Shown here: piece by piece, positions 1 to 64,000 of the stretch | Numbering within the stretch: position 1 is the stretch's first letter | How the letters are laid out: each line of letters opens with the position of its first letter | Source of the DNA: Peptococcaceae bacterium | GTDB lineage: Bacteria > Bacillota > Peptococcia > Peptococcales > Peptococcaceae | Reading direction: 5' to 3' | NCBI GenBank assembly: GCA_030524315.1 | Contig: JAUNGU010000002.1 | Coordinates: 2,749 to 66,748 of the forward strand | DNA length: 64,000 nt | Program-made: the position numbers and the translations under genes | Notes under the pieces: generated by a model | The model's database searches: none | What the model saw: the letters and a program-made list of their open reading frames with translations, nothing else | What the model was told of the DNA's origin: nothing

Positions 1-1449
1 TGTGTGTTGTCAGATGTGCCAGAGGACGATACACCTACTCAAAATGAGAACATCAATCTCATCCTGAGCCATGAAGAAGGTGATCTCAGTGCAGATAAAT
101 TGCCGTATGATAAAGTGTACTCTCCGTTGAGAATGCCGAAAGGCTGGGAGTTGACCTTACCAGACAATGCACTCGAGTTGACCTGCTTGCTTTATGGTGG
201 TGCCATTCGTAGACCGGCGCTTGTTCTGGCCGATGACAGTGGAAAATATCATCGCGTAGAAATTTATCGGACAAAGCATGATGCGGCACCAATGGCTGTC
301 CTGGAAAAAGATCGTTTCTACACAGATGTATTGGATGAGGTTGTCATTGAAGGAAAATCTATCAAAACAAACCGTCACATGAAACTGATGGATTTGGATG
401 AAGAAACAGGAAAATGCCGCATTTATTTTGGTGGTGCGATGGATATTGGTAAGGATGATTTATGGCACCCACGATATCTCAAAACCAAAATCAATGAAAA
501 TGTCGGACCTGTACCAGCAACATCAATGGTTGATGCGTCGGAAGAAGGACTGGTCAATACGGTGCTGTTGCCAACCTTTGAACATTATGTGGACTGGCAG
601 GCAAAAGCCTTGGAATATCTAATTGAAGCAGAGCAATATGATGTTGTCTTCTCTCATCTGCATAACGTAGATACATTTGGTCATTTATTCTGGTATTTTG
701 CAAAGCCGAGAGAAGGCCTAGGCAATGATGCAACATTGTATCAAAATGCGATGAAAAAAGCGTACATTGATACAGATAGATATCTGGGACATTTTCTCCC
801 ATTATTAGAAGACGATTGGACCATTCTCCTTGTATCTGATCATGGGCTGTTGACACCGCCAGAGGATACCATTCCGCTGCTTGGGGATGGCTTTGGATGC
901 AATATCCGTGTGCTTGAGGACCTGGGGTACACCGTCTTGAAAAAGGACGCAGAGGGCAATGAGCTGCGAGAAATTGATTACAGCAAAACGAGAGCTGTTG
1001 CAAACCGTGGCAATCATATTTATCTCAATATTAAAGGCAGAGAACCACAAGGGATTGTTGATCCCGCTGAGAAATATGAATTGGAAAGACAAATTATTGA
1101 CGATCTCTATAGTTATCGCCAAGATGGAAAACGTGTTGTATCCTTGGCCGTGCGAAATAAAGAAGCAGCAATTTTTGGTTTGAATGGAGATGAGAGTGGC
1201 GACATTATTTATTGGCTCGAGGAAGGTTTTAACAGGTTGCATGGCGACTCGTTACCAACCTTTGAAGGCATGTATATGACCAGCGTTTCCCCAATTTTTG
1301 CGGCAGCAGGTGTTGGTGTAAAGAAAAATTTTGTGACCACACGTGTTATTCGCACAATTGATGTGACTCCTACCATAGCGACAATTTTAGGATTGCGAAT
1401 GCCAGCTGAGTGCGAGGGTGCACCAGCATATCAGATTTTGAATGTCTGA
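1..1449 (+). CDS. alkaline-phosphatase-superfamily type I phosphodiesterase / nucleotide pyrophosphatase-like protein, 5' end outside window
   Basis: Frame is open from the window edge (ORF track 4..1449). Segments FSHLHNVDTFGH and LLVSDHGL resemble metal-ligand regions of this superfamily. Clear paralog of the CDS at 62038..64000; aligning the two suggests roughly 190 N-terminal residues lie upstream of the window. Confidence 0.8.
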   Translation, partial: CVLSDVPEDDTPTQNENINLILSHEEGDLSADKLPYDKVYSPLRMPKGWELTLPDNALELTCLLYGGAIRRPALVLADDSGKYHRVEIYRTKHDAAPMAVLEKDRFYTDVLDEVVIEGKSIKTNRHMKLMDLDEETGKCRIYFGGAMDIGKDDLWHPRYLKTKINENVGPVPATSMVDASEEGLVNTVLLPTFEHYVDWQAKALEYLIEAEQYDVVFSHLHNVDTFGHLFWYFAKPREGLGNDATLYQNAMKKAYIDTDRYLGHFLPLLEDDWTILLVSDHGLLTPPEDTIPLLGDGFGCNIRVLEDLGYTVLKKDAEGNELREIDYSKTRAVANRGNHIYLNIKGREPQGIVDPAEKYELERQIIDDLYSYRQDGKRVVSLAVRNKEAAIFGLNGDESGDIIYWLEEGFNRLHGDSLPTFEGMYMTSVSPIFAAAGVGVKKNFVTTRVIRTIDVTPTIATILGLRMPAECEGAPAYQILNV

Positions 1450-1501
1450 TGCAGTTCAAGTACTTACATAGTATTTATGTCGATATAAAGGGGGAGATGG
1501 C

Positions 1502-2944
1502 ATGACGACGCAGGCAAAAAGAAAAACCGGATACGTGCATGTTGCCATCATGTTTTTGCTGACTTTTGGCACAGGTTTTTTGCCACCGGTGGGACAGATT
1601 ACTGACATCGGGATGCGTGTTTTAGGGGTTTTTCTCGGGCTTCTCTACGGCTGGATTTTTATAGATCTGTTGTGGACAAGTATTTTTGGTTTTGTTGCAC
1701 TTGGTTTGACAGGATATTCAACTGTTTTGGCAAGCTTCCAAGGCGGTTTTGGTGACAGTAATTTTGTTCTTTGCCTGATCGGCTCCATTTTTGCTGGTGC
1801 ATTGACAGCCATGGGTGTAACAGATACGATTGCATATTGGATTTTGAGTAAAAAGATTTTCATCGGAAAACCATGGTTGTTAATAGGTGCGATTTGCGCA
1901 GCAGCCATTCTAATGGGTTTGGCACAGGGCGGATTTGCAACTGTATTCTTGCTTTGGTCCATCGTCAGCTCTATTTGCCACATTAATGGATACAAAAAGG
2001 GCGATCGCATTGTCAGCATGATGATCGCATTTGTCGTCTACTTTGCGCTTACGGCACCTAACGTTGTACCGTTTTATCCAGGCCCTATTTTGTACTATGG
2101 ATTTATGGCCAATACTGTGAATGTTGCTCTGGAGGTAGGGCCGTTCTTCATCCTTGGTTTGCTGTATTTGTGCCTGTGTGCAGTATTTCTGGTGCTTGCA
2201 TCAAAATATATTTTGCGAATTGACGCGTCACATTTTACGACAACGGAGGAAATGTGCGAAAAATATAAGCAGCATAAGGCAACAAAGTATCAAAAAGCGA
2301 GTTTGATTCTTCTGGTTGTATTGTTTGCAGTGCTTCTAGTGCCAGAGGTTGTGACAAGTTTGCCAGGAAGAGATGTTTTTCGAAGTATTGGCATGGCTGG
2401 ATTTTCGACAATATATATGGTAATTTTCGTCATTTGGAAAGATGACGAAGGCCAATCGATATTAAACTTGGAAAAGGCCTTCTCCAATATTCCATGGACA
2501 ACGATGATGCTGTTGGCAGTGACCTACCCTTTGGCAGCGGCAATGGAATCTGAAGATATTGGTATTACAGCGACTGTCAATCAGGTATTGGTACCGCTGA
2601 TGGAGAACTTAGATGTTACTGTCCTAGTTATTTTGGCAATGCTCATTTTGGGCACGATTACACAGTTCATGCATAATATTGTCATGGGTGCCATATTCTT
2701 GCCAATTATTGCGCCGCAAGTGATGGCGATGGGTGGCAGTGTGCAAGTTTTGTTCATGATGCTCTATCTTTCCTTGATGTGTGCCTATGTCACACCGGCT
2801 GGTAGCATGATGGCTGGCCTAGTATTTGGACACAAGGAGATGGTCCGAAAGGATGCGTTCCTGTTTGGGGCCTGTTTCTTGATAGTCAATTTCTTGGTAC
2901 TGCTTTGTCTGATGCCGCTAGGAAATCTTTTGTTTACAAGTTAG
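1502..2944 (+). CDS. polytopic membrane permease (ion/anion transporter superfamily-like, exact family not recognised)
   Basis: 480-aa ORF that is hydrophobic throughout (many predicted TM helices). GGGGAG RBS upstream of the ATG. Sits 52 nt downstream of the phosphodiesterase gene. Confidence 0.6.
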   Translation: MTTQAKRKTGYVHVAIMFLLTFGTGFLPPVGQITDIGMRVLGVFLGLLYGWIFIDLLWTSIFGFVALGLTGYSTVLASFQGGFGDSNFVLCLIGSIFAGALTAMGVTDTIAYWILSKKIFIGKPWLLIGAICAAAILMGLAQGGFATVFLLWSIVSSICHINGYKKGDRIVSMMIAFVVYFALTAPNVVPFYPGPILYYGFMANTVNVALEVGPFFILGLLYLCLCAVFLVLASKYILRIDASHFTTTEEMCEKYKQHKATKYQKASLILLVVLFAVLLVPEVVTSLPGRDVFRSIGMAGFSTIYMVIFVIWKDDEGQSILNLEKAFSNIPWTTMMLLAVTYPLAAAMESEDIGITATVNQVLVPLMENLDVTVLVILAMLILGTITQFMHNIVMGAIFLPIIAPQVMAMGGSVQVLFMMLYLSLMCAYVTPAGSMMAGLVFGHKEMVRKDAFLFGACFLIVNFLVLLCLMPLGNLLFTS

Positions 2945-2957
2945 AATCAAAAAATAT

Positions 2958-3016
2958 GCGCCCTTTATGAGGGACAGTGAAATATAAGCACTGTCGTCAT
3001 AAAGGGCGCTTTTGTG
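2958..3016. terminator. bidirectional intrinsic terminator between convergent permease and CPBP genes
   Basis: GCGCCCTTTATGA...TCATAAAGGGCGC 13-bp stem with inner GACAGTG/CACTGTC, followed by a T-run. Confidence 0.7.
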
Positions 3017-3040
3017 TTTCCCACGGCAATCCCACACTCC

Positions 3041-3667
3041 TCAAAATGCGACGAGCATGGTGGTGATGAAGTTGCCAAGGCCATGGAGGAGGACACTTGG
3101 GAGGAGGGAGCCGTTGTAGAGCTTTTCGTTGAGAGTGGCCAGGAGCAGCGCACCGGTGGCCGTAAAGAAAAATAAGATGAGGTGAGCCCCCAGGCCGATG
3201 GAGATGCCAGCAATGAGGTAGATCGCGTTATGCATGATGCCAAAGAGCCCTGCTTGCAGGAGAATACCGCCAGTGCTGCCAAAATGGGCACAGAGACGTT
3301 TGCAGAGAAAGCCGCGAAAGAAGATTTCTTCTGCGAGGCCGTTGGCAATGAAGTTTTGAATCAGAGCCGGCAGGATGGCGGCTGCGCCGATGCCGGCGAA
3401 GGCGTTGGCAGAGACAGAATCACTGCTTTCCAGTGCCTCCAGGGTGTCAGCGCTGAACAGCTGGGTAAAATCAAAGCTGTAGAAGAAATAATAGAGCGCG
3501 GCAAAGAGCAACAGAAGCCACCATTTGCTTTGCAGTTGTGGCCGGTACAAACCGATCCAACGCCAAAAGGTTGTTTCGCGCCGATGTCGAAAAAACCACC
3601 AAAGGACAGGTAGTATGGAAAAGATGACTAGATTTGAAAATGCAGTTTGGACTGCGGATAAAATCAT
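3041..3667 (-). CDS. CPBP family intramembrane glutamic endopeptidase (CAAX protease-like)
   Basis: Motifs EEIFFRGF, FGIMH and HGLGN in a TM-rich protein. Start moved to the internal ATG at 3667, which follows AAAGGAAGG by 5 nt. The ORF-track start at 3772 would overlap the upstream gene. Confidence 0.85.
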   Translation of the reverse strand: MILSAVQTAFSNLVIFSILPVLWWFFRHRRETTFWRWIGLYRPQLQSKWWLLLLFAALYYFFYSFDFTQLFSADTLEALESSDSVSANAFAGIGAAAILPALIQNFIANGLAEEIFFRGFLCKRLCAHFGSTGGILLQAGLFGIMHNAIYLIAGISIGLGAHLILFFFTATGALLLATLNEKLYNGSLLPSVLLHGLGNFITTMLVAF

Positions 3668-3728
3668 CAGAACCTTCCTTTCAAGTGAATAAAAAAATAC
3701 CGCACCTGAGGGCGCGGTGGGTGTTGCA

Positions 3729-4148
3729 TTAGTCGAATTTTTCATCCAGCGGTTGGCTTGGCTGGTTAACAATGACGAGGGCGTTGCCAGCGGCCAGGAG
3801 GGTGGCGGAGCCGTGGAGGGCGAGCTTGACTTCCTCTGGCTCGTTTAATGCGTCGATGCCGTCTGGCTCGACGATGGTGACGTTGGCGACTTTTTTGAGC
3901 TTGGCCCAGTAGAGGTAGCCTGCTGGGTCAAAGACTGGGCCTTCGTCTTTTTTCTTTTTTGATTTGGACGCTTCTTCTTCGGCAGGTTCTTCAACCACTG
4001 GTGGTTCCTTGGCGGAGAGCTTTTCGTCACCAGCGGCAGAGACGAAGACCTTGACGTCCTTTTCGCTCAGGCCTCTGTGGAAGCAGTCTTCAACGCCGTG
4101 CAGGGCATGGGCGGCGTCGGTGAAATTGCCTTGTACAAATACATACAT
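3729..4148 (-). CDS. hypothetical protein with central Glu/Lys-rich linker
   Basis: 139-aa ORF immediately downstream of alr on the same strand, with GAGGAG-type RBS. No family recognised. Confidence 0.55.
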   Translation of the reverse strand: MYVFVQGNFTDAAHALHGVEDCFHRGLSEKDVKVFVSAAGDEKLSAKEPPVVEEPAEEEASKSKKKKDEGPVFDPAGYLYWAKLKKVANVTIVEPDGIDALNEPEEVKLALHGSATLLAAGNALVIVNQPSQPLDEKFD

Positions 4149-4238
4149 TGTGCATATCTCCTCTTTCGTTTCGCGTTTGATTGGTTCTTATCAATATTTT
4201 ACTAGAGAGGGCAAAAGCCTGTCAACCGCAAAGCGCCG

Positions 4239-5432
4239 CTAGTCCAGGAGATACTGGCGGATCTTGACGATCTCGCCGTTCTGGCGATAGACGCGGGGCA
4301 CGCGGCGATTGATGCCGCAGAAAATTTCGTGGGGGATGGTCGGAATGCGCGCGACGACCTCCTCGATAGGAATGCAGTCGTCCCCTTGGCGGCCGATGAT
4401 GACGACCTCGTCGCCGATTTGCACATCTGGGATGCCGGTGACGTTGATCATGCACTGGTCCATGCAGATGCGGCCGACGATGGGCGCGCGCTGGCCGTGG
4501 ACGAGGACCTCGTCGTTGTTGGAAAGGAGCCGCTGGAAGCCGTCGGCGTAGCCCAAGGGCAGCGTGGCGATGACCTCGCCCTCGGTCTGGGTGGCGTAGG
4601 TGCCGCCGTAGCTGATGCGCTCGCCCTTGGCCTCGCGCTTGACGTTGACGATGCGGCATTTGAGGCTCAGCGCTGGACGCACGTCGATGTTGTCGTTTTG
4701 GGTTTCGCTGCTTGGCATGACGCCGTAGAGAATGATTCCCGGCCGCGCCATGTCGAGAAAATAATCGGGATGGTCGACGATGACGGCGCTATTGGCGCAG
4801 TGGCGAATTTTTGGCACAAGGCCACGCGCTGCCAATCCTTCGAGAAAGAAGCTGTAGCGCTGCCACTGCATGGTGGTGTAGGTCTTGTCGGCTTCGTCGG
4901 CCTTGGCGAAATGGGTGAAGAGGCCGGTGAATTCGAGATTTGGCAGACGCAAAATCGCCGCCACCTCGTCCAGACTCGCCGCGTTTGGCAAAAAGCCGAT
5001 GCGGCCCATGCCCGTGTCCACCTTGATATGGACGTGGGCCGTTTTTTGTTGCGCCATGGCAGCCGCGCTCATCGCCTCGGCCAATTCGCGGGTATAGACC
5101 GCCTGGTCGAGGTCATTGGCGACGATTTCTGCGGCGCGGGTTGGCTCTGTATAGCCCAAAATAAGAATCGGCACGTTGGTGAATCCGGCGCGGCGCAGCT
5201 CAATCGCCTCGTCAAGAAACGCCACACAAAGCCCGTCGGCGCCGTTTGCCAAGAGCGTCGGCACAATTTCCACTGCCCCATGGCCATAGCCGTTGGCCTT
5301 GACCACCGCATACACATGCCGCTCCTCGCCGACGCGCGCACGAATCGCGCGAATCGTATACGCCAGCGCATCCAAATCTACCTCCGCCCACACCGGACGA
5401 ATGGTTTGCAAGAGATTTTCAGAAGACATCAT
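4239..5432 (-). CDS. alr: alanine racemase
   Basis: VVKANGYGHG PLP-lysine motif with full-length similarity to Alr. ATG at 5432 chosen (AAAGGG 8 nt upstream) rather than the TTG at 5453. Confidence 0.95.
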   Translation of the reverse strand: MMSSENLLQTIRPVWAEVDLDALAYTIRAIRARVGEERHVYAVVKANGYGHGAVEIVPTLLANGADGLCVAFLDEAIELRRAGFTNVPILILGYTEPTRAAEIVANDLDQAVYTRELAEAMSAAAMAQQKTAHVHIKVDTGMGRIGFLPNAASLDEVAAILRLPNLEFTGLFTHFAKADEADKTYTTMQWQRYSFFLEGLAARGLVPKIRHCANSAVIVDHPDYFLDMARPGIILYGVMPSSETQNDNIDVRPALSLKCRIVNVKREAKGERISYGGTYATQTEGEVIATLPLGYADGFQRLLSNNDEVLVHGQRAPIVGRICMDQCMINVTGIPDVQIGDEVVIIGRQGDDCIPIEEVVARIPTIPHEIFCGINRRVPRVYRQNGEIVKIRQYLLD

Positions 5433-5618
5433 CCACCAAACCCTTTCTCTCAAAGACTGAAATGTAAAAATATTCTTAGCTACAGTATAGCAAACAATCG
5501 GGATGAGTACAAAATTGCGGGGGAAGAAAGACGTTTATCTTCGCTTGGTCATCTATTATAATGAGGAGAAAGGTTGCGTTAAGAAAATTATTTTACAGAC
5601 ACAAAGGAGGTGCTCGAT

Positions 5619-6656
5619 TTGTCAAAGCACAACAATGACATCACCATTCGCTCGAGTGCAGCGGAATATCTGACCTATGTGGCGACCGTTGGCGACCAGC
5701 AGGACAGTATTGAGATGCGGTATGAGGACGAGAATATCTGGCTGACGCAGAAAATGCTGGCGACGTTGTATGATGTGGATGTGCGCACCATTAACTATCA
5801 CATCAAGAAGATATTCGCGGATAGCGAGCTGCAGGAAGAATCAGTCATCCGAAAATTTCGGATAACTGCCGCTGACGGAAAGCGTTATTCGACGAACCAT
5901 TACTCTTTGGAAATGATTATTTCTGTTGGCTTCAAGGTGAATTCCGGGCGTGCTGTGCAGTTTAGAAAATGGGTCAATCAGATTGCGAAGGATTACACCA
6001 TCAAAGGCTGGGTCATGGATGATGAGCGCCTGAAAAATGGTGGAACGGTGTTGACAGAGGCATATTTTGATCAGCTGCTTGAGCAAATTCGCGAGATTCG
6101 GTTGTCTGAACGTCGATTTTATCAAAAGATCACAGACATTTATGCCACCGCCCTCGATTATGACCGCAGCGCAAAAACCACGAAGCAGTTCTTTGCAAAG
6201 GTACAGAACAAGATGCATTATGCAGTCCACGGACACACGGCGGCAGAGTTGATTTATGCGCGTGCAGATGCAGACAAGCCGCATATGGGATTGACCACAT
6301 GGGCCGCTGCGCCGGACGGCAAAATTGTGAAGAGCGATGTCAGTGTTGCGAAAAATTATCTCTCAGAGCAAGAAATGCGTTCCCTCGAGCGCATCGTATC
6401 GGCCTATCTGGATTTGGCCGAAGACCGTGCGGAGCGACATATTCCTATGACCATGGAGGATTGGGCAAAGCGATTGGATTTATTCTTGATGGCAGATGAC
6501 AGGGAGATCCTTCAAGATGCAGGCAAAATCACAGCAGCCATCGCCAAGGCAAAAGCAGAGAGCGAATTTGAAAAATTTCGTATTGTTCAGGACCAGGTTT
6601 ATGTTTCCGATTTCGATATTTTTGTGTTAGAATTAGAAAAAGGTGCGAAAGCGTAA
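5619..6656 (+). CDS. RhuM family virulence-associated protein
   Basis: N-terminal region IRSSAAEYLTYVATVGDQQDSIEMRYEDENIWLTQKMLATLYDV...NYHIKKIF is typical of RhuM. TTG at 5619 lies 8 nt after AAGGAGG (5604-5610); the track's GTG at 5610 overlaps the RBS. Confidence 0.85.
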   Translation: MSKHNNDITIRSSAAEYLTYVATVGDQQDSIEMRYEDENIWLTQKMLATLYDVDVRTINYHIKKIFADSELQEESVIRKFRITAADGKRYSTNHYSLEMIISVGFKVNSGRAVQFRKWVNQIAKDYTIKGWVMDDERLKNGGTVLTEAYFDQLLEQIREIRLSERRFYQKITDIYATALDYDRSAKTTKQFFAKVQNKMHYAVHGHTAAELIYARADADKPHMGLTTWAAAPDGKIVKSDVSVAKNYLSEQEMRSLERIVSAYLDLAEDRAERHIPMTMEDWAKRLDLFLMADDREILQDAGKITAAIAKAKAESEFEKFRIVQDQVYVSDFDIFVLELEKGAKA

Positions 6657-6805
6657 TCTCTTAATAAAGGACCTTTCGGTTTGAGACCCCCTTAGAAAAC
6701 ATGATATGTTTGGGGAGCAGTTCAAATAAGAACGGCTTCGGTTGTTCGTCAATATTTTTAATCAGTTTTTATCTTAAAATTGCCAATGGACATCCTATGG
6801 CAAAC

Positions 6806-6855
6806 AAAACAGCCGCCAGCGCGACGAGAGGGTCGTCGCGCTGGCGGCTGTTTTT
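6806..6855. terminator. bidirectional intrinsic terminator (rhuM / LysR convergent)
   Basis: Perfect 18-bp stem CAGCCGCCAGCGCGACGA / TCGTCGCGCTGGCGGCTG flanked by AAAA and TTTTT. Confidence 0.85.
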
Positions 6856-7746
6856 CTATGCAAAGCTTTCGCGGAGCTCGGCGAGAAATTTTTCGGCGGC
6901 TTTGGATATGATTTGGTAGCGTTTCCAGACGATGCTGGCGCTGGCTTCGATGGCGGGCGCCAGGGGGCGGAAGCAGAGGGGGCTGTCGCCGGTGGTGTTG
7001 ATGAGCTTGTCGAAGCAGATGGCGTAGCCCAGGCCTTCCTCGACGAGGAGGGAGCCGTTGTAGATGAGGTTGTAGGTGGCAAAAATGTTGAGATCGCTGA
7101 CGTCGCGGCCAATCCAGCGGCGCATGGGCCAGCCGTCACGCTCTTCCTGGTGGGAGACGATGAGGGGCTTGTCCCAGAGGTCCTCTGGCGTGATGACCGA
7201 TTTTTCTGCCAGGGGCGCGTCCTTGCGCATGAGCACGCCGAAGCGATCCTTGATGGGCACCTCGAGATAATCGTATTTGCTCGGATCGACGGGTCCGTAA
7301 ACGAGGCCAAAATCGATGAGCCCTTTGTCGAGCTGCTCGGTGACAAATTCGGCGTTGCCGCTAAAAATGTGGTAGTGGATGAGGGGGTATTTTTCCTTGA
7401 GGGTGTCGGCTGCGCGTGCAAAATAGCGGATGATATCGCTTTCACCAGCGCCAATGGCCACGTCTCCAGCGATGACCTCGTCGGCGAGGGTGATTTCGTC
7501 CTCGGCTTTTTTGACGAGGGCGAAAATTTCCTCGGCGCGCTTGCGCAGAATCATGCCCTCGTCGGTGAGCACAACCTTGCGCGAGCCCTTGGTGCCGCGA
7601 ATGAGGAGCTGCTTGCCGAGCTCCTGCTCCAGGCCCTTGAGCTGGGTCGAGAGGGTCGGCTGAGAAAGATGCAGCGATTCTGCCGCCGCAGAAATATTCT
7701 GCTCTCTCGCCACAGCGAGAAAATAGTGTAACACGCGAAGTTCCAT
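6856..7746 (-). CDS. LysR family transcriptional regulator
   Basis: MELRVLHYFLAVAREQNISAAAESLHLSQPTLSTQLKGLE HTH region plus a LysR substrate domain. ATG at 7746 is preceded by AGGAGG. Confidence 0.9.
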   Translation of the reverse strand: MELRVLHYFLAVAREQNISAAAESLHLSQPTLSTQLKGLEQELGKQLLIRGTKGSRKVVLTDEGMILRKRAEEIFALVKKAEDEITLADEVIAGDVAIGAGESDIIRYFARAADTLKEKYPLIHYHIFSGNAEFVTEQLDKGLIDFGLVYGPVDPSKYDYLEVPIKDRFGVLMRKDAPLAEKSVITPEDLWDKPLIVSHQEERDGWPMRRWIGRDVSDLNIFATYNLIYNGSLLVEEGLGYAICFDKLINTTGDSPLCFRPLAPAIEASASIVWKRYQIISKAAEKFLAELRESFA

Positions 7747-7897
7747 GTGATCGCCTCCTGTTGACAAGAGTATAGCACGAAATGCCATAGGTTTTGAAGA
7801 TAGACGGGTTGGATGAATTGCCATACGCTATTGCTTCTGCGCGGCTATCGGCAGATTCCATTCGTGAAACGTATCGATCATCATAGAGTCTAAGTAT

Positions 7898-7926
7898 TTG
7901 CTAAGGAAAAATCTCTGACCTATACT
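7898..7926 (+). promoter_or_regulatory. sigma-70-type promoter TTGCTA-17-TATACT for the operon divergent from the LysR gene
   Basis: TTGCTA at 7898-7903, 17-nt spacer, TATACT at 7921-7926. Lies about 45 nt upstream of the small ORF at 7969. Confidence 0.55.
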
Positions 7927-7968
7927 GAAATCAGAAAAATCCTATTTGATTTGTAAGGAGTGAGCATC

Positions 7969-8070
7969 ATGTTGAAAGCAATCACAGGATGCTTTTGGTT
8001 GATAATTGCTGTCACAGCTTGCGCGGAGGATTGCAGAGGCATCGCTCCCAACGACCGCTATGAATGGTAG
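7969..8070 (+). CDS. candidate small ORF (33 aa) with lipoprotein-type signal peptide
   Basis: MLKAITGCFWLIIAVTACAEDCRGIAPNDRYEW. AAGGAG lies 8 nt upstream of the ATG. Located downstream of the TTGCTA-17-TATACT promoter at 7898-7926. Below the ORF-track size cutoff. Confidence 0.3.
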   Translation: MLKAITGCFWLIIAVTACAEDCRGIAPNDRYEW

Positions 8071-8087
8071 GGTGACATGAGTGAAGG

Positions 8088-8339
8088 ATGTGGATAAGAA
8101 TGAACAATGATAATGTGCAAGCGTCGCTCATACAAAATCTCAGGGACGCCGATTGTAGCCAGCAAACCATCGACGATTTTCTCGCCTTTGACGGCAATAC
8201 AAAGGCCCAGCTCAAGCTTTTGGCCAATCACAGACAACAGCTACTTGACCTCATTCACAAACAAGAACGCTGCATCACCTGCTTGGATTATCTCGTTTGC
8301 CAAATGAACAAGCAGGCGCAGGCAGCGCCCCGTTCATAA
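8088..8339 (+). CDS. small conserved-looking helical protein with CxxC (family not named)
   Basis: 83-aa ORF with IQNLRDADC...QLKLLANHRQQLLDLIHKQERCITCLDYLV. Start is uncertain (ATG at 8088 or 8100). Confidence 0.55.
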   Translation: MWIRMNNDNVQASLIQNLRDADCSQQTIDDFLAFDGNTKAQLKLLANHRQQLLDLIHKQERCITCLDYLVCQMNKQAQAAPRS

Positions 8340-8368
8340 ATATATTCAATCACAAGGAGACGATAATT

Positions 8369-9244
8369 ATGACTCAGAAAAAAGAAATTCGTCGCGGCTT
8401 TTACACTGGCGAACGCCCCCTGTTCCACGAACATGATCTGAAAATTTATGACGCGATTTTTGACGACGGCGAATCCTGTCTCAAGGAATGCCACGACATT
8501 GACCTCTACGGTAGCATGTTCAAATGGAAATATCCGCTGTGGTATTCCAAAAACATTAACGTCAAAAATTGCACCTGGTTTGAGATGGGCCGTGCCGGCG
8601 TCTGGTACACCGAGCACATCACCGTCGAGGATTCGGCCATCGAGGCGCCAAAGAATTTTCGCCGCTGCCATGAAGTGACGCTGCGAAATGTGACCATCCC
8701 AAATGCAGGCGAAACCCTCTGGAGCTGCGACGGCGTGCGCATGGAAAAGGTCATGGCCAAGGGCGATTATTTCGCCATGAACAGCGAGAATATGACTGTG
8801 GACGGCCTGACCCTCTACGGCAACTATTCCTTTGACGGCGCCAAAAATGTAGAGATTCGCAATTCTCACCTGCTCTCCAAGGACGCCTTCTGGAACAGCG
8901 AAAACGTCACCGTTTACGATTCCTTCATTTCCGGCGAATACCTCGGCTGGAATGCCAAGAATTTGACCTTTGTCAACTGCACCATCGAAAGCCTCCAGGG
9001 CTTGTGCTACATTGACAACCTCGTTATGAAAAATTGCACCCTCATCAATACCACCCTGGCCTTTGAATATTCCACGGTGGATGCAGAAATCACCAGTGCT
9101 GTGGACAGTGTTCTCAATCCAACGAGCGGCACCATTGTCGCCGAAAGCATCGGCGAGCTCATCATCGAGCGTGACAAGGTCGATCCGGACAAGACGACCA
9201 TCATCTGTACTGCGGCGCAAAATGACGCGCAAAAAAGCGCCTGA
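8369..9244 (+). CDS. DUF3737-like beta-helix repeat protein
   Basis: MTQKKEIRRGFYTGERPLFHEHDLKIYDAIFDDGESCLKECHDIDLYGSMFKWKYPLWYSKN pattern with repeated NxT/NCT turns. ATG at 8369 follows AAGGAGA. Confidence 0.75.
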   Translation: MTQKKEIRRGFYTGERPLFHEHDLKIYDAIFDDGESCLKECHDIDLYGSMFKWKYPLWYSKNINVKNCTWFEMGRAGVWYTEHITVEDSAIEAPKNFRRCHEVTLRNVTIPNAGETLWSCDGVRMEKVMAKGDYFAMNSENMTVDGLTLYGNYSFDGAKNVEIRNSHLLSKDAFWNSENVTVYDSFISGEYLGWNAKNLTFVNCTIESLQGLCYIDNLVMKNCTLINTTLAFEYSTVDAEITSAVDSVLNPTSGTIVAESIGELIIERDKVDPDKTTIICTAAQNDAQKSA

Positions 9245-9290
9245 GGGATGCGCGCTAAACGCTGATGTTGCCTTCAAAAGGAGGAATCTA

Positions 9291-9587
9291 ATGAAGAAAT
9301 ACGCAATGATGCTGATGAACCCGCGCTTTGCGCCGGATCAACACCGCGCCCATTTTCCGGTGGAGGGCGTGGATAATCAGATTGTTACTGTGCGCAATTT
9401 GGATGAGGCGTTGGCGCAGCTCGAGCGCTTCATCGCCGACGGCGTCGGCGTCCTTGAGCTTTGCGGTGCCTTTGACGGCGCGCCTTATGAGGCGCTAGTC
9501 ACAGCTAGCCGCGGACGGCTGAGCATTGGCCGCGTGACCTACGCGCCCGATCAGGAAGCGGCCATGAACGCCTATTGGGCGAACTAG
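9291..9587 (+). CDS. small hypothetical protein (98 aa)
   Basis: ATG at 9291 follows AAAGGAGG. The upstream part of track ORF 9063..9587 overlaps the preceding gene and is not coding. Confidence 0.6.
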   Translation: MKKYAMMLMNPRFAPDQHRAHFPVEGVDNQIVTVRNLDEALAQLERFIADGVGVLELCGAFDGAPYEALVTASRGRLSIGRVTYAPDQEAAMNAYWAN

Positions 9588-9596
9588 GAGGACGCT

Positions 9597-10088
9597 ATGA
9601 AAAAACAACTCAGCCTTGTTTTGATCCTGTGTGGCCTGCTTGTGCTCGCTGCCTGTGGCAATTCGACCCAGGTGCAGTCGCAGCAGTCGGCAGATGGCGC
9701 TGATGCGTCATCTGCGCCAGTGGCGGCTCCGGAAGGGCAGCGCATCCATGTCAGCGTCGGCGGCCGGGATTTCACCGCCACCCTCGAGGACAACGACGCC
9801 ACGTCGGCGCTTGTGGCGCTCTTGGCAGATGGCGCCATTGGGATTGATATGCGCGATTACTCAGGCTTTGAAAAGGTCGGTGACTTGCCCCAGGCCCTCC
9901 CGGCCGATGACGCGCAGACGAATACTCAGCCGGGCGATCTCGTTCTTTACCAGGGTGATCAGCTCGTCGCCTTCTACGGCGACCACGCCTGGTCCTACAC
10001 GCGCATCGGCCACATCGACAACCTCGACGGCTGGCGCGAGGCCCTCGGCAGCGGTGATGTGACCATGGTGCTGTCGCCGGCACAATGA
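9597..10088 (+). CDS. cyclophilin-like fold lipoprotein
   Basis: Signal peptide with lipobox LAAC. Core FTATLEDNDATSALVALL...PGDLVLYQGDQLVAFYGDH resembles the cyclophilin-like family. Confidence 0.7.
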   Translation: MKKQLSLVLILCGLLVLAACGNSTQVQSQQSADGADASSAPVAAPEGQRIHVSVGGRDFTATLEDNDATSALVALLADGAIGIDMRDYSGFEKVGDLPQALPADDAQTNTQPGDLVLYQGDQLVAFYGDHAWSYTRIGHIDNLDGWREALGSGDVTMVLSPAQ

Positions 10089-10103
10089 TGAAGGAGGATG
10101 CAC

Positions 10104-11285
10104 ATGTCTTACGATTTTGACACACCCGTCGACCGCCGCGGGACAAATTCCCTCAAATGGGACGTGGCCGATGGCGAGCTCCCGATGTGGGTGGCGGATA
10201 TGGATTTTCAGACGGCGCCGGAAATTCGCGACGATTTGGCGCGGCGCGTCAGCCACGGCGTCTTTGGCTATGCGACGGTTCCCGATGAATGGGCGGCAGC
10301 CTACGCGCGTTGGTGGCAGGCGCGGCATGGATTTAGCGTCGAAAAAGAGTGGCTGATTTTTTGCACAGGCGTGGTGCCAGCCCTCTCAAGCATTGTGCGC
10401 AAGCTCACGACGTCCGCCGAAAAGGTGCTGATTCAGACGCCGGTGTACAATATTTTTTTAAACTCGATTATTAACAACGGCCGTCAGGTGTTGGAAAGTC
10501 CGCTGGTTTATGAAAACGGCTGCTACCACGTTGATTTTGACGACCTCGAGCAAAAGCTCAGCGACCCTCAGACAACGCTGATGATTCTCTGCAATCCCCA
10601 CAATCCCGTGGGCAAAATTTGGGATGCGGGCACGTTGGCACGCATTGGCGACCTCTGCGCCAAGCACCACGTCATCGTCGTCGCCGACGAGATTCATTGC
10701 GACCTCACCGAGCCGGGCAAGGACTACGTGCCCTTTGCCTCGGTGTCGGCGACCTGTCGCGACAACAGCGTGAGCCTTTGGGCGCCGACCAAGGCCTTTA
10801 ATCTGGCAGGCTTGCAGACAGCGGCGGTGATGGTGCCCAATCCGGTCCTCGCCCACAAGGTCTGGCGCGGGCTTAACACCGACGAGGTCGCCGAGCCCAA
10901 CGTCTTTGCCTGTGGCGCCGCCATTAGCGCCTTTACGGCAGGCGCGCCCTGGCTCGACGCCCTGCGCCAGTACATTAGCGACAACAAGCGCGTGGCGACA
11001 GATTTTATCAACGAGGTGCTGCCGATTGTGCGCGTGGTGCCGTCGGAGGCCACCTATCTGTTGTGGCTAGATTTCAGCCTGTGTACCGATGACGCGGGCG
11101 AATTGGCGGATTATTTGCGACGGGAAACGGGCCTGTATCTGTCCGCAGGCAGCCAATACGGCGCAGCTGGTGCGGCATTTTTGCGAATGAACGTGGCCTG
11201 CGCGCGTTCGCTCTTGGAGGATGGCCTCAACCGCCTGGCGTTGGGTGTGATCGCCTATTGCACAGGACAGGATATGCTGGTTTAG
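10104..11285 (+). CDS. PatB/MalY-type PLP-dependent C-S lyase (cystathionine beta-lyase-like aminotransferase)
   Basis: MSYDFDTPVDRRGTNSLKWD N-terminus and class I/II aminotransferase body. ATG at 10104 lies 6 nt after GAAGGAGG. Confidence 0.9.
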   Translation: MSYDFDTPVDRRGTNSLKWDVADGELPMWVADMDFQTAPEIRDDLARRVSHGVFGYATVPDEWAAAYARWWQARHGFSVEKEWLIFCTGVVPALSSIVRKLTTSAEKVLIQTPVYNIFLNSIINNGRQVLESPLVYENGCYHVDFDDLEQKLSDPQTTLMILCNPHNPVGKIWDAGTLARIGDLCAKHHVIVVADEIHCDLTEPGKDYVPFASVSATCRDNSVSLWAPTKAFNLAGLQTAAVMVPNPVLAHKVWRGLNTDEVAEPNVFACGAAISAFTAGAPWLDALRQYISDNKRVATDFINEVLPIVRVVPSEATYLLWLDFSLCTDDAGELADYLRRETGLYLSAGSQYGAAGAAFLRMNVACARSLLEDGLNRLALGVIAYCTGQDMLV

Positions 11286-11307
11286 ATAGAGATTGGAGGA
11301 AGACATT

Positions 11308-11826
11308 ATGAAAATTTTGGTATTAAACGGTAGCCCTCGCCCACAGGGCCACACGGCAGCAATGGTCGAGGCCTTTGCCTGGGGTGCCGAGGAAGCGGGG
11401 CATGAGGTGACGGTCATCGACGTCTGCAAGAAAAAAATCGCCGGCTGTCTGGCTTGCGAATATTGCCACACCAAAGGTAATGGCAAGTGCATTCAGAATG
11501 ACGACATGCAGGAGATTTATCCGCTGCTTGAAAGCTCGGAGATGATTGTCTTTGCCTCGCCGGTGTATTATCAGGGCTTCACCGCCCAGCTCCAATGCGC
11601 CATCCACCGCATCTATGCGCTGGACAAGCCGAAGGGCCTCAAGAAAACGGCGATGATTCTGAGCTCCGGCGCGCCGGATGTGTACGACGGCATTTTCTTT
11701 GAATACAAGAAATCCTTCCTGATTTATTTGGGCCTCGAGGACATGGGCGTCGTCACCCAGTGCAGCGCCGATAATTTTGAAGCCAAGCTCCAGGAAGCCA
11801 AAGCCCTCGGCCAATCCCTCAAATAG
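11308..11826 (+). CDS. flavodoxin-fold NAD(P)H-dependent FMN reductase / iron-sulfur flavoprotein-like
   Basis: MKILVLNGSPRPQGHT and CLACEYC motifs. ATG at 11308 follows GGAGGA. Confidence 0.85.
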   Translation: MKILVLNGSPRPQGHTAAMVEAFAWGAEEAGHEVTVIDVCKKKIAGCLACEYCHTKGNGKCIQNDDMQEIYPLLESSEMIVFASPVYYQGFTAQLQCAIHRIYALDKPKGLKKTAMILSSGAPDVYDGIFFEYKKSFLIYLGLEDMGVVTQCSADNFEAKLQEAKALGQSLK

Positions 11827-11837
11827 CATCCCAACCC

Positions 11838-11867
11838 ACGCGCAGCGACCAACGTTGCGCGTTTTTT
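11838..11867 (+). terminator. intrinsic terminator ending the 7969-11826 operon
   Basis: ACGCGCAGCG...CGTTGCGCGT stem (one mismatch) followed by TTTTTT. Confidence 0.65.
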
Positions 11868-11978
11868 ATGGGTAGTATCCTTGCGGTAACCATGGCACAA
11901 AAAGGTGCGTACTTGTCGCCGCACCGCGCCCGCGCTATGATAAAACCATCGATAATAGAGTGATCGGAGGAGACCATC

Positions 11979-12857
11979 ATGTTTTTTTCTAGCCCCAAAG
12001 TCGCCGCCCCGGGCATCCAGCCAAAAGATATTCGCCGCCTGCGCGAAGCGCTAGATGCTGCCGATGCCGTCATCGTCGGCGCCGGTTCAGGCCTTTCCAC
12101 ATCCGCAGGCTTTGACTACAGTGGCGCGCGCTTTCACAAATATTTCCAGGATTACATCGACCGCTACAGCCTTGCAGATATGTACAGCGGCGGATTTTAT
12201 CCATTCGAGACCCTCGAGGAATTCTGGGGATTCTGGAGCCGTCACATTTATGTCAACCGCTACATGGATCCGCCCAAGCCCGTCTATGACAAGCTTCTGC
12301 AGCTTGTGACCGACAAGGATTATTTTGTCCTCACCACCAACGTCGACCACTGCTTCCAAAAGGCAGGCTTTGACAAACGCCGCCTCTTTTACACTCAGGG
12401 CGATTACGGCCTCTGGCAATGCAGCAAGCCTTGCCACCAGAAAACCTACGACAACGAAGAAACCGTCCGCGCCATGGTCGCCGAGCAGAAAAATTGCCAG
12501 GTGCCAACAGCGCTCATTCCTCGCTGCCCCGTCTGCGGCGCGCCCATGGCCATGAACCTGCGCGCCGACGATACCTTCGTCGAAGACGACGGCTGGCACC
12601 GCGCCGCCATGCGCTACCAGGATTTTATCCAGCGCCACCAAGGCCTGGACATTCTCTACCTCGAGCTCGGCGTCGGCGCCAACACCCCCGCCATCATCAA
12701 ATACCCCTTCTGGCAAATGACCATGGCCAACCTGGGCGCCACCTACGCCTGCATCAATTTCGGACAGGCTGTCGCCCCCGACGACATCGCCCACCAATCC
12801 ATCCTCATCAACGCCGACATCGGCGACGTCCTCGACGCCCTCGCTTGCGAAAAATGA
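11979..12857 (+). CDS. SIR2 family NAD-dependent protein deacylase-like protein
   Basis: VGAGSGLSTSAGF, TTNVDH and Zn-ribbon cysteines (CSKPC...CPVCG). GGAGGAG RBS. Confidence 0.85.
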   Translation: MFFSSPKVAAPGIQPKDIRRLREALDAADAVIVGAGSGLSTSAGFDYSGARFHKYFQDYIDRYSLADMYSGGFYPFETLEEFWGFWSRHIYVNRYMDPPKPVYDKLLQLVTDKDYFVLTTNVDHCFQKAGFDKRRLFYTQGDYGLWQCSKPCHQKTYDNEETVRAMVAEQKNCQVPTALIPRCPVCGAPMAMNLRADDTFVEDDGWHRAAMRYQDFIQRHQGLDILYLELGVGANTPAIIKYPFWQMTMANLGATYACINFGQAVAPDDIAHQSILINADIGDVLDALACEK

Positions 12858-12884
12858 AAAATTTCGCTTTTCGAAAGCGAGCAG
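12840..12884 (+). repeat. direct repeat copy A (hairpin-forming, spans the SIR2 stop codon)
   Basis: CTCGCTTGCGAAAAATGAAAAATTTCGCTTTTCGAAAGCGAGCAG. Stem arms at 12841-12853 and 12868-12880. Confidence 0.7.
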
Positions 12885-12886
12885 CA

Positions 12887-12932
12887 AAAATGCCCATACA
12901 ATAGACGGGGCTGTCTATTGTATGGGCATTTT
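12887..12932. terminator. bidirectional intrinsic terminator (SIR2 / ECF ATPase convergent)
   Basis: Perfect 20-bp stem AAAATGCCCATACAATAGAC / GTCTATTGTATGGGCATTTT. Confidence 0.8.
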
Positions 12933-12941
12933 CATGTGCGT

Positions 12942-14423
12942 CTACGCCATAAAAAAGTCGTTCATCCTGTCGACCAAGGCACTTTGTAGCCAGCCTGACG
13001 CGATGATTCTGCCGTCTTCTATCAATACAAGATAATCGCAGCATTGTTTGATGAGTTCAGGGTCGTGGGTGATGATGAACTGGGTTTTCCCCTTTGCCTG
13101 CATATTTTTTATGGCCTCGGCAACATCGATCATCCTTGCATAATCTAAACCGCTGGTGGGCTCATCATAGACGAGGATTTGCTTATTAGACGCGAGGGCA
13201 CAGGCGACAGAGACGCGTTGCTTCTGCCCGCCGGAAAGGGACATGGGATGCACATCCTGATAGTGGTCCAGATTGAGTGAGGCTAGAATTTGCAGGGCCT
13301 TTTCTTTTTTTGCGTGCGCTTCGTCGTGGCTTTTTTCCATCGACAAAAGAATCTCGTCTAAGACACTTTCCGTAAACAGCTGATGATTCACATCCTGCAT
13401 GACAAGGTAACAGGTGTTGATGCGCGCTTTCCAGCTGAGATTGCGTCCACAAAATGTCATTGTGCCACGTGCTTTCTTTTCTAATCCGCACATACATCTG
13501 CCAAAGGTCGATTTGCCTGCGCCGTTTTTTCCGATCACTGCCACGACGCTTCCGCAAGGAATGGATAAGGATAGAATATCGAGATTTTTTTCCTTGTCGT
13601 AGGCAAAAGAAAAATCTTTGAAATCAATCATTTCCGTATTTTTGGCTGGCAAGGCAGATAATTTATCAAAAGAGATGGTGCGTGCTCGTAAGCCCATGCT
13701 GGCCAGCGTATCAGCAGGAATCGCTAAAAATTCCTGAATAGAAATATCCTGGTCGATGCGGCCATTTTTCACGTAAATGACACGATCCACAATATCCATG
13801 AGCCAGTAGAGCCGATGCTCAGCAATGACGATGGTACAGCCCGCGTCTTTCCACTGCTTTATAATGCCAGCCAGCTCATGGATCGCTGCTATGTCTAGGT
13901 TAGAAGAGGGCTCGTCCATGACCAGAATTTGTGGAAAGAGGGTTGCCACAGAGGCGCAGGCTATTTTTTGCTTTTGTCCGCCGGATAACGCAAATAAACT
14001 TTTGCCAAGTAGCGGCGTTAGGTTTAGTTTGTCGACGATGTCTTCGAACCGTTGATAAATTTGCGCCTTTTCCATCCCAATATTTTCGCAGGCAAAAACA
14101 ATTTCAGAATCAGTCTGCACCGTATAAAATTGCGATTTGGGATTTTGAAAAACAGAGCCTACAAAGGGCGTGAGCTCATAGAGCTCGCTATTTTTTGTAT
14201 CACGGCCACAAACGGTGATCTCACCAGAAAGCGTGCCCTCATAAAAATTGGGGATTAGGCCATTGATCATGCGCGACAGGGTTGTTTTTCCGCAGCCGGA
14301 GCTGCCGCAAAGTAAGACCACCTGGCCCTTGGGAATGTGTAAATTGATATGATGCACGCCGACATCGGACCTCGCATTGTGATATACAAAGTTGACTTGA
14401 TTCAGTTGTATCATTACATGCAC
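12942..14423 (-). CDS. ECF transporter ATPase, fused duplicated EcfA domains
   Basis: Two Walker A motifs (GSSGCGKTT, GKNGAGKST), two LSGGQKQ signatures and two Walker B motifs. Start is either GTG at 14423 or ATG at 14414. Confidence 0.9.
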   Translation of the reverse strand: MHVMIQLNQVNFVYHNARSDVGVHHINLHIPKGQVVLLCGSSGCGKTTLSRMINGLIPNFYEGTLSGEITVCGRDTKNSELYELTPFVGSVFQNPKSQFYTVQTDSEIVFACENIGMEKAQIYQRFEDIVDKLNLTPLLGKSLFALSGGQKQKIACASVATLFPQILVMDEPSSNLDIAAIHELAGIIKQWKDAGCTIVIAEHRLYWLMDIVDRVIYVKNGRIDQDISIQEFLAIPADTLASMGLRARTISFDKLSALPAKNTEMIDFKDFSFAYDKEKNLDILSLSIPCGSVVAVIGKNGAGKSTFGRCMCGLEKKARGTMTFCGRNLSWKARINTCYLVMQDVNHQLFTESVLDEILLSMEKSHDEAHAKKEKALQILASLNLDHYQDVHPMSLSGGQKQRVSVACALASNKQILVYDEPTSGLDYARMIDVAEAIKNMQAKGKTQFIITHDPELIKQCCDYLVLIEDGRIIASGWLQSALVDRMNDFFMA

Positions 14424-14429
14424 CAGCTC

Positions 14430-15152
14430 CTATCGGTAAATGATATAAACAATAAGGCAGCAAATCGTTGCAAAAAAAGCAATGCCATCTCGCCAGGTAA
14501 AGCCGATGGGGCAGACATTCGTCCGTTTTATTGGTGCGTTTAATCCCCGTGTGAGTGCCGATGCAGCCAAATCGTTCCCAATAGAAACGATGCTTGTCAA
14601 GAAAGGCACCATGCGGTATTCAAGCATTTTCATAGGATGTCGTATAGAACCAACCTCGCGCATCATCATCGCGTCTCTTACATGGCCGTACTCTTCGATA
14701 ATGGTTGGAAAGAAGCGAAACAATACAGAAAAGGGCATGGAAATCTTTTTGGTGACATGCATCCGATCCATCGCCGCCACAAACTCACTGACAGTTGTGC
14801 TCACAATCAAGAAATAGCCCATCATCATTCCCGGCAAAATTTGCGTAAAGAGCGCAATCATTCCCGTAAACAATAGATTGACGATGTTTGGCAGGTAGGG
14901 AATCAATAGCTTTGGCACCAAGGATGAAAATACATACATCCCCAAATAGTAGAGCGCCATTTTATATTTCTTCAACACGATCAGGAAAACCAGCGGCAAG
15001 ATGGCAAAGAGGAGCTTTATGGCGTCAATCATCGGTGAATCAGAAGGTGCCAACATGACAGAGGACACCGTCAGACACAAAAAAATTTTTGTTCGTGGAT
15101 CCAAATAGAGCTGCTTTGCTTTTGCTGTTGTATCGTAGATATCGCTTATCAT
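14430..15152 (-). CDS. ECF transporter transmembrane (T) component, EcfT/CbiQ family
   Basis: 240-aa TM protein between the S component and the ATPase, with ARG-containing coupling-helix-like segments. Confidence 0.85.
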   Translation of the reverse strand: MISDIYDTTAKAKQLYLDPRTKIFLCLTVSSVMLAPSDSPMIDAIKLLFAILPLVFLIVLKKYKMALYYLGMYVFSSLVPKLLIPYLPNIVNLLFTGMIALFTQILPGMMMGYFLIVSTTVSEFVAAMDRMHVTKKISMPFSVLFRFFPTIIEEYGHVRDAMMMREVGSIRHPMKMLEYRMVPFLTSIVSIGNDLAASALTRGLNAPIKRTNVCPIGFTWRDGIAFFATICCLIVYIIYR

Positions 15153-15163
15153 CGTGCCACCAT

Positions 15164-15760
15164 TTATACCAAACCGCTTTTTTCAAAATGCTTTTTCATG
15201 ACCGATTTTCCGATGAGGCCGCCGATCACGCCTGAAATAAAGCTGCCGAGCACCATTGCCGGGAAAACCCAGCCAGTCGTTAATGCGCCGTGTACCGTGT
15301 TCACATAGGCATCGCCATAGGTGACAGCCGTCTGAGAAAGCCAAGCCTCGCTGGCAGAAATCCAGTGGATGTAGTTCCCGCAGATGCAGGTGGACAGAAT
15401 TCCGTAGCAAACAATGGCCATGTTTTTGCTCGAATATTTCGCTGCCTTGAACAGTAATTCGCAAATGACGCCGACAACAATCCCCCAAATCAACAGGTCG
15501 TAGCCCATGCCTGTCAGGATCATGACCAGACCAAAGAGAATTTCAAAAATCAGCAGCATGCCAGCCTTTTTAACCTTTGTAAAATACAGCATCATCGGAA
15601 TACCACCGATCACCGGAAGGATGATTGGCAGCAGTATAAACCCAATGGGGATTAATCCCACAGTACAAGCAATTGCGATGACAATGACCATGTAAATTGC
15701 TGTAAAAATGCCGATGTTAATAAAATCTTTCCCGTTGAGTGTCGCTGTTTTGTTTTGCAT
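15164..15760 (-). CDS. MptD-family putative ECF transporter S component
   Basis: MQNKTATLNGKDFINIGIFTAIYMVIV N-terminus in a 6-TM small protein that heads the ECF operon. Confidence 0.7.
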   Translation of the reverse strand: MQNKTATLNGKDFINIGIFTAIYMVIVIAIACTVGLIPIGFILLPIILPVIGGIPMMLYFTKVKKAGMLLIFEILFGLVMILTGMGYDLLIWGIVVGVICELLFKAAKYSSKNMAIVCYGILSTCICGNYIHWISASEAWLSQTAVTYGDAYVNTVHGALTTGWVFPAMVLGSFISGVIGGLIGKSVMKKHFEKSGLV

Positions 15761-15826
15761 CGTAATCTCCTCCGTTGCGATCTAGGATTTTTTGCGTTAT
15801 TCTAGGTTAGAGAAAGCTAACCATAT

Positions 15827-15841
15827 CGTATAGACTATACG
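15827..15841. promoter_or_regulatory. 15-nt perfect palindrome CGTATAGACTATACG in the ECF/AraC divergent region
   Basis: Read directly from the sequence. Lies between the S-component start (15760) and the AraC start (15930). Confidence 0.35.
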
Positions 15842-15929
15842 TCTTTCGATTTGAAAACAATAGGAAGGCGGAGGGTTTGGCCGATGCCAAAAGCGATTTG
15901 GTCGATTTCAAAAAAGAAGGTGATGCGTT

Positions 15930-16892
15930 GTGGACGCGAGATTTGAACAGCTGTGTTTGGGACATTTACCGCAATTAGGTTTGAGGCCCGCAGATAAAGG
16001 GCAGGAAGCTAAAAACGGTGTTGGCTTTACTTTTGTGCCAGATCCAGAAATTGGCGAAGGCTATTTATGGACCTACCCCATCAATTCTGCATGCTCGCTG
16101 ACTGTTTATGATATTATTTTTTATCAAGACATTTCGTTTCGCTGCCATCATCCGGCCGCATTAACGATTGCCGTGAGCTCACCGGGGAGTGTGGAGCCTG
16201 TGCTTACAAAGAGCTGCCATCATCCGGAAAATCTTGTAGGCTATTTCTTAGAGGAAGGCATTTTTTCACACACGATTCCCAAGGGCACACCGGTGAGAAG
16301 CATTGGACTGGGATTGATGCCGGAATTTTGGCAAGAGCAGCTACCGAATTTATTGGCGCAGGACACCTCTCAGGTGTTCAATGCTGCGTGCGCGTTGGAT
16401 GGCACAGCGACAATTCCTGAGGTCGAATGGTTGCTGCATCAAATGGCATCTTATGTGCCAACATCCAAAACCGCCGCTTTGAGATACGAGGCAAAAATAT
16501 TTGAGCTCATATCCGCTCTTTTAGAATGGCGAATGTTGTCTTTGCCCATTCCTGTCAATCAACGTATTTCTGCAACCGACCAGGAAGTCATCCAAAATCT
16601 CAAGCATTATCTGAGCCAAAATTACGCTGCACAGATGAACCTGCAAAGCCTGGCGCAAATGTGCTATATGAGCAAATCAAAAATGACCGCGCTTTTTCGC
16701 ACCATTTATGGCATGACAATCTATGATTTCATCTTGAATTGTCGCATCGAACGGGCAAAGGAATTATTGACCGACCGTCGAAAAAAGATTAGTGAGATCG
16801 CACTTTCCGTTGGCTATGAACACCCAAGCAGTTTTTCGGTGGCTTTTCATCAAAAAACCGGTCTCACGCCAAGTGCATTTAGAAAACAGTGA
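15930..16892 (+). CDS. AraC family transcriptional regulator
   Basis: C-terminal double HTH (LQSLAQMCYMSKSKMTALFR...ISEIALSVGYEHPSSFSVAFHQKTGLTPSAFRK). GTG start lies 7 nt after GAAGGTG. Divergent from the ECF operon. Confidence 0.85.
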   Translation: MDARFEQLCLGHLPQLGLRPADKGQEAKNGVGFTFVPDPEIGEGYLWTYPINSACSLTVYDIIFYQDISFRCHHPAALTIAVSSPGSVEPVLTKSCHHPENLVGYFLEEGIFSHTIPKGTPVRSIGLGLMPEFWQEQLPNLLAQDTSQVFNAACALDGTATIPEVEWLLHQMASYVPTSKTAALRYEAKIFELISALLEWRMLSLPIPVNQRISATDQEVIQNLKHYLSQNYAAQMNLQSLAQMCYMSKSKMTALFRTIYGMTIYDFILNCRIERAKELLTDRRKKISEIALSVGYEHPSSFSVAFHQKTGLTPSAFRKQ

Positions 16893-16950
16893 GAAGCTTG
16901 GCGCGGGCGTGCACGCCATGAGCAATGAAGGTGTCGCCATCAGGGTGCTC

Positions 16951-16996
16951 CTCACTTTCGAAAAATGAAAAATTTTCGAGTTTCGAAAGTGGGCAG
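16951..16996 (+). repeat. direct repeat copy B (hairpin-forming), downstream of the AraC gene
   Basis: CTCACTTTCGAAAAATGAAAAATTTTCGAGTTTCGAAAGTGGGCAG. 39 of 46 aligned columns match copy A in a hand alignment. Stem arms at 16953-16963 and 16981-16991. Confidence 0.7.
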
Positions 16997-17091
16997 GACA
17001 TCTTCGGTTAATAAATTGTGGTGCGATACGTTATGAACATGATATAATAGGAAAAAGTTTTCATAATTTTCTATGATAGGAGATGTTCGCG

Positions 17092-18066
17092 ATGAAAAAA
17101 TGGAGAGCGTTGTTTTTAGGAGGCGTGCTGGGCCTGCTGTTTACCGCTGTGCCGGCTTGGGCCTATGGACCGTATGTGGCGGTAGACGGTCTGCTATTTG
17201 AAATGGGCGCGCCGGTGACGGTGCATGCCGACGGCGAATATGTGGCGACGGATGTCCAGCCCTATATCAAGAATGGACGAACTTTTTTGCCGATGCGCGC
17301 TGCTGCCGAGGCTGTCGGTGCCAACGTGGGCTGGGATGGTAAGACACTCTGTGTGACTGTGCAAAAAGGTGAGACGCTGGCTTATTTTTTTGTCGGCAGC
17401 CGTACCTATTACGTCAATGACGTCGCACTCACAGCGTCTGTGGCGCCAGAGAATAAGGACGGACGCATTATGGTGCCGATTCGTGATTTTTCAGAAGCGG
17501 TACAGGCGACAGTCGATTGGGAAGGAAGTACAGCTAGCGTCGAAATTTACACAGGTGGGCCAGTTGCCGAAGCGCCGCAGCTGCCAAGCAGCATTCCTGA
17601 TGATGTGCGATGGTTGATCCAGAAATATTACGTGCAGGCAGACGGACAAGGCGCTGGAAGCTGGATGACGAGCGATTTGGAGAATTCGGCTCTACCAGAA
17701 TACAACCGCTTGCCTGGCTATGAATTTGTCCTTATTTCCAAAATGGCCAATGGCACGAAAGCGGCGACCGTGATTCGATATGAGCATCAGCCATTTATTG
17801 ACGGGATTACACAAATTGGGGTCAAGGTTTTTGCTGATTGTAAAATAGATAGGCTATTAGGAGAGACGTTGATTGAGCCCGAGTATCAGCCAACGTATTA
17901 TTTTGGTCTGCCGATCGAATTTCAGGTGAAAACCATTCGTCATTTTGTTCCGAGCGCCCAAAATTTGCGGCTCGTTGGCACGGCGACGGATTCTTTTACA
18001 GGACCGCAGATTGGCAAATATCCTCTTCCTGTGACGCCGTGCGACGTTTTATACACAGCGCTCTAA
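17092..18066 (+). CDS. secreted protein with copper amine oxidase N-terminal-like (stalk) domain
   Basis: Signal peptide ending AWA. NGRTFLPMRAAAEAVGANVGWDGKTLCVTV and DGRIMVPIRDFSEAVQATVDWEG repeats. ATG at 17092 lies 8 nt after TAGGAGA. Confidence 0.8.
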   Translation: MKKWRALFLGGVLGLLFTAVPAWAYGPYVAVDGLLFEMGAPVTVHADGEYVATDVQPYIKNGRTFLPMRAAAEAVGANVGWDGKTLCVTVQKGETLAYFFVGSRTYYVNDVALTASVAPENKDGRIMVPIRDFSEAVQATVDWEGSTASVEIYTGGPVAEAPQLPSSIPDDVRWLIQKYYVQADGQGAGSWMTSDLENSALPEYNRLPGYEFVLISKMANGTKAATVIRYEHQPFIDGITQIGVKVFADCKIDRLLGETLIEPEYQPTYYFGLPIEFQVKTIRHFVPSAQNLRLVGTATDSFTGPQIGKYPLPVTPCDVLYTAL

Positions 18067-18101
18067 TCGCTCGCATTTTGCGAGCGGTGGGGAGGGCGTT
18101 C

Positions 18102-18142
18102 GACAGCTTTTTGCGAGCGATCGTAGGGAGCTGTCTTTTTTT
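18102..18142 (+). terminator. intrinsic terminator after the stalk-domain protein gene
   Basis: GACAGCT...AGCTGTC stem followed by a run of 7 T. Confidence 0.55.
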
Positions 18143-18192
18143 GTGCAAAAGTGGCTTGGTGGCGCGGAATTATTGAGTTTTCCCCGGCAAAC

Positions 18193-18319
18193 TGTGGAAA
18201 AGTCTTCGGAAAACCCCAGAGTTTTCCACAGAATCCGTGGAAAACTCAATTTTTGACGGGGAAAACTTTGGCGAAAAATCCCCGGAGCCGGTTTCTACCG
18301 CTGTGGAAAATGTGGAAAG
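18193..18319. promoter_or_regulatory. cluster of five DnaA-box-like 9-mers (three exact TTTTCCACA)
   Basis: TGTGGAAAA 18193-18201, TTTTCCACA 18222-18230, CGTGGAAAA 18236-18244, TGTGGAAAA 18302-18310 and TGTGGAAAG 18311-18319. TTTTCCACA is one mismatch from TTATCCACA. Confidence 0.5.
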
Positions 18320-18513
18320 CGTTTGCCGGCGAGCTTGGGAAAACTTTTTGCGCCGGGAAATAGTCATGGATAAAAGAATATAATAAAATTTCCGACAGTT
18401 TTTTGGCGCGTGGCTGTTGCTTTTTCTTGATGAGACATCTATGATGGAGATACATTCACGTCGACAAGGCGTGTTCATCCACAAGGTAGAAATTGTAGAA
18501 CGGAGGAATTCGG

Positions 18514-19533
18514 ATGAAAATGAAAAAATGGCTCGCCGGGGCGCTTCTCGGCAGTATGGTTGTACTTGCAGGCTGTGGCGGCGGTAACGCCGATTCGGCA
18601 GGTGGCAGCGCGGCGTCTGAGGCAGATGCTGATGCGCTCCAGGTAGGGATTGTGCAGCTTGCAGACCACGAGGCGCTGGATCGCGCGCGTGAGGGCTTTG
18701 AGGACGGACTTACGGATGCCGGTTACACCATCGGCAAGGACGTGGTCATCGATTTCCAAAACGCGCAGGGCGATCAGTCCAATCTCGATACGATTACCAA
18801 GCAATTTGCCAGTGACAAGAAGGATTTGGTTTGCGCCATTGCCACCCAGGCGGCGGTGCAAATGGCCAGCGCCAGCTCTGAGATTCCGATTGTCGGCACG
18901 GCCATCACCGATTATGTGGCAGCCAACCTTGCCAAATCTGACGAGGAGCCGGGGGGCAATGTCACCGGCACCAGCGATATGAATCCAATCGACGACCAGG
19001 TGGCGCTGATGCAAAAGCTCCTGCCGGACATTAAAACCGTCGGCATCATCTACAGCTCCTCGGAGGAAAACTCCCGCATTCAGGCAGAGCTCTTCAAGAA
19101 AAGCTGTGACGCTGCGGGTATCGACGTCGAGGAAATGACCATTTCCAATGTCAACGAAATCCAGCAGGCGGCCACGAGCCTCATTGGCGAGGACATTCAG
19201 GCGGTTTACGTGCCAACGGATAATTTGCTTGCTTCGGCGATGACGACCCTGACAGGTGTCACCGACGAAAAGCAGATTCCGGTATTCGGCGGCGAAATCG
19301 CACATCTGTCGGGCGGCGCACTGGCGACAGTGAGCGTCGATTACTACGAGCTCGGCAAGCAGACAGGTACCATGGCCGCAGAGATTCTCAAGGAGGAAGC
19401 GCAGCCAGCCACCATGCCAATTGAAATGCCGGAGACGACCACTACAGCCATCAACAGTGCAGCGGTCGAAAAGCTGGGCATCACCGTGCCGGATGATCTC
19501 GCAGAATATGAGAAGGATTACTCGGCAGAATAA
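18514..19533 (+). CDS. ABC transporter substrate-binding lipoprotein (BMP/ABC_sub_bind family)
   Basis: Lipobox LAGC. VGIVQLADHEALDRAREGFEDGL pattern. GGAGGA RBS. Confidence 0.9.
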   Translation: MKMKKWLAGALLGSMVVLAGCGGGNADSAGGSAASEADADALQVGIVQLADHEALDRAREGFEDGLTDAGYTIGKDVVIDFQNAQGDQSNLDTITKQFASDKKDLVCAIATQAAVQMASASSEIPIVGTAITDYVAANLAKSDEEPGGNVTGTSDMNPIDDQVALMQKLLPDIKTVGIIYSSSEENSRIQAELFKKSCDAAGIDVEEMTISNVNEIQQAATSLIGEDIQAVYVPTDNLLASAMTTLTGVTDEKQIPVFGGEIAHLSGGALATVSVDYYELGKQTGTMAAEILKEEAQPATMPIEMPETTTTAINSAAVEKLGITVPDDLAEYEKDYSAE

Positions 19534-19555
19534 ACAAATCGCGACAAATCATATA

Positions 19556-19590
19556 ACGAAGGGCTTGAAAGAGAGTCCTTCGTTTTGTTT
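19556..19590 (+). terminator. intra-operon terminator/attenuator after the ABC binding-protein gene
   Basis: ACGAAGG...CCTTCGT stem followed by TTTTGTTTGTTT. Confidence 0.55.
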
Positions 19591-19646
19591 GTTTATTCCG
19601 AAAATAAGGATTTGCTTTGAAGATGTGGGCGAACGCCGTGCGAGTG

Positions 19647-19655
19647 TGGTATAAT
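19647..19655 (+). promoter_or_regulatory. extended -10 element TGgTATAAT upstream of the ABC permease gene
   Basis: Located after the terminator that follows the binding-protein gene and about 55 nt upstream of the ATG at 19709. Confidence 0.45.
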
Positions 19656-19708
19656 AGCTCGTAGGTGTTTTGCGGCATCTTATGGTTTTGTATAAGATGG
19701 AGGACATT

Positions 19709-20584
19709 ATGGAACTCGTATTATCCACTGTCGCGCAGGGGCTCCTGTGGGCAGTGCTCGCAATTGGTCTGTTCATCACCTTCCGTATTTTGGATGTGGC
19801 GGATCTGACCATCGAAGGCACCTATCCCCTCGGTGCGGCCATCGCTGTGATGACCATCAGCGGCGGCCAGTCACCCTTGTTGGCCATTTGCTTTGCCTTT
19901 CTCGGCGGCTGTGTCGCCGGGGCAGTCACCGGATTTTTGCACACCAAGCTCAAGATTCCAGCGCTTCTTGCCGGGATTTTGACAATGATCGGGCTCTATT
20001 CGGTGAATCTGCGCATCATGGGCAAGGCGACGGTGTCGATTCTCGGTCAAAACACGGTCTACAGCTTTTTTGAGGAAAGCATGACCAAGGTTATGGCGAC
20101 CTTTACCGTCGGGCTCATTGTTACGGTGCTGGTGTGGTTTTTCTGCTACATCTTTTTTGGCACCGAGCTTGGCGCGGCGATTCGTGCCACTGGCGACAAT
20201 CCGCAAATGATTCGCGCCCAGGGCATCAACACGGACGTGACCATCATCCTCGGGCTCATTCTCTCCAATGGCTTTGTGGCCATTACCGGAGCGCTCTTGG
20301 CCCAATCCAACGGCTATGCAGACGTCGGCATGGGCACCGGGACCATTGTCACGGGTCTGGCGTCGGTGATCATCGGCGAGGTCATCTTTGGCACACGCAG
20401 CTTCAAAAATTGGCTGATCAGTGTCGTCCTCGGCTCGATTGTTTATCGCGGCGTGGTGGCCTTTGTGCTCTGGCTCGGCATGAATCCAAACGACCTCAAG
20501 CTTCTCACGGCCATCATTGTGGCAGTGGCGTTGGCCCTGCCGCTCTTGAAGTCGCGTGTACAAAAGCTGCGTGCCAAGGTATGA
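19709..20584 (+). CDS. ABC transporter permease
   Basis: TM-rich protein that partners the BMP-family binding protein. ATG at 19709 follows GGAGGA. Confidence 0.9.
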   Translation: MELVLSTVAQGLLWAVLAIGLFITFRILDVADLTIEGTYPLGAAIAVMTISGGQSPLLAICFAFLGGCVAGAVTGFLHTKLKIPALLAGILTMIGLYSVNLRIMGKATVSILGQNTVYSFFEESMTKVMATFTVGLIVTVLVWFFCYIFFGTELGAAIRATGDNPQMIRAQGINTDVTIILGLILSNGFVAITGALLAQSNGYADVGMGTGTIVTGLASVIIGEVIFGTRSFKNWLISVVLGSIVYRGVVAFVLWLGMNPNDLKLLTAIIVAVALALPLLKSRVQKLRAKV

Positions 20585-20597
20585 GGAGGATTGCGCC

Positions 20598-21398
20598 ATG
20601 CATATGATCGAAATCAACGCCATTGAAAAAACCTTTAACCCGGGCAGCGTCAACCAAAAGCGCGCCCTAAACGGCCTGAGCCTGCAGTTGGACGAGGGCG
20701 ATTTTGTCACCGTCATCGGTGGCAACGGCGCCGGCAAATCCACCATGCTCAATGCCATTGCCGGGGTTTTTCCTGTTGACAAAGGTGAAATATTTATTAA
20801 CAATATCAATGTAACCAAGCTTCCTGAACACAAGCGCGCTGCCTATATTGGCCGCGTTTTCCAGGATCCAATGATGGGCACCTGTGCGCACATGCAAATC
20901 GAAGAAAATCTCTCGATGGCATCGCGCCGTGGGCAGCGTCCAGGCCTGCGCTGGAGCGCCCGCGCCAAGGACCGCGAATTTTTCAAAAAACGCCTGTCCA
21001 TCCTGGGCCTGGGCCTGGAGGAGCGCCTGACCGATCGCGTCGGGCTGCTCAGCGGCGGCCAGCGCCAGGCGCTGACGCTCCTTATGGCGACGCTCAAGCG
21101 GCCGGACGTGCTCCTATTGGATGAGCACACGGCGGCCCTCGATCCAAAAACCGCCGCCAAGGTGCTCGAAATCACTGACCAAATCGTCCAAGAGAACAAT
21201 CTCACCACCATCATGATCACCCACAATATGCGCGACGCCATTGCCCATGGCAATCGGCTGGTGATGCTTGATAGCGGACGCGTGGCGGTGGACATCAAAA
21301 AAGCGGATTATCCAAATCTGTCCGTTCAGGATCTACTAAAAATGTTTGAGAAGGCAAGCGGTGACGCCATTCTTAGCGACGGCCTGCTCCTTTCTTAA
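20598..21398 (+). CDS. ABC transporter ATP-binding protein
   Basis: GGNGAGKST Walker A, LSGGQRQ signature and LLLDEHTAALD Walker B. ATG at 20598 follows GAGGAGG. Confidence 0.9.
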   Translation: MHMIEINAIEKTFNPGSVNQKRALNGLSLQLDEGDFVTVIGGNGAGKSTMLNAIAGVFPVDKGEIFINNINVTKLPEHKRAAYIGRVFQDPMMGTCAHMQIEENLSMASRRGQRPGLRWSARAKDREFFKKRLSILGLGLEERLTDRVGLLSGGQRQALTLLMATLKRPDVLLLDEHTAALDPKTAAKVLEITDQIVQENNLTTIMITHNMRDAIAHGNRLVMLDSGRVAVDIKKADYPNLSVQDLLKMFEKASGDAILSDGLLLS

Positions 21399-21427
21399 TA
21401 AAAATTCTTATGAGGTGAAGAAAAGAA

Positions 21428-22630
21428 ATGATCGTATTAGTCATGAACAGTGGGAGTTCTTCCCTGAAGTTCCAGCTCATCAACATGGACAATGGCGAAG
21501 TCATGTCCAAGGGTCTTGTAGAACGCATTGGCCTCGGCGGCGTTGCCGGCTTTGAAGTAAAGGCCAAGGGCGAAAAAATCAAAAAGGATGTTACTGCAGA
21601 CAACCACAAGCAGGCAGTGGCACTCGTCGTTGACGCACTCACCAAGGGTGACTTGGCCGTTGTTGACGACTTCAGCATGATCGATGCCATCGGCCATCGT
21701 GTTGTGCAGGGTGGTGATTCCTTCCCTAAGGCAGCGGTTGTTGACCAGCGCGTCAAGGACCTCGTCAAGGGCTACGGCGTCATGGCACCTCTCCACAACT
21801 ATGCAGCTCTCGCCGGCATCGAAGCCTGCGAAGAAAACATGCCTGGGATTCCATCGGTGTGCGTATTTGATACCTCTTACCACATGACCATGGACCCAGC
21901 ACACTACATGTATGCCATTCCATACGAAGATTACGAAAATCTAAAGGTGCGTCGTTACGGCGCCCACGGCACCAGCCACAAATACGTTGCTCGCGAAGCA
22001 GCCAAGGCCCTGGGCCGTCCAATCGAAGAACTCAAGATCATCACCTGCCATCTTGGCAACGGTGCCAGCATCTCTGCCATCAACGGCGGCAAGATTGTTG
22101 ACACCTCCATGGGCTTCACCCCTCTCGAAGGGCTCGTCATGGGGACCCGTACCGGTGATATCGACCCAGCAGCCGTGCTCTACATCATGAAGCACAAAGG
22201 TCTGTCCCCAGATGAAATGGACACCTACGTCAACAAGCAGTCCGGCCTCCTCGGCGTCAGCGGCCTCTCCAACGACTTCCGCGACATCGAAGGTGCCATG
22301 GACGAAGGCAATGAACGCGCTCAGCTCGCTTACGACATGTTCGTTCTCCGCGCCAAGAAATACATCGGCGCTTACTACGCAGAGCTCAACGGCTGCGACG
22401 CCATCGTCTTCACCGCTGGTATCGGCGAAAACGACGACCGCGTCCGCGCTTCCATCTGCGCCGACTTTGACGCCCTCGGCATCAAGCTCGACCCAGCCAA
22501 GAACGACGGCTGCCGCGAATTCCGCGATGTCAGCACCGACGATTCCAAGGCACGCGTCCTCGTTATTCCAACCAACGAAGAATACGCCATCGCTTCCGAA
22601 ACCGTCGAAGCCATCGCCGAAGCAAAATAA
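21428..22630 (+). CDS. ackA: acetate kinase
   Basis: MNSGSSSLKFQL N-terminus and full-length acetate kinase similarity (HRVVQGG, GAHGTSH, TCHLGNGASI). Confidence 0.97.
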   Translation: MIVLVMNSGSSSLKFQLINMDNGEVMSKGLVERIGLGGVAGFEVKAKGEKIKKDVTADNHKQAVALVVDALTKGDLAVVDDFSMIDAIGHRVVQGGDSFPKAAVVDQRVKDLVKGYGVMAPLHNYAALAGIEACEENMPGIPSVCVFDTSYHMTMDPAHYMYAIPYEDYENLKVRRYGAHGTSHKYVAREAAKALGRPIEELKIITCHLGNGASISAINGGKIVDTSMGFTPLEGLVMGTRTGDIDPAAVLYIMKHKGLSPDEMDTYVNKQSGLLGVSGLSNDFRDIEGAMDEGNERAQLAYDMFVLRAKKYIGAYYAELNGCDAIVFTAGIGENDDRVRASICADFDALGIKLDPAKNDGCREFRDVSTDDSKARVLVIPTNEEYAIASETVEAIAEAK

Positions 22631-22640
22631 TTGCATCCAT

Positions 22641-22679
22641 AAAAAATCTCCGCCCGTGCGCACGAGCGGAGATTTTTTT
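22641..22679 (+). terminator. intrinsic terminator after ackA
   Basis: ATCTCCGC...GCGGAGAT stem flanked by A6 and T7. Confidence 0.8.
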
Positions 22680-22686
22680 GCAAGGA

Positions 22687-22728
22687 AAAGGCACGGTCCA
22701 AAGAGGGCCGTGCCTTTGTTTTTTATTT
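22687..22728. terminator. second hairpin terminator (ackA / MFS convergent)
   Basis: AAAGGCACGG...CCGTGCCTTT stem followed by GTTTTTT. Confidence 0.7.
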
Positions 22729-24129
22729 GGCAGCTTTTTCGCTACGCAGGGCTTTGATGATGCAGAGGTACATGAGGATCGACAGACCAAAGAGCAGGTA
22801 GAGGGTCCACTGGGTGCCGGTGGCGGTGCCCAGGGCGATGTCGTTTGGATGCGAGGCCTGGCCGAGGGCGACGATGGTCGAGCCGACGGCGGTACCGATG
22901 GCACCAAAGAGCTGCTGCAGGGTGTTGATGACGGCGGTGCCGTCGGCGTAGCGTTCCGGTGGCAGGCTGCGCAGGGCCAGCGTTGTGGAATTGCCGAAGG
23001 TGAAGCTCTGGCCGAGGCAGAAGATGACAGCGATGGCCATCATGATTTTGTAATCGACGTGCACCATAAAGAGCATCTCAAGGAGCAGATTGAGGACGAT
23101 CATCGTTGCCCCAAAGAGGATAGGCACCCGCGCGCCCAAGGTGTCAAAGAGGCGGCCGCTGAAGGGGTTGAGCACGGCGCCGATGATGCAGGCTGGCAGC
23201 ACAATGATCCCGGCGATGAAGGTCGAGACGCCGCCAGAAAGCTGGAAAAGGTTTGGAATCATAAAGCCGCGGGCCAGCGTGAAAAATTGAATCAAGAGAA
23301 TGGCGATCAGGCAAAAGCTGTAGCGCGCATTTTTGAGAATCGAGAGATTGAGCAGCGGGCGCTGGCGACCATCGCAATGCTTGACAAAGGCTGCCAAAAG
23401 GGCGACGGCGACAATGAGGAGCACCCAGATGATTGGGCTGGTGAGCCCCAGGTGGCTGATGTTGCTGAGGGCATAGATCAGGCTGATAAAGCAGAGGGCG
23501 ATGAGCAGGAAGCCCTTGAGATCGAAGGGCTCCTTTTCGATGGCCGAGGATTGGCGGATGCAGGTGAGCCCGCCGAGGCCGGAGATAATGAGAAACGGCA
23601 TGAGGCAGAGGAAAATTTCTCGCCAGCCGGCAATGCTCACAATAAAGCCGCCGAGGGATGGCCCCACAGCAGGCCCCAGGGCGATGGTCAGCGAGGCAAA
23701 GCCCATGATCATGCCCGTGTTTTTGCGAGGCACCTGCTCGATGATGATGTTAAACATCAATGGCAGGGTCATACCGGTGCCAATCCCCTGGAGAATACGG
23801 GCGATGATCAGCACCAAAAACGATGGCGACCACATGCCCAAGAGGGTGCCGACAATGAAGATGGCGACGGCAGCACCAAAGAGGGTCTTGGTGCGGAAGC
23901 ATTTTTTCAGCCAGGAAGATGTTGGGATAATAATTGCTAGCATCAAGAGATTGATGGTGGTGACCCACTGAACGGTGGACGTGGGAATGTTGTACTCGTT
24001 CATCAGGGTCGGGAAAATAACATTCATGGCTGTTTCGGCGCAGATCCCGGTAAAGGACATGAGACCGGCGGAAATAATAGAAATAATCAGGCGGGCGTCG
24101 AGCTTGCGCTCAAATTCATTTGGATTCAT
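22723..24129 (-). CDS. MFS transporter (14-TM drug:H+ antiporter-like)
   Basis: TM-rich ORF downstream of MarR. Start is either ATG at 24129 or TTG at 24141, which overlaps the marR stop. Confidence 0.85.
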   Translation of the reverse strand: MNPNEFERKLDARLIISIISAGLMSFTGICAETAMNVIFPTLMNEYNIPTSTVQWVTTINLLMLAIIIPTSSWLKKCFRTKTLFGAAVAIFIVGTLLGMWSPSFLVLIIARILQGIGTGMTLPLMFNIIIEQVPRKNTGMIMGFASLTIALGPAVGPSLGGFIVSIAGWREIFLCLMPFLIISGLGGLTCIRQSSAIEKEPFDLKGFLLIALCFISLIYALSNISHLGLTSPIIWVLLIVAVALLAAFVKHCDGRQRPLLNLSILKNARYSFCLIAILLIQFFTLARGFMIPNLFQLSGGVSTFIAGIIVLPACIIGAVLNPFSGRLFDTLGARVPILFGATMIVLNLLLEMLFMVHVDYKIMMAIAVIFCLGQSFTFGNSTTLALRSLPPERYADGTAVINTLQQLFGAIGTAVGSTIVALGQASHPNDIALGTATGTQWTLYLLFGLSILMYLCIIKALRSEKAAK

Positions 24130-24137
24130 GGTTGATA

Positions 24138-24596
24138 TCAAACCTCCTCGTTGGTTAAAAATGTGTGGTTTTTGAGCAGGGCCTCGGCGCGGGTAAAGAC
24201 GTCGATGGCCGTGCGCATTTCCTCCTCGGTAATACCGGATAGAAGCGCCGAGAGCTCCTTGTGAAATCCGGCAACGTGGCGTTTGTAGAGGGCTTCGCCG
24301 TAGTCGGTCAGGCAGAGGCTCGAGGAGCGCTTGTCGTGGGCGTCGGGCACCTTGGTGAGGGCGCCGTGGGCTTCTAGCTCCGAGACCATGCGCGTGATGC
24401 TGGGCATGGTATTATCCAGCCGCTTGGCAATGTCGCTGGTGCGCACCGTGGGCTGGATGTCCTGTACCTGGTGGATGGCGTCAAGAATAAAGACCTGGCG
24501 CGGCGTCATCCAATCGGGCAGGGGCGGCAAATATTTGATGATGCGCTTGGCGGCATGACAGGTGTCGAGAAATTCTCGTGTCAAGGTTGCATTCAT
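24138..24596 (-). CDS. MarR family transcriptional regulator
   Basis: Winged-helix region SDIAKRLDNTMPSITRMVSELEAHGALTKVPDAHDKRSS. GAGGAGA RBS. Confidence 0.9.
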   Translation of the reverse strand: MNATLTREFLDTCHAAKRIIKYLPPLPDWMTPRQVFILDAIHQVQDIQPTVRTSDIAKRLDNTMPSITRMVSELEAHGALTKVPDAHDKRSSSLCLTDYGEALYKRHVAGFHKELSALLSGITEEEMRTAIDVFTRAEALLKNHTFLTNEEV

Positions 24597-24617
24597 ACCA
24601 TCTCTCCTCTCGATTTC

Positions 24618-24647
24618 ATTTACCGAAGGTAATTACCAAAGGTAAAT
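24618..24647. promoter_or_regulatory. tandem palindromes TTACC-GAA-GGTAA / TTACC-AAA-GGTAA, probable MarR operator
   Basis: ATTTACCGAAGGTAATTACCAAAGGTAAAT begins 22 nt upstream of the marR start codon. Confidence 0.55.
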
Positions 24648-24669
24648 TTATTTTAGTGAGTGCGCAGAA

Positions 24670-24748
24670 AATTGTCAAGGCGCAAAAAGATTGTCACAAG
24701 AGCAAAAATCTTTTTGCAACTTTGCGCCGTGACAATTCGTGGTATACT
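24670..24748. promoter_or_regulatory. 17-nt inverted repeat with nested 10-nt inverted repeat, abutting the extended -10 of the flavin reductase gene
   Basis: AATTGTCAAGGCGCAAA (24670-24686) pairs with TTTGCGCCGTGACAATT (24721-24737), 16 of 17 complementary. Inner pair GCAAAAAGAT / ATCTTTTTGC. TGgTATACT at 24740-24748. Confidence 0.5.
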
Positions 24749-24781
24749 AACGGTAGAAAATTTGTTAGGAGCTGATCATTT

Positions 24782-25342
24782 ATGAGAAAAGATTTTGGCG
24801 TCAAGCCAAGTGTGTATCCAGAGCCAGTGTTCATCCTCGCTGCCTATGACGAAGATGGCACGCCACAAGCCATGAACGCTGCCTGGGGCGGCATCCGCGC
24901 CGCCAACCAAATTGCCCTGTGCGTCAATCCCGGCCACAAAACCGTCAAGGCCCTCTTGGCCAGCGGCGCCTTTACCGTGAGCATGGGCCAGGCCGATCAA
25001 GCGGTGGCCTGCGATTACGTGGGCTCTGTCAGCGGCAACAACGAGCCAGACAAATTTGCCAAATCCGGCTTCCACGCCACCAAGAGCGGCGTCGTCAACG
25101 CGCCCCTCATTGACGAGCTGAGCTACGCCCTCGAATGCACCGTCGCCAGCTACGACGAACCGAGCCACGTCCTCATCGGCGAAATCAAAAACATCAGCGT
25201 CGACGAGCGCGTCCTCGATGCCGAGGGCAAGGTCGACGTCGACAAGCTCGCGCCAATCACCTTCGATGGCAACAACAAAAAATACTATCGCCTCGGCGAA
25301 TGCGTCGGCGATGCCTGGAGCATCGGCAAAAGCCTGAAATAA
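24782..25342 (+). CDS. flavin reductase-like (flavoredoxin) FMN-binding split-barrel protein
   Basis: PVFILAAYDEDGTPQAMNAAWGG and GEIKNISVDERVLD pattern. Divergent from marR. Confidence 0.8.
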   Translation: MRKDFGVKPSVYPEPVFILAAYDEDGTPQAMNAAWGGIRAANQIALCVNPGHKTVKALLASGAFTVSMGQADQAVACDYVGSVSGNNEPDKFAKSGFHATKSGVVNAPLIDELSYALECTVASYDEPSHVLIGEIKNISVDERVLDAEGKVDVDKLAPITFDGNNKKYYRLGECVGDAWSIGKSLK

Positions 25343-25351
25343 GCCAGGGCA

Positions 25352-25385
25352 CAAAAAAGAGCACCCAGCGCGGGTGCTCTTTTTG
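25352..25385. terminator. bidirectional terminator (flavin reductase / SNF2 unit convergent)
   Basis: AGAGCACCC...GGGTGCTCT stem flanked by A6 and T5. Confidence 0.8.
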
Positions 25386-25400
25386 GTTGCTAAGGAAAGA

Positions 25401-25541
25401 CTATTCGTCCTTGATGCAGGCAAAAAGGGCGTCATCATCGACGTTGGCCTTGGCATCGGTGTTGTCTGGATTGGCGGCTGTTTCTGTCTGCTGGATGTTT
25501 TTCGCTTCATCCTGATGGGTGGATTTTTTTGGGGTGGTCAT
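25401..25541 (-). CDS. candidate small acidic ORF (46 aa)
   Basis: MTTPKKSTHQDEAKNIQQTETAANPDNTDAKANVDDDALFACIKDE. AAAGGAGG lies 7 nt upstream of the ATG. Sits 25 nt downstream of the SNF2 gene stop and before the terminator at 25352-25385. Confidence 0.35.
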   Translation of the reverse strand: MTTPKKSTHQDEAKNIQQTETAANPDNTDAKANVDDDALFACIKDE

Positions 25542-25566
25542 GGTATCGCCTCCTTTGTAAGGTGGG

Positions 25567-28500
25567 TTATTGCTTGTCTTCTATCGTGTAAGGCGCGCGG
25601 GTTGGTCGTGGCGCCGGGGCAAGCATTGGGTCGTCGGTGTAATCGAGGGCAAAGAGATCGTGGAGATCGTCCATGGTGAGCTTGGAGATGACGCCCTCGT
25701 CAGAGGTGATGACGGCGTCAGAGAGGGCCTGCTTTTTCTCCTTGAGCTTGAGAATTTTTTCCTCGATGGTGTCCTTGGTGATGAGTCGGATGACGTGGAC
25801 GCTTTTTTTCTGGCCGATGCGGTGGGTACGGTCGGTGGCCTGGTTTTCGACGCTCTGGTTCCACCATGGGTCAAAATGGATGACCGTGTCGGCGCTGGTG
25901 AGGTTGAGGCCGATGCCGCCCGCCTTGAGAGAAATGAGAAAGACGGGGATTTTTTCTTCGTTGAAGCGGTTGACGAGGGTCATGCGGTCACGGGTCGGCG
26001 TCTTACCTGTGAGGGTTAGGTATTTGATGTCGCGCTTTTCAAGCTCGGGCGCAATCATGTCAAGGACGCTCGTAAACTGGCTGAAAATGAGAATCTGGTG
26101 GCCCGCCTCGACGCGGTCCTCGGTGACCGACAGGCAGAGCTTGAGCTTGGACGACGGCTTGTTGAAGCCGTCGAGGAAGAGGGCTGGTGAGCAGCAGACC
26201 TGGCGCAGACGCATGAGCAGCGTCAGCACGCGCACCTGGGATTGGCCCGTCGGGTGGTTGGCGATTTCCTCGATGAAGGCCTTGTGGCTGAGGGCAAGCT
26301 GGGTGTGGTAGATGCGGCGCTCCTCCTCGCTGAGCTCGGCATAGAGGACGGTGTCGATTTTGTCCGGGAGCTCGGTGAGGACGTCGCTTTTGACGCGGCG
26401 CAAGACAAATGGCGCAATCTGGCGCTTGAGCTGGTCGAGGCGCGTCTTGTCCTCGTAGCGGGTGATGGGCACCTCGTAGAGATTGCGGAATTCGCGCCAG
26501 CTGTGGAGATAGCCCGGCAGACAGAAATCCATGATGCTCCAGAGATCGGCGAGGGAATTTTCGATGGGCGTGCCCGTCAGGGCAAAATGGTGGTCGCCGT
26601 GGAGGCTCTTGAGGCTCTTGGTGTTTTGGGTGTAGGAATTTTTGATGTATTGGCCCTCGTCGGAAATAATCGTGTCGAAGGTCATCGGCTCGTAGAGGGC
26701 GGCGTCGCGGCGTAGCGTGGCGTAGCTGGTGAGAAGGACGATGCCAGCGGGCACGTCGGTGAGCAGGGCCTCGCGCTCCTTGCGATTGCCGACGATGATG
26801 CGATAAGGGAGGCTCGGCGCAAAGCGCTTGAGCTCCGACTCCCAGTTGTAAATGAGGGACGTCGGCATGACGATGATCGCACGGGAGGCGGGATTTTCCT
26901 CGTAGCGATGCAGGAGGTAGGCGATGGTTTGGAGCGTCTTGCCGAGGCCCATGTCGTCGGCGAGAATGCCGCCAAAGCCGAGCTCGGCCAGATGCACGAG
27001 CCACTGATAGCCCACGAGCTGATAGCTACGCAGCGTCGCCTGCAAATCCTTGGGCACGGGGACGTCCCTGTCTGCGCCGTGGGCAATGTCGTCGGCCAGG
27101 GCGCGGAAGGCCTCGCGGCGGTCAAATGCCACCGTCGGCGCCATTTCGGCAAAGACGTCCAGGGTCAGCGCCCGGTAGAGAGGCAGCGCCACCGGCGCAT
27201 CCTCGGCGAGATTTTCCAGCGGCACATCGCAATCCTTGAGGAGCTCGCTGACGGCGCGCACCTCGGGATTAATGATGTCGATGTAGGATTCGTCGGTGAG
27301 GCGGATGTATTTTTTGCCGGCGCGGTAGGCCTTGAGCACCTCCAGGAGCACCTCGCGGCCGTAGACCTTTTCGTCAAAGCTCAGCTCGAGAATGCCGTGG
27401 GTCACCGTCGCCGACAGATGTGGCGCCTGGGCGCGGCGCGGACGCACGCGGGAGAGAGTGTTTTCGATGTCAATGTCGGCCAAGGGCATCATCTCCGGCA
27501 GGCCCTCGTGAAGGAAGGTGTAGACGTTGTCCTCACCGGCCAGAAGCCACTCGTCCTCGTTGGTGGAAAAATGGTATTTGGCCAAGAGGGCGGCAAAGGC
27601 GTTTTCCTTTTCGACGTCGCGCAAAAGATGCGGCGGAATATCACTTGCCACCAGAGGATTGAAGCGCGCCTTGCCATACTCAAACTGGAGCAGGCCGCGG
27701 ATCGTGTTGGACTGGGGATAATCAAGCCGCAGATGGATGGTCAGCGCCTCGGGCAGGTGGCTCTGGCGCAGGGACGGGTCGATCTCGAGATTCACGTAGG
27801 GCGCAATCTGCGGCGCCACCCGCGCCATGAACCGCGTCAGCTGCTCGCCGTTCAAGACAAGCGCGTTGTCGGCCGAGCGCACCGTGCGCAAGAGTGGCAG
27901 CACCAGATGCTGATAGCCCTCGCTTGGGCGCATGATGACCTTGTCGTTGTAGAGATAGGAATACTGGCTGTTGACGAGAATCTGGTAATCGTCCATGACG
28001 ACGCCCAGGAGATACTCATCGCCGGAGCGGGCGACGATTTGCACGCTCGTCTCCGGCGTCTGCGCCACCATGCGAATGCGTCCGGTGGAGCCATCCTGGC
28101 GATGGGTGTCGATTTCGCCGCCGTGCTCGGCCACATAATCAAAGAGCTGGTCGAACTGGTTGTGGCTCAGATGGAGGTAGCGGCCCACCTTTGGCAAGCG
28201 GTCCAGACTCGATTTGTTGCCGTAGCAGAGCCAGTCAAAGGCGTTGTCGATGAGGTTGAGATAAAACTGGCTTGGCTGGTCAAAATTTTCGCGGCAATGC
28301 TTGAAGGAGAGGTGCTTGCCGTAGGTGACCGTCTCGCCCTTGAGCAGGTGGTTGTGAAAATCCGAGATGCTCTTGAGAATGTAGGATTTTTTTGGCGAGG
28401 CGAGGTGAAATTCCAGGCAGAAAAATTTGCTGTAGGGGTCAAAATCCAGCGTCGGAATGAGCGACACCAAGGAGGTGCCAGCGCCGTCGCCCGTCGGTGA

Positions 28501-28881
28501 AAAGCCCTCCTTGGGATCGTAATAGGCCAAGAGCTCTGCGATGGCGCCCTGGTCGGTAGTGGATTTTGTCGGCACGAGAATTTCTGAGAGGGCGCGCACC
28601 AGCGCCACTAAATGCTTGCAGAGGGTCTTGCCCTCGGCGCCCTCCTTGCAGGTGCAGTGAAAATTGATGAGGTTTTCGCCGCGCATGACGAGGAAGGGCT
28701 TTTCGCCAAACACCTCCGCATCCGCCATAATCGTCGACGAATAGGGCAGGGTGCTGCCCGGCACGTGATCCACAGAATTGATCTTGAGGTGCTGGACCTT
28801 GCCCAGCTGATAATACGCCAGCCCCTGGCTGATGGTTGCCTTGTTATCGGTATATTCATAAATCAAGTCACGAATGGACAT
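25567..28881 (-). CDS. SNF2 family helicase with N-terminal SWIM zinc finger
   Basis: SWIM [17 protein letters not shown]. SNF2 motifs [11 protein letters not shown] and DEGQYIKN. Helicase C motifs ([38 protein letters not shown]). ATG at 28881 follows AAGGAGG. Confidence 0.92.
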   Translation of the reverse strand: [1104 protein letters not shown]

Positions 28882-28948
28882 GAATGGGACGCCTCCTTTT
28901 TTGAACAGTATAATATTATAGCACAATCTTCATATAATAATGCGCGCT

Positions 28949-29020
28949 GGAAAAAATTTCCCGACAAAAAATTTTCGGCTGCGGACGACGAGCGAAAAAT
29001 TTTCGCGCCTTGGAAATTTT
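28949..29020. repeat. series of A5/T4-centred palindromes in the SNF2/MBL divergent intergenic region
   Basis: GGAAAAAATTTCC at 28949-28961, CCGACAAAAAATTTTCGG at 28961-28978, GCGAAAAATTTTCGC at 28992-29006, then GGAAATTTTGC. Confidence 0.5.
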
Positions 29021-29156
29021 GCGGCGGTGGGTTAATATATGAGCAGTGGTGTTGGACAATCTTGACACTTTCTTAACCAAACGTAACCTCCACCACATCA
29101 TTTCGCTAATCACAGAGGATATAATATAAAACGTATTCAAGAGGAGGATTTCTCAA

Positions 29157-29945
29157 ATGGATTTTTTGAGCCTGGCAAGTGGCAGCAAAGGCAATTGCTA
29201 TTATCTCGCCGCAGAAAGCGGCGCGCTTCTGGTGGATTGTGGCATCAGTCTCAAGCGCTTGGAAGCCGCCGTCGCCGCGCAAGCGGGTAGCATGGATGCC
29301 ATCGGTGGAATCCTCATCACCCACGAGCACCGCGACCATATTTCCGGGCTGGGCCCGCTCCTCAGGCGCTACGCCATTCCTTGCTACGCCACAGCGGCGA
29401 CCTTGGATGCCCTCACAGAAAAGCTCATTGGCCGCGTGGACAGAAACCTCTTTCACGCCATCGACGATGGCCCGCTGAGTCTCGGCGACTTTGACATTCA
29501 CTGGAGCCGCACGAGTCACGACGCCGCCGATCCTGTGAGCTACCAGATTCGCTACGAGGATATGAAGGTGGGCATGCTCACCGATGCAGGCGTCGCGAGT
29601 GACGACAACCGCGAGGCCCTCTACGACAGCAACGTGCTCCTCGTCGAGGCCAACCACGATCTCGAGATGCTGCGTAACGGCCCCTATCCGGCGCTCCTCA
29701 AGCGCCGCATCGCAAGCGACCATGGCCATCTCTCTAACGACAGCTGTGCGCAAATGCTCACAGACGTCATCGGCCCCCACACGGAACACGTCGTGCTCGG
29801 CCACCTCAGCGAAAAAAACAATCTGCCGGCCTGCGCCTATCAGACGGTCTACGACCATCTGCAAGAGCAGCCACCGGCGGTGCGTCGCCTCAGGCTCTGG
29901 GTCGCAGGGCAAAAATTGCCACTTGCCTTGTCTCTTCACGCATAA
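29157..29945 (+). CDS. MBL-fold metallo-hydrolase (YycJ/WalJ-like)
   Basis: ITHEHRDHISG motif and later H/D ligands. GAGGAGGA RBS. Confidence 0.9.
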   Translation: MDFLSLASGSKGNCYYLAAESGALLVDCGISLKRLEAAVAAQAGSMDAIGGILITHEHRDHISGLGPLLRRYAIPCYATAATLDALTEKLIGRVDRNLFHAIDDGPLSLGDFDIHWSRTSHDAADPVSYQIRYEDMKVGMLTDAGVASDDNREALYDSNVLLVEANHDLEMLRNGPYPALLKRRIASDHGHLSNDSCAQMLTDVIGPHTEHVVLGHLSEKNNLPACAYQTVYDHLQEQPPAVRRLRLWVAGQKLPLALSLHA

Positions 29946-29975
29946 TAGACTCATCATGCAAAGGAGATGTTTATC

Positions 29976-31430
29976 ATGGAGAACAACAACCTGAACAATA
30001 ATAGCTTGAACAACAATAATAACCCGTCTCACAATAGCAATTCCGATTACGTGCGCATCGAAAGCGCCTTTTCCGCCCGTGACCAGCGTCGCCCAAGCGA
30101 AAGCGACGACACGACCCTCGCCCAGCCGGTGGGCGGCGTCTACGAGCGCGTCTACAATGAACGCACCCACGCCAGCGCTGGCGAAAGCAGCGGCGCGCAA
30201 GCAACTGGCGCGAGCCACAGCCAGCCGCAGGGACAAACCGCTGGCGGCTCGACCACCGTCAAAACCAAGCATCACAAAAATTCCGGCCTGATGAAGGCTG
30301 TTGCCGCCCTGGTCATCGGCGCCGTCATTGGCGGCGCAGCCGGTGGCGCCGTGGGCTACGGAATGGGCGACCGCGATAGCAATAGCGGCAAAATCACCGC
30401 CGTTTCCTCGAGCGGCGCGAACCAGACCCAGAAGGTTTCCTACAGCGAAAATGGCGACATGACTGTCTCGAGCATCGCCGAAAAAGCCATGCCGGCCGTC
30501 GTCAGCGTCTACAATATTGCAAACAACACGCGCCAGAGCATTTTTGGCAGTAGCTCTCAGAGCGCCGAGGGTCAGGCCCAGGGCTACGGCTCGGGCGTTA
30601 TCATTAGCGCCGACGGCATGATCGTTACCAACTACCACGTCATCGAAGGCTCTGACAGCGTCGTCGTCACCACCAGCGATGACAAGCAATACAAGGCCGA
30701 GGTTCTCGGCACCGATTCGACCCTCGACATTGCCGTGCTCAAAATCGACGCCAGCGACCTGCCATATGTGGAAATTGCCGACTCGGATCAGGTCAAGGTT
30801 GGCGATTTGGCTGTCGCCATCGGTAATCCGCTCGGCAGCGAATTTGCCAACACCGTCACCGACGGCATCATCAGCGGCGTCGACCGCAAAATCTCTAGCG
30901 AAAACGGCGACCTCGGCCTGCTCCAGACCAACGCCTCCATCAACAGCGGCAACTCGGGCGGCGCCCTCCTCAATGGCCAGGCCCAGCTCATCGGTATCAA
31001 CTCGATGAAGATTCAGTCCAACGGCATGACCTCTGTTGAAGGCATGGGCTTTGCGATTCCTTCCAACGTCGTCCTCGATTTTGTCAACAGCGTCAAGGAT
31101 GGCTCCTACACCAAGAACAGCACCAAGAAGGCTTGGATCGGCATCAGCGGCTACAGCCTCGATGAAGGCATCGCCAGCCAGGTTGGCACCGACGTCACCG
31201 AAGGCGTCCTCATTGCCAGCGTCACCGACGGTGGTCCGGCTGCCAGCGCAGGGCTGGAAATGGGCGACATCCTCACCAAGGTCGATGGCAAGGAGATCAA
31301 AAGTTTTGAGGATCTCTCTGATTACCTCAGCGAAAAATCCCCTGGGGATGAAGTCACCTTCACCGTCAACCGTGTCGGTCAGACCGGAGAGGTCAAGGTG
31401 ACCTTAGGCACACAAAGCAGCGAAAGCTAA
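29976..31430 (+). CDS. S1C (HtrA/DegP-like) serine protease with TM anchor and PDZ domain
   Basis: TNYHVIEG, DIAVLK and GNSGGAL catalytic triad segments plus a C-terminal PDZ domain. Asn-rich cytoplasmic N-terminus. ATG at 29976 lies 8 nt after AAAGGAGA. Confidence 0.92.
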   Translation: MENNNLNNNSLNNNNNPSHNSNSDYVRIESAFSARDQRRPSESDDTTLAQPVGGVYERVYNERTHASAGESSGAQATGASHSQPQGQTAGGSTTVKTKHHKNSGLMKAVAALVIGAVIGGAAGGAVGYGMGDRDSNSGKITAVSSSGANQTQKVSYSENGDMTVSSIAEKAMPAVVSVYNIANNTRQSIFGSSSQSAEGQAQGYGSGVIISADGMIVTNYHVIEGSDSVVVTTSDDKQYKAEVLGTDSTLDIAVLKIDASDLPYVEIADSDQVKVGDLAVAIGNPLGSEFANTVTDGIISGVDRKISSENGDLGLLQTNASINSGNSGGALLNGQAQLIGINSMKIQSNGMTSVEGMGFAIPSNVVLDFVNSVKDGSYTKNSTKKAWIGISGYSLDEGIASQVGTDVTEGVLIASVTDGGPAASAGLEMGDILTKVDGKEIKSFEDLSDYLSEKSPGDEVTFTVNRVGQTGEVKVTLGTQSSES

Positions 31431-31436
31431 AAAATC

Positions 31437-31477
31437 GGCAGGCGCGGACAATCTGGCATTGACCGCGCCTGCCTTTT
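31437..31477 (+). terminator. intrinsic terminator after the HtrA-like gene
   Basis: GGCAGGCGCGG...CCGCGCCTGCC stem followed by TTTT. Confidence 0.8.
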
Positions 31478-31527
31478 CATATTAAACTAAGAGTACGAAT
31501 ATTGACACAAAAGGGGTTTTATCGAAT

Positions 31528-32109
31528 ATGATTATTTTTTACCAGATTCCGGATGACAGCAAGGCCGAAAAGCTCAGAGAAATTCTCGCCGCTGACGGCA
31601 CCTCACACATGTATGTCTACAAGGAAGCGGCTGGTCACACCATTGGCGAGCTTTTCGCCGGTGACACCATCGCCAAGGCCCATCCGGACGCGAGTCTGCC
31701 AGAGGATCCCGGCGTGATTTTTAACGCCAACGACACGAGCCACGAGGAAGCCACCAAATTCCTCGAAAAGCTCGCAGAAAACCAGATCATTTTTGGCTAC
31801 CAGGTGCTGGCCGATGAGAGCATGATGGATCTGCCTCTGGGCGATGTGCTCGTGGGCCATCGCGACTATCAGCAATTTCTGGGCAAGCTCGCCTTCCTGC
31901 AGCAAATGATTGACGGCTGCGGGGCGCTCAAGCAGGAAAGCTACGACCCTGACAAATGGAGCGATCTCAAAATCGCCGTCGCTAACGCCAACGATTTCCT
32001 CGATGCGGTTGTCAACGACACCGACAGCCAGTTTGACGAGATCGATCCAAAGGACGTTGACGGCCTCATCGTCAAGCTCCAGAGCGCCATGCAGCGCCTC
32101 CTCAATTAG
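31528..32109 (+). CDS. hypothetical protein (193 aa)
   Basis: Clean ORF between two terminators. No family confidently recognised. Confidence 0.6.
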   Translation: MIIFYQIPDDSKAEKLREILAADGTSHMYVYKEAAGHTIGELFAGDTIAKAHPDASLPEDPGVIFNANDTSHEEATKFLEKLAENQIIFGYQVLADESMMDLPLGDVLVGHRDYQQFLGKLAFLQQMIDGCGALKQESYDPDKWSDLKIAVANANDFLDAVVNDTDSQFDEIDPKDVDGLIVKLQSAMQRLLN

Positions 32110-32185
32110 AACTTATCTCCCGCCGCGCGCATTTCTTTCTGGCTGGCTGAGTGCGTGCGGCAATCATTCATCTCTTTTTCATGGC

Positions 32186-32234
32186 AAATGTGGCTTGTGG
32201 TGCGGCTGGCACCGCAGGCCACATTTGTATTTTG
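32186..32234 (+). terminator. intrinsic terminator after the 31528..32109 gene
   Basis: AAATGTGGC...GCCACATTT with inner GGTGC/GCACC stem, followed by a T-rich tail. Confidence 0.65.
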
Positions 32235-32261
32235 CGACAAATTATTTTTATCGCCCGTCCG

Positions 32262-32311
32262 TTGACCCGCGCCGTTTTTTGTCCTATCATATGAAATGTG
32301 AACAACGTTCA
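32262..32311 (+). promoter_or_regulatory. promoter TTGACC-17-TATCAT followed by palindrome TGAAC-AAC-GTTCA (candidate TetR operator)
   Basis: -35 at 32262-32267, -10 at 32285-32290, palindrome at 32299-32311. Upstream of the membrane-protein/TetR operon. Confidence 0.55.
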
Positions 32312-32365
32312 TTATCGGCGGCTGGTGACTGCGACCCCAGCCGCTGTCATGGAGGAGGGGTTAGA

Positions 32366-32776
32366 ATGGTTCGCAACAGAACCCTGCTACTGTTGGCCAG
32401 CATTGTCTGGCTCATGGCGGGCTTTAATATTGTGCGCATTGGCTTTGGGGCCTATGCCGATTATTTGTCGGTCTTTGATATTGGCTGCTCGCTGGTGATT
32501 TTTGTGCTCTTTTGGCAGATGTTTAGCAAGCTCGTCAACAAGCACACCCGGCGCATCAGCAGCATGGACGACGAGAAGCAATATTTCTGGCGCTTTTTTG
32601 ATCTCAAGAGCTTTTGCATCATGGCCATCATGATGGGCGGTGGCATCACCATCCGCACCGCCCACCTGCTGCCGGATGTCTGCATCGCTGTATTTTATTC
32701 GGGGCTGGGCGTGGCGCTTTTTCTCGCCGGCGTCAAATTCGCCGTCAAGTACGTGCGCCAGGGCGCCGAGGCCTGA
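32366..32776 (+). CDS. small integral membrane protein (136 aa)
   Basis: ATG at 32366 follows GGAGGAGGGG. About four hydrophobic helices. The upstream 150 codons of track ORF 31910..32776 span a terminator and a promoter and are not coding. Confidence 0.6.
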   Translation: MVRNRTLLLLASIVWLMAGFNIVRIGFGAYADYLSVFDIGCSLVIFVLFWQMFSKLVNKHTRRISSMDDEKQYFWRFFDLKSFCIMAIMMGGGITIRTAHLLPDVCIAVFYSGLGVALFLAGVKFAVKYVRQGAEA

Positions 32777-32793
32777 GCAGAAAGGAGTGCATC

Positions 32794-33351
32794 ATGCCAA
32801 AACATATTCTCAACGAAGAGGCCATCATTAACGCCGGCAAGACCTTCATCGCCAAGGAGGGCTTTGGCGCCCTGAGCATGCGCGGCTTCTCCGAGTCCAT
32901 GGGCGTGGCGGTGGGCTCGGTGTACAATTATTTTCCATCCAAGGGCGCCCTCATGCGCGCCATCATCGCCAGCATCTGGGAAGAGATTCTCGCGCCTCTG
33001 CGCAATCTCGACACCTGCACAAGCTTTGCCGAGGCCGTCGCCTGCCTCGTGGCAGTGCTGCGCGAGGGCGAGGAAACCTATCCGGGCATTCTCGCCCTGC
33101 ACGCCGATCAGCTCCCGGGCAAGGAGCGTAGCAAAGGCCGCGCCGAAATGAACGCCCGCTTTGACGCTCTCAAGGCCCACATGCTGACGCTCCTTGCGGC
33201 CGACGCGCGCGTGCGGCCAGGCGTCTTTGGCGACGGCCTCACCCCCGAGGCCTTCATCGACGACATCCTCACCCTCGCCATCGTCCACCAAGCCCAGGAC
33301 AAGGCCAGCGACCACGCCCTGCGCAAGCTCGTCGAAAACGCCATCTACTAA
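32794..33351 (+). CDS. TetR/AcrR family transcriptional regulator
   Basis: HTH FGALSMRGFSESMGVAVGSVYNYFPSKGALM. ATG at 32794 follows AAAGGAG. Confidence 0.85.
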   Translation: MPKHILNEEAIINAGKTFIAKEGFGALSMRGFSESMGVAVGSVYNYFPSKGALMRAIIASIWEEILAPLRNLDTCTSFAEAVACLVAVLREGEETYPGILALHADQLPGKERSKGRAEMNARFDALKAHMLTLLAADARVRPGVFGDGLTPEAFIDDILTLAIVHQAQDKASDHALRKLVENAIY

Positions 33352-33410
33352 AAAAGCCAAGGCATCCACACTGGATTGCGCCCAGTGCAAGTGCCTTGGC
33401 TTTTATTTTG
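33351..33410. terminator. bidirectional terminator (TetR / Cys-rich protein convergent)
   Basis: AAAAGCCAAGGCA...TGCCTTGGCTTTT long stem. Confidence 0.75.
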
Positions 33411-33747
33411 TTTTTTTCCGCAGCCGCCGTTTTTCGCGCAGGGTGGAGACGACGTGGCGGATGGCGGCGGTGGGGTGGATGTAGAGCATGCGTGGGGCGG
33501 CGTAGCGCATGACGCGGCGGATGGCCTCGCGCTCGGCGGGGCGGTAGCAGTGGACGGGGCAGTTGGAGCAGAAGGTTTTTTCTTCCATGAAGGGGCAGCG
33601 GTCGCTCTGCTGGTGGGTGTAACGCTCGAGCTTTGCGCACTCATCGCAGAGGGCACCCTTGGTGTGGTGATGGGCGTGGCAGTAGAGGGCGATCATTTCC
33701 GAGACCATGGCTTTTTCGCGCGCACGCTTGCTGTTGGTATCTTTCAC
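33403..33747 (-). CDS. nitrous oxide-stimulated promoter family (Cys-rich) protein
   Basis: MIALYCHAHHH...LCDECAKL...CPFMEEKTFCSNCPVHCYRP pattern. GTG at 33747 lies 6 nt after AAAGGAGA. Confidence 0.7.
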   Translation of the reverse strand: MKDTNSKRAREKAMVSEMIALYCHAHHHTKGALCDECAKLERYTHQQSDRCPFMEEKTFCSNCPVHCYRPAEREAIRRVMRYAAPRMLYIHPTAAIRHVVSTLREKRRLRKKTK

Positions 33748-33895
33748 GGTCAGTCTCCTTTCAACAAATTTGCTTTTAGTATACGAAAGATTGGCGCTCG
33801 CCGCAAGCGGTACAAATCTTGTGCCAGCGCGCCGGAGACGATATACTAAAGGGAGAACAGATTGCGCAGGCTGCAGATTCAAGGAGGAATTTGCC

Positions 33896-34261
33896 ATGAA
33901 ACAATCGACAAAAATTCTCGTAGGACTCGCCGTGCTGGCGACGCTGGCCATTGGCTGGCTGTTTACGCCGCTCTTGGGCTTTGTCTTTGTGGTGCTCGTG
34001 GTGGGGGCGTGCGCCCTCTATTGGCACGCGGGGCCGGATCCCGAGCGTGGCGACACGCCGGTGGCGACGATCATCGACCCGATGACGGGGGTGCCGGATT
34101 TTGAGGGCTACCGCCCAATGGAAAGCGAGCTGCCTCAGACCCAGCCATCGGCAGAGGTCTTTGAGCAGACGACGACAGCGGCCACTGACGACGCAACGTT
34201 TTTGCACAATCTCGTCGCCAGTGCTGAGCACAATACCAGCGATACCAAGGAAGAGGGGTAA
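33896..34261 (+). CDS. small membrane protein (121 aa)
   Basis: ATG at 33896 follows AAGGAGG. Two hydrophobic helices followed by an acidic tail. Confidence 0.55.
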   Translation: MKQSTKILVGLAVLATLAIGWLFTPLLGFVFVVLVVGACALYWHAGPDPERGDTPVATIIDPMTGVPDFEGYRPMESELPQTQPSAEVFEQTTTAATDDATFLHNLVASAEHNTSDTKEEG

Positions 34262-34265
34262 TAAT

Positions 34266-35423
34266 ATGGAAGCATTTGAATTTAGCCTACCGACAAAAAT
34301 CATCATGGGCAAGGAACGCTACGACGAGGTCGGCCAGTGGTGTGCGCCCATCGGCAAAAAAGTCCTGCTCCACTACGGTGGCGGCTCGATTAAGAAAAGC
34401 GGCCTCTACGACCGCGTCCGCGATGCCCTCGAGGCAGCGGGCTGCGAGGTCACTGAGCTTGGCGGCGTCAAGCCCAATCCGCGCATCGAGCTCGTGCGCG
34501 CCGGGGCGGCGCTGTGCAAGGAAGCGGGCATCGAGATGATTCTCGCTGTCGGCGGCGGCAGCGTCATCGATTCGGCCAAGGGCATTGCCGCCGCAGCGCT
34601 GGCAGATTGCGACGCCTGGGATCTCTACACGGGCGCCGCTGTGGCGGATGCGGCGCTACCTGTCGGCGTGGTGCTGACGATTCCTGCCGCTGGCAGCGAA
34701 TGCAGCGCCGTCAGCGTCGTCACCAAGCAGGACACCCACGACAAGCGCAGCTTCCACAGCGATCTCGTGATTCCGCGCTTTGCGATTCTCGCGCCGGACG
34801 TCTTCACCACCCTGCCACGCAACCAGATTGCCAACGCCACCGTCGACGTCATCAGCCACGTCCTCGAGCGCTTCTTTAGCGACAGCACCCACGTCACCCT
34901 CACCGATCGCCTCTGCATTTCCACCGTCGAGACGGCGATGCAGCTGGGGCTCTGGCTTTACGACCATCCTGAGGATGTCGACGTCTGGGGCGAATTTGCC
35001 CTGACGGCCAACATTGCCCACAATGGCGTCCTCGGCCAGGGACGCATCGAGGATTGGGGCACTCACGGCATCGGCCATGAGCTCAGCGCCTTCTATGATA
35101 TGGCCCACGGCGCCAGCCTCGCCATCGCCACGCCTGCCTGGATGCGCTATGTTGCCCAGGAAAAACCGGCGCGCTTTGTGCAGTTTGCCCGCGAAATCAT
35201 GCACGACTACGCCCAGGACGAGGCCCAGCTCATCGAGAGTGCCATCTCTGATCTCGAGGCCTTCTTCCATCGTCTGGGCCTGGCCACGCGCCTGAGCGAG
35301 GCAGACCTCGCAGGTGCCGACCTCGAGGCCATGGCACAGAGCGTCGTCAAATACAAGCCACGTGGCCAGTTCAAGAAGCTCAGCGCCGAGGATTGCCTGC
35401 GCATCTACGAGCTGGCGCGCTAA
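34266..35423 (+). CDS. iron-containing (group III) alcohol dehydrogenase, butanol dehydrogenase/YqhD-like
   Basis: MEAFEFSLPTKIIMGKE N-terminus, GGGSVIDSAKGIA, and His-rich metal site (HGIGHELSAFYDMAHG). Confidence 0.9.
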   Translation: MEAFEFSLPTKIIMGKERYDEVGQWCAPIGKKVLLHYGGGSIKKSGLYDRVRDALEAAGCEVTELGGVKPNPRIELVRAGAALCKEAGIEMILAVGGGSVIDSAKGIAAAALADCDAWDLYTGAAVADAALPVGVVLTIPAAGSECSAVSVVTKQDTHDKRSFHSDLVIPRFAILAPDVFTTLPRNQIANATVDVISHVLERFFSDSTHVTLTDRLCISTVETAMQLGLWLYDHPEDVDVWGEFALTANIAHNGVLGQGRIEDWGTHGIGHELSAFYDMAHGASLAIATPAWMRYVAQEKPARFVQFAREIMHDYAQDEAQLIESAISDLEAFFHRLGLATRLSEADLAGADLEAMAQSVVKYKPRGQFKKLSAEDCLRIYELAR

Positions 35424-35453
35424 ACGTCACGACAAAAGGGGGACAAGGGGGAC

Positions 35454-36383
35454 GTGACCGAACAAAAGAATTCTTATTTTCACAGCTTTTTGCTCCTGCT
35501 CACAGCGACCATCTGGGGTGTGGCCTTTGTGGCCCAGAGCGTGGGCATGGATTATATTGGCCCGGCGACCTTTGTGGCGTCGCGCAGCGTCGTCGCCGTC
35601 GTCGTGTTGACGCCGTTGGTTTGGCTCCTGCGCCGTCGCGAAACTGTCGCACAGCCGAAGGAAAAAGCCAGCCCGAGCGAAATCCTGCGCGGCGGGGCGA
35701 TTTGCGGGGCGCTGCTCTTTGGCGGCATGCTCACCCAGCAGGTCGGCATCATCTATACGAGTGTCGGCAAGGCAGGCTTCATTACCACCTTCTACGTGGT
35801 GCTCGTGCCGCTGTTGGGCGTCGTCCTCGGGCGCAAAATCGGCTTGCGCATTTGGCTCGCCGTGCTCTTGGCAATCACCGGGCTTTATTTTCTCTGCATG
35901 CGGCCCGGCGGCTTTTCCATCGGTCTGGGCGACGCCATGGTGCTCGTGAGCGCCTGCTTCTACACGGTGCAAATCACCTGCGTCGACCGTTTCGTCACGC
36001 GCATCGACGGCGTCCTCCTGAGCTACATGGAGATGATCGCTTGCGCCGTCTTGGGCCTTCTCGCCGCCTTCCTCCTGGAGACGCCGAGCTGGCCCGACAT
36101 CCTCCGCGCCGCGCTGCCGATCCTCTACGCCGGTGGCTGCTCCAGCGCCCTCGGCTACACCTTCCAGATCATCGGCCAAAAAGGCGTCTCGCCAACGGTG
36201 GCGGCGTTGATCATGAGCCTCGAAAGCTGCATCTCCGCCATCGCCGGCTGGCTCATCCTCCACGAAGTCATGAGCGCCAGGGAAATCACCGGCTGCATCC
36301 TCATGTTCGCCGCCATCCTCCTCAGCCAGCTCCCAGCCAGCACCTGGCAACATCTCCACCTGCGCAAACGCGAACACAGCTAA
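35454..36383 (+). CDS. DMT superfamily (EamA-like) transporter
   Basis: 10-TM duplicated EamA pattern with a GTG start. The antisense ORF 35427..36392 is rejected. Confidence 0.85.
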   Translation: MTEQKNSYFHSFLLLLTATIWGVAFVAQSVGMDYIGPATFVASRSVVAVVVLTPLVWLLRRRETVAQPKEKASPSEILRGGAICGALLFGGMLTQQVGIIYTSVGKAGFITTFYVVLVPLLGVVLGRKIGLRIWLAVLLAITGLYFLCMRPGGFSIGLGDAMVLVSACFYTVQITCVDRFVTRIDGVLLSYMEMIACAVLGLLAAFLLETPSWPDILRAALPILYAGGCSSALGYTFQIIGQKGVSPTVAALIMSLESCISAIAGWLILHEVMSAREITGCILMFAAILLSQLPASTWQHLHLRKREHS

Positions 36384-36385
36384 AG

Positions 36386-36424
36386 ATGACAAAAGCGAAC
36401 CCCGGCGGTTCGCTTTTTTGTCAT
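36386..36424 (+). terminator. intrinsic terminator after the DMT transporter gene
   Basis: AAAAGCGAACC...GGTTCGCTTTTTT. Confidence 0.8.
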
Positions 36425-36443
36425 AGTGGATATTTATCGACGC

Positions 36444-36507
36444 TTCGTCCCGATTTCATCGCATTTCGTCCCGCATAGCAGATAATTCTTAAATTATGGT
36501 TTATAAT
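36444..36507 (+). promoter_or_regulatory. LytTR-type 9-N12-9 direct repeat (TTCGTCCCG x2) plus -10 TATAAT, upstream of the LytTR regulator gene
   Basis: Repeats at 36444-36452 and 36465-36473 with a 12-nt spacer. 28 nt separate the second repeat from TATAAT at 36502-36507. Confidence 0.65.
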
Positions 36508-36538
36508 AGGGAATAGGATGAAAAGGAGGAGGGGAAAA

Positions 36539-37240
36539 ATGAAAATTGCCATTTGCGATGATGATTCGGCGACCTTTGCTTGGATTGAGGAAGCCATAGA
36601 GGAGAAGCTCGGTGCAGAGGTCGAGTGTGAATTCTATGTAGACAGCCAGCTGCTGCTGGAGGATTTTCGAGGGGGCCAGCGCTATGATGTGTATTTTTTG
36701 GATGTATGTATGCCAAAGTGTGATGGCATCGAGCTGGCGGCCGCCATTCGGCGCGCCGATCCGCAAGCATTGATTATTTTTGTATCAGGCTACGAAGAGT
36801 ATGGCTATGCCTGTATCGCCTGCCAGCCCCTTTGCTTTGTCAAAAAAAGTAACTTGGATGCTGATCTTGACAAAGCGTTAAGGGCTGTTTCAAAAACGCT
36901 GGCGATGAGAGAAAAACGCCTAGCTTTCAAAAAAGGGCATGGAAACGTGTTGCTTTCGTGTATGGAGATTTTGTTTATCAAAGGCAGCCGCAACAATTAC
37001 GAGGTCCACACCACAGCAGGTGTCTACAATTTTTATGGCACGCTGGCTCAGGTGGAGAAAATTCTGCCCGACTATATCTTTGTCCGCTGTCACCGTTCCC
37101 ACATTATCAACATCCACCATATCAAAGGGCTGGGGCCGCGCGGCGTTTGGATAGATGGCAATGATGACCCACTTCCTGTCAATCAAAAGGGCTTGGACCA
37201 AATTAATTGCCGCCTTGGAGAAATCATCAGAGCGCGCTAG
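36539..37240 (+). CDS. LytTR-family two-component response regulator (receiver + LytTR DNA-binding domain), no adjacent kinase
   Basis: Receiver MKIAICDDD...YFLDVCMPKCDGIE...IIFVSGY...FVKK. C-terminal LytTR domain (ILFIKGSRNNYEVHT...FVRCHRSHIINIHHI). ATG at 36539 follows AGGAGGAGGGG. Confidence 0.9.
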   Translation: MKIAICDDDSATFAWIEEAIEEKLGAEVECEFYVDSQLLLEDFRGGQRYDVYFLDVCMPKCDGIELAAAIRRADPQALIIFVSGYEEYGYACIACQPLCFVKKSNLDADLDKALRAVSKTLAMREKRLAFKKGHGNVLLSCMEILFIKGSRNNYEVHTTAGVYNFYGTLAQVEKILPDYIFVRCHRSHIINIHHIKGLGPRGVWIDGNDDPLPVNQKGLDQINCRLGEIIRAR

Positions 37241-37336
37241 GATAGGAAATGATCATCGGCGTCACGCATTCGCTTGACGCACCATGGATGGACGCGCAGG
37301 TGCTCTTCCTAAGAAAATAATATTGTCATGACACAT

Positions 37337-37373
37337 GCAGCGATGCGCTCAAAAGCGCCGCTGCAAATTTTTT
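37337..37373 (+). terminator. probable terminator after the LytTR regulator gene
   Basis: GCAGCG..GCGC-TCAAAA-GCGC.CGCTGC stem, then AAA and TTTTTT. Confidence 0.5.
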
Positions 37374-37378
37374 ACCCA

Positions 37379-37442
37379 TTCGTCCTGATTGAATGATGTC
37401 TCATCCTGCAAAGAAAATATTGCGAATTTTGCATGATATACT
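37379..37442 (+). promoter_or_regulatory. second LytTR-type 9-N12-9 box (TTCGTCCTG / CTCATCCTG) plus extended -10 TGaTATACT
   Basis: Repeats at 37379-37387 and 37400-37408 with a 12-nt spacer. 28 nt separate the second repeat from TATACT at 37437-37442, with TG at 37434-37435. Upstream of the CDS at 37504. Confidence 0.6.
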
Positions 37443-37503
37443 TGAGATGAAGACGGTGTCTGTGCTCGGGAAGAATCTCGAAATATGAAAAGGGTGGCCT
37501 GCG

Positions 37504-38271
37504 ATGAAAAGCACAAAAATACATGCGATGGTAATTGTAGTAGTATCTTTGCTACTATGTGCTGGGGTGTATTCTGCAACTGCTGTGGCGCAAAAGGCGC
37601 AAGAACAGGAAGAGAAAACGATTATTAGTGAAACCTCTGCAACATTGGTGAAGTATGATTACGAGGCTTTGTTAATGGATGCGCCGGTTATTGTAGAAGC
37701 CCGTACAATCGATGCTTCCGAGCCCTTTCAGATTCAACCTGTAGGTGGAGACGAAAATGCGAGAAGCAATTTTGTGGATTATACCATCGAAGTGGAGGAT
37801 GTATTCCGAGGAAATATGAGCAGTGGTGATACCTTAGATGTCCGCATTGAAGGCGGCAAGGTGGGGAATCTCGATGTGCGTTTTCATGAGGCGCCAACAC
37901 TGCATATGGGCCAATCGTGTCTGCTGTTTTTGTACCAGCCAAAAATGGGCGCAGGGTACAATACAGAAGGTGACTACTATTATGTGCTAGGATTGGAACA
38001 GGGGGCGTTTCATCCTGTCGAAAATGGTGACAAGACCGTCCAAGGTTATCAAAATGATTTGGGCAATGTGATAAAATTAGAGACGCTGACAAAGGATATC
38101 ACAGAACTCAGCAAGCAAAAGAATGTATCAGTTGGAAATGAGAACAGGGTGTATGAAGAATTTTTGGCAAATCAGAAGGCTAATTTGGAAAGTGGATACA
38201 TTTCAAAAGAAGAGTATGATCGCTTGCTCAGTGACGCGAGAGAATATGCAACGATCGTTCAAAAGAATTAG
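37504..38271 (+). CDS. secreted hypothetical protein (255 aa)
   Basis: N-terminal signal/anchor MKSTKIHAMVIVVVSLLLCAGVYSATAVA. No family recognised. Preceded by the second LytTR-type box. Confidence 0.7.
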   Translation: MKSTKIHAMVIVVVSLLLCAGVYSATAVAQKAQEQEEKTIISETSATLVKYDYEALLMDAPVIVEARTIDASEPFQIQPVGGDENARSNFVDYTIEVEDVFRGNMSSGDTLDVRIEGGKVGNLDVRFHEAPTLHMGQSCLLFLYQPKMGAGYNTEGDYYYVLGLEQGAFHPVENGDKTVQGYQNDLGNVIKLETLTKDITELSKQKNVSVGNENRVYEEFLANQKANLESGYISKEEYDRLLSDAREYATIVQKN

Positions 38272-38334
38272 TGCATTTAGAACGCGCGTGTTTTTCGGCT
38301 TGCCAGAGGTTACTAAATGAGGGGGGTAACTGCG

Positions 38335-39057
38335 ATGTTTAAGCATTGGATGAAGGCGACTGCGGTGGCTGTGTTGCTGGGGGTGTCGGTGCTGGGCTGT
38401 GGGGCGCAGGAGGAGGCTGCGGTGTCTACGCAGGCGGAGGCGCGCTACGAGAAAATTTCTGACACGCTTTATGTTGATGATGCAGCGGTGCGGGTGAATG
38501 ACGATCAGGCTGGGGACGCGAAGCAGATCAAGGACCAGGTCGAGAATTTGGTGCTCCGTGTGCTGCATGCGTCCTACCAGGGGCGGATTGGTACGGTGGA
38601 TGGCGATTTTATCAAGGCGCCGGGACTGGAAGCGGAGCTGGGCGCGCGCATTGCCTACCTCGCCCAAAAATATGATGATGCGGAGTTTGCCAACACGGCG
38701 GCTTATCTGCGGATCAACCATTTTGACATCCAAGACGACGCGGCCAAGGTCATCTGCGATGTTGCCATCAAGGATCCTGAGACAGGCGACGTCAAGGTAG
38801 AAAACCACGAAGGCTATGTCTTTGTCAAGGACGGGGATCACTGGTGCCTGATCAACGACATTGTCGATACGGGTCGTGGCGGCGCGAAGGTTTTGGAGGC
38901 CCTGGTGGAGAACACAAATCCGACCGACTGGAAAACGACCTACTCCTACGAAAATCTCAAACGCAGCGACTACGAAGACGCGCCGGATTTTGTTGCGTTC
39001 TTGAGCGACGATGGCATCACCGCCGATCCAGAAAAAGTCAGCGCCGACGCCCAGTAG
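38335..39057 (+). CDS. hypothetical lipoprotein (240 aa)
   Basis: Lipobox VLGC. ATG at 38335 lies 8 nt after GAGGGGGG. Starts 63 nt after the preceding gene with no intervening terminator. Confidence 0.7.
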   Translation: MFKHWMKATAVAVLLGVSVLGCGAQEEAAVSTQAEARYEKISDTLYVDDAAVRVNDDQAGDAKQIKDQVENLVLRVLHASYQGRIGTVDGDFIKAPGLEAELGARIAYLAQKYDDAEFANTAAYLRINHFDIQDDAAKVICDVAIKDPETGDVKVENHEGYVFVKDGDHWCLINDIVDTGRGGAKVLEALVENTNPTDWKTTYSYENLKRSDYEDAPDFVAFLSDDGITADPEKVSADAQ

Positions 39058-39098
39058 TCCAAGCTTACGTTATTGTCGAAAAAATATGGGTCATACGC

Positions 39099-39148
39099 AA
39101 AAGCCCTCTCTACACAGGCTGCCTGTGTAGAGAGGGCTGATTTTTTTT
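39099..39148. terminator. bidirectional terminator (lipoprotein / CHAD gene convergent)
   Basis: 17-bp stem AGCCCTCTCTACACAGG / CCTGTGTAGAGAGGGCT followed by T8. Confidence 0.85.
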
Positions 39149-39156
39149 GCAAGCAA

Positions 39157-40683
39157 TCAATGCTTCTTCTTGTGCTTTTTCGCGCGGGATTTTTTGCAGG
39201 TGCAGTCGCCGCCGTCGGCTTTGTGCCGTTTGCAGGTGCATTTGCGTTTTTGGTCGTGGTGTTTGTCGGATTTTTCTTTGTGGCCGTGGTGTTTTTTCTT
39301 TTTGCAGGATTTGTCTTTTTTGTCGTGCTTGTCATGTGTCTTTTTCTTGTCGGCCTTGGCCTTGTCTGTGTGAGCGACATCCTGGCGCACCTCTTCGATG
39401 AGGTGGTCGACGACGTCGAGCTGGTCGGCGGCGGATTTGGCCATCATCTGGGCGTAGAGGTTCATGGCGCGGTCGACGCCGGGCTGCATGTGGTCCTCAA
39501 AGAGGGCGTGGAGGTGCTCCATATTGTAGAAGGTGTCGCAATAGGTGCTCAGGCGTTGATTGAGGCGACGGATGCGCAAATATTGCTTGGCTTGGCGATA
39601 ATCGGCCAACGGGCTGAAAAATTCGAAGAGGTAGCGCGAGGTTTTGCAGAGGGCGCGCAGGGCTTCTGTGTCAGCGAGGTTCGTGAAGTCGGTGGAGAGC
39701 ACTGCTTCCTGAACGAGGTGATAACGGCTGATGAATTGCTCACGCACGAGCTGCTCTAGTGGCTCTGTGCGCTGGACGGTCATCAGCGCAGCCATGATCA
39801 GGTGCAGGGCTTCGCTGTAGGCGGCTTCGCTTTCCGGCTGGCTCAGCTGGTCGCAGAGATCCATGACGGCGGAATTTTGCTCGACGACGAGGGCGTCGGC
39901 CAGGGGTGCCAGCTCGAGCTTGCGGGAATTGTGGATGGTTTTGAGGATGGCGTTGATGCTGCGCAGTTCCTCGAGGTCCTCATAGAGGGAAAGGTAGTGC
40001 TCCTCGGCCAGCTCAAAGCTCTGGCTCGTGCAATAAGGCCGCAAAAATTCGATCAGCGCATACTGGGAGCGCAGAGCCACGCGCAAGCGGCTGAGCGCCT
40101 CGCTGTCGTCAGGATCATCGAGAAAATGGTCGCGGGCCTCGATGATTTTTTTGTGCTGATTTTGGATCATCGTCTCGATGCCGATGCCCATTGGCACCGT
40201 AAAGAGCTTGAGGTCGGCCATTTTGCCAAAGCTCAAATCGCTGATGCGGATGGCGTCGCGGGGGCGCTGGGGCGCGAGATAGAGCATCTCGCCGCGGCCC
40301 TTGCGAAACATCACGTCCATGCGCGTCATTTCTCGCAGCCAGTTGCTGAGATAGGGCTCGTGGCCGATGACGACGATGGTCATGCCGTGGTCGAGGGTGG
40401 AGAGTGCTTGGCAAAAGGCGTCAAAATCCCCTTCGGCGAGAAAATCCTTGACCTCCGGAAAAATATGTGGCGTGTAGCGACAGAGCACCTCTGCCGTTTG
40501 CAGGGCGCGGGTTTTTGGCGAGGTCCAAACCTCGCAGTGGGATTTTGTGTTCAAAAAACGTGCCAATGAGGGATAGGCATTTTCCAGCCGCTCGCGACCG
40601 TTTGCGGTCAGGGCACGGTGTACATCTGTGTGATCATAGGAAGCATCCTCTGCTTGGCCGTGGCGAATCAAAATTAAACGCAT
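39157..40683 (-). CDS. SixA-type histidine phosphatase fused to a CHAD domain, with Lys/His/Cys-rich C-terminal tail
   Basis: N-terminus MRLILIRHGQAE...SPKTRALQTAEV...VIGHEPYLS (His-phosphatase RHG and GHEP motifs). Central helical region with LSRLRVALRSQYALIEFLRPY is CHAD-like. Last ~70 aa are K/H-rich with two CTCK motifs. Confidence 0.8.
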   Translation of the reverse strand: MRLILIRHGQAEDASYDHTDVHRALTANGRERLENAYPSLARFLNTKSHCEVWTSPKTRALQTAEVLCRYTPHIFPEVKDFLAEGDFDAFCQALSTLDHGMTIVVIGHEPYLSNWLREMTRMDVMFRKGRGEMLYLAPQRPRDAIRISDLSFGKMADLKLFTVPMGIGIETMIQNQHKKIIEARDHFLDDPDDSEALSRLRVALRSQYALIEFLRPYCTSQSFELAEEHYLSLYEDLEELRSINAILKTIHNSRKLELAPLADALVVEQNSAVMDLCDQLSQPESEAAYSEALHLIMAALMTVQRTEPLEQLVREQFISRYHLVQEAVLSTDFTNLADTEALRALCKTSRYLFEFFSPLADYRQAKQYLRIRRLNQRLSTYCDTFYNMEHLHALFEDHMQPGVDRAMNLYAQMMAKSAADQLDVVDHLIEEVRQDVAHTDKAKADKKKTHDKHDKKDKSCKKKKHHGHKEKSDKHHDQKRKCTCKRHKADGGDCTCKKSRAKKHKKKH

Positions 40684-41016
40684 GGCAGGTTCCTTCTTTC
40701 TATATTTTGACTGTCGTGATCGGTGACAATTTGTTTGAAATTAGTATACCATTTTTTCACGTCTGGGGAATCCTCTCGTATAAAAGATGGGCTTGTGCAA
40801 CATATAAAATATTTTTACGCTTTTTTCGCCATTTTCTGACAACTATTTATTTATTATTGAGGACCTTTTTGGTATAATTTATTGATAACAGGAAAGTAAT
40901 GTCAATTGTTGTTAAGACACCGTACAGACACCGATGCGTTTGAAACATGTTTGTTGCAAAAGAGACATACCTCCTGCTACTTGCATGGAAAAATTACAAA
41001 GATAAGGAAGGGTCCT

Positions 41017-41754
41017 ATGAAAATTCATTTGTTTACACAATGCATGGTGGATATGTTCTATCCACAAGTAGGTATTGCTGCTGTTGAAGTATTGGAAAGA
41101 CTTGGCTGCGAGATTGTCGTTCCAAAGAAGCAGGCTTGCTGCGGTCAGCCGCTCATCAACTCCGGCTACATCAAAGCTTCCAAAGCTGCAATGAAAAACA
41201 CCATCGAAGCCTTCGAAGATGCAGAGATTGTTGTCAGCCTCTCTGGTTCCTGCGCATTTGCGATCAAGCATGAATACCCACATCTTTTGGCTGACGAACC
41301 ACAGTGGGCTGTTCGCGCACAAAAGGTTGCCGACAAGTTTGTCGAATTTACCGACTTCATTGTTAATACCCTTGGTGTGACTGATGTTGGCGCCACCCTT
41401 AACAAGAAAGTCACTTTCCACAAATCCTGCCACGCCACCCGTCTGCTCGGCGTCAAGGAACCACCTCTGACCCTGCTGCAAAATGTCAAGGGCCTCGAAT
41501 ATATCGAAATGGAAAAGGCAGACCGTTGCTGCGGCTTCGGCGGGACCTTCTCGGTAAAGCAGCCTGATATTTCCGAGCAGATCGTTGCCGAAAAGGCACA
41601 GACCATCATCGATAGCGGTGCAGACATCGTTTGCGGCGCTGACCAAGCTTGCCTCATGAACATCGCCGGTCGTCTCGACCGTCTGCGTGACCGTGGCGAG
41701 CTGCCACGCGATATCCGCGTGATGCACATCGCTGAAATTCTCAACTGCCGCTAA
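41017..41754 (+). CDS. lutA: lactate utilization protein A, (Fe-S)-binding CCG-domain protein
   Basis: [19 protein letters not shown]...ACCGQP and CHATR...[11 protein letters not shown] motifs. ATG at 41017. Confidence 0.9.
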
Positions 41755-41772
41755 GTGATAGGGGGATAAATA

Positions 41773-43224
41773 ATGGCAATTCTTTATAATTTGAACGGCA
41801 AGGAACAATCCTTCCAGGAACGTGTCAAGGATTGTATTGCCGACGATTTTAAGCATAAGGCGATTACCACTGCGACGGACGTCTTCTATGGCAACCGTTC
41901 TGCGCGCGTTGCCGAAATTCCTGAATGGGAAGATCTGCGCGAAGAAGCACGCCGCATCCGTAACCACGTGCTTGACAACTTAGATTATTACCTGGCCCAG
42001 TTCGCTGAAAATGCCGAAAAGGCTGGCTCCAAGGTTTACTTTGCCCAGACCGACAAGGAAGCTGTGCAGCAGGTCATCGAAATTTTCGAAGCCCGCGGCG
42101 CCAAGAAAATGGTTAAGAGTAAGTCCATGATGTCCGAAGAAATCGGCATCAACCACGCACTCATCGACGAAGGCGTTGAAGTGTTCGAAACCGACTTGGC
42201 CGAAATCATTCTCCAGCTCAACAACTGGAACCCACCAAGCCACATCGTTGTTCCTGCCCTGCATTTGGAACGTAACGCCATCCGTGACATTTTCCACAAC
42301 TATGGTTACCAGGGCGACGAAGACCCAGAACGTCTGACCAAGTTCATCCGTGGCTTCATCCGCGAAAAATTCCTCAATGCCGATGTGGGTATGACCGGCT
42401 GCAACTTTGGTGTTGCCGAAACTGGTTCCTGCACCCTCGTTACCAACGAAGGGAACGGCCGCATGAGCTCCTCTGTGCCTAACACCCAGATTGTGCTCAT
42501 GGGGATGGAACGTATCGTGCCAAGCTTCGAAGCCCTCGATGTGCTCGTGGCACTCCTCGTTCGTAGCTCCGTCGGTTCCAAGATTACGTCTTACTTCTCC
42601 CTGACCACCGGTCCTCGTCGTGCCGACGAAGTCGATGGCCCAGAAGAGCAGCACATCATCATCATCGACAACGGCCGCTCCAAGATTTTGGCCAGCGAAT
42701 TCCGCGATATGCTCCGTTGCATCCGTTGCGGCGCCTGCCTCAACATCTGCCCAGTATACCGTCACATCACCGGTCACGGCTACGGCTCCATCTATCCAGG
42801 TCCAATGGGGATCGTTCTCACCCCACTGCTCGTTGGTTATGACAAGGCCAGCGCCCTGCCATGGGCATCCACCCTTTGCGGCGCTTGCAGCGACCATTGC
42901 CCAGTCAAGATTCCTCTGCATGAGCTGATTTTGCGTCATCGCCAGATCCTCGTCGAAGAACAGGGCTACGGCGCTGGGATGCAGAACCTCGTCTTCAAGG
43001 CTGCCGGTGTTGGTCTGGCCCATGCCGGTCTCTACAACATGGGGACCAAGGTTGGCGCACGCGTCATGCCACTGTTGGCCAAGGACCGTAAGTCTCTGAA
43101 GGAAAATGTCAGCCTGCCAGTTGTCAAGAACTGGACCCAGTCCCGCGATATGGACGTTCTGGCCAAGGAAAAATTCAGAGATTGGTTCAAAAAGCACGAA
43201 GCAGAAAAGAAAGGCGGGAAGTAA
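41773..43224 (+). CDS. lutB: lactate utilization protein B, iron-sulfur cluster-binding
   Basis: LUD domain plus CIRCGACLNICPVY and CGACSDHCPV 4Fe-4S motifs. Confidence 0.92.
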   Translation: MAILYNLNGKEQSFQERVKDCIADDFKHKAITTATDVFYGNRSARVAEIPEWEDLREEARRIRNHVLDNLDYYLAQFAENAEKAGSKVYFAQTDKEAVQQVIEIFEARGAKKMVKSKSMMSEEIGINHALIDEGVEVFETDLAEIILQLNNWNPPSHIVVPALHLERNAIRDIFHNYGYQGDEDPERLTKFIRGFIREKFLNADVGMTGCNFGVAETGSCTLVTNEGNGRMSSSVPNTQIVLMGMERIVPSFEALDVLVALLVRSSVGSKITSYFSLTTGPRRADEVDGPEEQHIIIIDNGRSKILASEFRDMLRCIRCGACLNICPVYRHITGHGYGSIYPGPMGIVLTPLLVGYDKASALPWASTLCGACSDHCPVKIPLHELILRHRQILVEEQGYGAGMQNLVFKAAGVGLAHAGLYNMGTKVGARVMPLLAKDRKSLKENVSLPVVKNWTQSRDMDVLAKEKFRDWFKKHEAEKKGGK

Positions 43225-43227
43225 TCC

Positions 43228-43950
43228 ATGTTAAACGAACAGCATAAGCAAGCATTTTTGCACAACGTTTCTCTCGCCCTCGGCCGTAACGAAGTGCCAA
43301 AATCTGTAGAACCATACGATTTCACCAAGGGCCCTCAGCATCATGTCATGAGCGAGGTCCAGACCGATGACGAAATCCTCGCACGCTTCAAGGTAGAATG
43401 CGACAAGCTCGCCATCCAATACACCGAAGTAGATCCATCTGGCCTCAAGGATGCCGTCATCAAGGTCCTCGAAGATTACGGCGGCGGCAAGGTTATTTGC
43501 CCAGACGTGCCACAGATGGAAAAATACGGCCTCAACGAAGCCTTCGCTGAACTCGAAGGCAAGGACGGTCTCCACTTTGTCAAGTGGGAACCGGCCCGCG
43601 GCCGCGAATACAACATTGACAACGCCCAGGATGCCAACATCGGGATCACCTTCCCATGGATGGCCATCGCCGAAACAGCCACCGTGCTCCAGGAATCTGT
43701 TGCCGGTTCCGGCCGCAGCGTTGGGCTTCTGCCAATCACCCACGTGGCCATCGTGCATCGCAGCACCATCAAGCGCCGCATGGGCGACACCATGGTTGCG
43801 CTGAGAAAGCAATTCCAGGATGACCCTGCCAACTTCCCAAGTGCAGTGGTACATATCTCCGGTCCTTCCTCCACCGCCGACATCGAGCTCGTGCGCGTGG
43901 TCGGGGTTCACGGCCCTGTGAACGTGACCTACATCATCGTGAATGACTAA
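43228..43950 (+). CDS. lutC: lactate utilization protein C (LUD domain)
   Basis: Third gene of the lutABC arrangement. Starts 4 nt after the lutB stop. Confidence 0.88.
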   Translation: MLNEQHKQAFLHNVSLALGRNEVPKSVEPYDFTKGPQHHVMSEVQTDDEILARFKVECDKLAIQYTEVDPSGLKDAVIKVLEDYGGGKVICPDVPQMEKYGLNEAFAELEGKDGLHFVKWEPARGREYNIDNAQDANIGITFPWMAIAETATVLQESVAGSGRSVGLLPITHVAIVHRSTIKRRMGDTMVALRKQFQDDPANFPSAVVHISGPSSTADIELVRVVGVHGPVNVTYIIVND

Positions 43951-44482
43951 GTCACATCAAACAACAATCGAAATGCCTGACACCGTTGATGTCGGGCATT
44001 TTTTTCAGGATGAAGGCACCTATTATTTTGGCAAAGCGAGTCTGGCAGATCTGGAGGCGCTCATCGACATGCGCATCACCTATCTCCAGGCAGAGCTGGG
44101 CGCGCTTGACGCCCAGGCGGAAGCGGAGACGCGCCACCAGCTGCGGCCTTTTTTTGAGCGGCATGTGGACCTGGACCTGCTCATCTATGTGGCGCGCTGC
44201 GACGGGCGGATTGTGGGTTCAGTCTTTCTCATGCTCTACGAGCACCCGCCGCGGCCCGACCGTCCCATGGGGCGACACGGCGTCGTCTACAACGTCGTCA
44301 CCGTAGAGGCCCATCGTGGGCAGGGCATTGCCACCAATCTTGTGCAGATGCTCCTGATTGCCGGGCGTAGCCTGGGGCTGGACGACATCTCCCTGCACGC
44401 CACCGCCCAGGGCAAGCCCATTTATAAACGCTTGGGCTTTGTTGAGGATGCCTGCGATCGCATGGTGTACAAATTCACATAA
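43943..44482 (+). CDS. GNAT family N-acetyltransferase
   Basis: Acetyl-CoA motif VVTVEAHRGQGIATNLV. Start uncertain: 43943 (overlaps the lutC end) or 43973. Confidence 0.8.
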   Translation: MTKSHQTTIEMPDTVDVGHFFQDEGTYYFGKASLADLEALIDMRITYLQAELGALDAQAEAETRHQLRPFFERHVDLDLLIYVARCDGRIVGSVFLMLYEHPPRPDRPMGRHGVVYNVVTVEAHRGQGIATNLVQMLLIAGRSLGLDDISLHATAQGKPIYKRLGFVEDACDRMVYKFT

Positions 44483-44531
44483 AAAATTCCCGGCGTATCT
44501 GCGGATGCGACCGGGAATTTTTGAGTGCAAA

Positions 44532-44554
44532 CAAAAAAGCAGCCTCGCGGCTGC
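44532..44554 (-). terminator. terminator downstream of tRNA-Gly
   Basis: GCAGCC-GCGA-GGCTGC followed by TTTTTT on the minus strand. Confidence 0.65.
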
Positions 44555-44559
44555 AAGAA

Positions 44560-44630
44560 AGCGGATGAAGGGAATCGAACCCTCGTATGCAGCTTGGGAA
44601 GCTGCCGTTCTACCATTGAACTACACCCGC
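44560..44630 (-). tRNA. tRNA-Gly (anticodon CCC)
   Basis: Reverse complement GCGGGTGTAGTTCAATGGTAGAACGGCAGCTTCCCAAGCTGCATACGAGGGTTCGATTCCCTTCATCCGCT folds by hand into a cloverleaf. Acceptor GCGGGTG/CATCCGC, D stem GTTC/GAAC, anticodon stem GCAGC/GCTGC with loop TTCCCAA, T loop TTCGATT. CCA is not encoded. Confidence 0.93.
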
Positions 44631-44737
44631 AGGCTTTTTTGAAAGCACTGTTATCATATCAAAAAGCGCGGATGCTGTCAAGGATAATCCCGCAAGCCCT
44701 GGGCGCACAAAAAAGAGCGGCGCAGGGCCGCTCGTGA

Positions 44738-46141
44738 TTATTTGTCGCGCATGTGCACCGGTGGGAAGAGGCTGTCGCGTCGGTCGGCGATTTTGACGTA
44801 TTCCTGGCGCGGTGCGATGCCGTTGTAGGCGGGGCGAATGATTTTGCTGTTTTGGCAGAGCTCCTCGAGGCGATGGGCACACCAGCCGCTGATGCGCGCC
44901 ATGGCAAAAATCGGCGTGTAGAGCTCCTCGGGGATGTTGAGCATGTCATAGACAAAGCCGCTGTAGAAATCGACGTTGGCGCTGACGCCCTTGTAGATTT
45001 TGCGGCGTTCGGCGATGACCTCGCCGGCGATTTTGTCAAACTTCATGTAGAGGTTGCACTCGTCCTCGCGGCCCTTTTCCTTGGACAGCTTGTAGACAAA
45101 ATCCTTGAGCACCATGGCGCGGGGGTCGCTCTTGGAATAGACGGCGTGGCCCATGCCGTAGACGAGGCCCGTGTGGTCAAAGGCTTTTTTGTCGAGGAGC
45201 GCATCGAGATAGCGATGGATTTCTTCGTCGCTGTCCCAATCCTTGACGTGGCTCTTGAGATCCTCAAACATGTGGCGCACCTTGATATTGGCGCCGCCGT
45301 GGCGTGGCCCCTTGAGGGAGCAGAGGGCACTGGCGATGGCCGAATAGGTGTCGGTGCCCGTGGAGGTGACGACGCGGGTGGTGAAGGCCGAGTTGTTGCC
45401 GCCGCCGTGGTCGGCGTGGACAATCAGACAGAGGTCGAGAATGCGCGCCTCAAGCTCGGTGTAGGATTTGTCAGGACGGATCATATAGAGGAGCGTCTCG
45501 GCCTGAGAGAGGTTTTTTGGCGGCACGTGGAGCACGAGGCTGTTGCCGTTGTGATAATGGTCGTAGACGCAATAGGTGTAGGCGGCGAGCATTGGGAAGC
45601 TGGCGATGAGCTGCAAGCACTGGCGCATGACGTTTGGCAGGCTGATGTCATCGGCGCGTTCGTCGTAGGTGTAGAGGGTGAGGATGGAGCGGGCCAGGCC
45701 GTTCATGACGTTGTTGGCCGGTGCCTCCATGATGATGTCGCGGACAAAGCCGTCAGGCAGCGTGCGATGGCGGCCCATTTCCTGCTGGAAGAGGCCCAGC
45801 CGCGAGGCGCTTGGCAAATCGCCTGTGAGCAGGAGGTAGGTGATTTCTTCAAAGCCGAAGCGCTGGTCCTCAATGATGCCCCGCACCAAATCCTCCACAT
45901 CGTAGCCGCGGTAATAGAGCTTGCCGTCACATGGCTGCACCTTGCCGTCGACCTTTTCGTAGGCGTGGATGTCGGCGATATTTGTCAGCCCCGCCACGAC
46001 GCCCTGGCCGTTGATGTCGCGCAGGCCGCGCTTGACGTTGTGCTCAGCGTAGAGGGCGGGATCAATGCGCGAATTGCGCTCTAATTTTTTTGTCAGCGAA
46101 TGGACACCCGGGGTGATGCGTATAAAATCATGTCTATTCAT
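44738..46141 (-). CDS. citrate synthase
   Basis: GPRHGGAN and HADHGGGNNSAF motifs. AAGGAAG RBS. The antisense ORF 44753..46084 is rejected. Confidence 0.9.
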   Translation of the reverse strand: MNRHDFIRITPGVHSLTKKLERNSRIDPALYAEHNVKRGLRDINGQGVVAGLTNIADIHAYEKVDGKVQPCDGKLYYRGYDVEDLVRGIIEDQRFGFEEITYLLLTGDLPSASRLGLFQQEMGRHRTLPDGFVRDIIMEAPANNVMNGLARSILTLYTYDERADDISLPNVMRQCLQLIASFPMLAAYTYCVYDHYHNGNSLVLHVPPKNLSQAETLLYMIRPDKSYTELEARILDLCLIVHADHGGGNNSAFTTRVVTSTGTDTYSAIASALCSLKGPRHGGANIKVRHMFEDLKSHVKDWDSDEEIHRYLDALLDKKAFDHTGLVYGMGHAVYSKSDPRAMVLKDFVYKLSKEKGREDECNLYMKFDKIAGEVIAERRKIYKGVSANVDFYSGFVYDMLNIPEELYTPIFAMARISGWCAHRLEELCQNSKIIRPAYNGIAPRQEYVKIADRRDSLFPPVHMRDK

Positions 46142-46377
46142 TGAAGCACTTCCTTTGAAAAAAATTATAAATCTATCGGGTCGTTTTGCGAATTTTTTAA
46201 TAGTTAGGTTCCATTATAACATATAAAATGTTTAGACTTCTATACTAAGAATGTTAAATTTTTCACATTCCATAAAAATCCGACAACAGGCCGCGGGCTG
46301 TGTTTTTTTAAGGTGGGCATTTATCACAGCGATAGGCAGCAGCTGGCTGTTTGCGGCCGCTAATGGCCCCTCAAGTA

Positions 46378-46406
46378 TTGACCCCCCATGGATAATAGGA
46401 TAAAAT
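46378..46406 (+). promoter_or_regulatory. promoter TTGACC-17-TAAAAT upstream of murA
   Basis: -35 at 46378-46383, 17-nt spacer, -10 at 46401-46406. Confidence 0.5.
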
Positions 46407-46453
46407 AAAAATAATGCTGATAGAGGAGGTGACGTCGGCTCTGGCCGAAATCT

Positions 46454-47725
46454 ATGGATAAGATTATTGTGAGTGGTGGCCATCCATTAAATGGAACGGT
46501 TCGCATCAGCGGCGCGAAAAATTCTGTGCTGCCAATTATTGTAGCCACCTTGCTGTCTGAGGGTCGGTGTGTATTAGAGGATGTGCCTCGCCTGGCCGAT
46601 GTTCAAATTATTAAGGATGTGCTGGGCTCTTTGGGGTCGGAGGTATCCTTTGAAGAAAATACGATGATGGTTAATGGGGCCACCGTGGACAAGGTTCAGG
46701 CACCCTACGAATACATCAAAAAAATGCGCGCATCGGTGCTCATCATGGGGCCGCTGTTGGCGCGATTTGGGCGTGCGGTGCTGAGCCTGCCCGGTGGCTG
46801 CGCCATTGGCGCCCGACCAATCGATTTGCATCTCAAGGGCTTGGAAACCTTGGGCGCACAGATCACCATTCGTGACGATGAGGTGATTGCCGAGGTGCCA
46901 GGTGGCAAGCTCAAGGGTGGTCATATTTTCCTGCGTGTGCCAAGCGTGGGCGCGACAGAGAATCTGATGATGGCAGCGAGCCTCGCCGACGGGGAAACGA
47001 CCATCGAAAATGCGGCAGAGGAGCCGGAAATTGTCGATCTCGCCAACTTCCTCAATGCCATGGGTGCCAGGGTGCGTGGCGCGGGGACGGGCATCATCCG
47101 TATCAAGGGTGTCGATGTTCTTCATGGTGCGTCGCATGCGATCATCCCTGATCGTATCGAAGCGGGCAGCTATCTTTTGGCAGGGGCGCTACCGGGTAAT
47201 CGCGTCACCGTCTCCAACTGCATCGCTGATCATCTCCTGCCTGTGCTGGACAAGATTCGCGAAAGCGGCGCCACCGTTGAGATCAACAACATGGCCAATA
47301 CCGTCACCGTCATCGGCGGCGAGCGCATCAAGCCGGTGGATGTGACAACGCTGCCATATCCGGGCTTCCCAACGGACATGCAGAGCCAGTTCATGGCTTA
47401 CATGACCTTGGCCGATGGCACCAGCCAATTCACCGAAACCATCTTTGAAAATCGCTATATGCACGTTGATGAGCTGCGCAAAATGGGCGCAGACATCAAG
47501 GTCGAAGGCCGCAACGCCTTTGTCAAGGGCGTGCCAACGCTCTACGGCGCCAAGGTGCGCGCCACCGATTTGCGCGCCGGTGCAGCGCTGATCATCGCCG
47601 GTCTCGCCGCCAAGGGCGAAACGACCATCGGCGATCTCTATCATCTGGATCGAGGATACGAGGATTTGATTGGCAAATTCCAGAGCCTCGGCGCCGTCAT
47701 CCAACGACTGGACGATGGGACCTGA
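46454..47725 (+). CDS. murA: UDP-N-acetylglucosamine 1-carboxyvinyltransferase
   Basis: [25 protein letters not shown]-terminus and full-length MurA similarity. Confidence 0.97.
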
Positions 47726-47732
47726 TTCATTG

Positions 47733-47775
47733 CACAAAAAAAACGATGAGATTTTCGTCTCATCGTTTTTTTGTG
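47733..47775. terminator. bidirectional terminator (murA / phosphoesterase convergent)
   Basis: ACGATGAGA...TCTCATCGT stem flanked by A8 and T8. Confidence 0.85.
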
Positions 47776-47782
47776 CGCATTT

Positions 47783-48334
47783 TTAGCGGATGGTGTCGCG
47801 CATGTAAATCTCCTGGGTGTCGAGCTTTTTCCAGAGGATGTCATTGCCATCGATGACCATGTAGCTGCGCGGCGAGTCCTTCTTGGGAATGGTCGTCGAG
47901 CCGGGATTCATGTAGCGGTGGCTGAGATACTGCTCGTCGGCCGGAATATGGGTGTGGCCGTGGAGGAGAATCGTCTGAGCGTTTGCGATCGGTGGCAGGT
48001 GGTCGTTGTTGTAAATGTGGCCGTGGGTGACAAAGAAGGGCACGCCCTCGATAAAGAGCTGCACATAATCGGCCATGCAGGGGAAGTCGAGCATCATCTG
48101 GTCGACCTCGGCCTCGCAGTTGCCGCGCACGGCGATGATTTTGTCCCCCGCGCCATTGAGGAGGGCAGCGACGGTTTTGGGATCGTATTCATCAGGCAGA
48201 TTGTTGCGCGGGCCGTGGTAGAGCAAATCGCCCAAGAGCACCAGCACGTCGGCGTTTTCCTGGCGGAAGCGTTCCAAAAGCAGGCGCGTGCAGTGGGCGC
48301 TGCCGTGAAGATCCGATGCGATAAGATATTTCAT
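47783..48334 (-). CDS. YfcE-like metallophosphoesterase (MJ0936 family)
   Basis: MKYLIASDLHGS, LGDLLYHGPRN, GNCE and GHTH motifs. Confidence 0.85.
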   Translation of the reverse strand: MKYLIASDLHGSAHCTRLLLERFRQENADVLVLLGDLLYHGPRNNLPDEYDPKTVAALLNGAGDKIIAVRGNCEAEVDQMMLDFPCMADYVQLFIEGVPFFVTHGHIYNNDHLPPIANAQTILLHGHTHIPADEQYLSHRYMNPGSTTIPKKDSPRSYMVIDGNDILWKKLDTQEIYMRDTIR

Positions 48335-48363
48335 AGGTCAATCCTTTCTATTCGTAGCAAAAT

Positions 48364-49515
48364 TTACGGCGTTTCCTTGTGGGGATGGAATTTGAGCACA
48401 AGGACAATGGCCAGGATGATAAAGAGGCACAGCGCCAGGTACATGTGCGCAAAGCCGATGCGTTCGCTGAGCACGCCCGCCAAGAGGGCGCCAAAGCCGA
48501 TGCCCAAATCAAAGCCAATGAAGAAGGTGCCGTTGGCGGCGCCAAATCGGCTCTGCGGCGCGTTCATGACCGCTAGGCTCTGCATTGTCGTCTGCGCCCC
48601 GCCAAAGCCGGCGCCGTAGAGAAATCCGCTGACCAAAAGTGCCGTGAGGCTCTCGGCAAAGCCCAAAATCAACAGCGACGCCAGCATACAAGCAAAGGCC
48701 GGCATCGTCGTCCTGGTGACACCAAAGCGGTCGACGGCGCTACCGATGCACAGGCGCACAATGATCAGCCCGATGGCGTAGAAGGTGAAGAAGACGCCGA
48801 TGTTTTCCATGCCCATGGTGATCGCATAGAGGGGCACATAGGTGGTGACGGCGCTCATGGTGAGGGTGATTACCGCCATGATCACAGCCGGGAGAACGGC
48901 AGATTTTTCGATGATGGCATCGCGGCCCTTGGGCTTTTGGGTGACGCGGCGCACCGGTGGGCCGAAGGGATAGAGCATCCCCAGCGCCAGGGCGCAAATG
49001 AGAAAGCCCGTGCTTACGTAGATCATCCCTGAAAAGCCCATGCGGTCCATGAGATCCACCGCCAGCGCCGGTGCAAAGGCCAGCGCCACCGACATCGAGA
49101 GGCCAAAGATGCCCACGCCCTTGCCAATCATCTGGCGCGGAATGACGTCAGTGGCCAGGGTGCTTGTGGAGGTCGAGGCAAAGCCCCAGTCGACGCCGTG
49201 GACGATGCGCAGGAGAATAATGAAGAGCACCGTCGAAACCAGCGAATAGCTCCAGATGAGCACCACCAGCGCCGCCATGCTTATAAAGAACACCATGCGT
49301 CTGCCGAAGGTGTCGAGAATATCCCCGGCGATCGGCCGCACCAGCACCGAGCCAACGGTGAAGACGCCGATGCACAGGCCCGTCGTCGATTCGCTGATGC
49401 CAATCTGCTGAAAATAAATTGGCAGCGACGGGTTGATCATGTTGAAGCTGAGAAAGATCAGGAAGTTGATCGCCATGATCATAATAAACGGGCGGCTCCA
49501 GAGTTTACTGGCCAT
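48364..49515 (-). CDS. MFS transporter (12 TM)
   Basis: TM-rich 383-aa ORF with a DxxGRR-like loop (DTFGRRM). Overlaps the end of the upstream gene by 11 nt. Confidence 0.85.
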   Translation of the reverse strand: MASKLWSRPFIMIMAINFLIFLSFNMINPSLPIYFQQIGISESTTGLCIGVFTVGSVLVRPIAGDILDTFGRRMVFFISMAALVVLIWSYSLVSTVLFIILLRIVHGVDWGFASTSTSTLATDVIPRQMIGKGVGIFGLSMSVALAFAPALAVDLMDRMGFSGMIYVSTGFLICALALGMLYPFGPPVRRVTQKPKGRDAIIEKSAVLPAVIMAVITLTMSAVTTYVPLYAITMGMENIGVFFTFYAIGLIIVRLCIGSAVDRFGVTRTTMPAFACMLASLLILGFAESLTALLVSGFLYGAGFGGAQTTMQSLAVMNAPQSRFGAANGTFFIGFDLGIGFGALLAGVLSERIGFAHMYLALCLFIILAIVLVLKFHPHKETP

Positions 49516-50320
49516 TGTCGGTTCCCTCCTCAGTGGTGGATGCAGCTTGGGTGTTTTCGGTGGCTTCGGTCGTGGCCTTTGGACGGGTCATTGGATCAAA
49601 GCGGGTCAGGTTGTATTCATTGATGAGAGAAATCAGTTTGGACGCGTAGCTCGGATCGGTGGCGTAGCCCCCTTCCTGCAGGGCGCGGGCGGCGATGGCA
49701 GGCGAGGCGGCCTCGACCGCGTCGGCAAAATGGGCGTTTTGGGTGAGGAGCTCGGCGTAATCCTTGAAGCACTCGGACGGGCTGCTGTAAACGCAAAAAT
49801 CGTCCTTGATTGTCGTCTTCTTGCCGGAATAATATTCGGTCGTCGTCAGGCGCACGCTTTTGTGGTGGCCGTGGACCTTGATGCCAAAATAATTGTTGTA
49901 ATCAAAGGAGAGCTGGGATTCGCCGTATTGGCTTTCCAGTGCTGCCTGGGCGAGCATCACCGAGGGATAGACGCCGTAGGTGTGGTATTTTTCGGCAATC
50001 GGCCCGAGATAATCAAAGAAGCTTTCCGGGTCGCCGACTTGGTAGCTGGCTTCGGCATTGGCCGTGTAGGTTTTTTCGGGCTCCACATAATCGGTCAGGC
50101 CGATGAGATTGAGGGCGCAGAGCATGAGAAAGACACCGACAGTGAAAACGAAAAGCCGCATGACGCGATCGTCGTAGTGGGTCTTTTGGCTGCGGGCTGG
50201 CTTTTTTGCAGGGGTCTTTGTAGTAGTGGGCTTTCGTGAGGTCGCAGATTTTTTCTTAGCACGTTGTGAAGTAAAAGGCGGTGCGCTTTTTTTTCGAGAG
50301 GCCTTTTTTCGAGGGCTCAT
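49505..50320 (-). CDS. membrane-anchored glucosaminidase-domain (GH73-like) peptidoglycan hydrolase
   Basis: Basic N-terminus, one TM helix, then MLAQAALESQYGESQL...NNYFGIK glucosaminidase motifs. Confidence 0.8.
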   Translation of the reverse strand: MSPRKKASRKKSAPPFTSQRAKKKSATSRKPTTTKTPAKKPARSQKTHYDDRVMRLFVFTVGVFLMLCALNLIGLTDYVEPEKTYTANAEASYQVGDPESFFDYLGPIAEKYHTYGVYPSVMLAQAALESQYGESQLSFDYNNYFGIKVHGHHKSVRLTTTEYYSGKKTTIKDDFCVYSSPSECFKDYAELLTQNAHFADAVEAASPAIAARALQEGGYATDPSYASKLISLINEYNLTRFDPMTRPKATTEATENTQAASTTEEGTDNGQ

Positions 50321-50420
50321 TCACAAATGCTCCTTTCTCTTTGAGGTCATCCAATAATTATATCATGAAAGAGTTTTTTGAGCAAATCTCTACGCAAAAC
50401 TGCTAGTCACTGATTTGCTG

Positions 50421-50449
50421 TTGAAAGCTGGGGGCCCATCGCATAGAAT
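50421..50449 (+). promoter_or_regulatory. promoter TTGAAA-17-TAGAAT upstream of tex
   Basis: -35 at 50421-50426, 17-nt spacer, -10 at 50444-50449. Confidence 0.5.
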
Positions 50450-50494
50450 AGAGAGAAGATTATCCGCTGGAAAAATTGAGAGGAGCGAAAACCA

Positions 50495-52633
50495 TTGACC
50501 ATTGAGGAACGCCTGGAAAAAGAATTTGCGATGCCTGTCAAGCGCGTGGAAAAAACCATCGCGCTTTTGGACGACGGTGCCACGGTGCCCTTCATTGCTC
50601 GCTATCGCAAGGACGAAACAGGAGGGCTCGACGACCAGGTGCTGCGCGCCTTTGCCGATGCGCTGGAGGGCTATCGCCGCATCGAGAGCCGCCGCGCCGA
50701 TGTGCTGCGGCTGATTGACGAGCAGGGCAAGCTCACAGATGCGTTGGCTGCAAAAATTGCTGCCGCTACCCAGATGACCGAGCTTGAGGATCTCTACCGG
50801 CCGTATCGGCCCAAGCGCAAAACCCGCGCCAGCATCGCCGAAGCCCGCGGCCTCGCGCCCTTGGCAGAGGCTTGGCTCGCTGGCGCAGATGGCGCGAGCT
50901 TGAGCGCGCAGGCGGCTGCACTTGCCGATGCAAGCGACGAGCTTGAGACGGTCGAGGCTGCCATTGACGGCGCCTGCGACATTCTCGCCGAGCGCTTGGC
51001 CGACGATGCCGACATACGCGCTCAGCTCCGCGACGCCATGGCCAAGCATGCCGTGCTCACGACCAAGGCTGGCAAAAAGCCCGATCCCCTCTACGACAAC
51101 TATCTCGACTACAGTGAGCTCCTGGCCAAGATGGCCGCCCATCGCATTCTCGCCATCGGGCGCGCCGAACGCGACGAGGCGCTGATTGTGCATCTGGACA
51201 CCGACGAGGAGGCCGCCGTCTACGTCCTCTACAAGCACATTTATCGCAAGGGCATGGCCTGGCAGACGCGCCTCCAAGACATGTGCCGCGATTGCTACAA
51301 GCGTTTGCTCAAGCCGTCGCTGGAAAAAGAGGTGCGCAAGGCGCGCACAGAATGGGCCGAGGATCAGTCCACTGTGCTCTTCCAAAAGAACCTGCGCGAT
51401 CTCCTTTTGCAGCCGCCGGTGCGCGGTCACGTGGTGCTGGGCTTTGACCCCGGCTTTGCCAACGGCTGCAAGCTTGCCGTCATCGACACCACCGGCAACG
51501 TCCTCGAGACCGTCGTTATCCATCCCTTCCGCAAGAGCAAGGGCAGCCGTGCCCGCGCGGAGGACGTGCTGCGGGATCTCATCAGCCGCCACCACGTGAG
51601 CCTCATCGCCATCGGCAACGGCACCGCCTCGCGCGAAAGCGAGCGACTCGTCGCCGAGCTCCTCGAGGGGCAGGATGGCTGCGGCTGGTACATTGTCAGC
51701 GAGGCGGGGGCGTCGATTTATTCGGCCTCGCCCCTTGCCGCCGAGGAATTTCCCGACCTCGATGCCACCCTCCGCAGCGCCGTCTCCATCGCTCGCCGCG
51801 TCCAGGACCCGCTGGCAGAGCTCGTAAAAATCGACCCGCGCTCCATCGGCGTCGGCCAGTACCAGCATGACATCGACCAGAAAAAGCTCACCCACGCCCT
51901 CGACGGCGTCGTCGAGGACTGCGTCAACCACGTCGGCGTCGATCTCAACACCGCCAGCGTTTCGCTCTTGTCCCACGTCGCTGGGGTTAACAACACCCTG
52001 GCCAAAAACATTGTCGCCTATCGCGACGCCAATGGCAATTTTGCCAGCCGCAAGGCCCTGCTCAAGGTGCCAAAGCTCGGACCGAAAACCTTCGAGCAGT
52101 GCGCCGGTTTTCTGCGCATTCCCGACGGCACCGAGATGCTCGACAACACCCAGGTCCATCCCGAAAGCTACGACAAGGTCCGCGATATGGCCGCCCTCTT
52201 TGACTGCGCGCCATCGCCGGCCCTCGCCGAAAAAGCCCGCGCCGCCATGCCTGTGCGCGCCCTCGCCGAAAAGCTCGCCCTCGGCCCACAAACCCTCGCC
52301 GATATTCTCGACGCCCTGGAAAAGCCGGGCCGCGATCCCCGCGAGGATTTGCCCCAGCCAGTGCTGCGCCACGACCTCCTCCGCCTCGAGGATTTGGAGG
52401 CTGGCATGGAGCTCGAGGGCACCGTCACCAACATCGCCGCCTTTGGCGCCTTTGTTGACATCGGCCTCCACGAAAACGGCCTCGTCCACGTCTCCCAGCT
52501 CGCCGACCGCTACGTCAAGGATCCCCTCACCGTCGTCCGCGTCGGCCAAGTCGTCAATACCCGTGTCCTCGACGTCGACCGCAAACGCCGCCGCATCAGC
52601 CTCTCTATGCGCGACGTCAAACAGCCGGAATAA
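50495..52633 (+). CDS. tex: Tex family transcription accessory protein (S1 RNA-binding domain)
   Basis: VPFIARYRKD N-terminal motif, YqgF/RuvC-like and HhH regions, and C-terminal S1 domain (GTVTNIAAFGAFVDIG). TTG start. The 719-aa antisense ORF is rejected. Confidence 0.95.
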   Translation: MTIEERLEKEFAMPVKRVEKTIALLDDGATVPFIARYRKDETGGLDDQVLRAFADALEGYRRIESRRADVLRLIDEQGKLTDALAAKIAAATQMTELEDLYRPYRPKRKTRASIAEARGLAPLAEAWLAGADGASLSAQAAALADASDELETVEAAIDGACDILAERLADDADIRAQLRDAMAKHAVLTTKAGKKPDPLYDNYLDYSELLAKMAAHRILAIGRAERDEALIVHLDTDEEAAVYVLYKHIYRKGMAWQTRLQDMCRDCYKRLLKPSLEKEVRKARTEWAEDQSTVLFQKNLRDLLLQPPVRGHVVLGFDPGFANGCKLAVIDTTGNVLETVVIHPFRKSKGSRARAEDVLRDLISRHHVSLIAIGNGTASRESERLVAELLEGQDGCGWYIVSEAGASIYSASPLAAEEFPDLDATLRSAVSIARRVQDPLAELVKIDPRSIGVGQYQHDIDQKKLTHALDGVVEDCVNHVGVDLNTASVSLLSHVAGVNNTLAKNIVAYRDANGNFASRKALLKVPKLGPKTFEQCAGFLRIPDGTEMLDNTQVHPESYDKVRDMAALFDCAPSPALAEKARAAMPVRALAEKLALGPQTLADILDALEKPGRDPREDLPQPVLRHDLLRLEDLEAGMELEGTVTNIAAFGAFVDIGLHENGLVHVSQLADRYVKDPLTVVRVGQVVNTRVLDVDRKRRRISLSMRDVKQPE

Positions 52634-52640
52634 AACGCAC

Positions 52641-52686
52641 GCAAAAAAATCCCTTCTGTCGATGGATTGACAGAAGGGATTTTTGC
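52641..52686. terminator. bidirectional terminator (tex / stalk-domain gene convergent)
   Basis: ATCCCTTCTGTC...GACAGAAGGGAT stem flanked by A7 and T5. Confidence 0.85.
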
Positions 52687-52696
52687 GTGGTACGTG

Positions 52697-53989
52697 TTAG
52701 TAACCGCGCGTGAAGGTGACGCGGCTTGTGAGGCCTTGGTCATTAGAGTAGGCCTGGACACTATAGCCGATGAACTCGGCGACGAAGCGGATTGGCACCA
52801 TGGTGCGGCCGTCGCTATTGATATACGGCACGGCGTCCATTTGGTAGACCTTGCCGTCGATGGCGTAGTGGTTGTAGCCGACAGACATGGTCAGGACGCG
52901 GTCGTCATAATAGGTGGTGATGGTGCGGACGCTGTTGTTGTATTCGACGCGCGCTCCCAAGAGCTCGCCAATGGCGCGGAATGGGACGTAGGTGCGGCCG
53001 CCTTTGACGACAGGTGCCGTGTCCATCTGGATCGGGCGATCGTCGACGTTCATACTCGTGGAGCCAATGTTGAATTCAACGGTGCGTGGCCGGTAAACGT
53101 ATTCGCTCAGAGGCACGACCACCGGCTGATCACTCAGAGAGCAACGCAGCTCGAGGGTGGTGCTGTCTGTGGCCTGGCCGTTGATGGTGAAGCGAGCGAT
53201 GCCGTTTTCATCGGTGCGCACCATGACGTTGGAGAGGGAGACGATTTCCGAGGCCGTGTTGAGATAGACGGGAACGTCAGCGCCGACGTTTGTGCCATTA
53301 GATCGCAGGAGCTGGAGCTGGACCTCGGTTTTGACGGTTGTGCTCGTATCCAAGGAAATCGACGAGGAAATCGTCTGGTTGCGCGGATTGTTGATGGCAA
53401 AGGAATCGGCGCTGAGGCCGCGGATCGTGCTCGAGACGACCATGATCGCCACATCAGATGCCGGTGTGGCGTCGATGATAATGGTGCGATGGGCCGCGCT
53501 GCCGCCCGTCAGCTCAAAGGGCCAGTAGTTGGTGACGTTGTTGGGATCAATGTTTCCCGTCGGCATGTAGAGGGCGTGGAGCTCGTAGCTACCCGAGGTG
53601 GTCAGCGTCAGGCTGAAGCGCTGGGATGTTTTGAGGGAAGCGGCGTCCATAATGAGCACGCCCTGGCGGCTCGTCTGGTGGATGTAGACCTTGCTTGCAA
53701 GGGAGCGATCGACGACGTCGAGGTCTGTGACGATCTCGTCGTTTTCATCGGTGGCCCAGATGTAGACCTTGCCCGGGGGCGTGGAGGAGATGGCGTTTCC
53801 GGCGGCATTTTTGAGCTGGATTGTCACTGGAAAGCTGTGGTACGGATAGGCGTGGGTATTGCTGGCGCCGGTGGTGATCACCGATTGGTCCGGGGACGCT
53901 TCGTAGTCGACGGCTTCGGCCGGTTGGATACAGCCAGCGGTGAGCAAGGCGGCGACAAAGGCGAGCGCCGCGAGAAATTTTTTGTGCAG
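52697..53989 (-). CDS. secreted/lipoprotein with Ig-like repeats and C-terminal copper amine oxidase N-like stalk domain; probable CTG start
   Basis: C-terminus GGRTYVPFRAIGELLGARVEYNN...DGRTMVPIRFVAEFIGYSV. The ORF track starts at TTG 53947 (MLTAGC...), but the signal peptide n- and h-regions (HKKFLAALAFVAALL) lie upstream of it. They are in frame behind CTG 53989, which sits 7 nt after GGAGG. Confidence 0.75.
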   Translation of the reverse strand: MHKKFLAALAFVAALLTAGCIQPAEAVDYEASPDQSVITTGASNTHAYPYHSFPVTIQLKNAAGNAISSTPPGKVYIWATDENDEIVTDLDVVDRSLASKVYIHQTSRQGVLIMDAASLKTSQRFSLTLTTSGSYELHALYMPTGNIDPNNVTNYWPFELTGGSAAHRTIIIDATPASDVAIMVVSSTIRGLSADSFAINNPRNQTISSSISLDTSTTVKTEVQLQLLRSNGTNVGADVPVYLNTASEIVSLSNVMVRTDENGIARFTINGQATDSTTLELRCSLSDQPVVVPLSEYVYRPRTVEFNIGSTSMNVDDRPIQMDTAPVVKGGRTYVPFRAIGELLGARVEYNNSVRTITTYYDDRVLTMSVGYNHYAIDGKVYQMDAVPYINSDGRTMVPIRFVAEFIGYSVQAYSNDQGLTSRVTFTRGY

Positions 53990-54062
53990 GATTGTCCCTC
54001 CCGTTTGTTATTATTTCTCCATTTTAACAAATCTTCCGCTATTTTTCGTTGCAATATGATGT

Positions 54063-54103
54063 CAAAAAAAGACGAACCATTTCCGCAGGGCAGAAATGGT
54101 CCG
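54063..54103 (-). terminator. terminator after the zinc-ribbon membrane protein gene
   Basis: Minus strand GGACCATTTC...GAAATGGTTC stem followed by a T-run. Confidence 0.65.
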
Positions 54104-54109
54104 TGAATA

Positions 54110-55678
54110 TTAGCTGATTTGTTGGATAAAGAGGGTCGTCTTGTCAGGCATGAGCGCCGATTTGCCATAGCCGCTGATGTAGTAGGAATGGTCGTTGGCG
54201 GCGTAGGTGCCGGCAAAATAGCCCTCGTCCATGCCGTAGAAGCTGTAGCCGCTTTCGTTGGCAGGGGCATCGCCGATTTCCAAGGAGATGCCGAGGATGG
54301 CCGAGAGGTCCTCGACGGTCATGCTAGATGGCGCATTCTGGATGACAAAGCCGAGATCCGCCCAGACGACGCCAGTGGCTACGGCGGTGTTGGATGGGAA
54401 GGTTGGCATGTCAGGAATTTCGACGGTGTATTTTTTCTCTTCGGTGGTGTCGTTGTCGCTCTCCGAGGAAGAGGACGACGAATTGTTGTCACCTGCGGTC
54501 GTGCTATTATCGGAGCTGGTGGTGTTGTCATCGGTGGTTGTGGTGCCGGTGACAGGCGTCGTGTTGGTCAGCTTGACGAGCTTGTAGCCGTCTTCCTCCT
54601 GACTCACATCAGCACTCAGAGGCACCGTGTCGCCGGTGAACTGCACTGCAAAATTGCCACCCTTGGCGCGGAAGACGATGTATTGGTCGTCGCCGACGAC
54701 GCTCAGCGCCCCGGGGCCATAGACACCCGCAAGTTCGGCGTAGGTCTTGCCGATGATGTTGAAGGCGTCGGGATTGACGACGACGTTTTCGGTCATGCTG
54801 CCGTCTTGGCCGACGCGACCGGCCGTGTAGCCCGATTCAAAGATCGGATTGTTGACCAGGCCGCCGTCGGTATCCTTGGCCGAGGAAAGCTGCAAGCGGT
54901 TGGAATTGGTCAGCACAAAGACGTAGGAATCGCCGGTGGTTTCATCGGTGAAGGTGTATTTGTTGTCCTGGAACTTGAGGGGATAGACCTTCTTGCCGAT
55001 GGTCCAGCGATACTCCTTGTCGCCGATTTTCTCGATGACACTGCCTGTGTTATAGTGGCGCCAGTGGCCGACGATGGTGTCCTCAGGCAAAGTCGTGTCA
55101 GGGGCGATGGTCGAGGCGTTCTTGACCTGCTCGGTCGGATCTTCGGGCTCGTTGACGCCGAGGTAGTTGAGAAAGAGATAGACCAGCGCCAGCGCTGCGA
55201 GAATCACACCGATGACCAGAGCCACAGCCGTGAGGATTTTTTTGCGCTTGGCCTTCTTGCTCAGGGGGGCATCCTCGTCCCCATCCTCCAGAGAGGCGAA
55301 GTCGTCATCCTCTGGCGACCAGTCGTTGTCTAACGGCGCATCGCTACCTGCGCCGAGAAGCTCGGCGGCACCTGCGGACGCGTCTGCGTCTGCGGATTCT
55401 GTCGCGTCTGCATCTTCCGCGGACGCCTCGGCGCTTTTGGCGGCAGGCTTCTGATAGGACAGGCGGGCGTCCTTGTCGAATTTTTCGCCGATGCTATAGA
55501 AGAGCGGACGATCCTTTTCGGGGATGTCCGACAAATCGTCGTCATCGTCCGCGTGCGCAGCATTGTCCAGGGGCGGCATCAGGCGCGTCAAATCTGCCGA
55601 ATCGTTGGGCAATGGCTTGCCGCATTTTTCGCAGAATTCACCCTGCTGGTTCTCTGCATTGCAAAAGGGACATTTCAT
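54110..55678 (-). CDS. zinc-ribbon membrane protein with large extracytoplasmic domain
   Basis: MKCPFCNAENQQGEFCEKCG zinc ribbon, acidic linker, one TM helix (ILTAVALVIGVILAALALVYLFL), then a Thr/Ser/Asp-rich low-complexity tract. Confidence 0.7.
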   Translation of the reverse strand: MKCPFCNAENQQGEFCEKCGKPLPNDSADLTRLMPPLDNAAHADDDDDLSDIPEKDRPLFYSIGEKFDKDARLSYQKPAAKSAEASAEDADATESADADASAGAAELLGAGSDAPLDNDWSPEDDDFASLEDGDEDAPLSKKAKRKKILTAVALVIGVILAALALVYLFLNYLGVNEPEDPTEQVKNASTIAPDTTLPEDTIVGHWRHYNTGSVIEKIGDKEYRWTIGKKVYPLKFQDNKYTFTDETTGDSYVFVLTNSNRLQLSSAKDTDGGLVNNPIFESGYTAGRVGQDGSMTENVVVNPDAFNIIGKTYAELAGVYGPGALSVVGDDQYIVFRAKGGNFAVQFTGDTVPLSADVSQEEDGYKLVKLTNTTPVTGTTTTDDNTTSSDNSTTAGDNNSSSSSSESDNDTTEEKKYTVEIPDMPTFPSNTAVATGVVWADLGFVIQNAPSSMTVEDLSAILGISLEIGDAPANESGYSFYGMDEGYFAGTYAANDHSYYISGYGKSALMPDKTTLFIQQIS

Positions 55679-55874
55679 ATGATCATCTCCTTGTGAGAGA
55701 GTGGTTTTTTGGACATATACGTCATTATCCCAAAAATGCCACTACAGCGCAAGTGGCAGGGAAGTTTTGCATATCCAGATATGGTAAAATTCCCGAGCCG
55801 CGTCCGCTGCCCGCGCGCGAAAAACATGGTATACTAGAATTAATTTTACTAGCCTACAGAGAGGAAGGATTCTT

Positions 55875-56546
55875 ATGGAAGAAAAAAATATCACGCGCTC
55901 CTGCATCGACTGCCACGTCGTCAAGTGCCGTCGCGGCGACGACGGCCAGGGTGTCTATCCGGATTTTTGCCTCACGACCCACACTGATGCGGCGACGAAG
56001 GATCGCGCCATGGCGGCACTCATGAGCGAGGAAGAAAATCGCATTGCCGTCGCTGCTGCCGAGGTTGAGGCCGAAGGCTACGGCCGCCGCACCCGCGTCG
56101 AGGAAATCATTCAGTTCGCTCACAAAATCGGCGCCAAAAAACTCGGCATTGCCACCTGCGCAGGACTCCTCGCCGAATCCCGCACGCTGGCAAAAATTCT
56201 CCGCGCCAACGATTTTGAAGTCGTCGGCGCCGCCTGCAAGCTCGGCGCCACGCCCAAGGTCGAGATTGGCATCCCAGCCTATTGCGAGTCCAGCGGCGTC
56301 AACATGTGCAACCCCGTGCTTCAGGCAGAAATTATGAACGACGCCGCAACCGACCTCAACCTCATCGTCGGCCTCTGCGTCGGCCACGACAGCCTCTTTA
56401 TCAAGCACTCCAAGGCCCTCGTCACCAGCGTCGTCACCAAAGACCGCGTCCTCGGCCACAACCCCTGCGTCGCCCTCTACCAGGCCGACAAATATTACAA
56501 GCGCCTTCTAGAAAAGCAGGAGTGGGAGGAGTCACGGACAATCTGA
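55875..56546 (+). CDS. DUF1847-like Cys-rich metal-binding protein
   Basis: N-terminal SCIDCHVVKC...DFC and later CAGLL, AACK, CNP and CVGHD cysteines. GAGGAAGGA RBS. Confidence 0.7.
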   Translation: MEEKNITRSCIDCHVVKCRRGDDGQGVYPDFCLTTHTDAATKDRAMAALMSEEENRIAVAAAEVEAEGYGRRTRVEEIIQFAHKIGAKKLGIATCAGLLAESRTLAKILRANDFEVVGAACKLGATPKVEIGIPAYCESSGVNMCNPVLQAEIMNDAATDLNLIVGLCVGHDSLFIKHSKALVTSVVTKDRVLGHNPCVALYQADKYYKRLLEKQEWEESRTI

Positions 56547-56631
56547 CAAAATAGGGCTGGTAACTCCCGAAGGAATAGGATAAAATGAAATAGTATCTAT
56601 GGCTTTTTATGACAGCAAGAGAGGGGATACG

Positions 56632-57510
56632 ATGAAAACAAAAAAACAATGGATGACGCTTTTTGCGATTGGGTTGCTTTCAGCAGGGATTTTGGCAGGC
56701 TGTGGCAATGGAGATACAGATGCTACCACCAATGCTGGCAGCAGCGCAGTCGAATCGGTGCAAAATGAAGAAAATACAGATACCATCGGCGAGGTCAAAA
56801 GCAACGATGGTGAAACCCTGTCCCTTGAAATTTACAAAAGCAACAAAAAGATCACCAACTATATGAACATGGATGGTGTGACCTTGAAGGCGACTAATAA
56901 AACCACAGACATTGATATCGAAGACGATGCCGTCATCGAGCGTGTCGAAGGCGATGAGATATTGCCAATTGACGCAGAGGACATCGATGCTGGAGATATG
57001 GTCGCCGTCAGCGAAAATAGTGATGGCACACAGCGTATTGTCGTTTTTGTCCATGGCGAAAATAACAACAACAGTCAAATCGTCACGAGTAATGAAACCG
57101 ACAACGATGACCGCGACACAGAAGATACTGACGACAGTGAAGATAAAGATACAGATGACGATCAGAACAGTGATGACCAGAACGCCAACAACGGCACAGA
57201 TGCAAACGGCAATACAAATCAGGGCACGAATGGTCAGGATGCCAACAGTGGTCACCAAGGTGGCAACAACGGCGGTACGACCGTCAATCCTGGTGGCACG
57301 GGCGACCAGGGCGGCACGTCTGGCGGCAATGCCGGCAATCAGGGGGGATCAACAGTGACCCCTGATGGTGGCAGTGGCGGTGGCACATCTGGCGGTGGAA
57401 ATGCGTCGGGCAGTGAAAATACCGGCACTGTTGTTACTGGCAATTCGAATTCGTCCTCAGCACCAGGCACAAATACCGTCACCAGTGGCAACACCACGAC
57501 AATCGAATAA
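56632..57510 (+). CDS. lipoprotein with Asp- and Gly/Asn/Thr-rich disordered C-terminal half
   Basis: Lipobox LAGC. ATG at 56632. Low-complexity C-terminal region. Confidence 0.7.
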   Translation: MKTKKQWMTLFAIGLLSAGILAGCGNGDTDATTNAGSSAVESVQNEENTDTIGEVKSNDGETLSLEIYKSNKKITNYMNMDGVTLKATNKTTDIDIEDDAVIERVEGDEILPIDAEDIDAGDMVAVSENSDGTQRIVVFVHGENNNNSQIVTSNETDNDDRDTEDTDDSEDKDTDDDQNSDDQNANNGTDANGNTNQGTNGQDANSGHQGGNNGGTTVNPGGTGDQGGTSGGNAGNQGGSTVTPDGGSGGGTSGGGNASGSENTGTVVTGNSNSSSAPGTNTVTSGNTTTIE

Positions 57511-57519
57511 TTTGCAAAC

Positions 57520-57560
57520 AAAAATCTCATTCACCAGCGTCGGTGGATGAGATTTTTTTG
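57520..57560 (+). terminator. terminator after the low-complexity lipoprotein gene
   Basis: ATCTCATTCACC...GGTGGATGAGAT stem followed by T6. Confidence 0.75.
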
Positions 57561-57565
57561 AGGTG

Positions 57566-57600
57566 CGAAAAAACGCCGTCCTGCGTGTGCAGAACGGCGC
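57566..57600 (-). terminator. terminator after icd
   Basis: Minus strand CGCCGTTCTGC...GCAGGACGGCG stem followed by TTTTTT. Confidence 0.75.
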
Positions 57601-57613
57601 TGTGCCTGTGGAT

Positions 57614-58825
57614 TTATGCGAGCTTTTCGTCGAGGCGGGCGGCGATGGCATCGAGGAAGGCTTCGGAGGTGACTTCGTGCTTGCCGTCGATGGTGGACAG
57701 GGCCATGAGGTCCTTGGTCATGGTGCCGCTTTCGATGGTTTCGATGGTGGCTGCTTCGAGAGCGTCGGCGAATTTTTGCAGATCGTCGAGGCCGTCTTTT
57801 TCGCCGCGCTTGCGCAGTGCGCCGGTCCAAGCAAAGATGGTGGCGACAGAGTTGGTCGAGGTCTGCTCGCCCTTGAGGTGCTTGTAGTAATGGCGCTGTA
57901 CGGTGCCGTGGGCGGCTTCGTATTCGTAGTAGCCCTCTGGGGAGACAAGGACAGAGGTCATCATCGCCAGGCTGCCGAAGGCGGTGGCCACGAGGTCGCT
58001 CATGACGTCGCCATCGTAGTTTTTGCACGCCCAGATGAAACCGCCTTCGCTACGAACCACGCGGGCCACGGCGTCATCGATGAGGGTGTAGAAATAGGTG
58101 ATGCCGGCTTCTTTGAAGCGGGCCTTGTAATCGCGGTCAAAAATTTCCTGGAAGATATCCTTGAAGCGATGGTCGTAGATTTTGGAGATGGTGTCCTTGG
58201 TGGCAAACCAGACGTCCTGCTTGGTGTCCAGCGCGTAGGTAAAGACGGCGTTGGCAAAGCTTTCGATGGAGGCGTCGCGGTTGTGCATCCCTTGGATGAC
58301 CCCTGGCGCTTCAAAGGTGAAGATTTCTTTTTCTTCGGTGCGTCCGTCGGCGTAATCGACCTTGAGGCTGGCGGTCGCCGGGCCGTCAACGCGCAGCTCG
58401 CTGTTTTTGTAGACATCGCCATAGGCGTGACGCGCAACGGTGATTGGTGCCTTCCAGGTGCGTACGAATGGATGGATGCCGTTTACCAGGATTGGCGCGC
58501 GGAACACAGTGCCGTCGAGGATGGCGCGGATGGTGCCGTTCGGGCTCTTCCACATTTCCTTGAGCTTGTATTCCTCAACGCGGGCAGCGTTTGGCGTGAT
58601 GGTCGCGCACTTGACGCCGACGCCGTATTTTTTGATGGCCTCTGATGCTTCCACAGTGACCTTGTCGTCGGTGGCGTCGCGGTGCTCAAGACCGAGGTCG
58701 TAGTATTCGCTCTTGAGATCGACATAAGGCAGAATCAGCTTGTCCTTGATCCATGCCCAGAGAATACGTGTCATTTCGTCCCCATCCATCTCGACGATAG
58801 GTGTGGTCATTTGAATTTTTTTCAT
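57614..58825 (-). CDS. icd: NADP-dependent isocitrate dehydrogenase, eukaryote-like (type II homodimeric) subfamily
   Basis: VEMDGDEMTRILW, KCATITPNAARVEE, FACKNYDGDVMSD-like (WACKNYDGDVMSD) and AHGTVQRHY motifs. ATG at 58825 follows AAGGAG. Confidence 0.93.
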   Translation of the reverse strand: MKKIQMTTPIVEMDGDEMTRILWAWIKDKLILPYVDLKSEYYDLGLEHRDATDDKVTVEASEAIKKYGVGVKCATITPNAARVEEYKLKEMWKSPNGTIRAILDGTVFRAPILVNGIHPFVRTWKAPITVARHAYGDVYKNSELRVDGPATASLKVDYADGRTEEKEIFTFEAPGVIQGMHNRDASIESFANAVFTYALDTKQDVWFATKDTISKIYDHRFKDIFQEIFDRDYKARFKEAGITYFYTLIDDAVARVVRSEGGFIWACKNYDGDVMSDLVATAFGSLAMMTSVLVSPEGYYEYEAAHGTVQRHYYKHLKGEQTSTNSVATIFAWTGALRKRGEKDGLDDLQKFADALEAATIETIESGTMTKDLMALSTIDGKHEVTSEAFLDAIAARLDEKLA

Positions 58826-58968
58826 CGCTTCAGGACTCCTTTTGTCAATTATCAATATCATGTTATATTTTACTTTAATTGGACGGGTTTGCGCAACTGC
58901 CAGAAAAGCACTTTTTTTATTTTTCAAAGATGTTATAATCAAGATAGAATCACAAAGGAGGTGCGCAC

Positions 58969-60171
58969 ATGAAACACACCCATTCGCGCAGATTGGCAGC
59001 GGCGCTGATTTTGTCGCTGGCGGTGACGAGCCTGCCGGTGGCTGCCGAAGAAAATACCGACCCGGCGCCCCACGAGGAGCAGGGCGAAAATGCTGGCGAC
59101 GTGCAGGTCACCACGCCGACCTCGCCGTATAGTGACGGTCATCAGGAGGCTGACGGTCTGCCAGCAGTCAGCGGCATTCTTCTCGTCAACAAAAAGCATT
59201 CGCTACCAGCCGATTATGCGCCATGCGGCCCGGATCAGAGCAACACCCTCTATGGTGAGGCCGATCAGGCGGCCAAGGATTTTATCGCGGCAGCCAACGC
59301 CCAGGGCTATTCCATGTACATGCTCTCCGGCTATCGCAGCTACAGCGTGCAGCGGGATCTCTTCGCCCGCTACGCCGCCCAGCACGGCGAGGAACGCGCC
59401 AACACCTACTCGGCGCGTGCAGGTCAGAGCGACCACCAGACAGGCCTCGTCTTTGACGTTGGTGACAATGATCACCCAGCCAACAATCTGGAAACGTCCA
59501 TGGACCAATTCCCCGGCACCCAGTGGATGATGGCCCATTGCGCCGATTACGGCTTCATCGTCCGCTTCCCAAAGGGCAAGGAAGCCATCACCGGCTATCA
59601 ATATGAGCCATGGCATTATCGCTACGTTGGCAAAAATGCCGCCAAGGAAATCATGAGCCGTGGCATCACCCTCGAGGAATTCCTCGGTGACACCGACAGT
59701 GGCGTCGACAATGGCCGTCGCATCGCCATCGGCCGCAACGACAATCGCCTCAACGTCGACGGCGCCTATTCAGAGGTGGCCAGCTACAACATCGGCGGCA
59801 ACAATTATTTCCGCCTGCGCGATCTGGCGACCATCCTCACAGGAACGTCTGCCGCCTTCAACGTCGGCTATGACTCCCAGAGTCGCCATATCACCCTGAC
59901 CAGCCACGCGCCAATGACCGAATCGCCGACCCTCGTCAGCTTGAACGGCAACGACGTCGCCGTGCCAAACGGCATCACCGTCCTCGCCGATGGCGCGCCG
60001 GTATTGCCAGCGGCCTACAACATCAACGGCTTCACCTATTTCAAGCTGCGTGATTTGGGCCAGCTCCTCGGCTTCACCGTCGATTGGGACAGCGCCTCAA
60101 AGAGCATGGTCGTCACCACCCAGGCCGACGCCCTCTTGACGACGCTGCTAGAGCCGGTCACCATTCGCTAA
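58969..60171 (+). CDS. secreted M15B (VanY-like) D-alanyl-D-alanine carboxypeptidase with C-terminal stalk-type repeats
   Basis: Signal peptide, then LVNKKHSLPADY, SGYRSY, SDHQTGLVFD and EPWHYRYVG motifs. C-terminal NIGGNNYFRLRDLA and INGFTYFKLRDLG repeats. Confidence 0.85.
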   Translation: MKHTHSRRLAAALILSLAVTSLPVAAEENTDPAPHEEQGENAGDVQVTTPTSPYSDGHQEADGLPAVSGILLVNKKHSLPADYAPCGPDQSNTLYGEADQAAKDFIAAANAQGYSMYMLSGYRSYSVQRDLFARYAAQHGEERANTYSARAGQSDHQTGLVFDVGDNDHPANNLETSMDQFPGTQWMMAHCADYGFIVRFPKGKEAITGYQYEPWHYRYVGKNAAKEIMSRGITLEEFLGDTDSGVDNGRRIAIGRNDNRLNVDGAYSEVASYNIGGNNYFRLRDLATILTGTSAAFNVGYDSQSRHITLTSHAPMTESPTLVSLNGNDVAVPNGITVLADGAPVLPAAYNINGFTYFKLRDLGQLLGFTVDWDSASKSMVVTTQADALLTTLLEPVTIR

Positions 60172-60176
60172 ACAAC

Positions 60177-60208
60177 AAAAGACCGGACACGCGCCGGTCT
60201 TCTTTTTC
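60177..60208 (+). terminator. terminator after the M15 peptidase gene
   Basis: AAGACCGG...CCGGTCTT stem followed by CTTTTT. Confidence 0.7.
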
Positions 60209-60237
60209 TAGAAAATCGTTCGAAAGGAAGGATCATC

Positions 60238-60816
60238 ATGTTTGATTTGGATCACATTGGAGACGAGCTCGAAACCGTTCTTGAGCAAATGGTCGAGCGG
60301 CAAGCGCCCCAGGACGACGACATCTTCGTCATCGGCTGCAGCACCAGCGAGGTCTGCGGCAAGCGCATCGGCAAGGCCGGTAGCCCGCAGGTGGCAGAAA
60401 TTTTCTTCCCAGTGCTGCGTCGCTTTGCCGCCAAGCACCATCTGCACCTCGCTTTTCAGTGCTGCGAGCACCTCAACCGCAGCCTCGTCGTTGAGCGCGA
60501 AACCATGCGCCGCTTCGGCCTGACAGAAGTCTGCGCTGTGCCCCATTACCACGCCGGTGGCTCCATGGCCAGCCAAGCCTATCGCCAATTCACCCATCCC
60601 GTCCTCGTCGAAGGCGTTCACGCAGGCTACGGCCTCGACATTGGCGAAACCATGATCGGCATGCACATGCGCCCCGTCGCCGTGCCAATGCGCCTGGCCC
60701 AACGCAGCATCGGCGAAGCCCGCGCCAACCCAAGCTTCTCCCGCCCACGCCTCATCGGCGGCATCCGCGCCCGCTACACCCTAGAAGACGCCGACCACTT
60801 CGGCGAAGAGGCATGA
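60238..60816 (+). CDS. TIGR01440/UPF0340-like protein
   Basis: IFVIGCSTSEV...FQCCEHLNRSLVVERE pattern typical of this family. Confidence 0.75.
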   Translation: MFDLDHIGDELETVLEQMVERQAPQDDDIFVIGCSTSEVCGKRIGKAGSPQVAEIFFPVLRRFAAKHHLHLAFQCCEHLNRSLVVERETMRRFGLTEVCAVPHYHAGGSMASQAYRQFTHPVLVEGVHAGYGLDIGETMIGMHMRPVAVPMRLAQRSIGEARANPSFSRPRLIGGIRARYTLEDADHFGEEA

Positions 60817-60817
60817 G

Positions 60818-61711
60818 CTAGTGGAATTTGGCGATGAGATTTTTCGCCTTTTCGAGGTAGATTCGTTGGAGGGGTGAAAAATCCAAATCGCTTCGGTAGA
60901 TGAAGCCGACACAGACAGAAATATTGTTGGAGATCAGTATCTTGACAAATTTATCAGACGGGGTAGCCTGAGACTCGAGATAGAGCATATTGCCGAGGTC
61001 GTCCTCGACCATCTGCTCCTGCAGAGGAATGCTATCCACGTGAATGACAGGCGCCTTTTCGTCGTAGAAGGCGATGAGCTGGGAAAACAAGGTGGATTCC
61101 GACGATGCGTTGAGGATGATCGGGTATTTGATAATTGTCGACATAGACAGGGATTTGTAGCCTGCCAGCGGCGATTTGGCATCTGTAAGCAAGCAATAGT
61201 GGGTGCTGCTCAGAGGCAAAAAGGTCAATTCCTCCGGCAGCTCAGTGAGAGAACTATTGTCGGCCCGAAGCACCGGCAGCACGCCAAAGGTTGCCTCCTT
61301 ATTCAGGACAAGATCGATGACATCATTGTTTTTGGCAGAGATGTAATTGATCGGATTGTCAGGATAATTCTTTAGAAAATGGCTGATGATTTTTGGAAAA
61401 TAATAGCGTTTGATATTGGCGTTGAGGGCGACGCTAAGAGAATCCGGTGCTTCGATTTGGCGAAGGAAATGATTGTAGATTTCTTCGTGGAGCGCCATGA
61501 TTTTTGCGACACGTTCATAAAAATATTGTCCATCCTCCGTCAAAGACACCCCGCGCGGGGTGCGAATGAAAAGTGCCGTTTGGAATTCCTTTTCCAACTT
61601 TTTCATGGAGGTACTCAGCGCCTGCTGAGAAATAAACAATTCTTCGCTGGCAGCGGTGAAGGAATGTAGATCTGCGATTTTTGAAAAATAATAGAGCTGT
61701 TCGAGACGCAT
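60818..61711 (-). CDS. LysR family transcriptional regulator
   Basis: MRLEQLYYFSKIADLHSFTAASEELFISQQALSTSMKKLE HTH region. GAGGAGG RBS. Confidence 0.9.
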   Translation of the reverse strand: MRLEQLYYFSKIADLHSFTAASEELFISQQALSTSMKKLEKEFQTALFIRTPRGVSLTEDGQYFYERVAKIMALHEEIYNHFLRQIEAPDSLSVALNANIKRYYFPKIISHFLKNYPDNPINYISAKNNDVIDLVLNKEATFGVLPVLRADNSSLTELPEELTFLPLSSTHYCLLTDAKSPLAGYKSLSMSTIIKYPIILNASSESTLFSQLIAFYDEKAPVIHVDSIPLQEQMVEDDLGNMLYLESQATPSDKFVKILISNNISVCVGFIYRSDLDFSPLQRIYLEKAKNLIAKFH

Positions 61712-61746
61712 GTATTTTCCTCCTCAAAAATAAATTTAGAATCACA

Positions 61747-61758
61747 TTTCATATGAAA
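61747..61758. promoter_or_regulatory. palindrome TTTCATATGAAA (LysR T-N11-A-compatible) upstream of the LysR gene
   Basis: Perfect 12-nt dyad 36 nt upstream of the LysR start at 61711. Confidence 0.4.
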
Positions 61759-61761
61759 AAG

Positions 61762-61808
61762 CGTACTGCTATTCCGTTGGACGATGACGGATTGGCAGTA
61801 CGTTTTTT
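61762..61808. terminator. strong hairpin with T-runs on both sides, between the divergent LysR and phosphodiesterase genes
   Basis: CGTACTGC...GCAGTACG outer stem with inner ATTCCGT/ACGGATT, TTTTTT downstream and AAAAA upstream. Confidence 0.5.
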
Positions 61809-61836
61809 ATTTTTGTAATAAAGCTGGCTTATTGTG

Positions 61837-61866
61837 AGTATAGAATTGTCGTCAGAATCTTGTCAA
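61837..61866 (-). promoter_or_regulatory. minus-strand promoter-like TTGACA-18-TATACT reading toward the hairpin and the LysR gene
   Basis: Reverse complement: TTGACA at 61866-61861, 18-nt spacer, TATACT at 61842-61837. Confidence 0.4.
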
Positions 61867-62037
61867 GTATTTTATCATCTGCCGTCCGCGATGACGAATA
61901 CATACAAATAAAAGATATCCAAAGGATTTGTGGGTAACACATACACAAAAATAAGTACTGTTTTTCATAATAATAAATCTGATTTATCATAAAGCCATGG
62001 AAATGACACAGAAGGATTTACCTAAGGAGGAGACATT

Positions 62038-64000
62038 ATGAAAAACAAAGTATTGGTTTTGGGCGTTGACGGCCTTGATCCACGTTTGGCAAAAAAATAC
62101 ATGGACAAAGGCGTCATGCCACACTTCACAGAATTTATGAAACGCGGCTCTACCAGAGAAGACCTGGTCATGCTCGGCGCGATGCCAACCATCACGCCAC
62201 CACTTTGGACGACGCTGGCCACAGGTGCCTATGTTGGGACCCACGGCGTGACAGATTTCTGGAACCCACATCCAGACAAGCTGGACACATTGGTGTACTC
62301 TTTTGACTCCAGAAATTGCAAAGCCGAGCCACTTTGGAACGTTTTTGCAGAAAATGGTCAAAAGACCTTGGTCTTCCACTGGCCAGGTTCCTCTTGGCCT
62401 CCAACCTCTGACAGCCCAAATCTTCACGTTGTTGACGGGACCCAGCCATCGAATATTAACGTGGCTGTTGGGACTGTTGAATGGGGACAGTGGATCGAAG
62501 CCTCTGGCGACATCAAAGAAGCTCACGTATTTGAACACGAAGACGATGGCTCCGGTGTTGGCTGTGTGCTGACGGACATCGACGTAGCAGAAGCCGAATC
62601 CAAATCTAGCGCCGGTGCAAAAGCCCTTGACCAATCTCTGAAACAGAAAACCCTCGTCAACATGATCATGAACGAAAACGAAGGGGAAAACGCAGGCGCA
62701 TCTCATCCACAGCTCTACGATAACAAAACCACCGTGCCGCTCAAAGATGCTAAGGGCTGGGCAAACGCACCGGAAGGCGCCAAGGAATTCAACATCCTCA
62801 TCAGCGGTGGTATGGAACGCCGTCCAGCGCTGGTCATCCCAAATGCAGACGGCAAGTTTGAAAAGGTCGCCATCTACAAATCGAAAAAGGCCGAAGAACC
62901 AATCGTTGTTCTCGATCAAATCGGCGTCGTTGTCAACGACATTTTTGATACCGTTAGCAAGGACGGCGAGCACGTCGATGTTGTCCGTCAGGCCATTTTG
63001 GTTGAGCTCCCTGAGGATGGCAGTAAGGTTGAAATCTGGTATGGCAATGCCATGGAAACCAACAACGACACCCTCTTCCATCCAAAATCCCTGCTCAAGC
63101 AAATTCAAGAAAAGGTTGGCCAATTCCGAAGTATCGGCATGATCGTTGGTAACTCGCCAAACGCCGCCAACAAGGTGTACGCCCCACTCTGGGAATCCTA
63201 CACCGAATGGCAGGCCGAATCCATGAATGCCCTGATCAAAGAAAACGACTATGACATCGTTTTCTCTCACATCCACAACGTCGATGCGGCGGGCCATATT
63301 TTCTGGGAGCTGGCAAAATATCGTCCACACGTCAAGCCTTACGACGAAACAGATATCCAAGCTGTCATCGAACGCTTCTATGTCGACACCGACAGATACC
63401 TCAGCCGCTTCATGCACCTGCTCGACGAGGGTTGGGACATTATCATCACCTCTGACCACGGTCTCGTTTGCTCCGAAGAAGAAGAGCCAGCCGTTCCAAT
63501 CGGCGATCCATTTGGCGTCAACATCAAGGTCATGGAAGAACTCGGCTATACCGTCATGAAGAAGGATGAAAACGGCAATGACCTGCGCGAAATCGACTGG
63601 AGCAAAACCACCGCTGTCGCCCAGCGCGGTATCTACATCTACATCAATCTCAAGGGCCGCAACCCAGAAGGGATTGTCGATCCAGCCGACCAATACGAAT
63701 TAGAGCGCAAGATCATTGACGATCTTTACAACTATCGTTGGAATGGCAAACGCATCGTTTCCCTCGCTGTGCGCAAGAAAGAAGCGCTGCACTTTGGTCT
63801 TCAAGGTGACAATGTTGGCGACATTATCTACTTCAACGAAGAAGGCTTCAACCGCATCCACGGGGATTCGATCTCGACCTATCAGGGCTATGCAGATACA
63901 TCCGTATCGCCAATTTTCTTGGCAGCAGGTCCAAACATCAAAAAAGATTTCATCACGGACCGTGTCATCCGCGAAGTAGACGTTGCACCAACCGTTGCCG
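62038..64000 (+). CDS. alkaline-phosphatase-superfamily type I phosphodiesterase-like protein, 3' end outside window (paralog of 1..1449)
   Basis: Absent from the ORF track because it has no stop before the window end. ATG at 62038 lies 7 nt after AAGGAGG (62024-62030). Own translation: MKNKVLVLGVDGLDPRLAKKYMDKGVMPHF...TPPLWTTLATG...FSHIHNVDAAGH...IITSDHGL. Open through position 64000. Confidence 0.88.
   Translation, partial: MKNKVLVLGVDGLDPRLAKKYMDKGVMPHFTEFMKRGSTREDLVMLGAMPTITPPLWTTLATGAYVGTHGVTDFWNPHPDKLDTLVYSFDSRNCKAEPLWNVFAENGQKTLVFHWPGSSWPPTSDSPNLHVVDGTQPSNINVAVGTVEWGQWIEASGDIKEAHVFEHEDDGSGVGCVLTDIDVAEAESKSSAGAKALDQSLKQKTLVNMIMNENEGENAGASHPQLYDNKTTVPLKDAKGWANAPEGAKEFNILISGGMERRPALVIPNADGKFEKVAIYKSKKAEEPIVVLDQIGVVVNDIFDTVSKDGEHVDVVRQAILVELPEDGSKVEIWYGNAMETNNDTLFHPKSLLKQIQEKVGQFRSIGMIVGNSPNAANKVYAPLWESYTEWQAESMNALIKENDYDIVFSHIHNVDAAGHIFWELAKYRPHVKPYDETDIQAVIERFYVDTDRYLSRFMHLLDEGWDIIITSDHGLVCSEEEEPAVPIGDPFGVNIKVMEELGYTVMKKDENGNDLREIDWSKTTAVAQRGIYIYINLKGRNPEGIVDPADQYELERKIIDDLYNYRWNGKRIVSLAVRKKEALHFGLQGDNVGDIIYFNEEGFNRIHGDSISTYQGYADTSVSPIFLAAGPNIKKDFITDRVIREVDVAPTVA

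Follow-up and report, generated by a model that had tools for sequence, protein, structure and literature searches.

In C. difficile, the response regulator CdtR has no linked kinase, yet its phospho-acceptor Asp61 is required (PMC6699598). The cdtR gene lies directly before two genes for exported proteins that CdtR activates, forming the compact, island-like CdtLoc (cdtR-cdtA-cdtB; PMC6699598; see also PMC4944984). The locus described below, found in a 64-kb stretch of DNA (the window), follows the same plan, with an orphan regulator of receiver (REC) and LytTR domains encoded directly before two genes for exported proteins, T1 and T2. However, the targets of CdtR form a binary ADP-ribosylating toxin, whereas those in the window are Tim-like and NTF2-like proteins, and the window regulator, which had no close relative in the searches run, has no sequence orthology to CdtR.

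In the LytTR Regulatory Systems (LRS) HdrRM and BrsRM, 9-bp repeats separated by 12 bp lie a few bp before the -35 position, the -10 is frequently an extended one, and the regulators are positively autoregulated (PMC6193735). The window promoters share this arrangement, and positive autoregulation is proposed for the window regulator as well. In contrast, LRS regulators lack the receiver domain and its aspartates and are paired with a membrane inhibitor gene. The window locus was rejected as an LRS because it encodes a complete REC domain and its next gene specifies a secreted beta-rich OB-fold protein, not a multi-pass membrane protein.

A further relative of the system is the Mtz-Tim pair of Listeria monocytogenes (LMRG_00713/00714; Boichis et al., 2021; PMC8235301). 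Mtz cleaves Tim, which is then released and acts together with Mtz, not as its inhibitor; the phenotypes depend on both proteins, and the pair affects neighbouring cells (PMC8235301). The sequence upstream of agrBDCA is also reported in the prophage mtz-tim promoters (PMC8235301). T1 and Tim are both predicted to be TIMP-like, and the two systems share a mobile-element association, a link to Agr-type promoters, an SPase-I signal (in the non-Listeria homologues), and, among relatives of T1, a position directly after an Mtz-like metzincin gene. Unlike mtz-tim, the window locus has no metzincin and has a dedicated LytTR regulator in place of a CI/Cro switch, and T1 possesses an additional, strongly conserved loop (QPxMGGGYNTEGDYYY) and a SHOCT-like helix motif at its C-terminus.

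Eavesdropping or "cheater" bacteriocin loci, such as pneumococcal blp, keep the regulator and immunity genes after losing signal or toxin genes. By analogy with these loci, and with orphan immunity genes generally, the window keeps a regulator and putative protective partners, with enzyme and pheromone genes lost. However, the window lacks even a kinase, and an immunity role of T1 and T2 is putative.

A locally orphan regulator and two paired boxes

The regulator matches the Pfam models Response_reg (E 4e-13) and LytTR (PF04397, E 1e-15, 58 bits against a cut-off of 22.6 bits). Its PDB matches include the LytTR domain of AgrA (3bs1) and ComE (4cbv), and its receiver aligns with solved receiver domains. 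Among NCBIfam models, weak similarity to AgrA, LytR, and BtsR was observed, with every score far under the cut-off. As originally predicted, the receiver keeps its acidic pocket and phospho-acceptor context, with D7/D8/D9, D55 (FLD-V), S83, and K102 all present in the translation. No close orthologue was found in any collection searched, the best matches reaching 32-34% identity. Searches with the LytTR regulators of relatives detected no other LytTR protein in the window.

The kinase, pheromone precursor, and exporter had been predicted to be missing from the neighbourhood, and searches of the 64-kb window returned none of them. An AgrC-type (HATPase_c_5) kinase was found neither by tblastn with the kinases of the related locus L001 nor by phmmer with the ORFs of 250 aa or more in 96 related loci. 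AgrB and AgrD gave no tblastn match in the window, none of the small ORFs that separate the regulator gene from T1 (37230-37510) encodes an AgrD-like peptide, and no exporter was detected in the window by tblastn or phmmer with the agr-locus proteins of relatives. Thus, the regulator is locally orphan within the window, and a full agr-type system at this locus is ruled out, there being no adjacent AgrC-type kinase, AgrB, or AgrD.

Table 1. Positions in the window of the island's genes and predicted regulatory elements, and of one distant candidate box
Feature	Position	Strand	Description
Candidate third box	5499..5528	-	before alanine racemase gene; composite-motif scan
Left-edge terminator hairpin	36391..36417	.	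after EamA gene; 11-bp stem, scored on - strand
Box 1	36444..36473	+	TTCGTCCCG-N12-TTCGTCCCG, perfect direct repeat before regulator gene
-10 element of P1	36502..36507	+	TATAAT, 28 nt past Box 1, no -35; read from sequence
Regulator gene	36539..37240	+	response regulator, REC + LytTR, 233 aa; Pfam
Regulator gene terminator	37336..37374	+	intrinsic; hairpin 37336-37365 then AAATTTTTT; dG -18.9 kcal/mol, z -3.56
Box 2	37379..37408	+	TTCGTCCTG-N12-CTCATCCTG, before T1
Extended -10 element of P2	37434..37442	+	TGaTATACT, no -35; hexamer 37437-37442 begins 28 nt past Box 2
T1	37504..38271	+	secreted Tim/TIMP-like OB-fold protein; SPase-I-type signal, AVA/QK
T2	38335..39057	+	NTF2-like lipoprotein, lipobox VLGC; structure and sequence comparison
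Right-edge terminator	39102..39138	+	strong; 17-bp stem + T-run

Both predicted 9-N12-9 boxes, each placed 28 nt ahead of a -10 element without a -35, were confirmed at their coordinates (Table 1), as was a terminator belonging to the regulator gene itself. The copies of Box 1 (36444-36452 and 36465-36473) are 21 bp apart from centre to centre; Box 2 comprises TTCGTCCTG (37379-37387) and CTCATCCTG (37400-37408), and the TG of its extended -10 lies at 37434-37435. The sequences 17 nt before the -10 elements, CAGATA and AAAATA, are both poor as -35 elements, and a generic sigma-70 scan of the + strand gave no full promoter at either box site. Promoters targeted by LytTR response regulators have two 9-bp direct repeats with a spacer of 12-13 bp, just before a -35 that is weak or absent. 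The window geometry, a 9-12-9 repeat followed by 28 nt (about 5 nt, the -35 position, and 17 nt), agrees with the tabulated range of LytTR promoters (PMC6193735).

The composite motif proposed originally, TTCGTCCYG-N12-YTCRTCCYG, was scanned across the window. With 0 mismatches it occurs only at Boxes 1 and 2; at most two mismatches yield three sites where 0.06 would be expected (none of 100 shuffles gave as many), and at most three mismatches yield four against 0.56. Lone 9-mers with one mismatch are at chance level in the window (29 observed, 29.5 expected), and therefore the signal resides in the paired architecture. Perfect 9-mer direct repeats with a period of 20-22 bp number just four in the whole window, including that at 36444. 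The frequency of the motif is thus far above chance in the window; in 181 related loci the motif was not found beyond chance. The candidate third box lies only 9 nt from a TATACT (5489-5484) and therefore overlaps the -35/spacer region. The predicted "compact regulon" is perhaps too narrow, since this differently placed box precedes the alanine racemase gene.

A lone LytTR regulator thus probably switches on its own gene and two exported proteins, a regulatory reading as well supported as sequence analysis permits. The autoregulation and control of the downstream pair first proposed are supported by the promoter geometry, by its recurrence before agrB in related loci, and by the local orphan state of the regulator. 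From this architecture, the regulator, phosphorylated on D55, would bind both 9-bp direct repeats as a tandem dimer. The repeats would occupy roughly positions -70 to -41 in two promoters consisting of a -10 only, where binding would recruit RNA polymerase. At P1 this would produce positive autoregulation, and at P2, just past the regulator's terminator, transcription of a T1-T2 operon. T1 and T2 are probably co-transcribed, since the 63-nt gap between them contains no terminator. With no linked kinase, the phosphodonor would be an unlinked AgrC-type kinase or a small molecule.

T1, T2, and the agr loci of relatives

Neither target had originally been assignable to a family. Elsewhere, however, both families occur as the second gene of a pair, in which a matrixin-like M10 protease precedes T1 and an Amidase_6 hydrolase precedes T2. 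T1 can now be placed as Tim/TIMP-like and as the partner of matrixin-like proteases, and T2 as an NTF2-like paralogue of the Amidase_6 N-terminal domain.

The T1 family is large, with about 7,000 cluster representatives, and has no Pfam model; all of its invariant residues are kept in T1. Comparison of T1 with Listeria Tim gave an hhalign probability of 61% (E 8e-5), and the T1 family HMM scored Tim at 21.2 bits, compared with 11.5 bits for the best decoy. On these profile comparisons, T1 is a remote homologue of Tim. The AlphaFold model of T1 (pLDDT 87) appears closest to the TIMP/NTR fold, the best PDB folds in Foldseek being TIMP-2, the NTR domain of PCOLCE, and C3/C4; these matches are weak (E 2e-3 to 5e-2, low TM), and the OB-fold is common to many unrelated proteins. 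True TIMPs (MEROPS I35) carry an N-terminal Cys1 after signal cleavage and a conserved disulfide framework. The T1 family alignment contains no conserved cysteine outside the signal peptide, and T1 has no TIMP or NTR sequence match in Pfam or PDB. T1 was therefore rejected as a true TIMP/NTR module, the resemblance being at the fold level only.

Eight independent contexts of T1 homologues were examined (L001, L004, L007, L088, L090, L099, L011, and L098). In seven, a Peptidase_M10-related protein of about 200 aa is encoded directly upstream; in L098, this position is taken by a degenerate protease copy that has lost HExxH. Pfam Peptidase_M10 scored above the cut-off in L007, L088, L090, and L099 and just under it in L001 and L004, while the L011 protease matched solely an HMM built here from these proteases. 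The partner proteases are HExxHxxGxxD/H metzincins that align with Listeria Mtz, and in three cluster representatives M10 and T1 are fused in one protein. No M10/Mtz-like ORF occurs in the window, so that the protease usual before members of the T1 family is missing.

T2 shares 33% identity with residues 76-248 of an Amidase_6 protein in an alignment of 173 aa, and the HMM comparison matches positions 55-248 (E 6e-25). By this measure, T2 is a paralogue of the N-terminal domain found in Amidase_6 cell-wall hydrolases. It was rejected as an Amidase_6 (PF12671) enzyme, as it aligns to the non-catalytic N-region only and the catalytic domain comprises enzyme residues 280-420. T2 homologues directly follow Amidase_6 in L091, L093, and L101, and exist as orphans beside LytTR systems in L095 and L100.

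In relatives, several pairs of both kinds close complete agrA-agrC-agrB-agrD loci at their 3′ end: the protease and T1 in L001-L003 and, found independently, in L011, and Amidase_6 and T2 closing RR-HK-AgrB-AgrD in L091 and L101. The window locus shares these cargo families, the AgrA-type architecture, and the -35-less promoter with 9-bp repeats. In L001, L091, L011, and L100, the sequence before agrB likewise has 9-bp repeats with a 20-21-bp period and then a (TGn)TATAMT -10. A TCGT core is common to the window box and the repeats of L001, L091, and L100, and is lacking in those of L011 (TGCCGTTTA / TGCCACTTT); no clear LytTR box was found immediately before the enzyme genes of L001 and L091. 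Unlike the agr loci, the window has no AgrC, AgrB, or AgrD, and its box is TTCGTCCYG, as opposed to TGTCGTTT or TGCCGTTT. L100, in which RR-HK is followed by a LytTR-box promoter directly driving an AgrB stub and a T2 homologue, is an intermediate between a complete agr locus and the window locus.

Origin of the island and roles of its exported proteins

The island of 2.7 kb spans about 36390-39140 of the window and is flanked by EamA and CHAD genes, which are adjacent to each other in the syntenic relative L001-L003. Nucleotide homology to L001-L003 ends at 36334 and picks up again at 39392. As first noted, the regulator gene and T1 are AT-richer than their flanks, with a GC content of 0.43-0.50 across 36400-38400 versus 0.60-0.65 upstream and 0.55-0.59 downstream. 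GC is about 0.45 in the regulator gene and T1 versus about 0.56 in T2, and the two parts may have separate origins. Of an agr-type locus, the window retains only the regulator and two partner genes. The island can be read, with a probability of roughly 60%, as a horizontally acquired, reduced agr-type output module, because homologues of its targets end complete agrACBD loci and the intermediate L100 exists; its low GC and its place between two genes that are neighbours in a relative also speak for this. Since the regulator shares only 28-34% identity with the response regulators of agr loci bearing T1 or T2 homologues, the island is no simple deletion derivative of any locus seen. The "orphan" regulator is better described as part of a reduced agr-type module.

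Within such a module, T1 may bind Mtz-type proteases in a TIMP-like manner or be their substrate, and T2 may copy the amidase's N-domain in a membrane-anchored form. Signal-responsive control of these partners would be kept because they act on or against wall-active enzymes, and as the window encodes no such enzyme, it would be supplied from elsewhere in the genome or by neighbouring cells. T1 and T2 could have a protective, or "orphan immunity," role. It is tentatively proposed that T1, secreted and TIMP-like, inhibits Mtz-type metzincins and that T2 acts as a membrane-anchored decoy that mimics the Amidase_6 N-domain, shielding the wall from the quorum-controlled lytic enzymes of neighbouring Clostridia. 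It is an equally speculative suggestion that the regulator, having lost the kinase, pheromone, and weapons that once belonged to it, is driven by cross-talk from another kinase. The retention of partners after loss of enzymes, in L100 and the window, is the pattern expected of protection genes and speaks against T1 and T2 being effectors themselves, in a wall-remodelling or autolysis programme under the regulator. That alternative is doubtful, as is its detailed form, in which T1 is released by a protease encoded elsewhere and remodels or sensitises the wall while T2 serves as a wall-binding module. It draws on the joint requirement for Mtz and Tim in Listeria, with release of cleaved Tim and effects on neighbouring cells (PMC8235301), on the homology of T2 to a non-catalytic, possibly targeting, domain of a wall hydrolase, and on the candidate third box upstream of the gene for alanine racemase, an enzyme of cell-wall precursor synthesis. 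However, no M10 protease is encoded in the window, T1 with its SPase-I signal requires no release from a lipid anchor, and the TIMP/NTR-like fold and M10-T1 fusions suit an inhibitor or pro-domain-like role equally.

The absence of the signalling partners and both enzymes, the stepwise decay in related loci (the AgrB stub of L100 and the protease without HExxH in L098), and the lack of close relatives of the regulator in any collection searched would also fit a decaying relic of an agr-type locus, with an unactivated regulator, boxes and targets being lost, and no present function. This is unlikely, as the three ORFs are full length and undamaged, the catalytic residues of REC, every invariant family residue of T1, and 51 invariant columns of T2 are kept, the two copies in Box 1 match perfectly, and both promoters are identically spaced with good -10 elements. 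T2 homologues also recur as orphans by LytTR systems (L095, L100), which indicates retention rather than accident. It is highly improbable that the repeats are not sites of the adjacent regulator and belong to another factor, to chance, or to a promoter duplication during island assembly, even though the motif was found nowhere else and a single duplicated segment could underlie both promoter regions. Apart from the boxes and the -10 elements, the two regions have no obvious similarity, and thus the 9-12-9 repeat, 28 nt, and -10 geometry is precisely what is preserved. This geometry is a LytTR signature (PMC6193735), it lies beside the only LytTR protein detected in the window, and the chance expectation is at most 0.06 per window.

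If the regulatory reading is true, the locus is a minimal LytTR circuit of two promoters, one motif, and two outputs, suited to studying how an orphan AgrA-like regulator is activated, a question common to CdtR of C. difficile. The comparison also defines a Pfam-less family remotely related to Tim, most examined members of which follow a matrixin-like protease and three of which are fused to one, and a second, small family of copies of the Amidase_6 wall-hydrolase N-domain. Both kinds of enzyme and partner pair recur as cargo in the agr-type quorum-sensing loci of uncultured Clostridia, from which it is hypothesized that many gut agr systems control secreted wall-active enzymes together with their partners. 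The reductive series offers natural material on whether these partners are immunity factors. If T1 and T2 do form an orphan protection cassette, the path from full agr locus through L100 to the window would record the repeated evolution of "immunity-only" listeners, and agr loci of gut Clostridia would commonly use enzyme and immunity pairs as bacteriolysins.

Promoter boxes of the island

Within the AT-rich island of about 2.7 kb (~36390-39140), two promoters each carry a 9-N12-9 direct repeat, namely box 1 at P1, upstream of the regulator gene, and box 2 at P2, upstream of the gene for the secreted protein T1, which is followed by that for the lipoprotein T2. The positions and spacings originally assigned to both boxes and to their -10 elements all match direct reading of the sequence. 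The hexamers CAGATA (P1) and AAAATA (P2), found 17 nt upstream of the -10 elements, are poor matches to a -35 element, and a generic sigma-70 scan detects no full plus-strand promoter at P1 or P2.

Features of the island and of other sites in the window (window-relative coordinates)
Feature	Coordinates	Sequence or motif	Remarks
Box 1	36444-36452 and 36465-36473	TTCGTCCCG, identical copies	12-nt spacer; sequence reading
P1 -10	36502-36507	TATAAT	28 nt past box 1
Regulator gene	36539-37240		
23-codon ORF	37249-37320	MIIGVTHSLDAPWMDAQVLFLRK	9 nt past regulator stop, 5' of terminator
Terminator hairpin	37336-37365	followed by AAATTTTTT	two-tier; dG -18.9 kcal/mol, z -3.6
Box 2	37379-37387 and 37400-37408	TTCGTCCTG and CTCATCCTG	12-nt spacer; sequence reading
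P2 -10	37437-37442	TATACT	28 nt past box 2; TG before at 37434-37435
T1	37504-38271		secreted protein
T2	38335-39057	VLGC lipobox	lipoprotein
His_Phos_1 + CHAD protein	39157-40683, minus strand	KKDKSCKKKKHHGHKEKSDKHHDQKRKCTCKRHK, in tail	Lys/His/Cys-rich tail of about 60 residues
Third box match	5499-5528, minus strand	TTCTTCCCC-N12-CTCATCCCG	2 mismatches; intergenic, 5' of alanine racemase gene
Alanine racemase gene	4239-5432		
RhuM-family virulence protein gene	5610-6656		divergent from alanine racemase gene
Cu_amine_oxidN1-domain proteins	17080-18063, 52700-54007, 58948-60168		one fused to VanY D-Ala-D-Ala carboxypeptidase

When the window is scanned with the composite pattern, only the box 1 and box 2 sites match without mismatches. 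Allowing up to two mismatches yields three matches against 0.06 expected, a number reached in none of 100 shuffles, and allowing up to three yields four against 0.56 expected. Single 9-mers, allowed one mismatch, are no more frequent than chance predicts (29 seen, 29.5 expected), thus it is the pairing of the repeats that carries the signal. Perfect 9-mer direct repeats with a 20-22-bp period number four in the window, box 1 among them. The motif has no matches beyond chance in 96, later 181, fetched loci and, as far as these sequences go, appears private to the window.

It is proposed that, once phosphorylated, the regulator would occupy the repeats at about -70 to -41 in the form of a tandem dimer and would activate the two promoters lacking a -35 element, giving both positive feedback and expression of T1 and T2. 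The latter two genes are probably co-transcribed, since the gap between them is 63 nt and no terminator is detected in it. Judged from sequence alone, the locus would work in the manner of an AgrA/ComE-type LytTR promoter pair. What is established is how both promoters are built, which domains are present, where the terminator and the edges of the island lie, and to which families the proteins belong; the regulatory reading is plausible and fits the rules of the family.

The third match to the composite pattern is correctly oriented relative to the alanine racemase gene. Just 9 nt separate its end from a -10 element (TATACT), which places it across the -35/spacer region. It could serve to repress this wall-precursor gene, or it could be a chance match, for which the prior is roughly 6% (0.06 expected per window). 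The intergenic region holding it is common to the alanine racemase and RhuM-family genes.

The regulator and its missing partners

Domain matches confirm that the regulator consists of Response_reg and LytTR domains. Its similarity to the AgrA, LytR and BtsR models is weak and below cut-off, and its matches in the PDB are the LytTR domain of AgrA and ComE. The acidic pocket and phospho-acceptor context are retained, as had been proposed, with D7/D8/D9, D55 (FLDV), S83 and K102 all read in the translation. A precedent is CdtR of C. difficile, an orphan LytTR regulator for which the Asp is still needed (PMC6699598). The predicted hairpin and its tail agree with the view that the regulator gene has its own terminator; no Rfam families are found across the island.

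When the kinase, AgrB, AgrD and protease from a related agr locus are used as tblastn queries, the window gives no match, and none of the small ORFs that separate the regulator gene from T1 encodes an AgrD-like peptide. Likewise, phmmer with 453 ORFs, each 250 aa or longer, taken from the 96 loci fetched by then and including many kinases beside LytTR regulators, finds no kinase among the window ORFs. The regulator is thus an orphan within 64 kb, which upholds the original observation that its usual partners are absent nearby. In a word-indexed search of 5.8 billion proteins at E <= 1e-20, a cut-off stricter than needed, the query alone was returned; among the matches listed by genome-contig and metagenome-contig searches, the best identity is 32-33%. 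The 23-codon ORF behind the regulator gene, the sole candidate for an AgrD-like peptide or kinase remnant ahead of the terminator, has no AgrD features and no detectable similarity; it sits where agr loci start their kinase gene and could be a remnant.

In organisation, the locus is closest to cdtR-cdtA-cdtB. It is not a complete agr system, as AgrC, AgrB and AgrD are absent, and it falls outside the LytTR Regulatory Systems, as REC is present and a membrane inhibitor is absent.

Families of T1 and T2

Neither T1 nor T2 matches a named family in Pfam, NCBIfam or PHROGs, but both targets, originally left unassigned, can be placed in families of partner proteins. T1 carries an SPase-I type signal (AVA/QK), and a lipobox occurs in about a quarter of its family. 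Tblastn of T1 against phage and plasmid collections gives no match. A word-indexed search finds 35 homologues, and the cluster representatives matched in an exhaustive profile search number 7,173 at E <= 1e-3 and 821 at E <= 1e-10. T1 is thus part of a large family that lacks a Pfam model.

The AlphaFold model of T1 (pLDDT 87) comprises a beta domain and three C-terminal helices. Its top fold matches in the PDB are TIMP-2 (1br9, 2e2d, 1bqq, 1gxd), the NTR domain of PCOLCE1 (TM 0.56 on target) and the C345C domains of C3/C4. These matches have weak E-values (2e-3 to 5e-2), with generic OB-folds ranking next; they are nevertheless consistent in their TIMP/NTR theme. The T1 profile has no match among PDB sequences, and a BFVD fold search returns uninformative OB-fold noise. 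By sequence T1 is not a TIMP, since its family is without conserved cysteines.

In Listeria, the secreted metzincin Mtz is encoded with a TIMP-like lipoprotein, Tim (Boichis et al. 2021, PMC8235301). In prophage copies of mtz-tim, the promoter regions share a long identical stretch with the region upstream of agrBDCA (PMC8235301). A Listeria mtz-tim locus was recovered as L097, and the T1 profile aligns with Tim by hhalign at E 8e-5 (probability 61%). With the enlarged T1-family HMM, Tim reaches 21.2 bits and the top-scoring decoy, out of about 770, reaches 11.5 bits; the partner proteases of T1 homologues align with Mtz across the HExxHxxGxxD/H motif and the Met-turn. Together these scores and this alignment indicate that T1 is Tim-like, a member of the Tim family at the level of remote homology.

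The gene contexts of T1 homologues agree closely with one another. The proteases in question are secreted Peptidase_M10-related (M10) proteins of about 200 aa, encoded directly 5' of the T1 homologue in L001-L003, L004-L006, L007, L088-L089, L090, L099 and L011. Those of L007, L088, L090 and L099 score above the Pfam cut-off for Peptidase_M10 and those of L001 and L004 just below it, all six with HExxH, and that of L011 is matched solely by a custom HMM built from these proteases. In L098 (5362-5982), the protease homologue 5' of the T1 homologue lacks HExxH, reading FFARIRTYSRLDD, and appears to be a degenerate or pseudo-protease with its partner still alongside. In addition, P0061, P0085 and P0090, cluster representatives of 408-419 aa, join an N-terminal M10 (matrixin) domain to a C-terminal T1 domain and can be read as Rosetta-stone fusions of protease and partner. 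The window is without an M10-like ORF, so T1 is solitary here.

The C-terminal helix of T1, at residues about 225-245 (NLESGYISKEEYDRLL), resembles a SHOCT-type motif, GIITQEEFDQKK. Weak matches to the T1 HMM lie directly 3' of LytTR regulators in L160, L164, L166, L167, L177, L178 and L180. The L164 protein (3708-4622), the single case inspected among the seven, shares just this C-terminal motif, and a second arrangement of response regulator plus T1 was rejected. The SHOCT-like helix produces spurious weak family matches to unrelated proteins near LytTR regulators in human-gut contigs.

T2 has nine homologues (47-58% identity) and an NTF2-like model (pLDDT 85). Across 173 residues it shares 33% identity with part of an Amidase_6 protein (residues 76-248; HMM E 6e-25). 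The catalytic domain of that protein lies at residues 280-420, outside the aligned part, and T2 is accordingly judged from its sequence not to be an Amidase_6 enzyme. Amidase_6 is grouped with papain-like peptidoglycan amidases of the NlpC/P60-CHAP type (PMC10318531) and is among the listed putative wall hydrolases of B. subtilis (PMC10653849). A T2 homologue follows Amidase_6 directly in L091, L093 and L101, and in L095 one has three HATPase_c_5 kinases and a LytTR regulator encoded nearby. In L093/L094 (3853-10636) the pair is located on a mobilisable element with a resolvase, a Mob_Pre relaxase and a TraG-like coupling protein. No agr genes are found on this element, which suggests that the cassette of enzyme and partner moves independently of the quorum-sensing module.

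Agr-type relatives and the origin of the island

Both cargo families recur at the end of agr loci. A complete series of response regulator, histidine kinase (HATPase_c_5), AgrB and AgrD is followed by M10-T1 in L001-L003 and in L011, the latter fetched solely for regulator similarity, and by Amidase_6-T2 in L091 and L101. The agrB promoters of these relatives have 9-bp repeats with a 20-21-bp period, and the -10 element follows at a distance of 25-33 nt. A TCGT core is common to the window box and the repeats of L001, L091 and L100, and is absent from those of L011 (TGCCGTTTA / TGCCACTTT). Candidate LytTR boxes directly 5' of the enzyme genes of L001 and L091 are unconvincing look-alikes with 4-5 mismatches and other spacing.

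A reduced agr intermediate exists in L100 (3136-4181), where response regulator and kinase genes are followed by a 72-aa AgrB stub with a T2 homologue almost directly fused behind it; agrD and Amidase_6 are gone. The stub corresponds to roughly the N-terminal 36 residues of AgrB and shares 52% identity with the L091 AgrB across 33 aa. A LytTR-box promoter lies 5' of the stub-T2 unit, with copies of ATGTCGTTTACG at a 20-bp period and TGcTATACT after them.

The GC profile agrees that the regulator and first target are AT-richer than the flanks, falling from 0.60-0.65 to 0.43-0.50 over 36400-38400 and returning to about 0.55-0.58 over T2. The window is syntenic with L001-L003 at ~70% nucleotide identity for hyp136, YgbA_NO, Fe-ADH, EamA, CHAD and CCG, the TetR gene being common at the protein level only (39%). 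EamA and CHAD are adjacent in L001-L003 and are split by the island in the window. Deletion from the L001 locus was considered as its origin and rejected, as the L001 agr module lies elsewhere, between YgbA_NO and the hyp136 gene that follows TetR, and the identity of its regulator to that of the window is only 28%. The window regulator is just 28-34% identical to those of agr loci bearing T1 or T2 homologues, hence the island is related to them in kind and is not a direct derivative. At 39000-39600 the AT skew is strongly negative, which is explained by the tail of the CHAD protein. Cu_amine_oxidN1-domain proteins, several of which are encoded in the window, recur beside T1/T2 homologues in L004, L088 and L093.

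More speculatively, T1 and T2 may have been kept for their dealings with wall-active enzymes that are produced elsewhere, which they would bind or counteract or by which they would be processed. A protective role would fit the fold resemblance to TIMP, the occurrence of M10-T1 fusions and the survival of partner genes where the enzymes have been lost, whereas Listeria Tim, which is cleaved by Mtz and acts jointly with it (PMC8235301), argues against such a role. T1 and T2 are identified as belonging to two families of partner proteins linked to quorum-sensing-controlled wall-active enzymes.
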